Assembly (NCBI GenBank): GCA_964601505.1
Contig: CAZRNR010000007.1
Coordinates: 1-59,827 of the forward strand
Source of the DNA: an uncultured bacterium
GTDB taxonomy: Bacteria > Calescibacteriota > Calescibacteriia > Calescibacteriales > Calescibacteriaceae
Reading direction: 5' to 3'
DNA: 59,827 bases
This document shows positions 1 through 59,827 of this stretch, in pieces. Both the position numbers and the translations under genes were made by a program. Under the pieces are notes generated by a model. It did no database searches, had not been told where the DNA came from, and saw only the letters and a program-made list of their open reading frames with translations. How positions within the stretch are numbered: the stretch's first letter is position 1; every line of letters begins with the position of its first letter.

Positions 1-399
1 AATTTTTGTGAAGATTTCCATCATATTTTTTCTGCTTTTAACTATGTTTGCGACAGAGCAATAATGAAAAATTTGATTCATTTTCATGTTTTGCACATTT
101 ATCTTGAGCTTTCACACTTTAAGTTTTTATGTTTTTTTATTTTTCTCCTTTGCGTTTTTTTATTATTCCCAGTGTCTTTTATTATTTTTATCAGATGTTT
201 TCTTTCTTTGAAACTTTAACATTCTATTTCTAAACAGCTTTCTACGTTCATAATATTTTTAACAGAATTTGGAAATGATACTAATTCCTTTTCGTTGTTA
301 TATTTATTTATCTTTATGGATATCGACTCTTGGAACACTGACCTTAATCAAATTATGTTTCTGAATGATCTATGAGATTAGAGCTAAAATTATCTAAAA

Positions 400-1152
400 T
401 CACAGGACATCTTGAGCTTTTATTTCTGTTTTTTCAAGATTCAGGATATTTTCATAGCCTTTTGATTCTATATCCTTTGCCAGAGAGAAATCACCAGACA
501 TAACTATTTTACCTTGAAAAATGATATGGACAAAATTTGGCTTTATATAGTTCAAGATACGAGGGTAGTGGGTGATTATTATGATTGCCTTCTGATCGCT
601 CATATTTTCAATAATGGCTTGAGAAACAATTTTCAGGGAGTCTATATCAAGTCCTGAATCTATTTCATCTAATATATATAGTTTTGGATTGAGGATAAGG
701 GACTGAAGTATTTCAGTTCTTTTCTTTTCACCTCCAGAAAAACCTTTGTTAAGTTCTCTTTTTGTGAATTCATCAGGTATTTTGAGCTTTTTTATTTTTT
801 CTTTAAGTTCTTTTGAGAATTCAGCGAATTTTTTCTCACTTCCTGCTATGCTCCAAAGAAATTTACCGAGAGGAACACCGGGTATCTCCTGAGGATATTG
901 AAAAGCGAGAAATATTCCCATTTTTGCTCTCTCATTAGGTTTCATCTCATTTATAATCTTAGATTCAAATATTATCAATCCACTTTCTATTTTATATTTT
1001 GGATGTCCCATTATTGTTAGAGAAAGGGATGTTTTACCTGAACCATTGGGGCCCATTATAGCATGTATTTCACCTTTATTTACCAAGAGGTTTATACCAG
1101 AAAGAACCATTTTGCTATCCGCTTTTACATTCAGGTCCTTTATTTCAAGCAT
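400..1152 (-). CDS. sufC: Fe-S cluster assembly ATPase SufC
   Basis: Walker A GPNGSGKT, FLAFQYPQEIPGV, GFSGGEKKR signature, LDEIDSGLDID, ITHY. Confidence 0.93.
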   Translation of the reverse strand: MLEIKDLNVKADSKMVLSGINLLVNKGEIHAIMGPNGSGKTSLSLTIMGHPKYKIESGLIIFESKIINEMKPNERAKMGIFLAFQYPQEIPGVPLGKFLWSIAGSEKKFAEFSKELKEKIKKLKIPDEFTKRELNKGFSGGEKKRTEILQSLILNPKLYILDEIDSGLDIDSLKIVSQAIIENMSDQKAIIIITHYPRILNYIKPNFVHIIFQGKIVMSGDFSLAKDIESKGYENILNLEKTEIKAQDVL

Positions 1153-1176
1153 AGCGTTTAATATTAGTTGTGTTTC

Positions 1177-2073
1177 ATGAAAATTAAAGATAAACAGTTA
1201 AAAGATAAAAAAGTGGGTTTGATTTTTATTTTACTCGCGGTAGCAAGTGGTTTTTTCACCGCATTATCTGATATTATATCTAAGGATTATATGAGAAGAT
1301 TTGATGTAGATGGCTTTTTTGCTCTTTATGTAAGATGGCTTTTCTGTTCATTGTCTTTGCTACCCCTTTTGTTTGCTGTTGAGTTCCCAAAAGATACCTC
1401 TATAATTCTGGTATCTCTTGGACTTGTTCCACTTGAGATAATTGCTGGATACCTTTATATGAAATCTCTTGAGATTGCAGAATCAACATTGGTTCTTCCT
1501 TTCCAATCCTTCACACCAGTCTTTATACCTCCTTTAGCATCATTTATGATAGGGGAAAAATATTCGGCTCAAGGACTTTTAGGAATAGGGCTTGTTGTTT
1601 CTGGAAGTTTTCTCCTTTTCAGGAACAATGGATATATAGCTAATGCAGATAAGAAAGCCATATTCTATATGCTCGGTGCAGCTTTAATATATGCATTCTC
1701 ATCCGTTGTCGGAAGATATGTTATTCTAAACACATCTCCTCTGTTTTTCTCTGTCTTTTATATGCTTGTTCTATCTCTTATTCTTACACCATATTTTATT
1801 AAAAAATACAGGCATTATAACTTGAGACATTTTTTCAAGTCAAGTATAATTCCATCTTTTGTTTTGGGCTTCACAACAGCTTTGGCAGTTATCACACACT
1901 TTGTTTCCGTCCTTAAGATTGAAACTGGATATATGATATCAATTAAGAGAACAAGTGTCATTTTTTCTGTGATATTGGGTTATTTGTTCCTCAGGGAGAA
2001 AAGTCAGATAAAAGAAAGGTTTCTTGGAGCTTTGCTTATGACTATAGGAGTTTTTGTTATCGCCATAAATTAA
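1177..2073 (+). CDS. EamA/DMT family membrane transporter
   Basis: About 10 hydrophobic helices in two repeats; C-terminal SIKRTSVIFSVILGYLFLRE motif; ATG at 1177 preferred over GTG at 1168. Confidence 0.85.
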   Translation: MKIKDKQLKDKKVGLIFILLAVASGFFTALSDIISKDYMRRFDVDGFFALYVRWLFCSLSLLPLLFAVEFPKDTSIILVSLGLVPLEIIAGYLYMKSLEIAESTLVLPFQSFTPVFIPPLASFMIGEKYSAQGLLGIGLVVSGSFLLFRNNGYIANADKKAIFYMLGAALIYAFSSVVGRYVILNTSPLFFSVFYMLVLSLILTPYFIKKYRHYNLRHFFKSSIIPSFVLGFTTALAVITHFVSVLKIETGYMISIKRTSVIFSVILGYLFLREKSQIKERFLGALLMTIGVFVIAIN

Positions 2074-2335
2074 AAGCTCGGTTGATTTAAGAATATATAC
2101 TTAACATTACTTTCATTTGGACAGAAATCACCTTCGAGTTTCTACAATCAGCTTTGGTTCAATCAATCCGACAAATTATCTCTAATTCCAATAAAACAGT
2201 CAAATCATTTGTTGAAAAAGTTTTTAGACGATTCTCAATACCTTAAAAAATAATGATTCATTTCACTGCTATCTAATTATTAATATCTCAAAGTGTAACC
2301 TTGCATAAGAATTGGTGCTTATGGACATTCAATAT

Positions 2336-2425
2336 GGTAGGGTAGGAACTAACTTACGCCTGTGGAGAGGTTTATAGCCTCGTTGAAGCAGGAAGCTCCA
2401 TCTTCTATAATATGGAGTAGTTCAC
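2336..2425 (+). mobile_element. IS200/IS605-family right end / TnpB omega-RNA scaffold remnant, no tnpA/tnpB
   Basis: GGTAGGGTAGGAACT..TTACGCCTGTGGAGAG..CCTCGTTGAAGCAGGAAGCTCCATCTTCTATAATATGGAGTAGTTCAC resembles the tnpB 3' region as I know it; subterminal hairpin CTCCAT(2396-2401)/ATGGAG(2412-2417); terminal TCAC. Confidence 0.8.
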
Positions 2426-2561
2426 AATACCTTCAGAAGGGATATATTTTGACCAAGATTCTCCAAAGTTCCAAATGCCCACGCAAAACTATCTTCTCTA
2501 ATTGATTGAATATTTTTAAAATTCGTCAGATTCTACATATTAACTTGAATGTAGCGAAGTG

Positions 2562-3938
2562 CTACAAGATTACTCCAGACTTACCGAACAACTTTTTGAA
2601 TATTATAAGATTATTCACTTCATTTGTTGTCTCATATATGTGAGTAAGTTTTATATCTCTCCATAGCCTTTCAGCTATTTCTGATTTATCAATACCCTTT
2701 TCTTCTAAAAGGTCCATACATATCTGACATATCTCATAAGATATCCAGGATGAGTATGCTTTTGCTATGCTGGAGTAAATCTCTACTTTCTCAATGTCCT
2801 TTGAGAGAATTTTCAAGAAGATTTCTTTTCCTTTTCCTCCTATGAATCTTCCGATAGATTTAGGGATATTTGAGAGAGTCTTCAGTAGAAGTTTGAAGAA
2901 TATGTTTTTCTGCAATGACATCGGACCAAAGAAATCAATGAAAATACAGGCAGATATCCATATTTGTCGTGCTATATATAGTTTTGAGAGAGCTTCAGCT
3001 ATTTTGTAGGCTTGAAAGTTGTTAAAGTCATTGTATGATTTTCTTATTATATCTACAGTTATTTTTATAAGACCTTTTGCTATTCCTGTAGCTATTGCAC
3101 CAACTGGAGCGCGTGAGACCGAAAGGATCATCTCTGTGTTTTTAGAGCCAATATCCTCATCTGCCAGAATCATGTCATCTGGAACAAAAATGTCATCAAA
3201 AACGAGTTCAGCAGTTGGAGATGTCTTCTGTCCCATCTTATCTTCAACTCTTGAGACTTTGACATACGAAGAATCAAGAAGAAACCACATCATTTTTCCC
3301 GGTTCCGGAGAAGCTGCAACCGTTATATAGTTGGCGATTGAACCATTTGATATAAAAACTTTCCTACCATTTATAATGTATCCGCCTTTGGACTTTTTAG
3401 CTTTTGTTATTATTTTAGCCTTCATCAAAACTTCACCATCTTGCTGAACATCTGAACCCCCAGTCGGCTCGGTTAGTCCTAAAGCATATATCACAGGAAA
3501 ATCCTTTTCTTTCAATGGTATTTCTTTAAGAAATTCTGAAAATGCCCCTATATATGGAGAAAACATTATAGGTAGCAGACCAAGAGCGTGAGCACCAAAA
3601 ATTGTAAGAATACCTGATGAAATTGAACTCATATCCTCTGTGAAAAATGCATATGGCAGAGTTCTTATTCCTTTCCCTCCAAACTCCTCTGGTATTATTA
3701 AAGAGAAAAAGTTATATTTGCCTCCATTCTTTAGTAGCTCTCTATCAATATATGAAGGATTTTTCTCGGCCTCTTTTTCTGCTGTATTTATCCTTTCAAT
3801 GTTCTCAACAATGAATCTTCTACCTTTTTCTCTTACATCCTCTATCTCTTCTATATAATTTTTAAACTTCCCATCTCCCAAAATTTTTAGGGTAGGGTAT
3901 ATTGAGTCAATATCATCAAGAAAACTTTCGTAAATCAT
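2562..3938 (-). CDS. Acyl-CoA dehydrogenase family protein
   Basis: ALGLTEPTGGSD, INGRKVFISNG, EDKMGQKTSPTAELVFDD, WRDIKLTHIYETTNE. Confidence 0.9.
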   Translation of the reverse strand: MIYESFLDDIDSIYPTLKILGDGKFKNYIEEIEDVREKGRRFIVENIERINTAEKEAEKNPSYIDRELLKNGGKYNFFSLIIPEEFGGKGIRTLPYAFFTEDMSSISSGILTIFGAHALGLLPIMFSPYIGAFSEFLKEIPLKEKDFPVIYALGLTEPTGGSDVQQDGEVLMKAKIITKAKKSKGGYIINGRKVFISNGSIANYITVAASPEPGKMMWFLLDSSYVKVSRVEDKMGQKTSPTAELVFDDIFVPDDMILADEDIGSKNTEMILSVSRAPVGAIATGIAKGLIKITVDIIRKSYNDFNNFQAYKIAEALSKLYIARQIWISACIFIDFFGPMSLQKNIFFKLLLKTLSNIPKSIGRFIGGKGKEIFLKILSKDIEKVEIYSSIAKAYSSWISYEICQICMDLLEEKGIDKSEIAERLWRDIKLTHIYETTNEVNNLIIFKKLFGKSGVIL

Positions 3939-4663
3939 ACTTTTTTGGGCATATAAAGTATAGCCTTAAGATTTCTAATTTCCATAGATACCAAAGATTT
4001 TTTAGAAATCAAAACATCTTTTAGCTCTCCCCCTATCTTTGTACTTGGATTTAAATTAATTTCAGATGAAAGAAAACTTAGAGATATGTTTTCTCCAATC
4101 GCATCAACATTAGCTTTTATAAGAGTATTATCTTTTATCTGATAGGTTATAAAGTGAAATCTTTTCTTTCTTATAGGTAAAGATTTTCTTGCCTTAATCT
4201 TTACATCAAATATCTTTGTACTATCTGAAGAAAGAGAAAAATTTTCTTGAGAATATTTTATGTCGGATACGAATTTTGGATAATTATATATCAAGACTCC
4301 TGCAACATATGCAATCTCTGTCGTAACAGGTAGATGCCATACATGAACCTCAAATTCCCCCGACAAGAACGAAGATAAAACTTTAGCAGAACCAAAGGGA
4401 ACAGTTATCCCTATCTCGTTGTATGGACCTATATCTGTCTTTCTATATTCAAAACATGTTACTCCAACAAGTGTTATTCCAGGTAGAAGCTCAGCTATTT
4501 TTATTCTTCTATCCTTTATGTATTTTCTGATCCTTCTTGAGCTTGCAAAAAACATATTGACATTTGCGGAAGCATCATAGTAGAATATCGGAACCTTTCC
4601 TTTTAAATCTTGAAATGCTACCTCAAACTGTTGTATCCCATCAAAGAATTTTTCTGCTTCCAT
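3935..4663 (-). CDS. Acetoacetate decarboxylase family protein
   Basis: FEYRKTDIGPYNE, WHLPVTTEIA..G...YNYPK with the Schiff-base Lys position; 4-bp overlap with the ACAD gene. Confidence 0.75.
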   Translation of the reverse strand: MEAEKFFDGIQQFEVAFQDLKGKVPIFYYDASANVNMFFASSRRIRKYIKDRRIKIAELLPGITLVGVTCFEYRKTDIGPYNEIGITVPFGSAKVLSSFLSGEFEVHVWHLPVTTEIAYVAGVLIYNYPKFVSDIKYSQENFSLSSDSTKIFDVKIKARKSLPIRKKRFHFITYQIKDNTLIKANVDAIGENISLSFLSSEINLNPSTKIGGELKDVLISKKSLVSMEIRNLKAILYMPKKV

Positions 4664-4796
4664 TGTTTTGATCTAAAATATTTTAATCAATTCTTGTATG
4701 AAAATGTGAATTATCTCTATATATGAACACAACATATTATTTTTATACTGAATATTATGAAATATACATTTTATTTATATTTTTTACTTTTCTATC

Positions 4797-5561
4797 ATGG
4801 CGGAATATCTGATAGGAACTTCTGGTTTCAGTTATGAAGACTGGAGAAATTATTTTTACCCAGAAAACCTTGATAAATCTGATTTTTTGTGGTATTACTC
4901 AAAGCATTTTAAGACGACAGAAATCAATTCAACTTATTATATCCTTATTTCTTTAAAGTCTGTTGAATCTATGGTTAGAAAGACCAGAGAAGATTTCATT
5001 TTTTCTGTCAAGGCGAATCAGATTTTTACTCATCGTAGGTATTACTCAGATACAGATGTTAAGAAGATGAAGGATATTCTATACGCTTTTGATAAAAAAC
5101 TCGGAGTTTTACTTTTTCAGTTCCCTCATTCCTTTCATAAGAACAAGTCTAATCAAGATTATATTAAAAAAATAAGGGATGATTTTTTTGAGTTTGACAT
5201 TACTTTTGAGTTTAGGTCTTACGAATGGTTTTCAGAAGATGTTTATAAAATTTTGAAAGACTTAGATATTGCTTTGGCCTGTGTAGATGAGCCAAGAATA
5301 AAAGGTCTACCACCGCCTATTTTTGTTCAGACAACAAAGAAATTTTCTTATTTGAGATTTCATGGTAGAAACTCTGAGAAGTGGTATAAGCATGAGAGAC
5401 CAGAGGAGAGGTATGATTATCTTTATTCCAGAGAAGAACTTCAGGAATGGGCAGAAGATATAAAGAGCACAGATGCTAAAAAGTTTTTCATTTATTTCAA
5501 CAACCATCCTCGCGCCCAAGCTGTAAGGAATGCAAAGATGATGGAAGAAATCCTTTTCTGA
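4797..5561 (+). CDS. DUF72 (YecE-like) protein
   Basis: IGTSGFSY, EINSTYY, LLFQFPHSF, FEFR, YLRFHGRN, YDYLYS, IYFNNH. Confidence 0.9.
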   Translation: MAEYLIGTSGFSYEDWRNYFYPENLDKSDFLWYYSKHFKTTEINSTYYILISLKSVESMVRKTREDFIFSVKANQIFTHRRYYSDTDVKKMKDILYAFDKKLGVLLFQFPHSFHKNKSNQDYIKKIRDDFFEFDITFEFRSYEWFSEDVYKILKDLDIALACVDEPRIKGLPPPIFVQTTKKFSYLRFHGRNSEKWYKHERPEERYDYLYSREELQEWAEDIKSTDAKKFFIYFNNHPRAQAVRNAKMMEEILF

Positions 5562-5633
5562 ATATAAAAAATTCCCAATACAGCTTTTTTGTATTATTCA
5601 ATAAACCTGATAAAGTTTTTATTTTTTTACAAT

Positions 5634-5706
5634 GGGGCTGTAGCTCAGCTGGGAGAGTACCGGAATCGCACTCCGGGGGTCGGGGGTTCAAATCCCCTCA
5701 GCTCCA
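5634..5706 (+). tRNA. tRNA-Ala (anticodon CGC); CCA not encoded
   Basis: Cloverleaf: acceptor GGGGCTG/CAGCTCC with G3-U70 Ala determinant, anticodon stem CCGGA/TCCGG with loop ATCGCAC, T-loop TTCAAAT. Confidence 0.95.
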
Positions 5707-6381
5707 CATAGGTGGCAATACCTCTAGTTTCCTTCGGCTTTCCTTTTGTGCGCAAAGAAGAAAAAACGCACAACTTCTCTCCGAAGAATGATGAAAAAAC
5801 CTTATGAAGCTTGGCATCAAACCTGATTTGTAAAACACAGATAGGATTTCTCCTAATCTGCTTGGATTATATACAACATATATACGTCCCCCTTTTTTCA
5901 GTATTTTTGATGAAACTCTCGCAAAACTTCTGAGGTCAAATGTGATTTCCCATTTCGCTTTATCATACTTTGTAGAGATTTTTCCCTCTCCTACCGGAAC
6001 ATAAGGTGGATTTGAAACTATTATGTCAAATTGAAATTTAAAAGGAGCAAATCTTATATCTCCAGCAATAGAATAAGCCTTTATTTTATTCAACCTAAAA
6101 TTCATTTCTGCTAGCTTTGCGACTTCTTTATCTATCTCTATACCATAGTATATGGAATCTGTCTGTAGAAAATTTCGTAATAACACAGGTATTATCCCAC
6201 ATCCTGTTCCAACATCAAGTATAAACTTTTTTGGTTCATTTTTAAAATGAGTCCCTTCAACTTCTGTGCAAAACTTACTCAACATCAAAGAATCATGAGA
6301 AAATCTCCACCTGTTTTTATACTGGAATATCTTTATTCCATATATTGTTGTCTCCTCAATTTCTTCTTGGTCATGAATCAT
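5698..6381 (-). CDS. SAM-dependent methyltransferase, tRNA1(Val) A37 N6-methyltransferase (YfiC/TrmN6)-like
   Basis: RFSHDSLML, LDVGTGCGII, GIEID, VSNPPY; stop codon overlaps the tRNA-Ala 3' end. Confidence 0.8.
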   Translation of the reverse strand: MIHDQEEIEETTIYGIKIFQYKNRWRFSHDSLMLSKFCTEVEGTHFKNEPKKFILDVGTGCGIIPVLLRNFLQTDSIYYGIEIDKEVAKLAEMNFRLNKIKAYSIAGDIRFAPFKFQFDIIVSNPPYVPVGEGKISTKYDKAKWEITFDLRSFARVSSKILKKGGRIYVVYNPSRLGEILSVFYKSGLMPSFIRFFHHSSERSCAFFLLCAQKESRRKLEVLPPMWS

Positions 6382-6414
6382 GTTTGCTGTATTATTAAAG
6401 TAATATTTTCCTGA

Positions 6415-6909
6415 TCATAAATCTCTGTTATTTCTGTTCCTTCGTGATTTTTTCTTTGCAACAAGTAGTGCAACGGCCATAGCTCCGATACCTTCTGTTC
6501 TCCCAAAAGTTCCTATTCCTTCTGGACTCTTAACCTTAACATTGAATGAACTTTTTAATATCTGGCTTACATTATACTTTATCTGATTTATCTTTGGTCC
6601 TATCTTTGGTTCCTGAGCAATTATTACTGAATCAACAGATTTTATCTCGAATCCTTCACGCTTTATCATTTTTATAACTTCCTCTAGTATTTTTCTTGAA
6701 CTTATACCTTTGAATTTCTCCGGTGGGAATAATGTTCCAATATCCTCTTTCCCCGCTGCTCCAAGTATCGCATCTGATATGGCATGAAGTAAGACGTCAA
6801 CATCTTCAGACGCTCCTTCAAGAGCTCTGTAATCAAATTTAACTTGACCTAAAACCAAACCCATTTTTTTGCTGAAACGATGCATGTCAAATCCTATACC
6901 TATTCTCAT
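6415..6909 (-). CDS. ispF: 2-C-methyl-D-erythritol 2,4-cyclodiphosphate synthase
   Basis: MRIGIGFDMH, DVLLHAISDAILGA, DIGTLFP, GRTEGI; Zn ligands D8/H10/H43 present. Confidence 0.9.
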   Translation of the reverse strand: MRIGIGFDMHRFSKKMGLVLGQVKFDYRALEGASEDVDVLLHAISDAILGAAGKEDIGTLFPPEKFKGISSRKILEEVIKMIKREGFEIKSVDSVIIAQEPKIGPKINQIKYNVSQILKSSFNVKVKSPEGIGTFGRTEGIGAMAVALLVAKKKSRRNRNNRDL

Positions 6910-6930
6910 TCAAGAAACCTCCTATATAAT

Positions 6931-7548
6931 ATGTTTCTATCTCAACTTAATAAAATTTATTTTGTGTTCATAAGATATTTAGCTTTTCTTGGATTTATGT
7001 TTTTCTACCCAATCACTACTATTCCACAGAAAATTGAGATAAAGATACTGATTCAATCTTCTGAATTTGTGATAACAAATCTTGATGCTATGTTTGAATG
7101 TAATGTATATAAGATTTATAATCTTTCTGATCTCAAAAATTGCAATGATGAGAAAGTACTTAAATCTTTTGCCATTTTATCCATTCTGAGGAAAAGGATC
7201 GAAAATTTTATTGGATTCCAAGAGGATATTTTAAGGTATGTTATTGACGGAAAATGGAATGAGATGGCAAAAATAGATGAAGAAAAAGAAAAGGAATTTG
7301 ATTACTTTGTAAAATTCGGTTATTCTATATATGACATCCAAGAAGAGGCGAGAAAAATATTAATTTTTTCAGAGAAGCTGAAAAACACTCTAGGAATTGA
7401 AATAAAAAACTTCATTGATTTTTCATATAATTACGTCTCTTATGGTGAAAATTTCTTACAAGAAGATTTTGATAGGGAGAGGAGAGTACAAATGAAGATA
7501 ATATATGACTTTATAAAATCTTTCCTTTTAACTGACTTGAGATTCTGA
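6931..7548 (+). CDS. Hypothetical protein (start uncertain: 6931 or 6997)
   Basis: Open frame with genome-typical composition directly upstream of gspE; no recognised motif. Confidence 0.5.
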   Translation: MFLSQLNKIYFVFIRYLAFLGFMFFYPITTIPQKIEIKILIQSSEFVITNLDAMFECNVYKIYNLSDLKNCNDEKVLKSFAILSILRKRIENFIGFQEDILRYVIDGKWNEMAKIDEEKEKEFDYFVKFGYSIYDIQEEARKILIFSEKLKNTLGIEIKNFIDFSYNYVSYGENFLQEDFDRERRVQMKIIYDFIKSFLLTDLRF

Positions 7549-7589
7549 CAGTTCAAATATTTTGGACAGAATTTTTTAATTTTTTTGTT

Positions 7590-9278
7590 ATGAAGAAGTT
7601 TGGTGAAATTCTCGAGACTCTCGGAGTTCCCAAAGATAAGATAGAGGAAGCTTTGAAAATTCAGAAGGAGAAATCAAATTACGGTAGGTTAGGAGAAATT
7701 TTGATGAAGATGGGGGTTATAAATTCTTACACTATTGTCAAGGCTTTGTCTATTCAGTTTGGTCTTGAAATGAAAGAGCGTATAAATAAAGAGGAAGTCC
7801 TTGATGAGATAACAAAAATATTTCCCCCGTATTTCCTTAAGGATTATAGATTTATCATTCTTAAGGTACCTAATTCAGAGTATATTTCTATTGTGTTAGA
7901 TGATCCAGCTAAAAACCATCTTATTTTAGATCTACAAAAGAAGTTCAAAAAAATGGTAAAGGTCTTTTTGGCTCCATCTGAAGAGATAGAAAAAGTTATA
8001 AATGAGGTTTATGGTTTTGGGGATACAATGGAAGTTTCGCGTGAAGTTGAAAAGGCTGAGGAGATATTTTCCTCCGATGAGATAATCGAGACAACCCGTG
8101 ATATCCTTGAGGAAAAAGGAGAAGCACCAATAATAAGGTTTGTCAATGCTTTGTTCTTTCAGGCTGTCAAGCAGGGATCTTCTGATATACATATAGAGCC
8201 CGCTGAAAAAGAGACAATAGTTAGAATGCGAATAGATGGTGTGCTTCACGAAATAATAAGAGTAAATAAAGTTCTTCATGATCCTATTGTCTCGAGAGTC
8301 AAGGTCATTTCTCGCTTAGACATAGCAGAAAAGCGTCTCCCACAAGATGGTAAAATAAAACTTAAGGTCGCTGGAAAAGATATAGATGTTAGAGTCTCTA
8401 CTCTGCCTACTGTCTTTGGAGAAAGAGTTTCTCTCAGAATACTTGATAGAACATCTACAATACTCAAAATAGAAGAATTAGGTATGGAAGATGACATGGT
8501 TCAGAAGGTCAGAAACTTGATAAAAAGAACATATGGTATGGTACTCATAACAGGACCAACAGGTTCTGGTAAAACTACAACCCTTTACGCCTGCCTTTCT
8601 GAGATAAATTCCCCTGAGATAAATATAATCACAATAGAAGATCCTATAGAGTATCAACTTAAGGGAATAAACCAGATTCAAGTAAATCCTAAAGTCGGTC
8701 TAACTTTTGCCGCTGGTCTGAGATCTATTTTAAGGCAAGACCCAGATGTGATTATGGTTGGGGAAATAAGAGATAGTGAGACAGCATCAATTGCAATACA
8801 CGCTGCTTTAACTGGACACCTTGTTTTTTCCACATTACACACAAATGATGCTCCAAGCGCTATTACAAGAATGATTGACATGGAGATTGAACCATATCTT
8901 ATATCATCTGCTGTTTTTGCGACAATGGCTCAAAGACTTGTCAGAAAAATTTGTCCAAAATGTAAAATCCGATACAAACCAGATATATCAGAGCTTGAGA
9001 TGATCTCTGTCAAAAGAGATGAACTTGAATTTGCCTATAAGGGAAGAGGATGTAAAGATTGCCTTGAAACTGGCTACAAAGGAAGAATAGGAATATTTGA
9101 ACTTTTTGTCATAGATGATGATATAAGAGAACTCATAAACAGAAAATCAGATTCTGTGAAGCTAAAAAATTTGGCCGTCAGTAAAGGTATGAGAACATTA
9201 CGTGAAGATGGTGTTATAAAAATAAAAAAAGGTATAACCACAATTCAGGAGGTTGCAAGAGTTATACAAGAGAGCTAA
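7590..9278 (+). CDS. gspE: GspE/PilB-family secretion/pilus assembly ATPase with N-terminal MshEN-like region
   Basis: SDIHIEP, RMRIDGVL, LPQDG, Walker A GPTGSGKTTTL, TIEDPIE, LRQDPDVIMVGEIRD, STLHTND, CPKC/CKDC zinc site. Confidence 0.9.
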   Translation: MKKFGEILETLGVPKDKIEEALKIQKEKSNYGRLGEILMKMGVINSYTIVKALSIQFGLEMKERINKEEVLDEITKIFPPYFLKDYRFIILKVPNSEYISIVLDDPAKNHLILDLQKKFKKMVKVFLAPSEEIEKVINEVYGFGDTMEVSREVEKAEEIFSSDEIIETTRDILEEKGEAPIIRFVNALFFQAVKQGSSDIHIEPAEKETIVRMRIDGVLHEIIRVNKVLHDPIVSRVKVISRLDIAEKRLPQDGKIKLKVAGKDIDVRVSTLPTVFGERVSLRILDRTSTILKIEELGMEDDMVQKVRNLIKRTYGMVLITGPTGSGKTTTLYACLSEINSPEINIITIEDPIEYQLKGINQIQVNPKVGLTFAAGLRSILRQDPDVIMVGEIRDSETASIAIHAALTGHLVFSTLHTNDAPSAITRMIDMEIEPYLISSAVFATMAQRLVRKICPKCKIRYKPDISELEMISVKRDELEFAYKGRGCKDCLETGYKGRIGIFELFVIDDDIRELINRKSDSVKLKNLAVSKGMRTLREDGVIKIKKGITTIQEVARVIQES

Positions 9279-9317
9279 TAATTTTGAATTTCAGCTATCA
9301 TATTTAGCTCAAAATCA

Positions 9318-9662
9318 TTATCCGGGAGGCCATCTCATCTGTCTTCCTCCTATAAGATGGAAATGTAAATGATAAACTGTTTGCCCACCATAAGGATTTG
9401 TATTTACAACTATTCTGAATCCCTTTTCTCCAATACCCATATCATCTGCTATTTTGTTACATGTTTTAATTATTGAAAACAGTAAGTCTTTATCATCTTC
9501 ATTCACTTCTCTTATTGTCATGATGTGCTTTTTAGGAATAACTAATATATGTATGGGAGCTTGAGGATTTATATCATGAAATGCCAGAACTTTCTCATCT
9601 TCATAGACTTTTCTTGAAGATATTTCTCCATTGACTATCTTGCAAAATATGCAACTTTGCAT
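9318..9662 (-). CDS. hinT: HIT family nucleotide-binding protein (HinT-like)
   Basis: CIFCKI, AFHDINPQAPIHILVIPKKH, GGQTVYHLHFHLIGGR, WPPG; start set at MQSCIFC. Confidence 0.92.
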   Translation of the reverse strand: MQSCIFCKIVNGEISSRKVYEDEKVLAFHDINPQAPIHILVIPKKHIMTIREVNEDDKDLLFSIIKTCNKIADDMGIGEKGFRIVVNTNPYGGQTVYHLHFHLIGGRQMRWPPG

Positions 9663-10032
9663 TTTCAAAAATCTTAAGACAAAACTAACTATTTTCCAGA
9701 AAAACTGTTTTTTGCCAAAATTAGACAACAAAAATCTTCTAAAAGCTGGATTGTGTATCCAATTCATCTATCCAAAAAAATTAATAATATTCTAATATTT
9801 CACCTTGAAAAGTTTGGAAAATTAATGTTAGACATAATTGTTAGTATCAATTATTTATCTAGATCTAATGAATAAATCAATTCAATATTGTCTGTTGATT
9901 CTCTAAATTTGGAAGTTTCTACGGATCAACTTGGTTTTTATCAGAACGGATATTTATCCTGTATATCTCAGATTTTATAAATCATTTCTGAAAATGCTTC
10001 TTCATATTTTTTGATGGAAAAAATCAAATAAG

Positions 10033-11025
10033 ATGAAAACACTTGTAACGGGAGCTACTGGTTTTGTCGGGCAAAATCTTATCTCAGAACTTCTGAAGAA
10101 AGGTTATTCTGTTTCTGTATTGGTTAGATCAAAGAAGAAAATAGAATCTTTGGAAGATGAGATTGAGATAATAGAAGGAGATATAACAGATCCGCGAAGT
10201 ATCAATCCAAGAATATTTAGGGGTGTTGATGTTGTCTTTCATATAGCGGGTCTAATATCAGCATTTCGTGAGGAAGAATATATGAAAGTAAATTTTTTGG
10301 GAACAAAAAACCTTGTCCAAATGATTATAGACTCAGGATATAAACCAAAGTTTATATATACATCTTCATTGGCAGCTGTAGGTCCAGGTAAAGATACTAA
10401 CTCCGTCATAACTGAAGATGATCCTCCACATCCAGTTGATTTCTATGGTAAATCAAAGAGAAAGGCAGAAGAATTCTTGATCCTTATGAAAAATAGCATA
10501 AATTCTGTTATACTCAGACCAACGGCTATATATGGGTATCTAGATAAAGCTCTCCTTTCTCTTTTTGATATATCTTTAAAGTTAGCTTTCCCTGTGATTA
10601 AAGATTCAGTAATATCAGTTATCCATGTTTCAGATGTCGTTAAGGCCCATATACTTGCAGCAGAAAAAGAAACAAAATCTGCCGAAATATTTAATCTTTC
10701 AGATGGCCATAGATATACTATGGAGGAGATTTTCAATATAATAAATCAGATCTTGCTTGAACAATTCTCTCGTAGAATGAGAAAACTAGTTGTACCAAGA
10801 AAATTTATTTTATATATATCTTACATTATGAGGTTGATCCCACCAAAGTTGGGGGAAAGTTTAAAAATCGTATCACCTGATACAATCCTAAGATTATGTC
10901 AGAAGAGCTGGTTCTGCACCTACGAGAAAGCCGAAAAATATCTTGGCTTTAGCCCATCATATTATGCAAGGGAGGGTTTGAAGCAGTCATTACTCTGGTA
11001 TATGAAAAAAAGCACTTTTGCATAA
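10033..11025 (+). CDS. NAD-dependent epimerase/dehydratase (extended SDR)
   Basis: VTGATGFVG, YTSSLAA, YGKSK catalytic motif. Confidence 0.88.
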   Translation: MKTLVTGATGFVGQNLISELLKKGYSVSVLVRSKKKIESLEDEIEIIEGDITDPRSINPRIFRGVDVVFHIAGLISAFREEEYMKVNFLGTKNLVQMIIDSGYKPKFIYTSSLAAVGPGKDTNSVITEDDPPHPVDFYGKSKRKAEEFLILMKNSINSVILRPTAIYGYLDKALLSLFDISLKLAFPVIKDSVISVIHVSDVVKAHILAAEKETKSAEIFNLSDGHRYTMEEIFNIINQILLEQFSRRMRKLVVPRKFILYISYIMRLIPPKLGESLKIVSPDTILRLCQKSWFCTYEKAEKYLGFSPSYYAREGLKQSLLWYMKKSTFA

Positions 11026-11073
11026 ACTCCACAATATTCCTAAAATCTAATATAATAGCCCTATTAGAAGATT

Positions 11074-12057
11074 ATGATAAAAGTCTCACTGGTTGGTCTG
11101 GGATATTGGGGACCTAACTTGCTGCGGAACTTATACAATCACGAAAATATATCAATAGTGTCAATATGCGATATTGATAAGGAGAAAGTCGAAAAGTTTT
11201 TGAATCTGTATCCAAAAGTTGCTAAGGGCACAACAGATTTCCAAGATGTGCTTAAAGACGATTCCTCCCTTGCGATCATAGCAACGCCTCCAGAACTCCA
11301 TTACGAGCAAGCAAAAGCATCTTTACTTTCTGGCAAGCATGTTCTTGTTGCAAAACCTTTTACCACAGACTCCAAAAAGGCAGAAGAACTCATAAATATT
11401 GCGGAAAGCAAAAATCTTAAAATTTTCATAGATCACACTTTTGTTTTCCATCCCGTGACAAATAAAATAAAGAATATTCTGAATTCTGGAGAATTAGGTA
11501 GGACTATATATTTTGATAGTGAAAGGTTAAGGGGTATCTATCAAAGGAATATGGATGTGATATGGGATCTGGCAGTTCATGATTTTTCTATTTTGCTACA
11601 TCTTGGATTCAAGATAAAAATAGAGGATGTCATATCAAAAAATCTTTATGGAAAAAAAGAAAGGGATATGGCTCATATATCTTTCTCATCTGATGATGGA
11701 ATAATAGGTCATATATATGTTAATTGGTTCTCTCCACTTAAAATAAGAAAGATATTAATTGGTTGTGAAAGAGGACTTATATTATGGGACGATGTTCACC
11801 CTTTTGAAAAGCTCAAGATCTTCTATTATGAGGAGAACTTAAGAGTGCAAGATTTTGAAAATCCATTCTTCCCAACTTTTATATCCGGGGATGTTAGAAT
11901 AGTGAAGATTGAAAATAAGGAAACATTGTCTATAGAGATTGATAAGATTGTTAGATCTATTGAACATAATATTCCATTTGAATCTGATGGGAAATTTGGC
12001 CTTGAAGTTTTGAAACTTCTTGAATATTGTGAAAGGCTACAGAAGCCAGAAAAATAG
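11074..12057 (+). CDS. Gfo/Idh/MocA family oxidoreductase (WbpB-like sugar dehydrogenase)
   Basis: VGLGYWGPNLLRN, IATPPELH, HVLVAKP, IWDLAVHD. Confidence 0.87.
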   Translation: MIKVSLVGLGYWGPNLLRNLYNHENISIVSICDIDKEKVEKFLNLYPKVAKGTTDFQDVLKDDSSLAIIATPPELHYEQAKASLLSGKHVLVAKPFTTDSKKAEELINIAESKNLKIFIDHTFVFHPVTNKIKNILNSGELGRTIYFDSERLRGIYQRNMDVIWDLAVHDFSILLHLGFKIKIEDVISKNLYGKKERDMAHISFSSDDGIIGHIYVNWFSPLKIRKILIGCERGLILWDDVHPFEKLKIFYYEENLRVQDFENPFFPTFISGDVRIVKIENKETLSIEIDKIVRSIEHNIPFESDGKFGLEVLKLLEYCERLQKPEK

Positions 12058-12081
12058 AATAATTTGCTATAAATTAGAAAA

Positions 12082-12813
12082 ATGAAGATCATTTCTATAA
12101 TACCTGTTTTCAATGAAGAAAAAGCCATTGATAAAATAGTTAGCCGTTTCCGCAAGGGAATTGTAGATTTGATACTTTTTATAGATGATGGTTCAACTGA
12201 TTCCTCTCTTGATAAAATAAAGATGCTTTCAAATTCAGATGTTGGTGGAGAACTGAATATAAGATATATATCCCATCAAAAAAACGAAGGAGTTGGAGCG
12301 GCTATAAGAACTGGGATAGAATACGCAATTGATAATAAATACGATATAATCAATGTGATGGCTGGTAACGGAAAAGATGATCCTGCCGAAATTCCTATGT
12401 TAGTTCATCCGATAATTTCTGATGGATATGATTATGTCCAGGGGTCAAGATTTCTAGAGGGGGGGCGGTGGGATAACTTACCTTTGGCAAGATATATAGG
12501 CATAAAACTTTATTCTTATGCCTGGACTGTTCTGACCGGTAAGAAAATAACAGATGTATCAAATGGATTCAGAGCATACAAAGCATCTTTATTTTCAGAC
12601 AAAAGAATAAACATATGGCAGGAATGGCTTTCGAGATATGAGTTGGAGCTTTACATTCATTATAAAGTCATTACACTTGGATACAAATTTAAAGAGGTTC
12701 CGGTATCAAAAATATACCCTTTAAGCGGTAAATATACAAAGATAAGACCATTTATTGACTGGTGGAGAATTTTGAGACCCCTTATATATTTGAAACTGGG
12801 AATTAAAGATTGA
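12082..12813 (+). CDS. GT2 glycosyltransferase, polyprenol-phosphate-sugar synthase-like
   Basis: IIPVFNEE, IDDGSTD, NEGVGAA, VQGSRF, DVSNGFRAY. Confidence 0.85.
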   Translation: MKIISIIPVFNEEKAIDKIVSRFRKGIVDLILFIDDGSTDSSLDKIKMLSNSDVGGELNIRYISHQKNEGVGAAIRTGIEYAIDNKYDIINVMAGNGKDDPAEIPMLVHPIISDGYDYVQGSRFLEGGRWDNLPLARYIGIKLYSYAWTVLTGKKITDVSNGFRAYKASLFSDKRINIWQEWLSRYELELYIHYKVITLGYKFKEVPVSKIYPLSGKYTKIRPFIDWWRILRPLIYLKLGIKD

Positions 12814-12828
12814 GATTATATAGATAAA

Positions 12829-13440
12829 ATGGGAGAAAGGTTTTTCCATAAACTTGCACTTGTGGAGAGCGATGATATTGGAGAGGGAACAAGAATCTGG
12901 GCTTTTACACATGTAATGAAAGGAGCTAAAATAGGAAAATACTGCAATATAGGAGAACACTGTTATATTGAATCAGGGGTTATTATCGGGGATTATTGCA
13001 CTGTCAAAAACGGAATATGCCTTTGGGATGGAATAGTTCTTGAGGATTATGTTTTCTTGGGACCTTGTGCTGTTTTCACAAATGATAAGTATCCAAGAAG
13101 TAGAAATAAAGATTGGGAGTTGAGAAAAACTCTGATAAAAAGAAATGCCACTGTTGGAGCAGGAGCTATTATCCTGTGCGGTATTGAGATAGGAACATAT
13201 TCTTTGGTTGGGGCGGGAGCTGTTGTTACAAAATCGGTCCCAGACTTTGCTGTTGTCGTTGGTAATCCAGCAAGAGTTGTTGGATATTCCTGTACCTGTG
13301 GTAAAGTTATACTGCGTATGAGTGAGAAAGGGAAATTTAAAAATGCAAAGGTTATCTGTCCAAAATGCTCATCAGAATTCTTATATAAAAATGGATCATT
13401 CCTACCGATTTCCAGTATTAGTACCGAACACAGAAAATAG
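12829..13440 (+). CDS. Hexapeptide-repeat sugar N-acetyltransferase (WbpD-like) with C-terminal Cys motif
   Basis: IGEGTRIWAFTHV, FTNDKYPRS, GAGAVVTKSVP, VGNPAR, CTCG..CPKC. Confidence 0.85.
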   Translation: MGERFFHKLALVESDDIGEGTRIWAFTHVMKGAKIGKYCNIGEHCYIESGVIIGDYCTVKNGICLWDGIVLEDYVFLGPCAVFTNDKYPRSRNKDWELRKTLIKRNATVGAGAIILCGIEIGTYSLVGAGAVVTKSVPDFAVVVGNPARVVGYSCTCGKVILRMSEKGKFKNAKVICPKCSSEFLYKNGSFLPISSISTEHRK

Positions 13441-13518
13441 AGTTAACACAGATACAAAATTGATCAGCTTTTAATTAATATCAAAAACGTTTTTCGCAAG
13501 ACAGAAATATTTTTGTTT

Positions 13519-14472
13519 TCAGCTTTGAGCTTCTTTCAGAACTTCCTGCATGATTTCTGTCATGTTTTCCTTCGGTGGAGCATTCTTCAACATATCTCTT
13601 ACAACATCATCAAGCTCTTCTGGATTCCAATATTCTTTTTTGCTCTTCTTTCTCATCGCAACAGATCTCCATCCGCTCATAAGCCATATCATATTCCCAA
13701 CTACTCTGAACACCTGTCCTGTGATTCCTGCAGATTTATCTGAAGCAAGATAAACTACCAATGGGGCTATAGATTTAGGATTGAGCACATCAAATGGAGC
13801 GTTTTCTACCATTTGGAATATTGCTGCAAGCTGCGGGGTAGCATCTGTTGTAAGCCTTGTTCTGGCAATTGGAGCAATTGCATTTACAGTGACATTATAT
13901 TTTGCCATTTCTTCTGCCAAAATTATTGTGAATGCAGCTATTGCTGCCTTGGCTGAACCATAATTAGACTGACCTATATTACCAAGAAGTCCAGCATCTG
14001 ATGTTGTGTTTATTATTCTACCTGAAACGGTTCTTCCCTCTTTAGCTTGCTGTCTCCACCAAACACAGGCATGATGTGAGCAGTTGAAAGTTCCCTTCAA
14101 ATGAACTGCTATTATTTTATCCCAATCTTCCTCCGACATATTGAATATCATTTTGTCTCGCAGAATCCCTGCGTTGTTGACAAGAATATCTATCTTCCCA
14201 AACTTTTCTATCGCCGTGTATATTATCCGTTTAGCACCTTCAAAACTATCAACAAAATCATAATTTGCAACAGCTTCTCCTCCCATTTTCTTTATCTCTT
14301 CAACAACCTCATCTGCAACTTTAGATTCTCTTCCCTCACCCGCATATGAAACACCAGGATCATTTACTACAACTTTCGCTCCATTTTCTGCAAGCAAAAG
14401 AGCTTCTTCTCTTCCTATACCTCTTCCTGCTCCTGTAACTACTGCTACTTTTCCCTCAAGAAGTTTTGCCAT
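13519..14472 (-). CDS. SDR family oxidoreductase (3-hydroxyacyl-CoA dehydrogenase-like)
   Basis: VTGAGRGIG, NNAGILRD, GQSNYGSAK; SD GGAGG. Confidence 0.88.
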   Translation of the reverse strand: MAKLLEGKVAVVTGAGRGIGREEALLLAENGAKVVVNDPGVSYAGEGRESKVADEVVEEIKKMGGEAVANYDFVDSFEGAKRIIYTAIEKFGKIDILVNNAGILRDKMIFNMSEEDWDKIIAVHLKGTFNCSHHACVWWRQQAKEGRTVSGRIINTTSDAGLLGNIGQSNYGSAKAAIAAFTIILAEEMAKYNVTVNAIAPIARTRLTTDATPQLAAIFQMVENAPFDVLNPKSIAPLVVYLASDKSAGITGQVFRVVGNMIWLMSGWRSVAMRKKSKKEYWNPEELDDVVRDMLKNAPPKENMTEIMQEVLKEAQS

Positions 14473-14557
14473 AACGATTTACCTCCAATAGGAACAAAAC
14501 TTTAATCTCTTTTATTCCTTTTATGTTTTTTCAGGTTTTTACGATTTGTTTAACATA

Positions 14558-15151
14558 TTACTTCTGAGCAGACTCGTATCTCCTCTGAACTACATCCCAA
14601 TCGATAGCATTGAAGAATGCCTCTATATAGTCAGCTCTTTTTAATCCGTAATCAATCATGAAAGCATGTTCAAAAACATCCATAATAAGTATTATTGAAC
14701 AACCAGAAAGATGTCCGACATCATGCTCATTTATCCATGTGTTGAACATTCGCCCTGCAACTGGTTCAAAGTATAGAACAGTCCATCCTATACCGCGCAT
14801 GGCACCGGTTGATTTGAACTCCTTCTGCCAGTCTTCAAATGAACCAAAGTCTTCTTGAATTTTCTTGTAAAACTTCCCACCTTTATCTATTTCCTTTTTA
14901 TTTTTGGTCATGTTCTCAAAATAGTATTCGTGAAGCCTCATACCGTTGAATTCCCATCCAAACCTTCTTTTAAGCTCGGCGAATTCTGGAGTTCCTGCCT
15001 TACCTTCCTTCACCATCTGACTCAGTGCTTCATATAACTTGTTTGTGTTTGTCACATACCCCTGGTATAATGTAAAATGATTCTTAAGAAGCTGTTCAGA
15101 AAAACCCGGTGTTCCAATCAGGTTTTCAAAGTTTTTTGCTTGGTATATCAT
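14558..15151 (-). CDS. Fe/Mn superoxide dismutase
   Basis: NHFTLYQGYV, LHEYYF, GAMRGIGW, MDVFEHAF metal ligands; SD AGGAGG. Confidence 0.88.
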   Translation of the reverse strand: MIYQAKNFENLIGTPGFSEQLLKNHFTLYQGYVTNTNKLYEALSQMVKEGKAGTPEFAELKRRFGWEFNGMRLHEYYFENMTKNKKEIDKGGKFYKKIQEDFGSFEDWQKEFKSTGAMRGIGWTVLYFEPVAGRMFNTWINEHDVGHLSGCSIILIMDVFEHAFMIDYGLKRADYIEAFFNAIDWDVVQRRYESAQK

Positions 15152-15523
15152 ATTAAAGTACCTCCTTTTTGAAAATCACTTTAAAATACTATGTTCTAGG
15201 ATATCTTTCATAAAATCAGAAAGATTTTAAATATTTGCCGATGTCCTAGAATTAATGTATTTCTTGTATTTTCCTTTATCTTACTTTTTGAGAAAAAATC
15301 AAAGGAATAAAGTTATCTAAAGTGATGAATTTAATTCAGGAGAAATTATCACAACGCTAAAGTTTCATGGGGAACTATATCTGAAAAATTTGTTTATCTT
15401 TTATTGATTTGTATTTTGGATTCTCACAATTGTCAGCTTTGATAATTAAAGATACAGAAAATTTCTGGCGCTTTAGAACTCATTTTCTGATTCATTTAAC
15501 ATAACAAGGGAGGAGGATGAAAT

Positions 15524-16525
15524 ATGTCGCAGATTAACATATATTATGAAAAGGATGCGGATCTCTCTTGGATAAAGGATAAAAAAGTTGGAGTAGTTGG
15601 TTTTGGAAGTCAAGGACATGCTCATGCTCTGAATTTAAAAGATTCGGGAGTAAGAGTTGCTGTTGGTTTGAGAAAGGGGAGTCTTTCTTGGGATACTGTC
15701 AAAAGTATGGGACTTGAACCTATGGAAGTAGAGGATCTAGCACATTGGGCAGATATAATCATGATGCTTATACCAGATGAGGAACAACCCGCTATATACA
15801 AGGAAAAAATTAGTAAATATCTCACAAAAGGAAAATATCTTGCTTTCGCTCACGGTTTCAATATTCATTTCAAACAAATTGTTCCGCCTGAGTATGTAAA
15901 TGTTTTTATGGTAGCTCCAAAGGGACCTGGGAAACTTGTGAGGGATGAGTTCAAAAAGGGTAGAGGAGTTCCTGCTCTGCTTGCTGTATATCAAGATTAT
16001 TCAAAAGATACCAAATCTGTTGCTCTAGCTTATGCTAAGGGAATAGGCGCAACAAGAGCAGGAGTCATAGAAACAACTTTCAAAGATGAAACGGAAACCG
16101 ATCTCTTTGGAGAACAGTCCGTTCTTTGCGGGGGACTTACTTCTCTTATGAGAGCTGGGTTTGAAACACTTGTTGAGGCTGGTTATCCTCCAGAGCTCGC
16201 TTACTTTGAATGCATACACGAAATGAAGCTGATAGTTGACCTTATATATGAAGGTGGATTCAAAATGATGAGAAAGTTTATTTCAAATACAGCAAAATAT
16301 GGTGATCTGACTCGCGGTCCTAGGATCATAGATGAGAATGTCAAGAAAAAGATGAAAGAAATTTTGGATGAGATTAAATCTGGAAGGTTTGCAAAGGAAT
16401 GGATCCTTGAAAACTCTGCTGGAAGGCCGGTTTTCTACGCTCTTTTGAGAGAGTGGGAAAATATTGAGGCGGAAGATGTAGGAGAAAAACTCAGAGGAAT
16501 GATGCCTTGGTTGAAAAAAGATTGA
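15524..16525 (+). CDS. ilvC: Ketol-acid reductoisomerase
   Basis: [58 protein letters not shown]. Confidence 0.97.
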
Positions 16526-17663
16526 AACCTGAACTCTTACTCAACCTGTTTGCACCATATAACTTTTCAGCAATTATAATAAGTCTTACGGTCAGCCCAT
16601 CTATTATAGGTATATGCTCTTCCTTTATTCTAATTCTTCGCTCATCAATTATTAGAAAATCTCTATAATCCTGAACCATCTTGAGGAATTCGGAAATACT
16701 TATATTAAAATATTCAAGCTCACCCAAATCAAGACCATCTCTAATTTTTCTCAAACCTAAAAATATGATTTCCTCTATTGCTTTGAATCCTGTTATATCT
16801 TCTGAAAACTCAATTGGTAAATCCCTGTTATTTATTTTTTCATAATACTTTTTGAGGTTTTTCATATTGCAAAATCTTCTGTTTCCAATCTTTGACCAAG
16901 CAGAAGCTCCAATTCCAAGAAAATCCTCCCTATTCCAGTATAACATGTTGTGTTGGCATTCATTGTTTGGTTTTGCAAAATTTGAAACCTCATATCTTAA
17001 AAAACCTTTTTCAGTAGCGTATCTTTGAACCTGAAAAAAATCATGGGCATCTTCTAGAACCTTTAGCTTTTCTTTGGAGATAATCTTGGAAAGTGGCGTA
17101 TTCTCGTGTATCTCAAGAAGGTAACAAGATATATGATTGACTCCCATATTGATAACTGTTTTAATATCTTCAAGGTGTTCCTCAGGCTTTTGTTCCGGTA
17201 TACCAAAGATAAGATCTCCATTTACAGAGAAATATTTACTTGCTCTTTCTAAAGATAATTTTGCCTCCAAAGGTGTGTGTATCCTTCCAAGAAATCTCAA
17301 ATATTTCTCATAGAATGTTTGAATACCGAATGATATCCTCGTTGCAAAGCTGAATTTATGGGGATCAAAATCATAAGCTGGATTGGCTTCAACTGTTATT
17401 TCCTTTATTATTGAAGAAAACCTGGATATTATATCTACTATCTTCCCTATTTCTTTAGGAAATAAACTTGGGGTCCCTCCACCAAAATATATAGTTTCTA
17501 CGAATGAAAGATCATATATTTGTATATACATCTGTAGCTCTTTTTCAATGGCTTCAAAATATTCCTTTGCATATTCGGATTTCGGATCTATACCAGAGAG
17601 AAAATCACAATAATAACACTTGTTCAAACAAAAAGGAACATGAATGTATATCCCTTTTATCAT
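16491..17663 (-). CDS. hemW: Radical SAM heme chaperone HemW (HemN-like)
   Basis: [43 protein letters not shown]. Confidence 0.88.
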
Positions 17664-17776
17664 AAATTATCAATAAGAATAAATAATAATAAAAAAATAA
17701 AATTTTATGAGGATAAACAAAACCTAAAATCGATTATTTTGTACAGAAGATTTAATTAGAATTGAAAGGGGAAAAA

Positions 17777-18730
17777 ATGAAAGAAAAAAAGATATCAATC
17801 GTTATACCAGTTTACAATGAAAAAGAGAATATAGAAGAACTGTATGAAAAAGTTAAAAAATCTCTTGATCTTGAGGGATATAACTATGAGCTAATATTTG
17901 TTGATGATGGAAGTATTGATGATTCATGGGTAGTGATAAAGAATATCGCTGATAAAGACAAAAGAGTCAGAGGTTTAAAGCTTTCCAGGAACTACGGTCA
18001 AACTTTTGCCCTTTATGCTGGATTCCAGGAAGCAAAAGGAGATATCATAATAACAATGGATGCTGATCTGCAGAACGATCCAGATGACATAGGAGATCTT
18101 ATGAAAGAAATGGAAAAAGGTTATGATATAGTAAGTGGTTGGAGGAAAGAAAGGAAAGATCCATTTTTTACCAAGATTTTGCCATCAAAAATAGCAAATT
18201 TCCTTATTTCTCTTATAACAGGGGTAAAGCTAAAAGACTATGGATGTACATTGAAAGCCTATAAAGCAGATGTTATCAAAGGTATAAAACTTTATGGAGA
18301 AATGCACAGGTTTTTACCTGCTCTTTGTGCATTTGAAGGAGCCAAGATAAGTGAAATCCCAGTCAGACATCATAGAAGAAAAAAGGGAAAAAGTAAATAC
18401 GGACTCACACGGACTTTTAAAGTTATTCTTGATCTCTTTACTGTCAAGTTTATGGGAAGTTTTTTTCTCAAGCCTATATACTTTTTTGGGGGTGTTGGAC
18501 TTTTCCTTTGTTTTATAGGTGTGCTATTTGCTCTCTGGACTCTATATGATAAATATTTCCTTGGGGTCTTTGTTCATAGAAACCCAAAGATTCTAATATC
18601 TTTTATGTTCTTCCCGATGGGGGTTCAGTTCATACTTATGGGAATTATAATGGAAGTCCTGATAAGAAATTATTTTGAATCTCAGAATAAATTACCGTAC
18701 AATATAAAAGAAAGATATGGTGGAGACTGA
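17777..18730 (+). CDS. GT2 glycosyltransferase, ArnC/YkcC-like, with two C-terminal TM helices
   Basis: VIPVYNE, VDDGSID, RNYGQ, MDADLQNDP, YGEMHRFLP, GKSKYG. Confidence 0.88.
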   Translation: MKEKKISIVIPVYNEKENIEELYEKVKKSLDLEGYNYELIFVDDGSIDDSWVVIKNIADKDKRVRGLKLSRNYGQTFALYAGFQEAKGDIIITMDADLQNDPDDIGDLMKEMEKGYDIVSGWRKERKDPFFTKILPSKIANFLISLITGVKLKDYGCTLKAYKADVIKGIKLYGEMHRFLPALCAFEGAKISEIPVRHHRRKKGKSKYGLTRTFKVILDLFTVKFMGSFFLKPIYFFGGVGLFLCFIGVLFALWTLYDKYFLGVFVHRNPKILISFMFFPMGVQFILMGIIMEVLIRNYFESQNKLPYNIKERYGGD

Positions 18731-20562
18731 TGTGTGGGATCTGTGGTATAGTAGAAAAAAAATCTGATGTCGATAGAAGTATTCTCAAAAGAATGAATGA
18801 TTCTCTCTACCATAGAGGTCCAGATGATGAAGGATTTTATATAAACAAGAACGTTGGACTTGCCTCAAGAAGACTCTCCATAATTGATATATATGGGGGG
18901 AAACAACCTATAAAAAACGAAGATGGAAATATAGTTACAGTCTTCAATGGGGAAATATACAACTACATTGAACTTAGAGAAGAACTTGAAAAGCGTGGGC
19001 ATAAGTTTGCAACTAAAAGTGATACAGAAGTCATTGTACATCTTTATGAAGAAGAAGGAGAAGATTTTGTAGATTCACTAAATGGAATGTTTGCTATAGC
19101 AATTTATGATCAGAAGAAAGATAAGTTGATTTTAGCAAGAGATAGGGCTGGAGAGAAACCTCTTTATTTTGGAAATTTCCCCGAATTCTTCATCTTCGCA
19201 TCTGAATTAAAATCTATTCTGAGCAACCCAAAAGTAAGTAGAGAAATAAATCTCAAGTCCCTAAGCCTTTATCTTATGCTTGAGTATATTCCTTCCCCTT
19301 TTTCAATAATAGATGGCATCAATAAGTTAAAACCAGGTCATATCCTTATATACAAGGATGGAGAACACACTATAAAAAGATATTTCAATCTCACCAAGAT
19401 TGTAACTCCACAGAATGAGAAAGAAGTGATTGAAAGAATTGATGAACTTATCTGTAATTCTGTCAAAATAAGGTTGAGGAGTGATGTAGATGTTGGGATA
19501 TTTCTATCTGGTGGTCTTGATTCATCTTTGGTAACTTATTACGCTGTAAATCTTGGGGGGAAAATAAAAACTTTTAATATATCTTTTGATGAACCTTCAT
19601 TTGATGAATCCAAATTTGCAAAGATTGTAGCTAATTTCCTGGGAACTGAACACATAGAGGAGAAATTCGACCAGAATAAAATGCTGGAAATTTTCCCTCA
19701 TGTAATAAGCTTCATTGACGAACCTTTTGCAGATCCATCAATATTACCAACTTATCTTGTATCAAAACTTGCAAGAAATTATGTTAAGGTAGTATTAGGA
19801 GGTGATGGAGGTGATGAACTTTTTGGTGGATATCCAACATATTTTGCGCATAAGCTTATGAATATATACAAAATTGTTCCGTTTAAAAAATTTATATCTT
19901 CTATATCAAATATACTTCCTGTATCGCATAGCAATTTCAGTCTTGATTTTAAGATCAAAAAGTTTCTCGAAGGGCAGAATCTTGAAGGTTGGAGGAGACA
20001 TATAAGGTGGATGGGAGCATTTTCAGAAGAAGAATTGAAAAAAATTTTAGTTCCTTATGAGGAATCAAAAATATCTCTTGAAGATTTCATTTCAGAAACG
20101 GTTTTACCGGAGGATCCAAATAACTTTTTCGTTCTAGATTTTAAGACCTATCTTGCAGATGACGTTCTTGTAAAGGTTGATAGGGCAAGCATGATGAATT
20201 CCCTTGAAGCTCGTGCTCCTTTTTTGGACCCAAATATAATAAATTTTGCCTATAGCCTTCAAGAAAGATTTAAGGTAAGAAATTTTAGAACAAAATACAT
20301 ATTGAGAAAACTTTTGGATTCTAAATCTTTCCCAAAGGAAGTAATAAACAGACCTAAAAAAGGCTTTGGAATACCGATAGCCAAGTGGATAAAAGAAAAT
20401 TTGAATGATATCATAGCTCAAAAATTTTCGTCGTCTGGAGATATTTTTAAGACAGAAGAACTTGGAAAAATGCTTAGGGAACACGTAGAATTCAAAAAAG
20501 ACAATAGAAAGAAGCTATGGACCATTTTTATATTCCTTATGTGGAGAGAAAATTATCTTTAG
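18730..20562 (+). CDS. asnB: Asparagine synthase (glutamine-hydrolysing) family amidotransferase
   Basis: N-terminal MCGI, HRGPDD, FNGEIYN, LSGGLDSS, GDGGDELFGGY, DRASMMNSLEARAPFLD, KKGFGIP; 1-bp overlap with the GT2 gene. Confidence 0.9.
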   Translation: MCGICGIVEKKSDVDRSILKRMNDSLYHRGPDDEGFYINKNVGLASRRLSIIDIYGGKQPIKNEDGNIVTVFNGEIYNYIELREELEKRGHKFATKSDTEVIVHLYEEEGEDFVDSLNGMFAIAIYDQKKDKLILARDRAGEKPLYFGNFPEFFIFASELKSILSNPKVSREINLKSLSLYLMLEYIPSPFSIIDGINKLKPGHILIYKDGEHTIKRYFNLTKIVTPQNEKEVIERIDELICNSVKIRLRSDVDVGIFLSGGLDSSLVTYYAVNLGGKIKTFNISFDEPSFDESKFAKIVANFLGTEHIEEKFDQNKMLEIFPHVISFIDEPFADPSILPTYLVSKLARNYVKVVLGGDGGDELFGGYPTYFAHKLMNIYKIVPFKKFISSISNILPVSHSNFSLDFKIKKFLEGQNLEGWRRHIRWMGAFSEEELKKILVPYEESKISLEDFISETVLPEDPNNFFVLDFKTYLADDVLVKVDRASMMNSLEARAPFLDPNIINFAYSLQERFKVRNFRTKYILRKLLDSKSFPKEVINRPKKGFGIPIAKWIKENLNDIIAQKFSSSGDIFKTEELGKMLREHVEFKKDNRKKLWTIFIFLMWRENYL

Positions 20563-20755
20563 GTTCATGTCCTGTTATGTTAAGCCAAATAATCAATTGC
20601 TTAAAATAAACATTTTATGATCTCCGATGAATCATTATTGTCTCACATACATAGATCAAATTTGTTTATGATATTTTTTCAGAAGTTTTCTATTCAATTT
20701 AGAAGACCCTAGTTCATTTGTGGTTTTGTGAAGACTAAACTATTTTTGTAATTTA

Positions 20756-21664
20756 TCATATATTTAATATATTCCTTTTGATATCCCTGATGTAGAATGT
20801 TTTGTTTCCGATAATATCTCTAAGCCTTTTTTCAAGTATCCTGATAGGTGTTATATTTTTTGGTGCTCTATCTCCTATATTTTGAGCCCAACCAGATATC
20901 TTTCTTGCAAGAAAGTTTGCAAAAACCGTTTGATTAGAATCACGAAAGAAATCTACTCTTACGATTGATGATTTTTTCAACCAGAGAAAAAAAGAAAATC
21001 TCTTCTTTCCTTTCTTCTCGGTAAAAATCAACTTGCTTCTTATTTCAGAGAACCTGTGCTTTTCTATGTTCTTTATGAATTCTTCAGGCCACGAAAAGTT
21101 CTTCACTATACCTACAACATAATTTTCATATATGTTTTTAAAAGACTCTTCCAACCTTAGATTCCCATCTAGAACAAGTACTTTGCTACCAATATCTTTT
21201 ATGATATTGTTGGCTAATGTAAACTCATCTGTTCTCAATTTATCAAGAATTATCTTTCTTTTTATCCTTTGATCATAGATAAAGACCATATCTACTGTTT
21301 TTTCTGTGATTTTCTCAAGCTTTGGTTTAATGTTTTCTTCTACAATTGATTTTATTACATCCTTCTGGAAAGTTATGTATAGTTTTATTTTGGGAAAAAT
21401 CATTTTTCCATTTTCAAATCCACAGCCAACACTTGAAATAAAAATATCCGATATGAATTCCTCTCCTTCATAAGTAAATAAAATTTTTATTGGTAGTTCA
21501 TCTATTACTCCATCTATGAATACAAAATCTCTCTTCTCTTCATTTTCTTCTTTTTCTGCTAATTCAGGTAGTTCTTCAAATACCTCATATGTGGTTTCTT
21601 CATTTTCTTCTATGTAATCGTTATCTTCAAACTTACTCTCCTTTTCTATGATTTGTATTTTCAT
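20756..21664 (-). CDS. NurA-domain (RNase H-fold) nuclease-like protein
   Basis: FIDG, LVLDGNL, VGIVK and C-terminal DRAPKNITPIRILEKRLR resemble bacterial NurA-like proteins. Confidence 0.6.
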   Translation of the reverse strand: MKIQIIEKESKFEDNDYIEENEETTYEVFEELPELAEKEENEEKRDFVFIDGVIDELPIKILFTYEGEEFISDIFISSVGCGFENGKMIFPKIKLYITFQKDVIKSIVEENIKPKLEKITEKTVDMVFIYDQRIKRKIILDKLRTDEFTLANNIIKDIGSKVLVLDGNLRLEESFKNIYENYVVGIVKNFSWPEEFIKNIEKHRFSEIRSKLIFTEKKGKKRFSFFLWLKKSSIVRVDFFRDSNQTVFANFLARKISGWAQNIGDRAPKNITPIRILEKRLRDIIGNKTFYIRDIKRNILNI

Positions 21665-21667
21665 AAT

Positions 21668-21700
21668 AAAAAAGGAGAGAGGGTGAGAGTCCCTCCCTCC
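21668..21700 (-). terminator. Intrinsic terminator
   Basis: Minus strand GGAGGGAGGG-ACTCTCA-CCCTCTCTCC (10-bp stem with one G-U) followed by TTTTTT. Confidence 0.8.
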
Positions 21701-21795
21701 CAGGGGGTTATGAGTTGAGGTGGTTATTTAGACGCTCCAAATGTATAAATATAATCGTTTTATTTATTGTTAAAGATTATATTAAAACCTAATTC

Positions 21796-22401
21796 CTATC
21801 GCGCAAGAGCTTCTCCGACCCTTCCAACTATGTCAGGACCTGGTTTAAGAGTTTTTTTGCCCTTGGTCCATTTTGCAGGACATGCTTCATCCGGATGTTC
21901 CCTAACATACTGGTAAGCTTCTATTTTTCTTTGAAGTTCGTCCGCATTCCTACCAACTGGATAATAATTTATTTCTGAAGCTACTAGAATCCCATCTGGA
22001 TTTATTATATACGTACCTCTTAAGGCAAGCCCAGTTGCTTCATCATATACTCCAAAAGTTCTTGATATAAATCCTGTTGGATCAGCAACCATTTTCCACT
22101 TGAAGTTCTTTAAAAGTGGTTCATCTTTAGTCCATGCAAGATGAACATATTGTGTGTCTGTGCTCACTGATAGAACTTCTATCTTTAACTTTTTGAATTC
22201 ATCATATTTATTCCCAACATCTTCAAGTTCCGTTGGACATACAAAAGTATAGTCTGCAGGATAAAAGAAAAGAACTACCCACTTACCTTCTTGAAGAAGA
22301 TCATAAAGATTAATGTTCCCAAAACCCTTTTTTACTGGATCATAATAAGTCATTTTAAAGTCCGGTACTTTTTGTCCTATTTTTACTTCCTTTACTTCCA
22401 T
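21796..22401 (-). CDS. ahpC: 2-Cys peroxiredoxin
   Basis: FFYPADYTFVCPTE, GRNADEL, EACPAKW; SD AGGAGG. Confidence 0.93.
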   Translation of the reverse strand: MEVKEVKIGQKVPDFKMTYYDPVKKGFGNINLYDLLQEGKWVVLFFYPADYTFVCPTELEDVGNKYDEFKKLKIEVLSVSTDTQYVHLAWTKDEPLLKNFKWKMVADPTGFISRTFGVYDEATGLALRGTYIINPDGILVASEINYYPVGRNADELQRKIEAYQYVREHPDEACPAKWTKGKKTLKPGPDIVGRVGEALAR

Positions 22402-22723
22402 TTTCTGATAACCTCCTTATTCTTATTTTTATCATTTTCTATTCTAGTTTCGTTTTTTATTCAGTGGTAAAAAACAAAAATATTTTTTGAATAGAAATTT
22501 TTTTTATTTATTATTTTTTTTCTTTATTTATCCTTGATGAAAAGAAGAAGTCATACTTTTTGGTTTACAATCTTGGAAGATCGCTGAGAGATTGTAAAAT
22601 TTACTAATTGTGATATTTTTAAGTTATTTCTTTACCAAGACCTATTCAATAGTATGTTTTTTTATAATATTTTTTAGTTAGTTGTTTTATTCATGTTGCT
22701 TTATTTGTGCGATATTGGATAAA

Positions 22724-24106
22724 ATGAAGAATGTATCAGAAAAGGAATTGACAAATTTTCCCGTAAGGGAGATTGGTCCATATATTGTTACAAAGCTTAT
22801 AGGTGAAGGTGGGATGGGAAAAGTCTGGCGTGCATGGAGGATATCCGAAGGTAGTTTTAAGAAAATCCTGGCTATAAAGACATCAAAGTCATCGAAAAAA
22901 TATATAGATCTTTTTATGAATGAAGCAAAAATATCCGCGAGATTCGAACATGAGAACATAGTTAAAACCTTTGATTTTGGTAAAACAGATGATGCTTTCT
23001 TCCTTGTTATGGAATATATAAGAGGGATAGACCTGAAAGAATTTATATTAAATGTTAAGAATATACCAATCGATGTTTTCTTTTTCATAATAGATAGGAT
23101 TCTCAGTGGAGTAATATATATTCACAATTTTGAAGGAAGACAACTTGTCCATAGGGATATAAATCAGAAGAATATACTGATTTCATGGAATGGAAATGTA
23201 AAGATTTCAGACTTTGGTATAACCTTACCTCAACACGGAGATTTTGATCCTTTCGGGAAAATAGGGTATGTTCCTCCAGAGGTTATTTTAGGGAAAGGTT
23301 GGAGCCAGCTTGGAGACATTTGGTGTATTGGAGTTCTCATGTGGGAAATGCTAACATCTAAAAAACTTTTTTCAGGAAAGGGGAAAGAGGATTTAAAGAA
23401 AAAGATATTGTCTTGTAATATCGATCCTCCATCACTTTTCAATAAATCAGTCAGTGAAGAAATAGATAAAATTGTTATGAATTGTCTGTCAAGAGTTCCA
23501 GAATCAAGATATATTTCAGCGGAAAGACTTCAAGAAGAAATAAGGAGAACTATGTCTAATTTATCAATAAAACCGATGTATCAAGAAGATTTTTCACTTT
23601 TCATATCTGATCATTTTTCAGAAAGAATAAAAAAGGAAGATAAAGAAATTGCTGAAGAAGAGGCATATGTTTCTATTTACGCAGTTGAGAAAAACGTTAA
23701 AAATATTGAAACCAAGGTTGAAAATAAAATAACTTCAAAAAATTCATCTTCTCCTTCATACTATATCTTTTCTCCTGGAGACCAGAAAAAAGAGAGACAT
23801 CATACTGAGAAGAAGAATGATTCTGGGACCAAGATTCGGAAGATAAAGAGGAAAAAAAGAGATGAGAAGATTTTCTTCACAAGTTCTATTTTGGGTTTTG
23901 TTTTAGGATTAACAATCGGTGTCTTTAAGGGAGCTTACGAAATAAAATCTGCAGAAGGCCTTTTTAAAAAAGGAGTAGATTTAGCAAAGGAAAGAAATTT
24001 TGGTCAGGCCAAGGAATTTTTCCAGATATCAGCTGATATATCTGATTTAAGAGAAGTCAGAAACATAATTGATAGATTAAATACAAATTACGGTAAGAAT
24101 GATTAA
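22724..24106 (+). CDS. Hanks-type Ser/Thr protein kinase with C-terminal TM helix
   Basis: GEGGMGKV, LAIK, HRDINQKN, DFG, GKIGYVPPE, DIWCIG; TM segment FTSSILGFVLGLTIGVF; start set at ATG 22724. Confidence 0.88.
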   Translation: MKNVSEKELTNFPVREIGPYIVTKLIGEGGMGKVWRAWRISEGSFKKILAIKTSKSSKKYIDLFMNEAKISARFEHENIVKTFDFGKTDDAFFLVMEYIRGIDLKEFILNVKNIPIDVFFFIIDRILSGVIYIHNFEGRQLVHRDINQKNILISWNGNVKISDFGITLPQHGDFDPFGKIGYVPPEVILGKGWSQLGDIWCIGVLMWEMLTSKKLFSGKGKEDLKKKILSCNIDPPSLFNKSVSEEIDKIVMNCLSRVPESRYISAERLQEEIRRTMSNLSIKPMYQEDFSLFISDHFSERIKKEDKEIAEEEAYVSIYAVEKNVKNIETKVENKITSKNSSSPSYYIFSPGDQKKERHHTEKKNDSGTKIRKIKRKKRDEKIFFTSSILGFVLGLTIGVFKGAYEIKSAEGLFKKGVDLAKERNFGQAKEFFQISADISDLREVRNIIDRLNTNYGKND

Positions 24107-24120
24107 AGAGATTAATTTCC

Positions 24121-24768
24121 ATGATCAATATAGAGTATAATCCTACTGAAATAGAGGCTTTAAGTCATAAGATAATAAAAGAAAGGCTTCCTAACATTTT
24201 CGGCTGCACAGAAGAATATGAGATTGCAGTTAGAGTTGCTCAAGCAACAGGAGATATTGAATTCGCAAAGGATTTGCAGTTCCATCCAGATTTTGTAAAA
24301 AATGCATTGGAATCACTTAAGGCTAAACTTCCAATATTTGTGGATGTTGAGATGGCAAAAGTTGCTATATCAAACTATGCAAAATCTTTGGGATTAGAAG
24401 TTATATGTGCTATAAATGATCCAGATGTTGTGAAAAAAGCAAAAGATCTTGGTATAACAAGAAGTATTGTGGCAGTAAGAATGGTACTTGAGGAAAGAAA
24501 AATTGGACTCATTGTCTGTGGTAATTCACCTACTTTTCTTTATGAAGTTTTGAATATGGCTGAAAAAGGGAAAAAGCCGATGGCTCTGATAGGAATGCCT
24601 GTTGGTTTTGTCTCAGCACTTGATGTTAAAAAATTATTATATGAGAGAAAAACCCTTCCTTTCTTGACAAACTTATCAACAAAAGGTGGAACTCCCGCTG
24701 CAGTAGCTGCTGCGATATATCTTATCAATCTACTGAATGATAAAAAAAGATATGGACAGCACTCGTGA
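24121..24768 (+). CDS. cobH: Precorrin-8X methylmutase (CobH/CbiC)
   Basis: PTEIEALSH, QATGD, DVEM, GNSPTFL, GMPVGFV, KGGTPAAVAA. Confidence 0.88.
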   Translation: MINIEYNPTEIEALSHKIIKERLPNIFGCTEEYEIAVRVAQATGDIEFAKDLQFHPDFVKNALESLKAKLPIFVDVEMAKVAISNYAKSLGLEVICAINDPDVVKKAKDLGITRSIVAVRMVLEERKIGLIVCGNSPTFLYEVLNMAEKGKKPMALIGMPVGFVSALDVKKLLYERKTLPFLTNLSTKGGTPAAVAAAIYLINLLNDKKRYGQHS

Positions 24769-24770
24769 TA

Positions 24771-25775
24771 CTAAATACCTTGTACTCTCTCTTGTAAGTT
24801 AATTCTCTCTTTGCTTATATTACTTATGAAGAATTTATCTGCTATAAAATCACCGAATTTTTCCACCAGGTTCTTTGGTATGGTGAATCTTGCAAATTTT
24901 GTCCTTTGAGCGATATCATACGCTACAGAGAGGAAGTCTTTTATACCAAGCTTGACCCATCTATTCACATCTATACCAATGACCTCAGCATGACTTTTGA
25001 GTTTCAAAATAGATATTATTATGTGGAATAACCACTGAAGTTGTTTTGATATAGTGAAAACATATTCATTGAATGAAATCTTGTTCATCATAACAGGTAG
25101 ATATTTTCTTGCAAGTCCGACATGTTTAGCTTCATCCATAGCTATGTATTCAAGTAATTCCTTTAAAACTGGATCTGGGGAGATCTGTTTAACAGCTGTG
25201 AAAAGATTAAAAGCAACATTTTCCACCAATAACTGCATACCTATCATTTTTAGGACTTTATTCTGTGTTTTCATAATATCATCCAATATAAATCTTGAAT
25301 GAGGTTCTATTGGTGGGAGTTCTCCGAGATAGGATAGATATTTTTGATAAGCTGTGGCATGTTTTGCTTCCTCTATAACTTGAGCAGCAAGAACCTTTTT
25401 TGCATCAAAGTCATCTACCATTTCAAGAAGCTGGGCGGCAACTATCATTGCTACAATCTCACCGTAATATATTATAGAAAAAATATGCATTATTGCTGCT
25501 TTTTCTCTCTCAGGTAAATGCGGAGGACCATATTTTTTAATGAGATTATCTAATATTTCTGAATCATTCCAGAACTGTTTTTTTGATGCTTCATAAGACC
25601 TATGCAGACCTTTGAAATTTATAGATAAATTAATGTTTGAATACGGAGAAAATTTTCCTAAGAATCTTTTCATTCTCTTTTCTCTTACATTGTTTATCAA
25701 ATTCATATATGATTCATCGAATTTCCTTAATTTTTCAAATAGCTTTTGTTTCTCTAATATATTTTTCCCTACCAT
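24771..25775 (-). CDS. Ferritin-like di-iron carboxylate protein, function unknown
   Basis: YGE ... EEAKH ... LVE ... DEAKH ligand pattern (E, ExxH, E, ExxH). Confidence 0.75.
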   Translation of the reverse strand: MVGKNILEKQKLFEKLRKFDESYMNLINNVREKRMKRFLGKFSPYSNINLSINFKGLHRSYEASKKQFWNDSEILDNLIKKYGPPHLPEREKAAIMHIFSIIYYGEIVAMIVAAQLLEMVDDFDAKKVLAAQVIEEAKHATAYQKYLSYLGELPPIEPHSRFILDDIMKTQNKVLKMIGMQLLVENVAFNLFTAVKQISPDPVLKELLEYIAMDEAKHVGLARKYLPVMMNKISFNEYVFTISKQLQWLFHIIISILKLKSHAEVIGIDVNRWVKLGIKDFLSVAYDIAQRTKFARFTIPKNLVEKFGDFIADKFFISNISKERINLQERVQGI

Positions 25776-25956
25776 TCGTTAATTTACCTCCCTTCCGTAA
25801 GTTAGTCTATCAAATAAAATTTAATAATTCAATTCAGATTATTCAATATTTTCTGTTGCTTTTACCTTGAAATATTTCAAAAACAGAACAAAAATGTTTT
25901 ATTATCGCTTTTTACTTGTTTTATGAAAATATTATTCACGATTACCTAAAATTAAT

Positions 25957-27771
25957 TTGATGATCCTAACTTGGCTTATAGGTGGTCCTCAAGGAAGTGG
26001 AGTTGATACCTCTGCGAACTCATTTGCTCGCTCGTGTGCTTATGCCGGATACTGGGTCTTTGGTAAAAGAGAGTACCATTCAAATATAATCGGTGAGCAC
26101 TCATATTTTGTCGTGAGCGTTTCTGATAAAGAAGTAAAAACTTTCAGAGATAAAATAGAAATTCTTACATCATTTGAGCAAAGAACTTTAGATATTCACA
26201 TTGAAGATGTGGCACAAAATGGATTTGTCATATGTGATGAAGAGATAGACACCTCAAAGTATTCTTACTACATAGATTCAAGAAATCTGACAGTTGTTAA
26301 AATACCTTACAGAAAAATAATAAAGGAAACAGCAGAAAAGTTCGGACTTACGGACTTAAAAAAGTTAGATGTTATGAGAAATTCAATCAGTGTTTTCGCT
26401 TCAGGAGGAGTTATTGGCTTGCCTGCTGAATTCATAGAAAAATCAATGGATTATATCTTCGTTGGCAAAAGAAGAAAGGTTCTTGAGCCAAATAGATATG
26501 CAGGTCTAAAGGGTTATGAAATTGGTCAAAAATATTCTGATAAGTTCCCATTCAAACTAAAGAAGATAGAAGAAAAACAACAGAAGTTTATTCTGACGGG
26601 AACACAAGCTACAGCTTTTGGGAAAATAATTGCAGGATGTAGATTCCAGACGTATTATCCTATAACTCCTGCAACAGATGAAAGCGAATTTCTTGAATCT
26701 CTCGCAAAAAAATATGACTTTGTTGTTATTCAGGCAGAAGATGAGATAGCAGCTCTTCTTATGTGTATTGGAGCTTCTTTAGCTGGAGCAAGAGCTGCTA
26801 CTTCTACTTCAGGTCCTGGATTTTCTCTGATGGCAGAGGGTATGGGATGGGCAGGAATGAACGAAGTTCCGGTCGTCATCATAAATTATCAGCGAGGTGG
26901 ACCTTCCACCGGACTTCCAACAAGGCATGAACAGGGAGATCTTAAATTTGCCATAAATGCTGGGCACGGTGAATTCCCACGAATAGTCATTTCACCCGGA
27001 GATATAGCAGAATCTCTATATATCACTGCTGAAGCCTTTAACTTCGCTGAGAAATATCAGCTTCCGGTCATAGTGATTCAAGATAAATTCTTGGCTAATA
27101 GCGTCAAAACTATCCTTCCTCCAGATATTTCAAAATTTACTATTCAAAGAGGAAAGTTATTGCAGAATCAAACAGTAGATGGAGGAGAGATAAATAAGTT
27201 TAAAAGGTTTGAAATACAAGATAACTCAGACTTCGTATCACCAAGAATACCAGTTGGCTATCCCGGGTTTGTCTTTTGGAATACTGGAGACGAACATGAT
27301 GAGTATGGACATATCTGTGAAGATTCAGAAAACCGATTTAGGATGCATCAGAAAAGGATGAAAAAGCTTGAACAAATATTATCTGAAACTTCAGAAGAGC
27401 ACAAGATTTCTATTTTCGGGAATGTTAAATCGGACTTTGTGATTGTGAGCTGGGGATCTACGAAAGGAAGTATTCTATCAGCAATGGAAGAATTTCAGGA
27501 TAGCTTCCTTTTTGTCCAAATCAAGATGATACATCCTTTAGATTCAGATCTTGTGAAAAGATATATATCTGGTAGGAGGAAGATAATCGTTGAACAAAAT
27601 TATACCGCTCAGCTTGCCTCAATCATTACGGAAAGAACTGGTGAATTCTTTGATTATTTTATCCTTAAGTGGAACGGGCGTCCTATGTCTCATGATGATC
27701 TGGTGAAAGCTTTTGAGCAAATTCTAAATGGAAGAGCGGATAAGAAAATTTTCCTTACATCTGGGAAATGA
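25957..27771 (+). CDS. 2-oxoacid:ferredoxin oxidoreductase alpha subunit (gamma-alpha fusion type)
   Basis: GGPQGSGV, YPITPA, QAEDEIAA, TSTSGPGFSLMAE, QRGGPSTGLPT, GDEHDE, WGSTKG. Confidence 0.93.
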   Translation: MMILTWLIGGPQGSGVDTSANSFARSCAYAGYWVFGKREYHSNIIGEHSYFVVSVSDKEVKTFRDKIEILTSFEQRTLDIHIEDVAQNGFVICDEEIDTSKYSYYIDSRNLTVVKIPYRKIIKETAEKFGLTDLKKLDVMRNSISVFASGGVIGLPAEFIEKSMDYIFVGKRRKVLEPNRYAGLKGYEIGQKYSDKFPFKLKKIEEKQQKFILTGTQATAFGKIIAGCRFQTYYPITPATDESEFLESLAKKYDFVVIQAEDEIAALLMCIGASLAGARAATSTSGPGFSLMAEGMGWAGMNEVPVVIINYQRGGPSTGLPTRHEQGDLKFAINAGHGEFPRIVISPGDIAESLYITAEAFNFAEKYQLPVIVIQDKFLANSVKTILPPDISKFTIQRGKLLQNQTVDGGEINKFKRFEIQDNSDFVSPRIPVGYPGFVFWNTGDEHDEYGHICEDSENRFRMHQKRMKKLEQILSETSEEHKISIFGNVKSDFVIVSWGSTKGSILSAMEEFQDSFLFVQIKMIHPLDSDLVKRYISGRRKIIVEQNYTAQLASIITERTGEFFDYFILKWNGRPMSHDDLVKAFEQILNGRADKKIFLTSGK

Positions 27772-27829
27772 AAAATTTTATATTTGAAAGAATGATGAGC
27801 AAAATAAAAAATATAAGGAGGATAAAATA

Positions 27830-28699
27830 ATGTTATCAAAAGAATTATATAAGTCTGATTATGAATCAGACTGGTGCCCAGGTTGTGGTGATTTCGGTAT
27901 CCTTCAGGCATTAATTCAATCCTTGTCTGAACTTGAGATTTCTCCATGGAAGACTGTTATTTTCTCTGGTATAGGTTGTTCCGGAAAGACTCCTCATTAT
28001 ATAAACTCTTACGGAATCCATACACTTCACGGAAGACCTTTACCCTTTGCAATAGGTGCGAAAATGGCAAATCCTTCTTTAAATGTAATTGCTATAAGTG
28101 GAGATGGGGATGCTTACGGTATAGGAATAGGACATTTTGTAAATGCAGGCAGGAGAAATCCAGATATAACCTATATAGTCTATAACAACGGTGTTTATGG
28201 CTTAACAAAGGGCCAAGCTTCTCCAACCTTGAGGAGAAACTTACAACCAAAATCTCTAAAATACCCGAATATAAACAACAGCATAAATCCAATCGCTATA
28301 GCTGTATCAGCAGGATATACTTTTGTAGCAAGATCATTTGCCTACAATGTCAAGCATCTAAAGGATACAATAAAGAAAGCTATACTTCACAAAGGAATTG
28401 CTTTTATAGATGTTTTGCAACCTTGCCCAACATTCAATACGGTAGATACAAAGGAATCCTATATGCAAAGAATAAAAATACTTCCTGAAGATCACAATAA
28501 AAAAGATGCTGTTGAAGCTATGAAATATGCATTAGATGTGGATAACCTTTGGATAGGTATCTTTTACCAAGTTGAAGATCAAACTTATGAACAAAGGTAT
28601 TCTCAAATTTTAGGTCAGTATCCAAAAAATTGTCCCGCAAATATTGATATGAGTGTAATCACGGATGTATCTGATTCTCTTAAGGATTTTTCTTCTTGA
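27830..28699 (+). CDS. 2-oxoacid:ferredoxin oxidoreductase beta subunit
   Basis: WCPGCGDFG, SGIGCS, HTLHGR, GDGD TPP motif, YGLTKGQASPT, LQPCPTFN. Confidence 0.93.
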   Translation: MLSKELYKSDYESDWCPGCGDFGILQALIQSLSELEISPWKTVIFSGIGCSGKTPHYINSYGIHTLHGRPLPFAIGAKMANPSLNVIAISGDGDAYGIGIGHFVNAGRRNPDITYIVYNNGVYGLTKGQASPTLRRNLQPKSLKYPNINNSINPIAIAVSAGYTFVARSFAYNVKHLKDTIKKAILHKGIAFIDVLQPCPTFNTVDTKESYMQRIKILPEDHNKKDAVEAMKYALDVDNLWIGIFYQVEDQTYEQRYSQILGQYPKNCPANIDMSVITDVSDSLKDFSS

Positions 28700-28954
28700 A
28701 TTTATTTACATTCAGTTTGAAAAATAAAATCAGAATAAGATGGTAGAATCAAGAAAGGAAGAAGAAAGTTATGTATAAGTAAGATAATTTTAGCATTCTG
28801 ATTAGTTTCATCATTTAAATATAGGATATTTCAAAACAATTCAGATGGAACAGGAGAAATATTTGATGATTCTAGAAGATGTTAGAATCTTTAGCGGAAA
28901 ACAAATGATGTTTATATCTTTTAAGAGAATCTTTACATCTTCAGGAGTAGAATT

Positions 28955-30073
28955 TTAACTTTGTTTTGACATCGCTGATAAAAGGATACCAGCACATGCA
29001 AAACTTGCTATTACAGATGATCCTCCGTAGCTTATAAAGGGGAATGTTAATCCTTTTGTTGGAACGAGTCCGGTTGTAACAAGAAGATTGAGGAGCCCTT
29101 GAAATGTTATGCAGAATGTTGTACCAGCAACTACAATTCTAGAAAAATCTTCTTTTATTTTCAGTGCTGATGTAAAACCTATTATAGCTATAACGGATAG
29201 TGCAATAACTATTGTCAGTATTCCTATTACACCAATCTCCTCCGCTATGACAGAAATTATAAAATCTGTATGCGAAGATGGAAGGAAAAAGAGTTTTTGT
29301 ATCCCGTCTCCTATTCCTCTACCTGTTAATCCTCCTGATGAGTATGATATCATAGATTGTATTATCTGGTATCCACTACCAAGGGGATCCTTCCAAGGAT
29401 CCAGGAAAACGAGAATTCTTTTTAATCTGTATGGTGATATAATAGCAAGTAGCGCTAATCCTGCAACGGCTGGTGATGATATAATGAGTAGGTATCTAAT
29501 CTTTGTCCCAGCTATAAATAGTATGAAAAGGATTGTAAGTATGCAGAAAAAAAAGTTTCCAAAATCCGGCTGAAGAGCGATGGGAAAAGATAAGGCGGCG
29601 CCAATCAAAAATAGAGTTATAGCTTTAGAAAAGTCAATTTCTTCATTATTCCTTTTTACCTTTAGAACAATGTTCGCAAGAAATATAGGTAAAACGACTT
29701 TAAAAAATTCAGATGGCTGGATGGAAAATCCAGGAAAAGCTAACCATCTTTTCACTCCTGGACCTTTTCCGATAAAAAGAGTAATAAAGCAGAATAAGAA
29801 TGTTATGAGCATGGCTAAAGGAGATAATTTCCTTAAGGTTTCTGGTTTCACCTGTGTCATGAGAAACATTACCGATAACCCAATAGCTATAGCTATAGCT
29901 TGTTTTTTTATATAAAAATATGGATCAGATGGATTTTTTATGTATGTCACATTTAATATGAAAGTAAGGCCGAGAAAAGATAAAAACAAGACCGAAAGTA
30001 TCAACAGAGAGCTTTTCACTATGATAATTTTAAAAAATGTCTTTGAATCGATTTTTTTGGTTTTTCTTTCCAC
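28955..30073 (-). CDS. ftsW: SEDS peptidoglycan polymerase FtsW
   Basis: KRWL, IQPSEFFK, QPDFG, DPLGSGYQ, PSSHTDFI, PTKGLTFPFISYGGSS. Confidence 0.9.
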   Translation of the reverse strand: MERKTKKIDSKTFFKIIIVKSSLLILSVLFLSFLGLTFILNVTYIKNPSDPYFYIKKQAIAIAIGLSVMFLMTQVKPETLRKLSPLAMLITFLFCFITLFIGKGPGVKRWLAFPGFSIQPSEFFKVVLPIFLANIVLKVKRNNEEIDFSKAITLFLIGAALSFPIALQPDFGNFFFCILTILFILFIAGTKIRYLLIISSPAVAGLALLAIISPYRLKRILVFLDPWKDPLGSGYQIIQSMISYSSGGLTGRGIGDGIQKLFFLPSSHTDFIISVIAEEIGVIGILTIVIALSVIAIIGFTSALKIKEDFSRIVVAGTTFCITFQGLLNLLVTTGLVPTKGLTFPFISYGGSSVIASFACAGILLSAMSKQS

Positions 30074-30091
30074 AAACTAGAGCGCGAAGAA

Positions 30092-31606
30092 TCAAGGACA
30101 TAGGTTAGTTAAGTTTAATGGTAAATAGGAAAGCAAGGTGTATTTCTCTCTCAACAGATTAAGGAGAAATTCAGTATCAGCATCAAATAAAGATTGAAAA
30201 GTTCCTACTTTCATAATATCAAAAATTGTTAATTTTGGATATTCCTCTATAGCGTACTGCTCGTTGATGTGATCAAAAATATCAGCTATTGACCTTGTAT
30301 CATTTATGAGCTTTAGTTCCTTTGAATCTTTCCCAGTAAAGACTGAACCATCTGCTATCTTCCTCACTTTCTCCTCCGGAATCTTTCTTGTCTCAGCTAC
30401 AACTTTTATAAATTTTTCATGCTCCTCTCTAACGAGATTCTGAAGAACTGACTTTTCTTTTGGAGAAAGTTCTTTGTATGCAGAAAATATTGAAGAAAGT
30501 TCCCCTTTGCCAACTATTTCTGATTTTATTCCAATACTTGAAAGGAGTTCTCCAATGTAAGGTTTTATAAGAAACACGCCAATTGAACCTATCAGAGAAA
30601 ATGGAGTGGCAAATATTTCATTAGATGCTAAAGATATAAGATATCCTCCGGACGCTGCAATCGATGAAATAGAAATAGTTAATTCTTTATTCAAAGACAT
30701 GTTTTTTAGCTTTTCTAATATCATTTCAGACACTGTTGCGTCTCCTCCTCTTGAATTCACCCTTACTATAACGGCTTGGATGTTATCATTTTCTGTAAGC
30801 CTGTTTATCACCTCGGAATATCTTGACAGACTTATGAAGTTTGGAGAAGGATTTTCAGATATTGTTCCTATCATATCTAGAATAGCCACGGTTTTCCCTC
30901 TTTTGAATTTTACTATCTGAATAGGTTTTCTTACAAATTCAATTTCTGATGTCCCGAATTCTTTTTTTATTATGTTCGATATAGATTCATTTGTTATGCC
31001 ATCAACAGCCCCGCTTAGGAGCAATTCCTTTGAAGAAAGTATTCCTGAAATGAATACATTTCCCGGGAAACGCTTTACTTCTTTGCATAAAGTTTCATAG
31101 ATACCATCTATTATCCTCTTTACATCCCTTTTTATTTCATCTGGAACTTCAGATTTTGAAAGTAAATCTGGAATGGATTTTAGCTTACCACTTTTAACAC
31201 TTTCGATTTTTACCTTTATCTTTTTGAAAAAATCACCAAAAGTATTCAATGTTGAAGAAAAACCAATCAGATTAAAATAAGATCTTTCAGATGTATATAC
31301 TTTGTTGAATGATTCAGATAGGAAAAGTTCAGGTATTCCTGCTTCTCTAATATATGCGACAGTTTTCACTCCGTATTTTCGAACTATCTCTATTGCTCTT
31401 TTCAGTTCCCATGCTTCAGATAAGGTTAAATTCGTTGTTGATATCTCGGCAAATATGCCTGCTGACCTTTTTCCCCTCCTTACAATTGTTTCAATTATGT
31501 CTAAAAAGGATGGCCTTTTAGATATAATGTCTTGTATCCCCTTTACTCGGGGAATGTTTCCTGCTATCTCAAGGTAAATAACAGGCTTTTCTCTTTTCAA
31601 AAACAC
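30092..31606 (-). CDS. sppA: Signal peptide peptidase SppA (two S49 domains)
   Basis: VKSGKLKS, VNSRGG, AASGGY, GSIGVF, ADGSVFTG. Confidence 0.82.
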   Translation of the reverse strand: MFLKREKPVIYLEIAGNIPRVKGIQDIISKRPSFLDIIETIVRRGKRSAGIFAEISTTNLTLSEAWELKRAIEIVRKYGVKTVAYIREAGIPELFLSESFNKVYTSERSYFNLIGFSSTLNTFGDFFKKIKVKIESVKSGKLKSIPDLLSKSEVPDEIKRDVKRIIDGIYETLCKEVKRFPGNVFISGILSSKELLLSGAVDGITNESISNIIKKEFGTSEIEFVRKPIQIVKFKRGKTVAILDMIGTISENPSPNFISLSRYSEVINRLTENDNIQAVIVRVNSRGGDATVSEMILEKLKNMSLNKELTISISSIAASGGYLISLASNEIFATPFSLIGSIGVFLIKPYIGELLSSIGIKSEIVGKGELSSIFSAYKELSPKEKSVLQNLVREEHEKFIKVVAETRKIPEEKVRKIADGSVFTGKDSKELKLINDTRSIADIFDHINEQYAIEEYPKLTIFDIMKVGTFQSLFDADTEFLLNLLREKYTLLSYLPLNLTNLCP

Positions 31607-31616
31607 GGATTTGAAT

Positions 31617-32390
31617 TTATATATTCATTTGAAATAAAAACCAAAAGTTGGGAAAATTGCTCTGTAAAACTATTACAGTTAGAACCGAAATAAGAAGAAA
31701 TGGTACAAATGGTATTTCCTTCGTTCTTATTTTTGACATAAGTGCCAAGCCCAAAATTCCTCCGAGAAAAGAAGAGAAAATCAAGGTTGTAAGAGTTTTA
31801 AAGAAACCAAAATAAAGACCTATAGGTATCATAAAAATAACATCTCCTTCTCCAAGTCCCTCTCTTTTCCTTATGATTTTATAACCTATTTTTGTAAAGA
31901 GAAGTATTCCTACACCAAATATTGCTCCGGATATAGAATCTTTGAAATTCCCATATAATATGGTGTGTAAGATGGATCCAAAGGAAGAAAAGATTACAGA
32001 TAGGGTAGGTATCAAAAGGAATTTTATGTCAGATATTGAAGCTATGAGTAATCCCCAAAGGAAAAAGAAATTAGAAATAAATTCTAAAAGTGAATCAGAG
32101 ATTAATACACAAAAGACGCATAGAACTCCTGATAATAGCTCTGAGATAAAATATGTTATATCTATTTTTGCTTTACAAAATGCGCATTTCCCTCCAAGTA
32201 AGATGTAACTTAATATGGGTATATTTTGAAACCATTTTATTCTATTTTTACAATTTGGACAAAAAGAGAATGGTGGATTGAAAATAGAGATACCGTTTAT
32301 AGCTCTATATATCAAAGTGGAACCAAAAGATCCCCATAATATTCCCCACAAGAAGGCTAAAAAGAACTTCAAATAATTTTCAAGGAGCAT
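31617..32390 (-). CDS. pilD: Prepilin peptidase / N-methyltransferase (A24)
   Basis: GSFGSTLIYR, SFCPNC..IPILSY..GKCAFC, GLGEGD, IPFVPFL. Confidence 0.9.
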   Translation of the reverse strand: MLLENYLKFFLAFLWGILWGSFGSTLIYRAINGISIFNPPFSFCPNCKNRIKWFQNIPILSYILLGGKCAFCKAKIDITYFISELLSGVLCVFCVLISDSLLEFISNFFFLWGLLIASISDIKFLLIPTLSVIFSSFGSILHTILYGNFKDSISGAIFGVGILLFTKIGYKIIRKREGLGEGDVIFMIPIGLYFGFFKTLTTLIFSSFLGGILGLALMSKIRTKEIPFVPFLLISVLTVIVLQSNFPNFWFLFQMNI

Positions 32391-32437
32391 AAATCAACAT
32401 ACTTTTCTATTGAACTAAATAATCTTGTTTGACTCAA

Positions 32438-33601
32438 TTATACTATTTTTCCCTCCCAGGCATTTTCAAGGATTTCTAATATTGCCTCTTCCGTTATCGC
32501 AAATCTCGGATTAGATATTATAGAGGGATCTCCCATTGATAACTCCGCTATTTTTTTGAAATCTTCCTTTTTTACAGTTTTTGTTTCTTTGAGAGTTGTT
32601 GGGAGACCTATTTTTTTTATGAAATCAAGAATTTTTTCAATTGCTTTTCTTCCGGATTTCATCTCATCTTTTTCTGTAATTCCGATAGCTTCTCCTACAA
32701 GTTTGTATCTTGGACATTCTGGAAGGTTGAAACTCATACCATAAGGTAATATCAGGGAATTAGCAAGACCATGAGGTATTCCGTATAAAGCTCCAAGAGA
32801 GTGCGCTATTGCATGAACTACTCCGACCTGAGCATTTGTGAAAGCAGCTCCTCCCATCATTGCAGCTACCTGCATATTTTGCCTTGCTACCAAATCAGAA
32901 GGATTCTCAAGAACCTTCGGTAGATTTTCAAATATAAGCTTTATACCGTGTATAGCGAATGAATCAGAAATCGGATTGTTCGCTGTAGAATGGATTGATT
33001 CTATACAATGAGTTAATGCATCCATTCCAGTATATGCGGTAATACTCGGGGGCATAGATACCGTGAGACTTGGGTCAAGGATAGCAACTTTTGGCATAAG
33101 GAAAAAATCAACATATACAAGCTTTCTTTTTTCCTCTTCATCCTTTATAACTGCAACATGGGATACTTCAGATCCAGTTCCCGCTGTCGTTGGAATTGAA
33201 ATATGAGGAATCGTTTCTTTTGATAGAAGATAAACTCCAGGGTGATCTTTTATCCTACCGCCTTTTTCATAGAGTATAGTTACAGCTTTTGCGGTATCTA
33301 TGGATGAGCCCCCACCAACACTTATTATGCTATCTACATCATTATCTTTTGCTATCTTGTAAGCCTTATCTACAATAGAGCATTCTGAATCTGGTTTTAC
33401 TTCATCAAATATTATGTGTTTCTTACCATCTAAAAACTCCTGAATTCTTGATACTATATCTGTTTTTTCCCTTAGTATCTTATCTGTTATGATCATAGTT
33501 TTTTGAGCTTTTACCCTTTCAAGCTCAAGAGGAATTTCTTTAATTGTTCCGACTCCAGAAATTATCTTTGTTCTAAGAAAAAAAACAAAACTCTTCTCCA
33601 T
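32438..33601 (-). CDS. Iron-containing alcohol dehydrogenase
   Basis: GGGSSIDTAK, PTTAGTGSE, GMDALTHCIE, HAIAH, HGLAN. Confidence 0.92.
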   Translation of the reverse strand: MEKSFVFFLRTKIISGVGTIKEIPLELERVKAQKTMIITDKILREKTDIVSRIQEFLDGKKHIIFDEVKPDSECSIVDKAYKIAKDNDVDSIISVGGGSSIDTAKAVTILYEKGGRIKDHPGVYLLSKETIPHISIPTTAGTGSEVSHVAVIKDEEEKRKLVYVDFFLMPKVAILDPSLTVSMPPSITAYTGMDALTHCIESIHSTANNPISDSFAIHGIKLIFENLPKVLENPSDLVARQNMQVAAMMGGAAFTNAQVGVVHAIAHSLGALYGIPHGLANSLILPYGMSFNLPECPRYKLVGEAIGITEKDEMKSGRKAIEKILDFIKKIGLPTTLKETKTVKKEDFKKIAELSMGDPSIISNPRFAITEEAILEILENAWEGKIV

Positions 33602-33928
33602 AAAAATTAACCTCCTTAAAATTTTTCTTAATCATTTATCAGATGTTTTTGATATTCTGTAAAATTCGGATGATTATACATAAAAATCAAAGGAATTTGT
33701 CTTGTTGAATTCATCAACTCTCTTGAAGTTTATTATATCTCAAAGAAATAATCTCCACAACAAAATATTTTCTGAATGCTTTATTGTATCCATCAAAAAT
33801 AGAGTGGTGTTGAACTTTGGCCAAATTTTTAATAGTGCAAGAATGAAAGGTAAAATACATAAGCCAGTATTTTGAATATGACTGCAACAGAGCAAAAGAA
33901 ATTTATAATTATTACTTTTTAGCTTCAG

Positions 33929-34921
33929 ATGCTTGTTGAAGTAATTCACCTGAAAAAGTATTTTCCAGTAAGAAGAACATTTTTTGATCTTTTTTCTCCC
34001 AAATATGTTCATGCGGTTGATGATGTATCCTTTGATATCAAAAGGGGTGAATTCTTTGGGCTTGTTGGAGAATCTGGCTGTGGGAAGACCACAACAGGGC
34101 TTATACTTGCCGGTCTTATAAAACCAACTTCTGGAAAAATAATCTTTGATGGAAATGATATAACATTCCTGAAACTAAAGAATGAAATGAGAAGAAAAAT
34201 ACAGATGGTTTTTCAAAACCCTTTTTCATCTTTAAATCCTCGTATGAGGGTCAAGGATCTGATTACCGAAGGAATGATTATACACAAATTGGTTCCAAAA
34301 GATAAGGTTAATGATGCACTTGCAAAAATTTTAGATGATGTAGGTTTGGGTATGGAATTTGCGGAAAGATACCCAGATGAACTATCCGGTGGCCAAAGGC
34401 AAAGAGTTTGTATAGCAAGGTCAGTAGCGCTCAACCCTGAGTTTCTTATAGCTGATGAGCCGACGGCTTCTCTCGATGTCTCTGTCAGAGCACAAATCCT
34501 TGAGCTCTTTGATAAAATAAGAAAGAAATTTAACATGTCAATATTGTTCATAACACATGATATACATACAGTAAAAACTTATGCAGATAGAGTTGCTGTA
34601 ATGTATCTTGGAAAGATAGTTGAAATTGGCAAGAAAGAAGAAATATTCAGCAAACCATCTCATCCTTATACAAAAATACTTCTTGATTCTGTTCCAGATT
34701 TTGATAAGATAATTGATGAAGGGAGATATAGATTGAAAGGTATAGAAGGAGAGATTCCATCCCCATTAAATCCTCCATATGGATGCAGATTCAGAACAAG
34801 GTGTCCGTATGCAGACTCACTATGTGAGAAGCAGGAACCAGAAATAAATAAAATATCTGATACCCACTTTTCTGCTTGCCATTACTCAGAAAAAATTAAG
34901 GATTTAAAGATTAATCTATAA
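33929..34921 (+). CDS. Oligopeptide/dipeptide ABC transporter ATP-binding subunit (OppF/DppF-like)
   Basis: GESGCGKTT, LSGGQRQR, DEPT, HPYT, GEIPSP..PPYGCRFRTRC. Confidence 0.9.
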   Translation: MLVEVIHLKKYFPVRRTFFDLFSPKYVHAVDDVSFDIKRGEFFGLVGESGCGKTTTGLILAGLIKPTSGKIIFDGNDITFLKLKNEMRRKIQMVFQNPFSSLNPRMRVKDLITEGMIIHKLVPKDKVNDALAKILDDVGLGMEFAERYPDELSGGQRQRVCIARSVALNPEFLIADEPTASLDVSVRAQILELFDKIRKKFNMSILFITHDIHTVKTYADRVAVMYLGKIVEIGKKEEIFSKPSHPYTKILLDSVPDFDKIIDEGRYRLKGIEGEIPSPLNPPYGCRFRTRCPYADSLCEKQEPEINKISDTHFSACHYSEKIKDLKINL

Positions 34922-35597
34922 AAGAATTCAATGATATAGATGAAAAATCTTCAACAACTTTATGTTTTGAAGAAATTTCGATTCCATCTCTTAAAACTCT
35001 TATTGTTTTCATACCAGCTTCGCGTGAAGCATCTAATTCTTCTTCAACATCTGAAAGGAAAAGAATTTCCCGAGGTTTTAATTTTATCTCATCTGATATC
35101 TTCAGATATGAATCCTTATCTTTTTTGCTACCCATCTTCGTATCGAAGAAACCAGAAAATATATTTGTTATATCTCCGTAATCCGTATATTTGAAAAAGA
35201 GTTTTTGAGCTTTAACTGAACCCGATGAGAAAACATAAATTTTTATCCCGATTTCCTTCCATTCCATAAGCTTTATGTAAGCATCCTGATAAATATGTCC
35301 CTTAAGCTTACCATCCTTAAAACCTTCTTCCCAGATATATCCTTGAATCTCCTTGAGTATAGGTTCCTTCAAATCAGCATCTATCCACGATTCAAGAATT
35401 TTTATTGATTCCTCAATATCAACACTCTTTCCGAGCTTATCAGAGAGTTCTCTAATCGTTTTTTTCACAATATCTTCCTCTTTATGTTCCATCATAAAAC
35501 TTCTGAGGTTTTTCTTTGAGTACGGAAACATAACCTTTCTGACATATTCAAGAGATGATATTGTACCTTCGATATCGGTAAGAATAGCTTTTATCAT
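34911..35597 (-). CDS. mtnC: Enolase-phosphatase E1
   Basis: AILTDIEGT, LKEIQGYIW, SSGSVKAQKL, FLSDVEEELDA. Confidence 0.92.
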   Translation of the reverse strand: MIKAILTDIEGTISSLEYVRKVMFPYSKKNLRSFMMEHKEEDIVKKTIRELSDKLGKSVDIEESIKILESWIDADLKEPILKEIQGYIWEEGFKDGKLKGHIYQDAYIKLMEWKEIGIKIYVFSSGSVKAQKLFFKYTDYGDITNIFSGFFDTKMGSKKDKDSYLKISDEIKLKPREILFLSDVEEELDASREAGMKTIRVLRDGIEISSKHKVVEDFSSISLNSFID

Positions 35598-35626
35598 TTC
35601 TAAAGCCTATCTTTTTTATTCTTTTT

Positions 35627-36397
35627 TTATTTTTTTTTACCTTTTGATTTTTTTGATTTCTTAGTGAATTTCTTTGTTTTTTTAATCATTTTATCTTTTT
35701 TAGTTTTTCCTTTCTTTTCCGCTCTTTTTTTCTTATTTTTTCCTTCATCTGATTTCTTCTTTGCTTTCTCTTTCCGGAATTTCTTTTTCGAAGTAAATTT
35801 TATTTCTTCTTTGGGCTTTTCCTTTTGCGATTCATCTGAGGACATTTGAAATTGGATTAAATCATCGTGTGTTGGTATCCTTTTTGATATATCAGAACCT
35901 GTGAATTTCCCAACCCATCCTTCCGGTATTGTGAAGAATCTTATAGCCTTGAAGAATGGTTGTGTTCCCATATCGAACCAATGTTTTGTTTCAGCTGGAA
36001 TACTTATAAGATCTCCCTTCTCACAGATAACAGCATATACTTTATCATCTGAATGTATGTAGAATGTTCCACATCCATCAACAAAAAATCTTATCTCAAA
36101 GTCAGAATGAGTGTGTTCAGAAAGGAACATATTTCTAAATTCATCTTTTTTGGGATTATCTGGGGTTAAACTTACAACATCCATTGATTTAAAACTGAAT
36201 TTTGAATTGAGTGTTTCTATTTCAGTTTTATATGCTTCCATAATTTCGTTCTGACTTCCACTTCCCAAATTTCTGTTGCCGACATCCCATCTTTCAATGG
36301 AAATTCCGATTGATTTTAGCAGATCACATATTTTCCCATAATCATCTGTACCTTGTAATAATTTTCCAACTTCATCAAAAATAAAGAGTTTGCTCAT
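35627..36397 (-). CDS. mtnD: Acireductone dioxygenase with a 73-aa C-terminal extension ending in a Lys-rich tail
   Basis: FLSEHTHSDFEIRFF, PAETKHWF, AIRFF, GWVG cupin motifs. Confidence 0.9.
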   Translation of the reverse strand: MSKLFIFDEVGKLLQGTDDYGKICDLLKSIGISIERWDVGNRNLGSGSQNEIMEAYKTEIETLNSKFSFKSMDVVSLTPDNPKKDEFRNMFLSEHTHSDFEIRFFVDGCGTFYIHSDDKVYAVICEKGDLISIPAETKHWFDMGTQPFFKAIRFFTIPEGWVGKFTGSDISKRIPTHDDLIQFQMSSDESQKEKPKEEIKFTSKKKFRKEKAKKKSDEGKNKKKRAEKKGKTKKDKMIKKTKKFTKKSKKSKGKKK

Positions 36398-37020
36398 AGC
36401 TTTAAACCTCCTAATATTTTTAATTTTATCTCACATTCAAAGATGAAATCAAAAATTTCAAGATTCATTGCTGCCTCCGTTATACTTTCTCCCCAAGTAT
36501 AGATACCATGCTTCCTTATTAAAAAACCGTATGAATTCTTAAGTTTTTCAAAATAATTCTTTATTTTTTCGGATAGTTCCATCATATCCTGTGAATTTTC
36601 AAAGATAGGAACATCAATACAAACATCATGTGTCATTATTCCCCTGAAACCTTTCAAGAGCTCATATCCCTGAAGCCTTAAAATATTCTCTCTTTTAATC
36701 ACGGAGATCAGAGTTGAATTTATTGAATGAACATGTAAAACAGATCTTACATTTGGAAATAGCTTATATATTGATAAATGGAGCAGAGTTTCTGCAGATG
36801 ATCTTTTTGTCCCTTCGATTAATCTTCCATCTAAATCAATGATAACAAAATCTTCTTCTTTAAGATATCCTTTATGAACACCAGAGGCGGTTATGCATAT
36901 AAGATTTTCCTCTAATTTAACAGAGAAGTTTCCAGAAGTAGCTGGAACCCATCTTCTGCTATCAAAATCTTTCCCTAAATCTATAAGAGTCTTCAGTATT
37001 TCTCCATATTTATGTATCAT
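36394..37020 (-). CDS. mtnB: Methylthioribulose-1-phosphate dehydratase
   Basis: WVPATSGNFS, ITASGVHKG, SAETLLH, LHVHS, FLIRKHGIYTWG. Confidence 0.92.
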   Translation of the reverse strand: MIHKYGEILKTLIDLGKDFDSRRWVPATSGNFSVKLEENLICITASGVHKGYLKEEDFVIIDLDGRLIEGTKRSSAETLLHLSIYKLFPNVRSVLHVHSINSTLISVIKRENILRLQGYELLKGFRGIMTHDVCIDVPIFENSQDMMELSEKIKNYFEKLKNSYGFLIRKHGIYTWGESITEAAMNLEIFDFIFECEIKLKILGGLKL

Positions 37021-37214
37021 TGATTGATTATTTATTATTATTACTCTTTGTTAGATATTGCACTAATAACTTGAATGTTTTATAGAAAAATCATGTTTCT
37101 TACAAAGAATTTGATCTTTAGGCATCGCTTTATTTTTACGCGGTATTGATTAGAGAAAACATAAAAATGTGATCCTAATTACTATAAATTTTTTATTGTT
37201 ATATTGTGTCTTTT

Positions 37215-38261
37215 ATGAAATGTCTTGTAACAGGAGCAAATGGATTTATCGGTTCAAATGTGGTGAGAAAGCTAATGGAGAAGGGATATGAACCTGTAGC
37301 TTTTGTGAGGAATGGAAGTGACATATATAATCTAAGGGGCGAAGTTGAGATTAGGTATGGAAATTTACTAGATTCAGATAGCTTAGAGAAGGCTATGGAT
37401 GGTTGTAAGGTAGTTTTTCATGTTGGAGCTTTATATTCCTTTTGGGCTCGTGATACGACAATTTTCTATCAGACAAATGTTGGGAGTACAATCAAGATTC
37501 TGGAAATTGCAAAGAAAAAGAATATAGATAGAGTAGTGTATACAAGTACAACCGGAGCTATAGGACTTTCAAGAAATGAAAACCCTATAGATGAAACAGC
37601 TTTGTTTAATCCTCCACCTTGGTATTACGATGCTTGGAATTTGAAAGATCATTATGCGAGAAGCAAAATTCTTGCGCAAAAAGAGGTAATGGAAAGAGTA
37701 ATCAATGAAGGTTTAGATGTAGTCATAGTTTGTCCATCTGCCCCGATAGGATGGGGAGATTACAAACCAACTCCAACAGGCTTACTCATATTAAAGTTCC
37801 TTAACCGAGAAATACCATTTTATTCAGATGTTGGATTTTCCTTTGTGAATGTGAAAGATGTTGCTGATGCACATATTCTTGCACTTGAAAAAGGGAGGAA
37901 AGGAGAGATATATATTTTAGGAGGACATAATATTAAGCTTTCTGAATTTTTTTCCAAAATATCTGAGATTACTGGTTTGGGGAAGCCAATAAATTTAGGA
38001 AGGCATATACCAGCTTTTTTAGGATATGTTGTTGGTTTGATACTTGAGATATGGGCGAGGATAACAGGGAACCCACCAATTATAACACGCTCTCAAGCGA
38101 GAGCTTCTTTTCTGAATCTTTACTATTCTTCTCAGAAGGCTCAAAACGAATTAGGATATAAAATAACTCCTCTTGAATATGCCTTGAAAGATGCAATAAG
38201 CTACTTTATTGAACGAGGAATGGTCAAAAAGAGAATTGCTAAAAGACTAAAAATATCTTAA
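37215..38261 (+). CDS. NAD-dependent epimerase/dehydratase, HpnA/dihydroflavonol reductase-like
   Basis: VTGANGFIG, YTST, HYARSK, GDYKPTPTG, GERYIL-like GEIYILGG. Confidence 0.82.
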   Translation: MKCLVTGANGFIGSNVVRKLMEKGYEPVAFVRNGSDIYNLRGEVEIRYGNLLDSDSLEKAMDGCKVVFHVGALYSFWARDTTIFYQTNVGSTIKILEIAKKKNIDRVVYTSTTGAIGLSRNENPIDETALFNPPPWYYDAWNLKDHYARSKILAQKEVMERVINEGLDVVIVCPSAPIGWGDYKPTPTGLLILKFLNREIPFYSDVGFSFVNVKDVADAHILALEKGRKGEIYILGGHNIKLSEFFSKISEITGLGKPINLGRHIPAFLGYVVGLILEIWARITGNPPIITRSQARASFLNLYYSSQKAQNELGYKITPLEYALKDAISYFIERGMVKKRIAKRLKIS

Positions 38262-39544
38262 ACCACGAAAGAACCTATCAAGTTTTCATCTTCTATATCT
38301 TCTATTATTATATTTCTGAACGGTGATTGGCTATTTATAGTATTTGCATCATGACCATTTTTTAACTTTATAACTCCGTCTATCTCTGGAGCTTGGAAAT
38401 AAGCTCTATACGTAGTATCTGATTCGTAAATGCATCTGAAAATCTTCCCAATTTTCTCTTTTTGTTTTTCATGAAGTATTTTTGTCCAAACTTTCATTAT
38501 TTCCTTTTTCCTTTCATGTGATATTTTTTTTGAAATATTTTGTTCTTTCCACATCCTGTATGATGGTGTATTTTTTTCTGGTGAGAACTCAAAAACTCCA
38601 AGCCAGTCAAATTTGAAGATCTGAACAAAATTAACGAGCTCTTCAAACTTATCATCTGTTTCTCCAGGGAATCCGACTATTAATTCTGTCCTTATTGACA
38701 TATCGGGTATTTTATTTTTTATGTTTTCTAGAATCTCATAGATGAGTTTTTTTCTTGTCGCTCTTGCCATTTTCATAAGAATCTCATCATCTATGTGTTG
38801 AAAAGGCATTTCTATATACCTTACTATCTTTGGATTATTGGCAATATAATCTATAAGCCTTATAGCAAATCTATCTGGATATATATAAAACAACCGAATC
38901 CACTCAAGATCATTTATCTCCGATAGTTCATCAAGTAATCTGAAAATATCTTCCCTCTTCCCACCTTTATCTATGTTCCACATCGTTGTGTCCTGTGATA
39001 TAATGATGAGTTCTCTGACACCATTATCCACCAGATACTTTGCTTCATCTAATATTTTCCGTTGATCAAAAGATTGAATTGGTCCTCTTATTTTGGGTAT
39101 GGAACAAAAGGAACACAATCTTGAACATCCTTCCGAAATTTTAAGATAGGCGGAAAATTTTGAAAGAGTGTTTATGCGCTTGATTTTCTTAAAATTTGGT
39201 GAAGCAATGTCCTTTTTTGGTAAGAAACTTCTCGCAATCTGAATAGTTTCTTCCACATTTTCTGCAACAAAATCACATGGTATGGTAATTTTATCTACTA
39301 TTTTTGTATAGCAGCCCATTGCTATAAGATGACCTTTAGTTTTTTGCTTTATTTCTCTGATGTGTTGTTCTGTCATCTTTCTTGCAGCATCAATGAATCC
39401 ACAGGTATTAACTATAACTATGTCAGAATCTTCTGGAGAAGAAGATGGAATGAAACCCATTCTCATAAGTTCAAGTGATACTTTCTCTGAATCCACAAGG
39501 TTTTTAGGACAGCCAAGATTTAAGAGAAAGAACTTAGGATTCAT
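38258..39544 (-). CDS. rimO: Ribosomal protein S12 methylthiotransferase
   Basis: LGCPKNLVDSE, VNTCGFI, KISEGCSRLCSFCSIP, FQAPEIDG. Confidence 0.93.
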   Translation of the reverse strand: MNPKFFLLNLGCPKNLVDSEKVSLELMRMGFIPSSSPEDSDIVIVNTCGFIDAARKMTEQHIREIKQKTKGHLIAMGCYTKIVDKITIPCDFVAENVEETIQIARSFLPKKDIASPNFKKIKRINTLSKFSAYLKISEGCSRLCSFCSIPKIRGPIQSFDQRKILDEAKYLVDNGVRELIIISQDTTMWNIDKGGKREDIFRLLDELSEINDLEWIRLFYIYPDRFAIRLIDYIANNPKIVRYIEMPFQHIDDEILMKMARATRKKLIYEILENIKNKIPDMSIRTELIVGFPGETDDKFEELVNFVQIFKFDWLGVFEFSPEKNTPSYRMWKEQNISKKISHERKKEIMKVWTKILHEKQKEKIGKIFRCIYESDTTYRAYFQAPEIDGVIKLKNGHDANTINSQSPFRNIIIEDIEDENLIGSFVV

Positions 39545-39562
39545 AATTTTGATTGTTTCTAT

Positions 39563-42500
39563 TCATCTGACTTTATCCACCTTATTTTTATTTTTTTGCT
39601 TTTTTACTGATCGTTGATTCTTTGCTTTTTGTTTATTCTTGGACTTGGATAATATTTTTCGTCTTGATGATTTTTTCATTTTTTTTCTTTTCTCTGTTAA
39701 ATCTTTAAGATTTTTTTGCCTTATAGCAGATTGTGCTGCAGCTATTCTTGCGGCAAGAACTCTGTAAGGCGAAACGCTAACATAGTTAAATCTGAGTGAA
39801 TTGAAAAATGATATGGAATCGGGATCACCACCATGTTCTCCACATACCCCAATTTTCAGATTCTGCTTTTGTTTTCTACCTTTATCAACAGCTATTTTTA
39901 TGAATTCACCAACTCCAGATGTATCTAAACTTGTGAATGGGTTATGCGGAAAGATAAGTTTGAGATAATCTGGCATAAATTTTCCAGAATCATCTCGTGA
40001 TATTCCTAAAACAGTCTGAGTTAAGTCGTTTGTCCCAAATGAGAAGAAATCAACATACTTAGCGATTTGATCTGCAAGAATACAGGCTCTGGGGAACTCT
40101 ATCATAGTTCCTATAGATATGGGAATTTTTACTTTCTCTGATTTTTCAACATCTTTAACTATCAGATCAAATACATTCCTGAAATACTTTATCTCCTCTG
40201 GATCTATTACATTTGGAAACATTATCTCTGGTATAACATTTTTCCCAGATTTTATAAGTTCTGATGCTGCTTCTACTATAGCTTCAATTTGCATACAATA
40301 TATTTCAGGGAATGATATTCCAACCCTTATTCCTCTGTTTCCAAGCATTGGGTTTTGTTCCTTCATTTTTTCTACATATTCTCTTATTTCTTCAACATTT
40401 GTCTGAGTCTTTTCTGCAGTTGATATGATCTCTTGTTCGCTTTTTGGTAAGAATTCGTGCAGCGGCGGATCAATTAACCTTATTGTTACAGGATAGTTCT
40501 CCATAACAGAAAGTATTTCTTTAAAATCACTCTTTATCCATTTTTTTATCCTATCAAGAGCATCAAAATATTCCTTCCTTACCTCTTTAAATTTTTGGAA
40601 TATAGATTTAGCACCATTTAGATTTGCTTTTTCCATCTCATCGAATACCTGACTATATTGTATGCCTCTTTGAAAAGATGGGATTACTCTCATGTGCTTT
40701 AAGGCAGTAATATGCTTGACTATTTCTGTAGAGCCGGTTTCAGCAGCTTCTTCCAGAGTTTTTATGAGTTCCTCATATAAATCCTTGTATTTTTGAGCAT
40801 ATATTATCATTTTTCTCATAATAGGTATTCTTTCTTCTTCAAAGAACATGTGTTCCGTTCTGAGGAGTCCTATACCTTCAGCTCCGAAACTTTTTGCGGT
40901 TTTAGCATCCCTTGGAGTATCAGCATTAGCTCTGATCTTCAAGGTTCTAATCCTATCGGATATCTTGAGTATATTGATGGCTTCTTGAGGGAGTTCTGAC
41001 GTTTTTATAGGAACTTCACCATAATATATATTTCCAGTATTTCCATCTATTGTTATTATTTCCTTTTCTCTTATAACTTGTTCGCCTATTTTTATACACC
41101 TTGATTCATAATCTATATTTATCTCCTCTGCACCAACTACTGCCGATTTTCCCATTGCTCTTGCAACTACTGCAGCATGTGATGTCTCTCCACCGCGAGC
41201 GGTTAGTATTCCTTTGGCACTGGCTATTCCTGCAATATCTTCAGGAGAAGTTTCGTGTCTTACAAGAATTACATCTTCCCCTTGCTTTGCCATTTTTTCA
41301 GCTTCATCTGGGAAAAGAACAATCTTACCAGAAACTGCCCCAGGAGAAGCTGCTAATCCCTTAGATATAGGTTTTTTCTGTAATCTTGTTTCATCTATGA
41401 CGGGAAATAAGAGCCCATATATACTTTTAGGATTTAATCTCATTATACCTTCATTCTCACTTATTATTCTCTCCTTTATAAAATCATGAATTATCTTTAT
41501 GTTTGCCCTAGCTGTTCTCTTCCCTGACCTCGTTTGAAGTATCCATACTTTAGAATTCTCAATTGTGAATTCTATATCTTGCATATCCTTGTAGTGTCTT
41601 TCAAGGTTTTCTGATATCTTCTCTATTTCTTTGTAAGCTTTTGGCATAAGTTCCTGGAGGGTTGGAAGATGAGCATTTGCCTGACTCTTGGAGGCGTCAT
41701 TTATGGCATGAGGAGTCCTTATTCCAGCGACAACATCTTCTCCCTGAGCGTTTGGAAGAAAGTTCCCCCAAATAGTCTTTTCTCCCGTATTCGGATTCCT
41801 TGTGAATAGAACACCAGTTCCAGAATTATCTCCCATGTTTCCAAAAACCATCGCTACTATATTTACCGCAGTACCTATGTCATCAGGTAACCCGTGAATT
41901 TTCCTGTATGTTACAGCTCTTTCTCCATTCCACGAACGGAATACAGCTTCAATAGCAATCATGACCTGCTCAAGTGTGTCTTCAGGAATAGTTATACTGC
42001 GTTCCTTCAAAATTTCTTGATATCTTTCAACAATGAGTTTAAGAACTTCAGCAGGTATATCACGATCTTTGATTCTGGTATTCCTCTCATCTGAAACATT
42101 ATTATATGCCTGAGTGATAGAAGAAAATCTACCTTCAATGTATCCTTCATAAGCATTCTTCCACCTTTCAAATTCCTTTTCAAAAACTTCCTTTTCTACT
42201 TTGAGAGCTATTGTAGAGAACATCTGAATGAACCTTCTGTATGTGTCGTATGCGAATCTTTCATCAATGCTCTTTAGATATTCAAAAGATTTCTGATTTG
42301 TACCAACATTTAATATAGTGTCCATCATACCGGGCATTGAGACAGGAGCACCTGAACGAACGGAAACAAGGAGTGGAAAATCTTTTCCCCGCATCTTCTT
42401 CAGAGCTTCCGCTAATTTTTTTAGCGAAAGATCAACGTCTTTTTCTATCTTTCTCAAGAAAGATTGACCGTTTTTCATATACTCCCTGCAAGCTTCAGTG

Positions 42501-42640
42501 GTAATTATAAATCCTGGTGGAACAGGTATATTATTTTTGGCCATTTCGCTAAGCTGGGCTCCCTTATTCCCGAGAAGATGAGCAAGATCCTTACCACCTT
42601 CTGTTTTTCCTATACCAAAAAACCAAATATATTTTGACAT
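39563..42640 (-). CDS. ppdK: Pyruvate phosphate dikinase with internal insertions and a basic C-terminal tail
   Basis: LLVSVRSGAPVSMPGMMDT, GEDVVAGIRTP, GGETSHAAVVAR, RTEHMFF, SFGTNDLTQ, CGEHGGDP. Confidence 0.96.
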   Translation of the reverse strand: MSKYIWFFGIGKTEGGKDLAHLLGNKGAQLSEMAKNNIPVPPGFIITTEACREYMKNGQSFLRKIEKDVDLSLKKLAEALKKMRGKDFPLLVSVRSGAPVSMPGMMDTILNVGTNQKSFEYLKSIDERFAYDTYRRFIQMFSTIALKVEKEVFEKEFERWKNAYEGYIEGRFSSITQAYNNVSDERNTRIKDRDIPAEVLKLIVERYQEILKERSITIPEDTLEQVMIAIEAVFRSWNGERAVTYRKIHGLPDDIGTAVNIVAMVFGNMGDNSGTGVLFTRNPNTGEKTIWGNFLPNAQGEDVVAGIRTPHAINDASKSQANAHLPTLQELMPKAYKEIEKISENLERHYKDMQDIEFTIENSKVWILQTRSGKRTARANIKIIHDFIKERIISENEGIMRLNPKSIYGLLFPVIDETRLQKKPISKGLAASPGAVSGKIVLFPDEAEKMAKQGEDVILVRHETSPEDIAGIASAKGILTARGGETSHAAVVARAMGKSAVVGAEEINIDYESRCIKIGEQVIREKEIITIDGNTGNIYYGEVPIKTSELPQEAINILKISDRIRTLKIRANADTPRDAKTAKSFGAEGIGLLRTEHMFFEEERIPIMRKMIIYAQKYKDLYEELIKTLEEAAETGSTEIVKHITALKHMRVIPSFQRGIQYSQVFDEMEKANLNGAKSIFQKFKEVRKEYFDALDRIKKWIKSDFKEILSVMENYPVTIRLIDPPLHEFLPKSEQEIISTAEKTQTNVEEIREYVEKMKEQNPMLGNRGIRVGISFPEIYCMQIEAIVEAASELIKSGKNVIPEIMFPNVIDPEEIKYFRNVFDLIVKDVEKSEKVKIPISIGTMIEFPRACILADQIAKYVDFFSFGTNDLTQTVLGISRDDSGKFMPDYLKLIFPHNPFTSLDTSGVGEFIKIAVDKGRKQKQNLKIGVCGEHGGDPDSISFFNSLRFNYVSVSPYRVLAARIAAAQSAIRQKNLKDLTEKRKKMKKSSRRKILSKSKNKQKAKNQRSVKKQKNKNKVDKVR

Positions 42641-42652
42641 TTTTCCCCCTCC

Positions 42653-43063
42653 TTACTTCTTTACAAATTTATGTAGAATTATACCATCTGATTCAACGAA
42701 ATCTAGATAAACTGTTTCTCCTATATTTAGATTCTCTCCCTCTATTTTGGTTAATATTCTACCTATACCATCTAATTCAACAAAGCCTATGATGTCTGGT
42801 TCAGAAAATCTTATAGCTCTCTTCTGAGTGGTGAATGCTAGTATTTTCCCTTTTTCTGGTATATCTATCCATTCTATATCTTCGGAGTAGCAATTGCTGC
42901 AAAATTTTCTTGGGGGAAAATCAACATTTCCGCATTTCATACACTTTGTCGTTTTGAATTTCTTTTCCTTCATGAAGTTATAGAAAATTTGTGTTGCTGA
43001 ATCACCGTATATTTTTATAGCTTCCTGAGTTGCTTTTGATATAACTTCCCTTATCCCATCCAT
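42653..43063 (-). CDS. Zn-ribbon/OB-fold protein (DUF35/ChsH2-like)
   Basis: CMKC..FPPRKFCSNC followed by an OB-fold (GKILAFT, VELD). Confidence 0.82.
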   Translation of the reverse strand: MDGIREVISKATQEAIKIYGDSATQIFYNFMKEKKFKTTKCMKCGNVDFPPRKFCSNCYSEDIEWIDIPEKGKILAFTTQKRAIRFSEPDIIGFVELDGIGRILTKIEGENLNIGETVYLDFVESDGIILHKFVKK

Positions 43064-43191
43064 ATCCTAAAATATAAGATAATTTTTCGGTTTTTATATT
43101 TTTTGAAATTTTATGGATTCAATGAATTACTGAAATATGTTTTATTCAAATAAAATCGATACTGATGCGCATGAGATATGTAGAAAAATCA

Positions 43192-43884
43192 TTATAGATT
43201 ACCACTAACATGATTCAAGATAATTTTTAACGCATCTGATGGTTTTGGAGATTGAAATATCTTCTGATCTGGAAAATTAGTTTTTATATATTCTTCTACT
43301 TTTTTGGTCGGGAATCCCCATTTTGCGAGGATAAAATTTGAACCTGAGTTAAGCGCAAAAAGAAAATCATTTAAGCCGTCACCTATTATGAAAATTGAGC
43401 CTTTTATATCATATCTATGATATATCTTTTTTAAGAGCTCTTCAGAAGGTTTTTTGACCTCAAAAGTATCTCCACAAACTATACCATCAAATACGTTTAA
43501 AATACATAACTCTGAAAGGAGCTTTACAGTTAAATCTGATAGTTTGTTTGTGAGCAATATAACTTGGAAATTGTTTTGTTTCAGATGGAATATCAGATCT
43601 AAAACACCTGGATACACATATGTGCTTTTTGAGATATTTTTCCTGTAATGTCTCAGGAATTCCTGAAACAACAAAGGTTCTTCTTCTATTCTTCCGAGAT
43701 ATTTTAAAATTTTTTGAATAAGAGGTTTGACTCCATCTCCTATAAAATCCAATACGATATCAAATGAAACTTCTTCTATATTGAATTTTTTAAGGGTCTC
43801 GTTAAGTGATCTATATATATCATCAGAAGTGTCGGCTAATGTTCCATCAAGATCAAATAAAATTGTTGCAGAATCTCTTATCAT
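43192..43884 (-). CDS. HAD-family phosphatase (phosphoglycolate phosphatase-like)
   Basis: FDLDGTLAD, LTNK, KKPS, IGDGLND; start at ATG overlapping the coaD stop (ATGA). Confidence 0.85.
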   Translation of the reverse strand: MIRDSATILFDLDGTLADTSDDIYRSLNETLKKFNIEEVSFDIVLDFIGDGVKPLIQKILKYLGRIEEEPLLFQEFLRHYRKNISKSTYVYPGVLDLIFHLKQNNFQVILLTNKLSDLTVKLLSELCILNVFDGIVCGDTFEVKKPSEELLKKIYHRYDIKGSIFIIGDGLNDFLFALNSGSNFILAKWGFPTKKVEEYIKTNFPDQKIFQSPKPSDALKIILNHVSGNL

Positions 43885-44363
43885 CTTTGCTGCTTCTTCT
43901 TGAACCACTTTACAACTTGAGGTGGTACGAGAGAGCTTATGTCTCCTCCAAGTTTGGCTATTTCTCTAACTAAAGAAGAAGAGAAATAGGAGACATGATC
44001 CTCTGCCATTATAAAGACAGTTTCTATGGAGCTGTTGAGTTTCCTATTTGTCAGGGCCATTTGAAACTCATATTCAAAATCAGAAACAGTTCTTAATCCT
44101 CTTAATATAATATTAATACCCATACTTTTGGCAAAGTCAACAAGCAAACCTTCAAATTTTTTTACTTCTACATTAGCATCTTCCTCAAAAACTTCTTTCA
44201 ACATTTCATATCTTTCATCAAATGTGAAGAATGTGTTTTTATGTGAATCCTTGGCAACAGCAACTATTATCTTATCAAAAACAAGAAGAGACCTTTTTAC
44301 AACACTTACATGTCCTAGTGTTATCGGATCAAATGTTCCAGGATATATGGCCTCCTTACTCAT
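43881..44363 (-). CDS. coaD: Phosphopantetheine adenylyltransferase
   Basis: YPGTFDPITLGH, RGLRTVSDFEYE, SSSLVRE. Confidence 0.96.
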   Translation of the reverse strand: MSKEAIYPGTFDPITLGHVSVVKRSLLVFDKIIVAVAKDSHKNTFFTFDERYEMLKEVFEEDANVEVKKFEGLLVDFAKSMGINIILRGLRTVSDFEYEFQMALTNRKLNSSIETVFIMAEDHVSYFSSSLVREIAKLGGDISSLVPPQVVKWFKKKQQR

Positions 44364-44737
44364 AACAAATAATCTTCTTACAGACTATCTGAATTTTCCA
44401 AAAAAAAGTAAAATTTTGTTTTCCCTCTTATGCACAGGTAAATTGGTGTGCAAAATTTCTCTAACGAAACAGCGCTAGATTGGTTAGGAGGAGACTGCAG
44501 AAATGTTTTACAAAGTTTTAAAATTGCATTTGAGCTTCTTAAAATAAATCTGAAGTCTTGGAAATTGTTAATGGAGAAATCTTTGAAACCTTGTAAGATT
44601 TTTAAGCCCCGCAATGACTAAATAATCTATTGAAAATATCTGATATTAATACTGTTTTTTTGATATCTGAGTGCTAATTATATGACTAACTTGACAAGTT
44701 TCATCAAGAATGCTATAAAGGAGCAATTCAATTTTTA

Positions 44738-45211
44738 TTATCTTTCTACCCATTGTTTCCCATCGAAATAACATGATGTTATACCTCCTGTTGGGGATAT
44801 AACCGAGAATGCTAAAAAATCTTTGCCGCACTTTATATATATTGTTCCAGAAGAATCTTTTAGACCTCTGGGAGAGAATCTGAAAGATCTCTTTATTGAT
44901 GGAACTCCGTAAGAGTTAGAACAAGCTCTTTTAGAAGTAAGAGGGGCTGATATATCAAAATCTACAGAATATGATTTTTCGCTTTGAGATGATATTATTT
45001 TTATTTTTCCTTCCACAAACTCTATTATTGCTTCACCATATTTTGCAGATATATTTTTTGCTTCAAGGAAAGCCGAAAGAACAGTAAATTCTGCTGATTT
45101 TGTATTACAGTTATTCTTAGGTTTCAGAAACGAGAATATAGAAAAACCTATACCGATATATAAAAAGATTTTTATTATGGTGTATATCATATAGATAGAT
45201 TGGTAGGTCAA
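44738..45211 (-). CDS. Putative GspH/FimT-like minor pilin-related protein
   Basis: N-terminal TM helix; C-terminal FRFSPRG..SGTIYI..SVISPTGGI pattern; no G|FTLIE motif seen. Confidence 0.45.
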   Translation of the reverse strand: MTYQSIYMIYTIIKIFLYIGIGFSIFSFLKPKNNCNTKSAEFTVLSAFLEAKNISAKYGEAIIEFVEGKIKIISSQSEKSYSVDFDISAPLTSKRACSNSYGVPSIKRSFRFSPRGLKDSSGTIYIKCGKDFLAFSVISPTGGITSCYFDGKQWVER

Positions 45212-45306
45212 TTATATTGTAATTCGTTTTAAAATTCCGCGTCTAAATTTTTTCTTGTTTTACCAGAATATGAGAGATTTTTGACCTTAAGAACGTTGGT
45301 CTTTTT

Positions 45307-46752
45307 CTATGAAACAAGCTCTTTGTAGAACTTTATATATTCTTTAACCATTTTATCAGCTGAAAAATCAAGAGACATTACTTTCTTTACAATTTTTTTC
45401 ATGGAATTTTTTTTCTCATATAATTCAATAGCTCTTTTGAGAGCACATTTTAAATCTTGTTTAGTTGGTTTTTCAAAAAGAATACCGTATCCGTCTTTTT
45501 CTTGGATGTCTTTCACAGTACTTGCAAGTCCTCCTGTCTTTCTGACAACAGGAATACAACCATATCTCATACCTATCAGTTGAGAAATTCCGCAAGGCTC
45601 AAATATTGAAGGAACTAATATAAAATCTCCAGATGCATAAACTTTTCTAGCGAGAGTTTCTTTGAAGTTCGTATCTACTATAACATTCTTATATTTTGAT
45701 GAAAGCTCAAGAAGTTTATACTGATATTCACCCATTCCCAGAAAAAAGAAATTTGCATCAAGATTAAAAATTTCCTGATGATATTCTGTAAAGAGATGAA
45801 TACCTTTTTGGTAAGTTAATCTACTAATGACGCAGAAAAGAGGTTTTTTAGGATCAAAATTATACATTTCAGCTAACTTTTCTTTGTTCTTTGCTTTCCT
45901 GCCAATAGATCTTTCAGAGAATCTTTGGTATATTTCAGTGTCTTTAGCCGGATTCCAAACATCAAAATCTATCCCATTTATGATTCCAACAATCTTTTTT
46001 TCATATTTTTGGATCAAACCCTCAAGCCCATATCCGTATTCATAGGTCTTAATCTCTTCAGCATATGTTGGACTTACAACAAAAATTCTATCACTGAATA
46101 CAATTCCAGCTTTTATTATATTGACAAGACCCCAGAACTCAAGCGCCTCCATGTTGAAAAGATATGACGGAAGAGAAAGCTCCTGCATAACGCTTCTTGG
46201 ATACAGACCTTGATATGCGAAGTTATGAATTGTGAAAGCAAGTTTCTTCTTAGTTCTAAGTATTTCTTTTGATATCAGAACAGTAAGGGCAGTTAACCAA
46301 TCGTTTGCATGTATTATATCAAATGTTTCATTCTCAGCAAAATTAGATACAGCCCAGGAGAATGCACCAAACCTTATATGATTATCACTGTAGGCTGATC
46401 CTGGGGGACCATATATGAAATCACGGTCAAACAGTTTTCCATTATCAAAAAATATACAGTCTTTACTTTGATATATGGAGAAATCATATGTTTGTCCGTT
46501 AAGTTCTATTTTCAGTTTTTTCCCTGTATCTTTTATCTCTATTCCTTCTATATTTTCATCGCTTATCTCAAGTGGTCCATCAAGATTTTTCTTATGTATA
46601 TATTTATCTTTAATTGATTTATAAAGAGGAATAATACCATAAGCTTTGATACCGTTCTTTCTTAAGTGATTCACAAGTGTGAAAACATAATCACCAAGAC
46701 CCCCTGTTTTTGCGTATGGATACATTTCTGTTGAGACTATTGCTATTTCCAT
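45307..46752 (-). CDS. glgA: Glycogen synthase (GT5)
   Basis: PYAKTGGLGD, HANDW, TIHNFAYQG, GIINGID, SRLTYQKG, PSIFEPCG. Confidence 0.95.
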   Translation of the reverse strand: MEIAIVSTEMYPYAKTGGLGDYVFTLVNHLRKNGIKAYGIIPLYKSIKDKYIHKKNLDGPLEISDENIEGIEIKDTGKKLKIELNGQTYDFSIYQSKDCIFFDNGKLFDRDFIYGPPGSAYSDNHIRFGAFSWAVSNFAENETFDIIHANDWLTALTVLISKEILRTKKKLAFTIHNFAYQGLYPRSVMQELSLPSYLFNMEALEFWGLVNIIKAGIVFSDRIFVVSPTYAEEIKTYEYGYGLEGLIQKYEKKIVGIINGIDFDVWNPAKDTEIYQRFSERSIGRKAKNKEKLAEMYNFDPKKPLFCVISRLTYQKGIHLFTEYHQEIFNLDANFFFLGMGEYQYKLLELSSKYKNVIVDTNFKETLARKVYASGDFILVPSIFEPCGISQLIGMRYGCIPVVRKTGGLASTVKDIQEKDGYGILFEKPTKQDLKCALKRAIELYEKKNSMKKIVKKVMSLDFSADKMVKEYIKFYKELVS

Positions 46753-46763
46753 GTGAGATATAT

Positions 46764-47822
46764 CTAAAATATAATGGTCAATCCTATGGATGAATAAAAT
46801 CCAGGTTTTATCCTGTCAAGATAGGGAAATCTTATTATAGCATAGTCCAGATATTCTGAGGATATAAAAGATCTTTCAAATATACAAAAAGAGAAATCTA
46901 AAGATAATCTCATCCATTCTCTTATAACTTTTTCACCGAAGATATCTTGCTTTTTTTTGAAGGTTCCAGCCAAGGTTATGCCAGCTTTTATTACATCCCA
47001 AGATTTTCCCCATACACTATACAAACTCGTCTTCTGCCTTTCTGGGAAACCGTGTATGTATGAACTAAAAACTCCGAACGAAAAGTTGTGTGAAATATCT
47101 GATGTCGGGAAGAAATCTCTAATATTAGAGTAGATACCAAGATTTCCCGTAATAATATCCCCTGGTGAGATCAGCTGTCCAAAAAATGGATATGACATAC
47201 GAAATATATAAGCTCCGCTCGTCAAGATCTGTATTGGTGTGGAGAATTTCATCATCAGGTAAAGTGGGATATCTAGAGCAAAGGAGGATTGATTGATTCT
47301 TCTGAATGTAGCAAGGTTTTCATCTGGTTCGCCAGCAAGTGGAACAACAGCCCCAATAGAAAGATAGACATCTGAGATATTTTCTGAGATTGGTCTGAAA
47401 ATAATATTTAAGATCATATCCCCGAAGCCAAAACCACTTACCTGATTAAAATCTCTGCTTCGCAGAAAAAATCCAAAATTTGCAAGTATTGAGTCTGAAA
47501 AATAATATTCTGCATCTAAATAGACATCAAAATCTTTTACGCTTATTTTAGCTGTATCAGATGTTTGCTGAGAGATTCCCTTATATACATAATTTATTAT
47601 TTTGGGAGTTGTTATATACGATGTTCTATCAAATGTGATTTGCTTGATACTTAATTTTTTGCTCCAAAATGAGAACGATATTCCAGAATCAAGAAAGAAA
47701 GAATCCTTATTAGATTTTGCTCCAAGGATCACATTTTTGCTTGGGAAAATCAATGGATAGTCTGTTGATGAGAGAGTTATTTTTGGAAGCAATATCAGCG
47801 CTATAAGAATTATTTTTTTCAT
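46764..47822 (-). CDS. Hypothetical exported / outer-membrane beta-barrel-like protein
   Basis: Signal peptide MKKIILIALILL, alternating beta-strand patterns, C-terminal Phe (IGLTIIF); the ORF-track extension to 47912 is the tRNA-Ser gene. Confidence 0.6.
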   Translation of the reverse strand: MKKIILIALILLPKITLSSTDYPLIFPSKNVILGAKSNKDSFFLDSGISFSFWSKKLSIKQITFDRTSYITTPKIINYVYKGISQQTSDTAKISVKDFDVYLDAEYYFSDSILANFGFFLRSRDFNQVSGFGFGDMILNIIFRPISENISDVYLSIGAVVPLAGEPDENLATFRRINQSSFALDIPLYLMMKFSTPIQILTSGAYIFRMSYPFFGQLISPGDIITGNLGIYSNIRDFFPTSDISHNFSFGVFSSYIHGFPERQKTSLYSVWGKSWDVIKAGITLAGTFKKKQDIFGEKVIREWMRLSLDFSFCIFERSFISSEYLDYAIIRFPYLDRIKPGFYSSIGLTIIF

Positions 47823-47827
47823 TTTTA

Positions 47828-47918
47828 TGGCGGAGGAGGTGGGATTTGAACCCACGCGGGGATGGAAGTCCCCAACGGATTTCAAGTCCGTCCTGTTCGT
47901 CCGCTCCAGCACCCCTCC
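47828..47918 (-). tRNA. tRNA-Ser (anticodon TGA), CCA encoded
   Basis: GGAGGGG/CTCCTCC acceptor, ACGGA-CTTGAAA-TCCGT anticodon arm, long variable arm, TTCAAAT T-loop, G73-CCA. Confidence 0.95.
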
Positions 47919-47976
47919 ATACCAAAAAATCTAAAAACAATAAAATAAAAAAATAAATTTTAAAGTAAATTTCGGA

Positions 47977-48759
47977 ATGAAAGATCAAGCAGAAAGATTG
48001 AGAGAGGTAATGGGGAAGAAAATAGGTAAGATCTTTGCTATAGCATCGGGTAAAGGTGGTGTGGGTAAGACTACGATTTCTGTCAATATTTCTATAGAGC
48101 TTGCTAAACTTGGTAAAAAAGTTCTACTTATAGATGGAGACATCTCACTTGCTAATGCAGATATAATACTTGGAGTAGTTCCCAAAAAGCATATAGGACA
48201 CTATATTCAAGGTAATTCATCTTTGGAGGAGGTTATAGAAAAAGTTGATACAAATTTATTTTTCATACCTGGAGCGAGCGGTGTTACAAAGCTTACAAAT
48301 CTGACAGACTCAAACATAAGAAAGATAAAAGATATAACAACAAGCTTTGATTCAGATATAACTTTGATAGATTTACCAGCTGGAATAGGAAGAAATGCCA
48401 TATCTCTTGCAATGATATCAAATTATGTTATAGTAGTTGCAACTCCTGATCCAGTATCTGTTACAGATGCTTACTCCTTCATAAAAGTCCTGAACAAGGC
48501 TGGATTCGGAGGTAAAATATTTATAATTGCTAACATGGTGAGAAATCAGAGAGAAAAAGATATTACCTTTTCTACTCTGCAGAAAGTTTCTCAAAAATAT
48601 CTGGGAATATCTTTAGATTATCTTGGATCAATAAGCTATGACGATTCTGTGAGAGAATCTTTTTACATTCAGAAACCTTACATCAAGATTTTCCCAAAAT
48701 CAAAATCTTCAAACGATACAAGGGAGATATCCAGAAAAATCCTTGAATTATTGGATTAA
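47977..48759 (+). CDS. flhG: MinD/ParA-family ATPase, FlhG/FleN-like
   Basis: N-terminal DQAERLR motif, deviant Walker A SGKGGVGKT, DLPAGI, TPDPVSVTDAY. Confidence 0.72.
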   Translation: MKDQAERLREVMGKKIGKIFAIASGKGGVGKTTISVNISIELAKLGKKVLLIDGDISLANADIILGVVPKKHIGHYIQGNSSLEEVIEKVDTNLFFIPGASGVTKLTNLTDSNIRKIKDITTSFDSDITLIDLPAGIGRNAISLAMISNYVIVVATPDPVSVTDAYSFIKVLNKAGFGGKIFIIANMVRNQREKDITFSTLQKVSQKYLGISLDYLGSISYDDSVRESFYIQKPYIKIFPKSKSSNDTREISRKILELLD

Positions 48760-49006
48760 AAATTCAGATATATCTGGTAGTTATACAATGGTAAAGTATC
48801 ATGTTTTAGAAATTGAGAATAATTTAGCAAAGAACTAAATTACACTAAAAATACGTGAAAAGAGGAATGAGAATCGGTTTTATCACATATCTAACTACGA
48901 TGAATAAAAGCGTGCTGAGATTAAGTTGATCATTTCTCTTAGCTTACTAAGCCTAAAAAGATCTAATGAAATCTCCAAGAAATAAAGACAAACATATAAT
49001 AACGAT

Positions 49007-49610
49007 ATGCAAATAATAGAAAGATATCTGAAGTTCCTTCATGAGGATTTTAATGAGAATAGGGAACTCTTTGAAAAACTGAAAGATAAGCAGAATCCCC
49101 ATACTTTATTGTTGTTCAGATAGCAGAGTAATACCTGAATCTCTCCCAGGAGAGTTATTTGTTGTTAGAAATGTAGCAAACATTGTGCCTCTATAACATA
49201 TGGTTGATCTATCTGTTCCTGTTGCAGCTGCTATAGAGCACTCAGTCTTAACATTAGAAGTCAAAAACATAATTATATGTGGTCATTCTAATTGTGGAGG
49301 CTGTTCAGCCTTGCACCTTAGCGACGAAGAGTTATCAAATAGACCTAATGTGAGAAGGTTGATATCAATATCAAAAGATATAGCAAATGAAGTTAGCAAA
49401 ATTGAGACAGATCTTACAAAAAGATATAGATTAACAGAACAGTTAAATATAATAAGGCAGATTGAAAACCTACTAACTTATCCTTTCGTGAAGGAAAAAT
49501 TCGATATGGGTGAAATAAAAATATATGGATGGTATTTCGAGATACCAACAGGTAAAGTATATAACTATAACAGAGTAAAGATTAATTTCGAACCTATTGA
49601 GAGTTTTTGA
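49007..49610 (+). pseudogene. Beta-class carbonic anhydrase pseudogene
   Basis: Frame A MQIIERY..QNPHTL stops at 49121; shifted frame CSDSRVIPESLPGELFVVRNVANIVP has TAA at 49194; continues ..CGHSNCGGC..YGWYF. Confidence 0.85.
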
Positions 49611-49682
49611 TTTTATTAAGTCAATATACCTATATTTTTCGATTTCAAACAAAATAAAACCGCAAAAGGACTAGAGAAATTC

Positions 49683-50540
49683 TCAAGGGCGGAAGTATTC
49701 AACTATTTTGAAGTTTTGATACTCAAGAAATCTTCTTTTGAAAATTTTTTCTGTTATATCCGCAACGAGCTTTTGAATTTTTCTCTTGTAAGGAATAGAC
49801 TTTATTTCTGGTTCAAAGTCCCATGTATTTTTTTCTATAAAATCCTTCATACAGGAAGGATGTTTTTGTTTGAATATTTTCAGTCCTTCTGTTTGATTCA
49901 GAACATCTTTTACTTCAATATCTTTGTTATATCTTATTTTTATGGCTCTTGAGATTTTCTTTCTTATGTATTCTGGAGACAACATCCATCCATAGTGATG
50001 TATATAGGCAGGCAATACAGCAACTGGTATTTTCTTTCCGTTTATCCTGAAGCCTTGTGCATCTCCCCATGCTGAAATACCATGAAAGTTTTTAAGTATT
50101 CTTATCTCCCATCTATACCACGGTGAAGAGTCATGATAATATTTGGGGGATCCATAAAAGTGTCTATACATAAGAACCAATCCTAAAATATTATCGCAAT
50201 CTTCATATCTTCTTAATGCCGATCTTATAATCTCATATCCATCTTCAACCAAAACCTCATCTGCTTGTATATATACTCTCCAAAATCCTTTACATTCTGA
50301 TAGAGCTAAATTTGTGTAAAACTTGTAGTATTCAGCACCATAAAGGTTATCATAATTCTCAACCTCTATTATCCTTATTTTTCTATCTTTAATGTCTTTA
50401 ATCTTTTTTAATGTATCATCTGAACTTCTAACAACAATGGCTACAAACTCATCTACAATAGGCAGAACAGATAATATACTTTCTACAAATGGATATCCGA
50501 GACTGGAAACATTATGAAAAAAGGAAAATCCTGATACCAT
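49683..50540 (-). CDS. GT2-like glycosyltransferase
   Basis: LGYPFVESILSVLP, YIQADEV, HFYGS, WGDAQGFR, IHHYGW. Confidence 0.75.
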   Translation of the reverse strand: MVSGFSFFHNVSSLGYPFVESILSVLPIVDEFVAIVVRSSDDTLKKIKDIKDRKIRIIEVENYDNLYGAEYYKFYTNLALSECKGFWRVYIQADEVLVEDGYEIIRSALRRYEDCDNILGLVLMYRHFYGSPKYYHDSSPWYRWEIRILKNFHGISAWGDAQGFRINGKKIPVAVLPAYIHHYGWMLSPEYIRKKISRAIKIRYNKDIEVKDVLNQTEGLKIFKQKHPSCMKDFIEKNTWDFEPEIKSIPYKRKIQKLVADITEKIFKRRFLEYQNFKIVEYFRP

Positions 50541-50676
50541 AGATAAAACATATGTATCGATTAGAATATCCCTTGAAAAACAGATTTTGTAATTTGAGAC
50601 TTTTAATCAATTTTGAAGTTTTTCTGTTGCTTTTAAATATTCATCGATTTCATTTACAAAGGAACATTATTTTAGT

Positions 50677-51663
50677 ATGAAAAGAGTTCTAAACATTTTT
50701 CAAACCGGGAAGGGGGGACTTGAAAATTTAAGTCAGAGTATATCAAAAATATTAGAACCTTACTTTGAGGTCAGATCAATACCATTGAGTTTTGGGATTA
50801 GGAATATCTGGAAGTCAGCGATGAGTAGTGAAATTATTTTAGTTCATAGGACAAAATCTATCTTGAAGATTCTCCCGATTAAACTTTTTAGTCAATCAAA
50901 AGTTTTGATATTTTTCCATCATTTTATGGCTAGAAGTAAGAAGAAAGATATATACCACAGAATCGTTTATTCAAAAGTAGATAAACTCGTTGTGCTGAGC
51001 AAGAGGATAAGGGAACAAGTAAAAAATAACTGGTCTATAGATGAAAGTAAAATATACATAGCTTACCCAGGTGTTGATATTAATAGATTCCGCAGATCAG
51101 AATCAATCAGAAAAAGTATAAGAGAAAGATATGGGATAAGCAAGAAGGAAAAAGTTTTTGGGGTCATAGGGAGGATATGTGAGGAAAAAAATCAGGAGAT
51201 ACTATTAGAGGCGATCAGAAAATCTGATGTTGACGCAATTGCCTTAATAGCTGGACCTGTGGAATCTGAAAGATATTTTCAAAAGATAAATATGTTATCG
51301 GATAAAGTTAGATCAATTTTAGTTCCAAATTTTGTTGATGATGTTGTAGGATTGCTGAATGCAATAGATTTTCTGGTTATTACATCTAGAAATGAACCTT
51401 TTGGACTTATAGGTCTTGAAGCTATGGCTTGTTCAACTCCAGTTTTAGCGCCGGATAATTCTGGTATAGCAGAAATAATATCTGATGGATTTGATTCATT
51501 CGTATATTCAGCAAATGATGTAAGGTCTTTAGAGGAGAGAATTAGAAAAGCAGTGAGCGAGGTAGATAATTCAAATATATCTGAGCGAGCTAGAAAGAAG
51601 GTAGAAAAGGATTTCTCACTAGATTCTTACGGTAGAAAATTAAAAGAAATAATAATGGGATGA
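50677..51663 (+). CDS. GT4 glycosyltransferase
   Basis: PGVD, IGRICEEKNQ, SRNEPFGLIGLEAMAC. Confidence 0.88.
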   Translation: MKRVLNIFQTGKGGLENLSQSISKILEPYFEVRSIPLSFGIRNIWKSAMSSEIILVHRTKSILKILPIKLFSQSKVLIFFHHFMARSKKKDIYHRIVYSKVDKLVVLSKRIREQVKNNWSIDESKIYIAYPGVDINRFRRSESIRKSIRERYGISKKEKVFGVIGRICEEKNQEILLEAIRKSDVDAIALIAGPVESERYFQKINMLSDKVRSILVPNFVDDVVGLLNAIDFLVITSRNEPFGLIGLEAMACSTPVLAPDNSGIAEIISDGFDSFVYSANDVRSLEERIRKAVSEVDNSNISERARKKVEKDFSLDSYGRKLKEIIMG

Positions 51664-51712
51664 ACATCATCAAATTTTACATATTGAGCTAAAAGTGGGG
51701 TATCTAACATGT

Positions 51713-52027
51713 TTATTTCAGCAATGCGAAAATATTTCCATTTTCATCTATTTCAATTGATATTTTCTTTATTGGAGCTGGGGCCGGCATAGAGAGATTC
51801 TTGCCAGTTTTTATATCAAACTCCGCGCCGTGCCAACCACATGTTATCTTTTCTCCATCAATTTCATAATTCTCTGATATCGGCATATCTTGGTGGGAGC
51901 ATCTATCCTCATAAACATATATCTTGCCTCCAAGCTTTATTACAAGATAGTTTTCCACACCCCGACTTATCCCTCTTGCTGAGTTTTCAGGAATATCTTT
52001 TTCATTTAAAAGAAATACCTTGTTCAT
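51713..52027 (-). CDS. Rieske [2Fe-2S] ferredoxin
   Basis: CSH..CGWH Rieske ligands, FDIKTG, PAPAP. Confidence 0.9.
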   Translation of the reverse strand: MNKVFLLNEKDIPENSARGISRGVENYLVIKLGGKIYVYEDRCSHQDMPISENYEIDGEKITCGWHGAEFDIKTGKNLSMPAPAPIKKISIEIDENGNIFALLK

Positions 52028-52058
52028 AATAAATCCGTAAATGTTAAAAAATTTTGCA

Positions 52059-53051
52059 TTAGGGTTTGAAAATTTCTGAATAATATCCCACTGAATACCA
52101 TATGTCCATGTAAATCTTCATTATGGGTAGAGCTATTTTCATAATTTTTTTATACTCACAAGGGAAAAATTCACTTGAACTGGATTGTTCTAATATTTTC
52201 TGTGCCTGGTTTATGTATGCTGTGAGGAAAACTATCATAACAGGAGGAGCAAAAGAAAGCGGAATTATCTTTGAAAGCAGGATTTCTCTTCTTAAGAATT
52301 TCTTGAGCTTTACCTTTTCATATTTTTTGACTAAAGTTGCTAAGCTTTTTCCTCGCCTTATGAACCATTTTTTTATATCTTTCAAGTTTTCCCTTGGTTC
52401 GGTAAATACATATGCTTCACTTGAATAAAGAAATTTTGCCATGGGAAACATCTTTTTTATCCTGATGGACAAATCTGAATCTTCTGCTCCGAAAACAAGT
52501 TTTTCATCGAACATTCCTGCCTCAACAACAAATTTTTTCAAGATGGCCAGATTAGAGGTCGAAAACGAATCTATGTAAAACTTTCCTTTAGATAGCATTT
52601 TCAAGCCTCCGGCAGGAAATCCAAGAACAGCCTGAGAAAGTATTAGTATGTTTTTCAGATCTGTTAAAGTATCTCTTCTATCTTTAATAATTTTTGGTAT
52701 TACTGCTCCCATAACGGCATCGGATTCTCCAGATAATATTGGCGAAATTATTTTTTGTATCCACTGTGGCGGAATATCCATTCCATCGTCTATAAAGACA
52801 ATGATGTTATTTGATGATTCTTTGACCCCTATGTTTCTTTGGATGGAAAATCCGCCCTTTTTCACGATGATATGCTTTATTTTTATCTCTCCAAGGTCAT
52901 CATCTATCTTTTTTTCAATTGCACTATTTTCAAGCTCAACAATCACATATTCTGCATTTTTTAATCCTGCGTACCTTATACTTCTTATAACTCCCTGAAA
53001 TGTTCTAAGGAGCTTTGTTCTTGAATTACTTATAGTTATTATGGAGACCAC
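52059..53051 (-). CDS. GT2 glycosyltransferase
   Basis: RNIGV, FIDDG, MFDE..GAEDSDLSIR, RRGKS. Confidence 0.78.
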   Translation of the reverse strand: MVSIITISNSRTKLLRTFQGVIRSIRYAGLKNAEYVIVELENSAIEKKIDDDLGEIKIKHIIVKKGGFSIQRNIGVKESSNNIIVFIDDGMDIPPQWIQKIISPILSGESDAVMGAVIPKIIKDRRDTLTDLKNILILSQAVLGFPAGGLKMLSKGKFYIDSFSTSNLAILKKFVVEAGMFDEKLVFGAEDSDLSIRIKKMFPMAKFLYSSEAYVFTEPRENLKDIKKWFIRRGKSLATLVKKYEKVKLKKFLRREILLSKIIPLSFAPPVMIVFLTAYINQAQKILEQSSSSEFFPCEYKKIMKIALPIMKIYMDIWYSVGYYSEIFKP

Positions 53052-53122
53052 TCTTTAGAAATTAAAGATAAAAATCAGAAAAAGCACTTTTTCATGCTTT
53101 GTAGATAATAGTAATATAAAAG

Positions 53123-53195
53123 GGGTCAGTAGCTCAGTTGGCAGAGCGGTGGACTCTTAATCCACAGGTCGCGGGTTCAACTCCCGCCTGACCTA
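53123..53195 (+). tRNA. tRNA-Lys (anticodon CTT); CCA not encoded
   Basis: GGGTCAG/CTGACCT acceptor (G1-U72), GTGGA-CTCTTAA-TCCAC anticodon arm, GCGGG-TTCAACT-CCCGC T arm. Confidence 0.94.
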
Positions 53196-53204
53196 CATAA
53201 AACT

Positions 53205-54200
53205 ATGAGGGTAGCCATAAATGGCTTTGGTAGAATAGGAAGGCTTTTCTTTAGAATGGCTTTTGATAATGGTATAGATGTAGTTGCTATAAATGATATT
53301 GTGAAACCAAGTATTTGTGCCCATTTACTAAAGTATGATTCTACATTTGGAAGATATGAAAGAAAAATAGAACATACTGATAATTCAATAATTGTAGATG
53401 GTAAGGAGATAAAGGTTTTTAGTGAGCCAGATCCTTCAAAACTTCCTTGGAAAGATCTTAAAATTGATCTTGTAGTTGAATCAAGTGGAAAATTTACAGA
53501 GAGAGAAAAATCGGAGCTTCACCTTAAAGCGGGAGCACAAAAGGTAGTAATAACAGCACCTGCAAAAAATCCAGATATCACCATAGTCCTTGGAACTAAT
53601 GAAGAAAATTATGATCCAAAAAAACATAGGATTATATCAAATGCTTCATGCACAACAAATTGTTTTGCTATGCTTGTCAAAGTAATACATGAAAAGTTCA
53701 AAATAGTCAAAGGAGAACTTACAACAATACACTCTTATACAAACGACCAGAGAATTATAGATTCTCCACACAAAGATCTCAGGAGGGCAAGATCGGCTGC
53801 AATGAACATAATCCCAACTTCTACAGGGGCGGCCAAAGCTATATATGAAATATTCCCTGATCTAAAAGGAAAGCTGACCGCCCTTGCTGTAAGGGTCCCA
53901 ACTCCAGATGTTTCTGTTTGTGATTTTAGTTGCGTTGTAGAAAAACCAACTTCAAAGGAGGAAGTAAATTCAGCATTTAGAGAGTATGCAGAAGGAAAGT
54001 TAAAGAGATATCTTCAATACACAGAAGATGAAATCGTCTCATCTGATGTTATAAAAAGTGAATATTCTGCAGTTTTTGATTCAAAACTTACAGAAGTGGT
54101 TGATGGAAATTTTGTCAAGGTTTTCGGTTGGTATGATAACGAATACGGATACACTGCAAGAGTTGCTGACCTAGTTAAATTTATCGCAGAAAGAGGGTAG
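53205..54200 (+). CDS. gap: Type I glyceraldehyde-3-phosphate dehydrogenase
   Basis: INGFGRIGR, SNASCTTNC, HSYTNDQ, IIPTSTGAAKA, WYDNEYGY. Confidence 0.97.
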   Translation: MRVAINGFGRIGRLFFRMAFDNGIDVVAINDIVKPSICAHLLKYDSTFGRYERKIEHTDNSIIVDGKEIKVFSEPDPSKLPWKDLKIDLVVESSGKFTEREKSELHLKAGAQKVVITAPAKNPDITIVLGTNEENYDPKKHRIISNASCTTNCFAMLVKVIHEKFKIVKGELTTIHSYTNDQRIIDSPHKDLRRARSAAMNIIPTSTGAAKAIYEIFPDLKGKLTALAVRVPTPDVSVCDFSCVVEKPTSKEEVNSAFREYAEGKLKRYLQYTEDEIVSSDVIKSEYSAVFDSKLTEVVDGNFVKVFGWYDNEYGYTARVADLVKFIAERG

Positions 54201-54243
54201 AGCATAGCTGAATTTTGGTTATATAAGAAACACCAAAACGATT

Positions 54244-54768
54244 CTAGTTTTTTTGCTTCTGGAAAAAAAGATCCATTGTTTTGGGCTCGCTTGCCCTTTC
54301 CAAATGACATCTACATTTATTCTTATTCAGATTTTCTCCACAATTTTTGCATATTCCTCTACAGTTTTCGGAGCATAGATTGTAAGATGGGACTATTGAT
54401 TCTCCTAAAGAAATTATATAACTGTAAAAATCCATTTCTTCTCCTTCATAAAAATCATCATCTAAGTCCTCTATTTTCAGCTCAATTTCTTCTTCATCTG
54501 GAATAAGGTAGGAGGGTTTCAGGTATATATTTATGACATCTGAAGCGTTCGCGTAAAACTCATCTAGGCACCTAACACATTCTACAACTTTATCTACAAA
54601 GATTTTTCCTTTTATTTCAACTATATCTTTTTTGCGTGTTATTTCACCATCAAACATAACTTTTATCTTTTCACCAGAGAGTATTTTTGAAACCTTTATA
54701 CCCTTTTCAGTTAGATATTTTATTTTTACTGGACCTTTGAAAAGTTCCTCCTGTGTTTTTATTTGCAT
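54244..54768 (-). CDS. DUF177/YceD family protein
   Basis: CVRCL, LCSENCRGICKNCGENLN..CRC. Confidence 0.85.
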   Translation of the reverse strand: MQIKTQEELFKGPVKIKYLTEKGIKVSKILSGEKIKVMFDGEITRKKDIVEIKGKIFVDKVVECVRCLDEFYANASDVINIYLKPSYLIPDEEEIELKIEDLDDDFYEGEEMDFYSYIISLGESIVPSYNLCSENCRGICKNCGENLNKNKCRCHLERASEPKTMDLFFQKQKN

Positions 54769-54843
54769 AACGGTAAAAAATATCATCTAAATTTATGAAA
54801 TTTTTAAGAGTAAAATTTTTATTTCAAGAATAGTTTAGCAGAT

Positions 54844-55467
54844 TTAGAAACGGTGGGAAATACCTCCAAAAATGGAGCTTTGCCCAAATGAATGTAATTC
54901 AACAGTAATATATGTTTCAGGATTCAAATGATAATCTCCTCCAACAAATACAAAAAATATTGAGTCTTTCCTAGATTTCATATTCTCACCATTTTCCAAC
55001 TTAATATAAAAATCTCTATATCCGCTTCCCACATAGATAATAGAATAAGCTAATTTAAAACTTAGATTTGGTGATATCTGCCAGAGTATAGCATTTGGAA
55101 ACCTTTTTCTATCAGTTTTTTTCAAGAATGGTAGTATTTCCATATTCCCGTCAATATTTATATTTACAGTTCTCTTTTTATCTAGAAGAGATGTTTTAGC
55201 ACCAATACCAAATTGATTTAGAGTTGGAATTGGATCAAGAGGAGAAAAAGTTCTTACACCAGAAAAACCATAAATCAAAATCTTATCAGAAGGACTGTAT
55301 CCAAACTTTGCGGATAGAGATAGGGAAGAAGCAGGAGTTTTATCTTTCAAGTTTGTTTCAAACATAGAGAAATTTACAAATCCACCAAGTTCAAAATTAC
55401 CTGCATCTGGTGTTAAGACCCCTCCACCACCTAAAAAACTTATGATAAGGAGAAATGAAAAATTCAT
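54844..55467 (-). CDS. Hypothetical outer-membrane beta-barrel-like protein
   Basis: Hydrophobic N-terminus, alternating beta-strands, C-terminal GGISHRF. Confidence 0.55.
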   Translation of the reverse strand: MNFSFLLIISFLGGGGVLTPDAGNFELGGFVNFSMFETNLKDKTPASSLSLSAKFGYSPSDKILIYGFSGVRTFSPLDPIPTLNQFGIGAKTSLLDKKRTVNINIDGNMEILPFLKKTDRKRFPNAILWQISPNLSFKLAYSIIYVGSGYRDFYIKLENGENMKSRKDSIFFVFVGGDYHLNPETYITVELHSFGQSSIFGGISHRF

Positions 55468-55480
55468 AACAGAGCTAATT

Positions 55481-56260
55481 TTACATATTTTCTCTGATTT
55501 TTTCGTTGTTTAATAAGATATCCCTTTTAAAAAATAAATTCCATTGAGTATATCGCTCTTTTATAATCCTTTCAAGGAATTCTATCATACTATCATAGCT
55601 TTGAAGTTTCTCTGATCGGAAAAGAAATTTTTTTCCTTCCTTGTAGCAAGCAATACCAAAAACCTCTAATTGAAATCTTTGAGATAGCCTGAAAGGTAGA
55701 TCAGATACATAAAAAGTTTCTCCAAACATTTGAGTTGGTTTTGAATTTGGTATCGGTCTATCTACGAGCAAAACAAAGATTTTTCCTTTCGGTTCTCTCA
55801 TTTCAAAAACAAAATCCTTAAAGCTTTCCTTAGTGTTTATTCCTATTTTCATTCTTGATATATTAAAAAAATAACGGCTTATCATAGGTTCTAGCCTTTC
55901 AACCAGAGCAAAGATCTTTATTCCATGTTTCCGAAATAAAGATGAAGCAAACTCTGGAATTCCTATATGTCCAGACACGCATATAGCTCCTTTACTGATT
56001 GAATATTCTGTGAGCTCATTGTAATTGTTCGGCGTTTCCGGATACACCTTTATATAGCTTTTTATAATTGGGTATGCAGCAAGATAAAGGTGGTACAATG
56101 TATGGAACATAAAAACTTCATTTATTTCATATTTTTCAGGTTTTCTTCCAAGAACTATCTTTAGATTTTCTTGACAAAGAGCTAACCTACTTGTATTATG
56201 TATCTTTGTTCTCTTTATTATTTGAGATATTAGGAAAGCAAGTACTTCTAATGTTATCAC
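55481..56260 (-). CDS. Lipid A / lysophospholipid acyltransferase (LpxL/HtrB-like)
   Basis: GHIGIPE (Hx4E), LLVDR, YTQWNLF. Confidence 0.65.
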   Translation of the reverse strand: MITLEVLAFLISQIIKRTKIHNTSRLALCQENLKIVLGRKPEKYEINEVFMFHTLYHLYLAAYPIIKSYIKVYPETPNNYNELTEYSISKGAICVSGHIGIPEFASSLFRKHGIKIFALVERLEPMISRYFFNISRMKIGINTKESFKDFVFEMREPKGKIFVLLVDRPIPNSKPTQMFGETFYVSDLPFRLSQRFQLEVFGIACYKEGKKFLFRSEKLQSYDSMIEFLERIIKERYTQWNLFFKRDILLNNEKIRENM

Positions 56261-56808
56261 ATTTTCATCTTTCCGAAGTCTTCTTCCGAGACTATCTCAA
56301 GTAGAGTTTCTTCTTTTTTCTCGGCAACTGCTGCAGGAATACCTTTAAGGAATTCGGAGCTTCTGGTCTTATCAAAAACAATTTCGTCTACATATATTTC
56401 GCTACCGAGTCTAAGAGCTAAAGCCAATGCGTCCGATGGGCGAGAATCGATTATATATTCTTTTCCATTATGTTCAAGATGGAGTAGAGCATAGTACGTT
56501 GAATTTTTCAGATCACAAACCTCTATCTTATTGAGTTTTATATCTATTGTACTGAAGATATTTTTTATAAGATCATGAGTCAGTGGGCGCTCGAAATTTA
56601 TTTTCTCTAATTCCATCATTATAGCGTTAGCTTCATTTATTCCAATCCAAATAGGTAGAAATCTTTCACCGTTTTCTTCCTTAAGTATCACAGCTGGAGT
56701 TTGAGTTATCTGATCTACTATAACTGTTGCAACTACCATTTTTATCTTATTATGTTTTGGATCATATTTCTTCTTTTCTTCCTCCTGGTTGATCTTTTTC
56801 GCTGCCAT
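56257..56808 (-). CDS. Bifunctional nuclease family protein (DUF151)
   Basis: LPIWIGINEA, RPLTHDL, IDSRPSDALALA; SD GGAGGTG 8 nt before ATG. Confidence 0.9.
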   Translation of the reverse strand: MAAKKINQEEEKKKYDPKHNKIKMVVATVIVDQITQTPAVILKEENGERFLPIWIGINEANAIMMELEKINFERPLTHDLIKNIFSTIDIKLNKIEVCDLKNSTYYALLHLEHNGKEYIIDSRPSDALALALRLGSEIYVDEIVFDKTRSSEFLKGIPAAVAEKKEETLLEIVSEEDFGKMKM

Positions 56809-56879
56809 TATCAAAACACCTCCTCTTGAGAATATATTAATCGCTGCAGAAAGACTTTTGTAAGAATTTAAATTATTTA

Positions 56880-57689
56880 TTATTCTTGATTACCTGAAGA
56901 TTTGAGATCAATATCTACATCAAGTTGTAATGTCCATATCCATCCCTGTGACGCTGAGGCTGCATCCTTGTCAAAGAAAAAGACTGGACCAGTCAAAAGG
57001 CTTATACTCGGTATCATATAAAAATAAATTCCTCCCCCTGCAGCTCCGAAGGCGTTCTTCCCAGTCATTATATCAGCTGTTAGTATAATCTTATCTATTA
57101 ATGGAACATCTATTGGATAAGAAAACCAACCAGCCATTATACCAAACTGATTTGTTTTACCATCTGATGATTGAAATAGAGTCTTTTCAAGTCCATAGTA
57201 AAATCCGAATTGGATCGTACCAATGTATTTCAAAGCTCCCCAATCTTCCCTCATAGTTTTCCCAAGCATGAAATGTAGAATGTTGTAATTATTAACTCCC
57301 TTTTTAAAACCCAAGTTAAAAATTCCAAAAGACCAACCTGGTTGACCGTCAAAAAAGGTATCCTCTGGAGTACCAATTTTTGCATTAAGAAGAAGAGGAA
57401 GGATCTTCTTACCTGAAGAATCAACAAAAGGAGAGGGAAACAGTAAGTCAAATCCAGCTTCAAGTTGTATTTCTTTAAGAGGAATTAAGCCTGAAGTCAG
57501 TCCTACAACTATTGGGAAATCGTAATCATTCAGGAAATAAGTATCATATGTTATATGAAGCACTCCAAACGGTTGTAAATATGGAGTTGATGGTGCCCAA
57601 AATGTTGTTGATGGTGTTGCTAAAACAGATGTAGAAAAAAGCAAAGTACCTATCCCAATGAAAAGTTTAATTTGCTTATTAACTTTCAT
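56880..57689 (-). CDS. Hypothetical exported / outer-membrane protein
   Basis: Signal peptide ending VLA-TPSTT, beta-strand pattern, strong SD GGAGGTG. Confidence 0.6.
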   Translation of the reverse strand: MKVNKQIKLFIGIGTLLFSTSVLATPSTTFWAPSTPYLQPFGVLHITYDTYFLNDYDFPIVVGLTSGLIPLKEIQLEAGFDLLFPSPFVDSSGKKILPLLLNAKIGTPEDTFFDGQPGWSFGIFNLGFKKGVNNYNILHFMLGKTMREDWGALKYIGTIQFGFYYGLEKTLFQSSDGKTNQFGIMAGWFSYPIDVPLIDKIILTADIMTGKNAFGAAGGGIYFYMIPSISLLTGPVFFFDKDAASASQGWIWTLQLDVDIDLKSSGNQE

Positions 57690-57884
57690 ATGTTTTCACC
57701 TCCTCAATATGGATTGAAAATTTTGTTCCATATCCTTTTGACTTGATTTAAATAGCGTTGAACTATACATATATGTTAAAATTCACAAATATGTTCTCAA
57801 TTATGTACTTCCTCAAATTGATTCTGATTTTCTTTTTGAATTTACTTTATTTTCACCGAATTCCATTATACTTGTAAAACTTTG

Positions 57885-58295
57885 ATGAGGAGAGAATTTT
57901 CTGCAGGTGGTGTGGTTTATAAAGATGGAAAGGTTCTGATGATAAGAGTCAAAACACTATCGGGGAAGGATGTATGGACATTCCCGAAAGGACATATAGA
58001 GCAAGGGGAAAAACCAAAGGATGCAGCAATCAGAGAGGTCGAAGAAGAAACTGGTGTGAGATCTGAAATAAAGAAAGAAATAGGTGATTTTACATATCAC
58101 TTTAAAGACAAAGATGGAATACTTGTGAAGAAGACGGTCTTTTGGTATCTTATGGAGCCTATTTCTCAATCTGAATTGAAAACTCCTGGTGAGGTTCTTG
58201 AGGTAAGATGGTTTGAAATTCAAGATGCAAAAAAAATGATAGCGTACGATTCGGATAAAAAGATTATAGAGAAACTTTTGAAAGAACTTGCTTGA
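57885..58295 (+). CDS. NUDIX hydrolase
   Basis: SAGGVV, WTFPKGH, Nudix box GEKPKDAAIREVEEETG. Confidence 0.92.
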   Translation: MRREFSAGGVVYKDGKVLMIRVKTLSGKDVWTFPKGHIEQGEKPKDAAIREVEEETGVRSEIKKEIGDFTYHFKDKDGILVKKTVFWYLMEPISQSELKTPGEVLEVRWFEIQDAKKMIAYDSDKKIIEKLLKELA

Positions 58296-58343
58296 TTGAG
58301 ATCAAATAATCAACAAATTTCAAAATGAGATTCCTAAATATAT

Positions 58344-59795
58344 ATGGATATGGAAAGGAAACCTAGAGTTCTACTAATCAATTCGCCCACAACAAATCAG
58401 ATGAAAGTTTATGCGAATATAATTCCTGTCGAGTTTGTAAAAAAACATCATCCGATAGGTCTTCTTTATGTTGGAACATATGTTAAAAATATGGCTGAAG
58501 TAAAGGTTATGGACTTTGAAGCGGATGTTTCAGAGAAAAAGTACATATATATGGTTAAAGAAGTTCTAAGAGATTTTCGGCCAGATATTGTCGGAATAAA
58601 TGCTTTTTCTTTAACATTGTATGATGCATATGAAGTAGCAAAAATAGTAAAAGGTGAGAACACCAATGTATCAGTTGTTTTTGGTGGGATACACACATCC
58701 TATTATCCGTATGAGATGATTAATCAGGAGTTTATAGACTTTATAGTTCAGGGAGAGGGAGAGGAAACATTTGCAGATTTCATCTCAAAATTTGGAACAG
58801 ATGAAATGTATTATATCCCAGGAATGATTTCTAAAAAGAAGAATGGTAAGTATCCGGATATAATAACTAATCCCAAGAGAAAAGAAATAGAGAACTTGGA
58901 TAGTATTCCTTTCCCTGATAGGCAATTGCTTATAGACAGAAGTATATACAGAAATTTGCTCATACCAAAGGCAAAAGAAACCATAATGATATCATCTCGC
59001 GGCTGCCCATATTCTTGCGCTTACTGCCAAGTTTCTGGAAAAAGGTATAGATTCAGATCTCCAGAAAATGTTGTAGATGAGATGGAATTTTTAGTTGAGC
59101 AAGGCTACAATTATGTAGACTTCTTTGATGATACTATGAACATTAGAAAGGATAGAGTCAAAAATATTTGTAGAGAAGTGATAAAAAGAGGATTACACAA
59201 GAAAATGAACTGGAAATTCAGGGGTGTAGCGAACCTAATAGATGAGGAAATGGTTGGGCTTATGAAAGAATCTGGGTGCGATATGGTATATATAGGGATA
59301 GAATCCGGAAGCGATAGAGTTTTGAAATCTGTAAACAGAGTAGTAACAACCGAAAATTGTTTAAATGCGGTCAGACTTTTGAAGAAGTATGGTATAAAGA
59401 TTATGGGATATTTCATAATTGGACTTCCTGGAGAAACAGAACAAGAGATTTTTCAGACAGTTAATTTTGCTCTAAATTTGCCTCTTGATTATATTCAAGT
59501 AAATGTTCTAGTACCTGTTCCTGGATCAAGTATTTATTTATCAGCAATAAATGACCCAAATTTTGGTGGAGATTACTTTAGAGATTATACCGTCAAGCCA
59601 GAAAAGAATTTCAGACAAAGATTTTTTGAGACATCAGTTAGTGAGAAAAGAGTGAAGGAATTACAAAAATATTTTTACAAGAAATTTTATCTAAGACCAA
59701 GCTTTATAGTAAAGAATACGATGAGACAAAATTTTCATTCTTTACCTTATGCATTTAAGGTATTTACAAGTTTTCTGATCAAACTTTTTATTTAA
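58344..59795 (+). CDS. B12-binding domain radical SAM protein
   Basis: PIGLLY, GGIH, GEGE, SSRGCPYSCAYC, FFDDT, GIESGS, IIGLPGET. Confidence 0.9.
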   Translation: MDMERKPRVLLINSPTTNQMKVYANIIPVEFVKKHHPIGLLYVGTYVKNMAEVKVMDFEADVSEKKYIYMVKEVLRDFRPDIVGINAFSLTLYDAYEVAKIVKGENTNVSVVFGGIHTSYYPYEMINQEFIDFIVQGEGEETFADFISKFGTDEMYYIPGMISKKKNGKYPDIITNPKRKEIENLDSIPFPDRQLLIDRSIYRNLLIPKAKETIMISSRGCPYSCAYCQVSGKRYRFRSPENVVDEMEFLVEQGYNYVDFFDDTMNIRKDRVKNICREVIKRGLHKKMNWKFRGVANLIDEEMVGLMKESGCDMVYIGIESGSDRVLKSVNRVVTTENCLNAVRLLKKYGIKIMGYFIIGLPGETEQEIFQTVNFALNLPLDYIQVNVLVPVPGSSIYLSAINDPNFGGDYFRDYTVKPEKNFRQRFFETSVSEKRVKELQKYFYKKFYLRPSFIVKNTMRQNFHSLPYAFKVFTSFLIKLFI

Positions 59796-59827
59796 GGCAA
59801 GCTGCAGGGGTATATAAGTTCCGATAA

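Follow-up and report, generated by a model that had tools for sequence, protein, structure and literature searches.

A clade-specific lysine-rich C-terminal tail, predicted to be disordered, on the acireductone dioxygenase MtnD of Candidatus Calescibacterium

The MtnD protein encoded in the genome of a hot-spring bacterium, a Candidatus Calescibacterium, appears to be an ordinary acireductone dioxygenase which carries, beyond its cupin domain, a conserved and clade-specific polycationic tail predicted to be disordered. The type of tail is already known and the finding is a modest one. Nevertheless, the cupin enzyme concerned, MtnD, is both compact and well studied, and within this clade the tail preserves its charge, length and layout but not its sequence. 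Together with the other tailed metabolic enzymes of the family, it adds to a picture in which bacteria append sticky positive tails to ordinary enzymes. If the tail does tether the enzyme to nucleic acid or to charge-driven assemblies at about 80 C, this would bear on the organisation of the cytoplasm in hyperthermophiles, organisms in which disordered regions are generally scarce.

In the window, that is, the whole stretch of 59,827 nucleotides that was analysed, mtnD occupies positions 35627..36397 of the minus strand, from an ATG start to a TAA stop, and encodes 256 amino acids. The catalytic core (residues 1-183, 35849..36397, minus strand, net charge -8) is supported by Pfam, by the alignment to a solved structure and by an AlphaFold2 model. 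The Pfam ARD family PF03079 matches residues 22-162 with 119.5 bits (cut-off 27, E 2.1e-34), no NCBIfam family was assigned to the protein, and the pLDDT of the model exceeds 90 over residues 1-180. The nearest solved structure is that of the Klebsiella oxytoca enzyme (PDB 1zrr_A; E 1.1e-46, residues 22-175 against 23-176), the metal site of which we take to be H96, H98, E102 and H140. In the alignment to 1zrr all four ligands are kept, as H95, H97, E101 and H139, and across 41 aligned sequences each of these columns shows conservation of 90% or more, up to complete invariance. The likeness comprises the aligned core and the His/His/Glu/His ligands; the Klebsiella enzyme, of 179 residues, ends where the tail starts and offers no counterpart to the extension. 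Judged by these features, the catalytic portion is that of an ordinary MtnD of methionine salvage and looks intact; it is a working-looking Fe/Ni acireductone dioxygenase whose core catalysis should match that of other MtnDs.

The gene lies in an operon of the order mtnB-mtnD-mtnC, which is the same in the congener G001, while an MtnA-family gene is found elsewhere in the genome (contig C3). Upstream, mtnB (36394..37020, minus strand) encodes a methylthioribulose-1-phosphate dehydratase of 208 residues with a net charge of -1, assigned by NF006672 (247.8 bits, cut-off 226) and by the equivalog TIGR03328 (233.7 bits), and there is a 4-nt overlap between its stop and the start of mtnD. Downstream, an A-rich spacer of 29 nt (35598..35626, minus strand) separates the mtnD stop from the start of mtnC (34911..35597, minus strand), encoding an acireductone synthase (enolase-phosphatase) of 228 residues and net charge -4, with 242.8 bits to the equivalog TIGR01691 (cut-off 128.1).

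The tail as a whole comprises residues 184-256 (73 residues; 35630..35848, minus strand) and falls into two parts: a mixed-charge linker of Ser, Glu and Lys with a net charge of +1 (residues 184-205; 35783..35848, minus strand), and a polybasic segment with a net charge of +25 and predicted disorder (residues 206-256; 35630..35782, minus strand), in which 7 hydrophobic residues (F, I, M) are scattered over some 50 positions. The preliminary description had counted 30 Lys and 2 Arg among the last 53 residues of a 73-residue extension, and these counts are exact; the same stretch holds 3 Glu and 2 Asp. Over the complete tail there are 34 Lys and 2 Arg against 10 acidic residues, a net charge of +26, which takes the protein from -8 for the core to +18. 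In addition, 2 Ala, 1 Pro and 11 Ser or Thr are found, so that the composition is rich in K, S, T and E. This is the most lysine-rich C-terminus among the 1719 open reading frames of at least 120 codons in the genome, with 27 Lys in the last 50 residues, compared with a mean of 5.1 (standard deviation 2.6) and a runner-up of 23, and such enrichment far exceeds what a 35% GC composition alone gives. AlphaFold2 assigns a pLDDT below 50 to residues 187-248 and places no secondary structure past residue 181, and the tail is thus predicted to be intrinsically disordered.

The label of histone H1-like, proposed at the outset, holds for the positive charge and the predicted disorder, and fails for the rest. 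H1-like tails are rich in Lys, Ala and Pro and carry S/TPKK, KPAA or PAKKA repeats, none of which occurs in the MtnD tail sequence, and a Pfam search with the window and G001 tails alone returned no family at E<=10. A search of the ESM Atlas with residues 184-256 gave no usable match by features, and its structural rows, short segments, floppy or helical, taken from unrelated proteins, carry no meaning. The protein is therefore best regarded as a member of the ARD/MtnD family which resembles H1-like tails in charge and does not belong to any histone-H1-like family.

An artefact of assembly or annotation, whether through a frameshift, the objection foreseen in the preliminary description, or through a genuine stop near residue 183 that went unnoticed, is refuted at the DNA level. 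Six sequence variants of the window protein were collected, all of 256 residues, together with three of the G001 type, all of 254, and no length variant was found among these nine proteins of two species; one 256-residue variant alone accounts for 18 contigs, drawn from the NCBI, JGI/IMG, Logan and ENA archives. Among the 24 sequencing runs listed, all or part of the stretch is present in 20, from 10 studies, and 16 of these contain half or more of the words sampled from 35400-36500; 13 runs are flagged as possible sources. All runs were available as contigs, from which neither expression level nor transcript ends can be read, nor can anything be concluded from bins without coverage. In run X14 no contig matched the stretch, and the matches in X9 were confined to pieces of 18-19 nt within long contigs of unrelated sequence. 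An independent set of DNA contigs, X16, spans 35320-35720 with 6 substitutions and no gap, and hence covers part of the tail (35627-35720) without interruption. Contigs from a metatranscriptomic library, X17, span 35329-35724, 35747-35925 and 36068-36373 and take in the greater part of the tail together with the core-tail junction, although they may derive from DNA and show neither expression nor translation. The one observation on the side of an artefact comes from this library, where in one contig the T6 run behind 35695 is lengthened by one T, a 1-nt insertion which would break the frame of the tail. The depth there is about 5, the end of the contig is 32 nt away, and the insertion is missing from the X16 DNA contig, which has the SNPs of the X17 contig; we regard it as an error, transcriptional slippage being the less likely source. 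Since the same reading frame length recurs in independent assemblies, and since tails are found in G001 and in a third lineage, P0128, with no in-frame stop and with the other frames closed (2 and 8 stops), the tail is confirmed as genuine in the DNA, and an artefact is scarcely credible.

The distribution of the tail is narrow. MtnD was detected in 4 of the 41 related genomes searched and, within the family and beyond the window genome, in one of six, the congener G001; the other five (G002-G006, each 82-87% complete) gave no match to the window MtnD as query. The expectation that a typical MtnD has about 180 residues and no such tail was borne out, as 115 of the 120 homologues listed measure 173-193 residues and only two of them, P0001 and P0003, carry a long lysine-rich extension; both belong to this clade, and P0003 is labelled Candidatus Calescibacterium by NCBI. 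A search of 1.84 billion representatives added P0128, which is cut at its N-terminus, is 72% identical to the window protein and bears a tail of 87 residues. From the 150 representatives listed in that search, 16 without the HW[FY][DE] landmark were left unscored, and among the remaining 134 P0128 is the single lysine-tailed protein (K fraction 0.46). Although 29 of the 134 extend for at least 60 residues past the landmark, P0128 alone is lysine-rich there, the others being MtnD-MtnC fusions or GC-rich read-through. At the nine loci read outside the clade, all tail-less, the protein ends 36-49 residues past HWFD, as opposed to 114 in the window MtnD, and the nearest tail-less relatives, MtnDs of 183-185 residues labelled Aquificota, end 2-3 residues past HDEI(V/L). 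Scans of genome contigs and of metagenome contigs gave four relatives each, all without tail, and did not recover the P0128 locus. Among the MtnDs examined, the lysine tail is thus restricted to this clade. A literature search, which did not extend to supplements, turned up no description of a polycationic MtnD tail or of lysine tails in Calescibacteria, and in the available text of two Calescibacterium papers (PMC4791363, PMC11696919) the words "lysine" and "methionine" occur 0 times each.

Within the clade the tail is kept, as the preliminary description had asked of the relatives, and what is kept is its bulk. The tails of the window protein, G001 and P0128 measure 73, 72 and 87 residues, with net charges of +26, +26 and +31; the first 22 residues amount to +1, +3 and -2, and the rest to +25, +23 and +33. 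By contrast, the window and G001 tails share 23 identical positions against 24.4 +/- 2.8 for shuffled sequences, a value reached by 221 of 300 shuffles, while identity between the respective cores is 63%. Some alignment to the window tail is retained by the closer P0128 tail, at 35 identities where shuffled tails give 27.6 +/- 2.7 and 1 shuffle in 300 reaches that number. In both the window and G001 the coding strand of the tail contains 61-64% A and 10-12% T, in a genome of 35% GC, and with this composition the frame stays open in only 67 (window) and 272 (G001) of 20000 mononucleotide shuffles. Since the sequence is free while length, open frame, lysine content and charge are held, selection seems to act on these bulk properties and not on the sequence itself, although the same pattern would equally follow from weak constraint alone. 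Within the species, 7 of the 73 tail positions vary, compared with 1 of 183 in the core, and the three SNPs seen in 35627-35720, read by hand, are all nonsynonymous (T245A, K243R and D235G). This concentration of variation in the tail, together with the all-nonsynonymous SNPs, fits weak constraint as well as a constraint on charge only. An avoidance of long A runs, as selection for translatability would leave, was not significant in the tail (P 0.36 in the window, 0.15 in G001).

The tail of MtnD is not an isolated oddity, as lysine-rich tails recur on metabolic enzymes of this family. Strongly basic segments are rare in the genome, where only 9 open reading frames of at least 100 codons contain 30 consecutive residues with a net charge of at least +13, three of them being, judged by size, presumably ribosomal proteins. 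Among the carriers that are not ribosomal proteins are MtnD, pyruvate phosphate dikinase (PPDK), an isochorismatase/nicotinamidase-like enzyme and a zinc-finger protein of the DksA/TraR type. The PPDK gene is located in the window itself (39563..42640) and its product extends 64 residues beyond the last conserved motif; all seven family genomes have such a tail, of 48-77 residues past the motif with 14-29 Lys, and it was also found in 3 of 19 unrelated genomes with a readable C-terminus, 4 further loci being unreadable. The extension of the nicotinamidase-like enzyme, of about 137 residues in the window genome, is present in G000 and in all five other family genomes searched, with 43-50 Lys in the last 150 residues. 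Both the PPDK and the nicotinamidase-like tails are kept across three genera.

The reading that we favour, with a probability of roughly 0.45, is that of a selected, disordered polycationic tail which binds polyanions, most likely nucleic acid. MtnD of this clade would have gained some 22 residues of mixed charge followed by about 50 at a net charge near +25, and the tail would lend an acidic enzyme a non-specific electrostatic affinity for cellular polyanions, among which RNA or nucleoid DNA would be the likeliest target; binding could then tether or concentrate MtnD there, possibly in charge-driven assemblies. That such a segment should bind polyanions is expected on physical grounds, from its length and charge. 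To our knowledge MtnD has no dealings with nucleic acids, which counts against this target, as do the ordinary HU protein encoded in the genome and the tail's lack of a known binding domain in Pfam. Nucleic acid is favoured by analogy with the lysine tails of topoisomerase I, Ku and the RhlE helicases (PMC11260450, from the part of the text available). According to the available parts of the respective papers, the lysine-repeat tails of Streptomyces topoisomerase I (PMC5714199) and of Mycobacterium smegmatis Ku (PMC3553676) hold these proteins on DNA, stabilising or modulating their binding, and they resemble the MtnD tail in being low-complexity, lysine-rich, lineage-specific C-terminal additions to an enzyme. 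Nevertheless, as far as those parts go, both proteins act on DNA and bear tails of K/A/P repeats (PAKKA in Ku), whereas MtnD is a small-molecule dioxygenase with a repeat-free tail of K, S, T and E.

Against the polyanion-binding tail stands above all a near-neutral accretion, in which the loss of a stop codon or a slippage expansion into the A-rich stretch between mtnD and mtnC would have produced a harmless, floppy tail of no function. The lack of sequence conservation between the window and G001, and the amino-acid variation within the species, which falls mostly in the tail, both suit such an origin, and so do the weak, short-period signal which Tandem Repeats Finder reports at 35608-35745 (8-11 nt, of low complexity and with no clean tandem unit), as slippage would leave, the near abutment of mtnD and mtnC in other relatives (a 10-nt gap at locus L003), and the share of AAA among the lysine codons of the tail (25 of 34), close to the genome ratio of 0.67. 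However, at such a divergence, with cores 63-72% identical, neutral sequence should drift towards equal A and T and gain stops, while here the excess of A and the open frame have both been retained, three lineages have tails of almost equal length and net charge, the nine protein variants show no change in length, and the PPDK and nicotinamidase-like tails have persisted over three genera. The retention of composition and charge weakens the accretion, which we regard as unlikely but worth keeping in mind. Somewhat more doubtful is an action of the tail on proteins, either by folding onto or bridging the acidic cupin cores, with consequences for self-association, solubility, heat stability or autoregulation, or by gathering MtnB and MtnC, the scaffolding role suggested in the preliminary description. 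A core of -8 and a tail of +26 make charge pairing within or between molecules physically plausible, and about 10 MtnD-MtnC fusions (389-456 residues, extended from the same end) among the 150 representatives listed point to a proximity of both enzymes that has been recurrently favoured. In the fusions (for example P0132, P0139 and P0162) the extension begins at the same point and mtnC lies directly downstream in the window, but their extension is a folded HAD enolase-phosphatase, whereas the window has a lysine tail predicted to be disordered and a separate mtnC. Moreover, with MtnB at -1 and MtnC at -4, both nearly neutral, no obvious electrostatic partner exists and the scaffolding proposal loses ground; the cores of the tail-less relatives are more acidic (-11) and yet do without a tail, and AlphaFold2 gives the tail no confident placement.

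Polybasic membrane-targeting stretches are highly basic with scattered hydrophobic residues, as is the MtnD tail, and the polybasic segment might accordingly fix MtnD to the cytoplasmic membrane, on its anionic inner side. Nevertheless, no amphipathic helix or other secondary structure is predicted for it, MtnD acts on a soluble substrate and yields soluble products, and no member of the operon is membrane-associated, all of which makes an anchor improbable. Still further down the scale is the binding of polyphosphate granules, another of the early suggestions. Its basis is AlgP of Pseudomonas, a histone-H1-like protein whose lysine-rich tail associates, in the part of the source available, with polyphosphate granules (PMC9239181) and which shares with the MtnD tail a high lysine content, a strong positive charge and presumed disorder. 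The MtnD tail differs from AlgP in having neither KPAA-type repeats nor a Pfam match, and a polyphosphate partner is unlikely, as the kinases PPK1 (PF02503) and PPK2 (PF03976) were found in none of six family genomes, each 82-87% complete, while the control genomes scored. We consider this very improbable.

Returning to the polyanion-binding tail, a wider and rather speculative version of it may be outlined, to which we give little credence. The tails would serve as a common address label on chosen soluble enzymes (MtnD, PPDK, the nicotinamidase-like and the DksA-like proteins) of Calescibacteria living near 80 C, docking them on RNA or on the nucleoid, and would thereby create a charge-driven metabolic compartment; or these abundant enzymes might double as polycations protecting AT-rich nucleic acid against heat. 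The label would have reached MtnD only after the mtnBDC operon had entered the genus.

As regards the origin of the gene, the tailed MtnDs and the Aquificota-labelled MtnDs of 183-185 residues form one supported clade (99/97). The window core is 64-66% identical to the tail-less Aquificota-labelled proteins (P0004, P0006, P0012 and others) and the G001 core 76%, which places G001 closer to them than to the window core. A careful tree was built with 5 tailed rows, 16 nearest tail-less relatives and 6 outgroups, leaving out the long-branch rows of a larger first set; in it the tailed rows form a basal grade requiring 2 changes and are united in 0% of 200 bootstrap trees, although a single tailed clade is not rejected by the AU test (p 0.283). 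From the joint clade, the basal grade and the core identities of G001, an exchange of the gene between Calescibacterium and Aquificota seems likely. In the one tail-less operon of this kind that was read, locus L003 of the outside genome G025, mtnD and mtnC nearly abut; if this layout represents the older state, the tail would correspond to about 220 nt inserted at the mtnD-mtnC junction.

Finally, the surroundings of the tail were scanned for signals. Rfam families in the whole window amount to 3 tRNAs, none of them in the tail, and no promoter- or terminator-like site was located on the coding strand of the tail or of the mtnD-mtnC spacer in a scan of 34700-37400. Over that region 7 promoter-like sites were counted, below the 13.2 expected from shuffles, and 2 terminator-like sites, near the 1.2 expected. 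A weak promoter-like match on the plus strand is situated at 35569-35597, just below the spacer.

The kinship of mtnD was traced from the region 34911..37020 of the window, the locus L002 and the homologous proteins P0004-P0048. The mtnD products of the window's genus and the Aquificota-labelled proteins were grouped in a single, well-supported clade (99/97), with a core identity of 76% between the MtnD of the congener G001 and the Aquificota-labelled proteins, and MtnD was not found in the other five family genomes, G002-G006. These results suggest gene exchange between co-occurring hot-spring lineages. As regards the reading frame of the Lys-rich tail, one contig of the RNA library (X17) carried a single added T in the T6 run at 35696..35701 (A6 on the coding strand), while the DNA contig of X16 which shares the SNPs of this RNA contig had no extra T at that site; the added base is due either to an error at low depth or to slippage during transcription.

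Basic extensions were also observed on other enzymes. The pyruvate phosphate dikinase (PPDK) encoded in the window (39563..42640, minus strand; 1025 aa) ends in a K/R-rich C-terminal tail (roughly 39566..39715), with 19 K and 7 R in the 64 residues which follow the S-x-SP-[FY]-R motif, and this tail is kept in all seven family genomes. Outside the family, a K-rich PPDK tail was present in three (L036, L039 and L043) of the 19 unrelated genomes whose PPDK C-terminus could be read. In addition, since the matches from outside the family break in two at query residues ~615-690, the family PPDK seems, from these alignments, to carry an additional insertion of about 70 aa.

A second example is an isochorismatase/nicotinamidase-like enzyme of 321 aa (source genome G000, contig C6:29475-30440, plus strand), where the Pfam domain ends at residue 184 and is followed by a lysine-rich extension about 137 residues long. 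The extension was found in G000 and in all five of the other family genomes searched (L010-L014), with a common end formed by a GKGGGK-x-M...KK stretch. It has the appearance of a conserved module rather than of purely low-complexity sequence.

Polyphosphate kinases, both PPK1 (PF02503) and PPK2 (PF03976), were found in none of six family genomes (G000-G005, searched as whole genomes, each 82-87% complete). Regarding other proteins of G000 with strongly basic segments, a 274-aa zinc-finger protein of the DksA/TraR type (C6:60664-61488, minus strand), in which a long poly-acidic stretch precedes the K-rich C-terminus, ranked second for K-rich tails, with 23 K within its final 50 residues. The most basic 30-aa window of the genome (net +17) belongs to a 296-aa ORF of unknown family (contig C10:17687-18577, minus strand), whose Arg-rich stretch includes a run of eight consecutive R.
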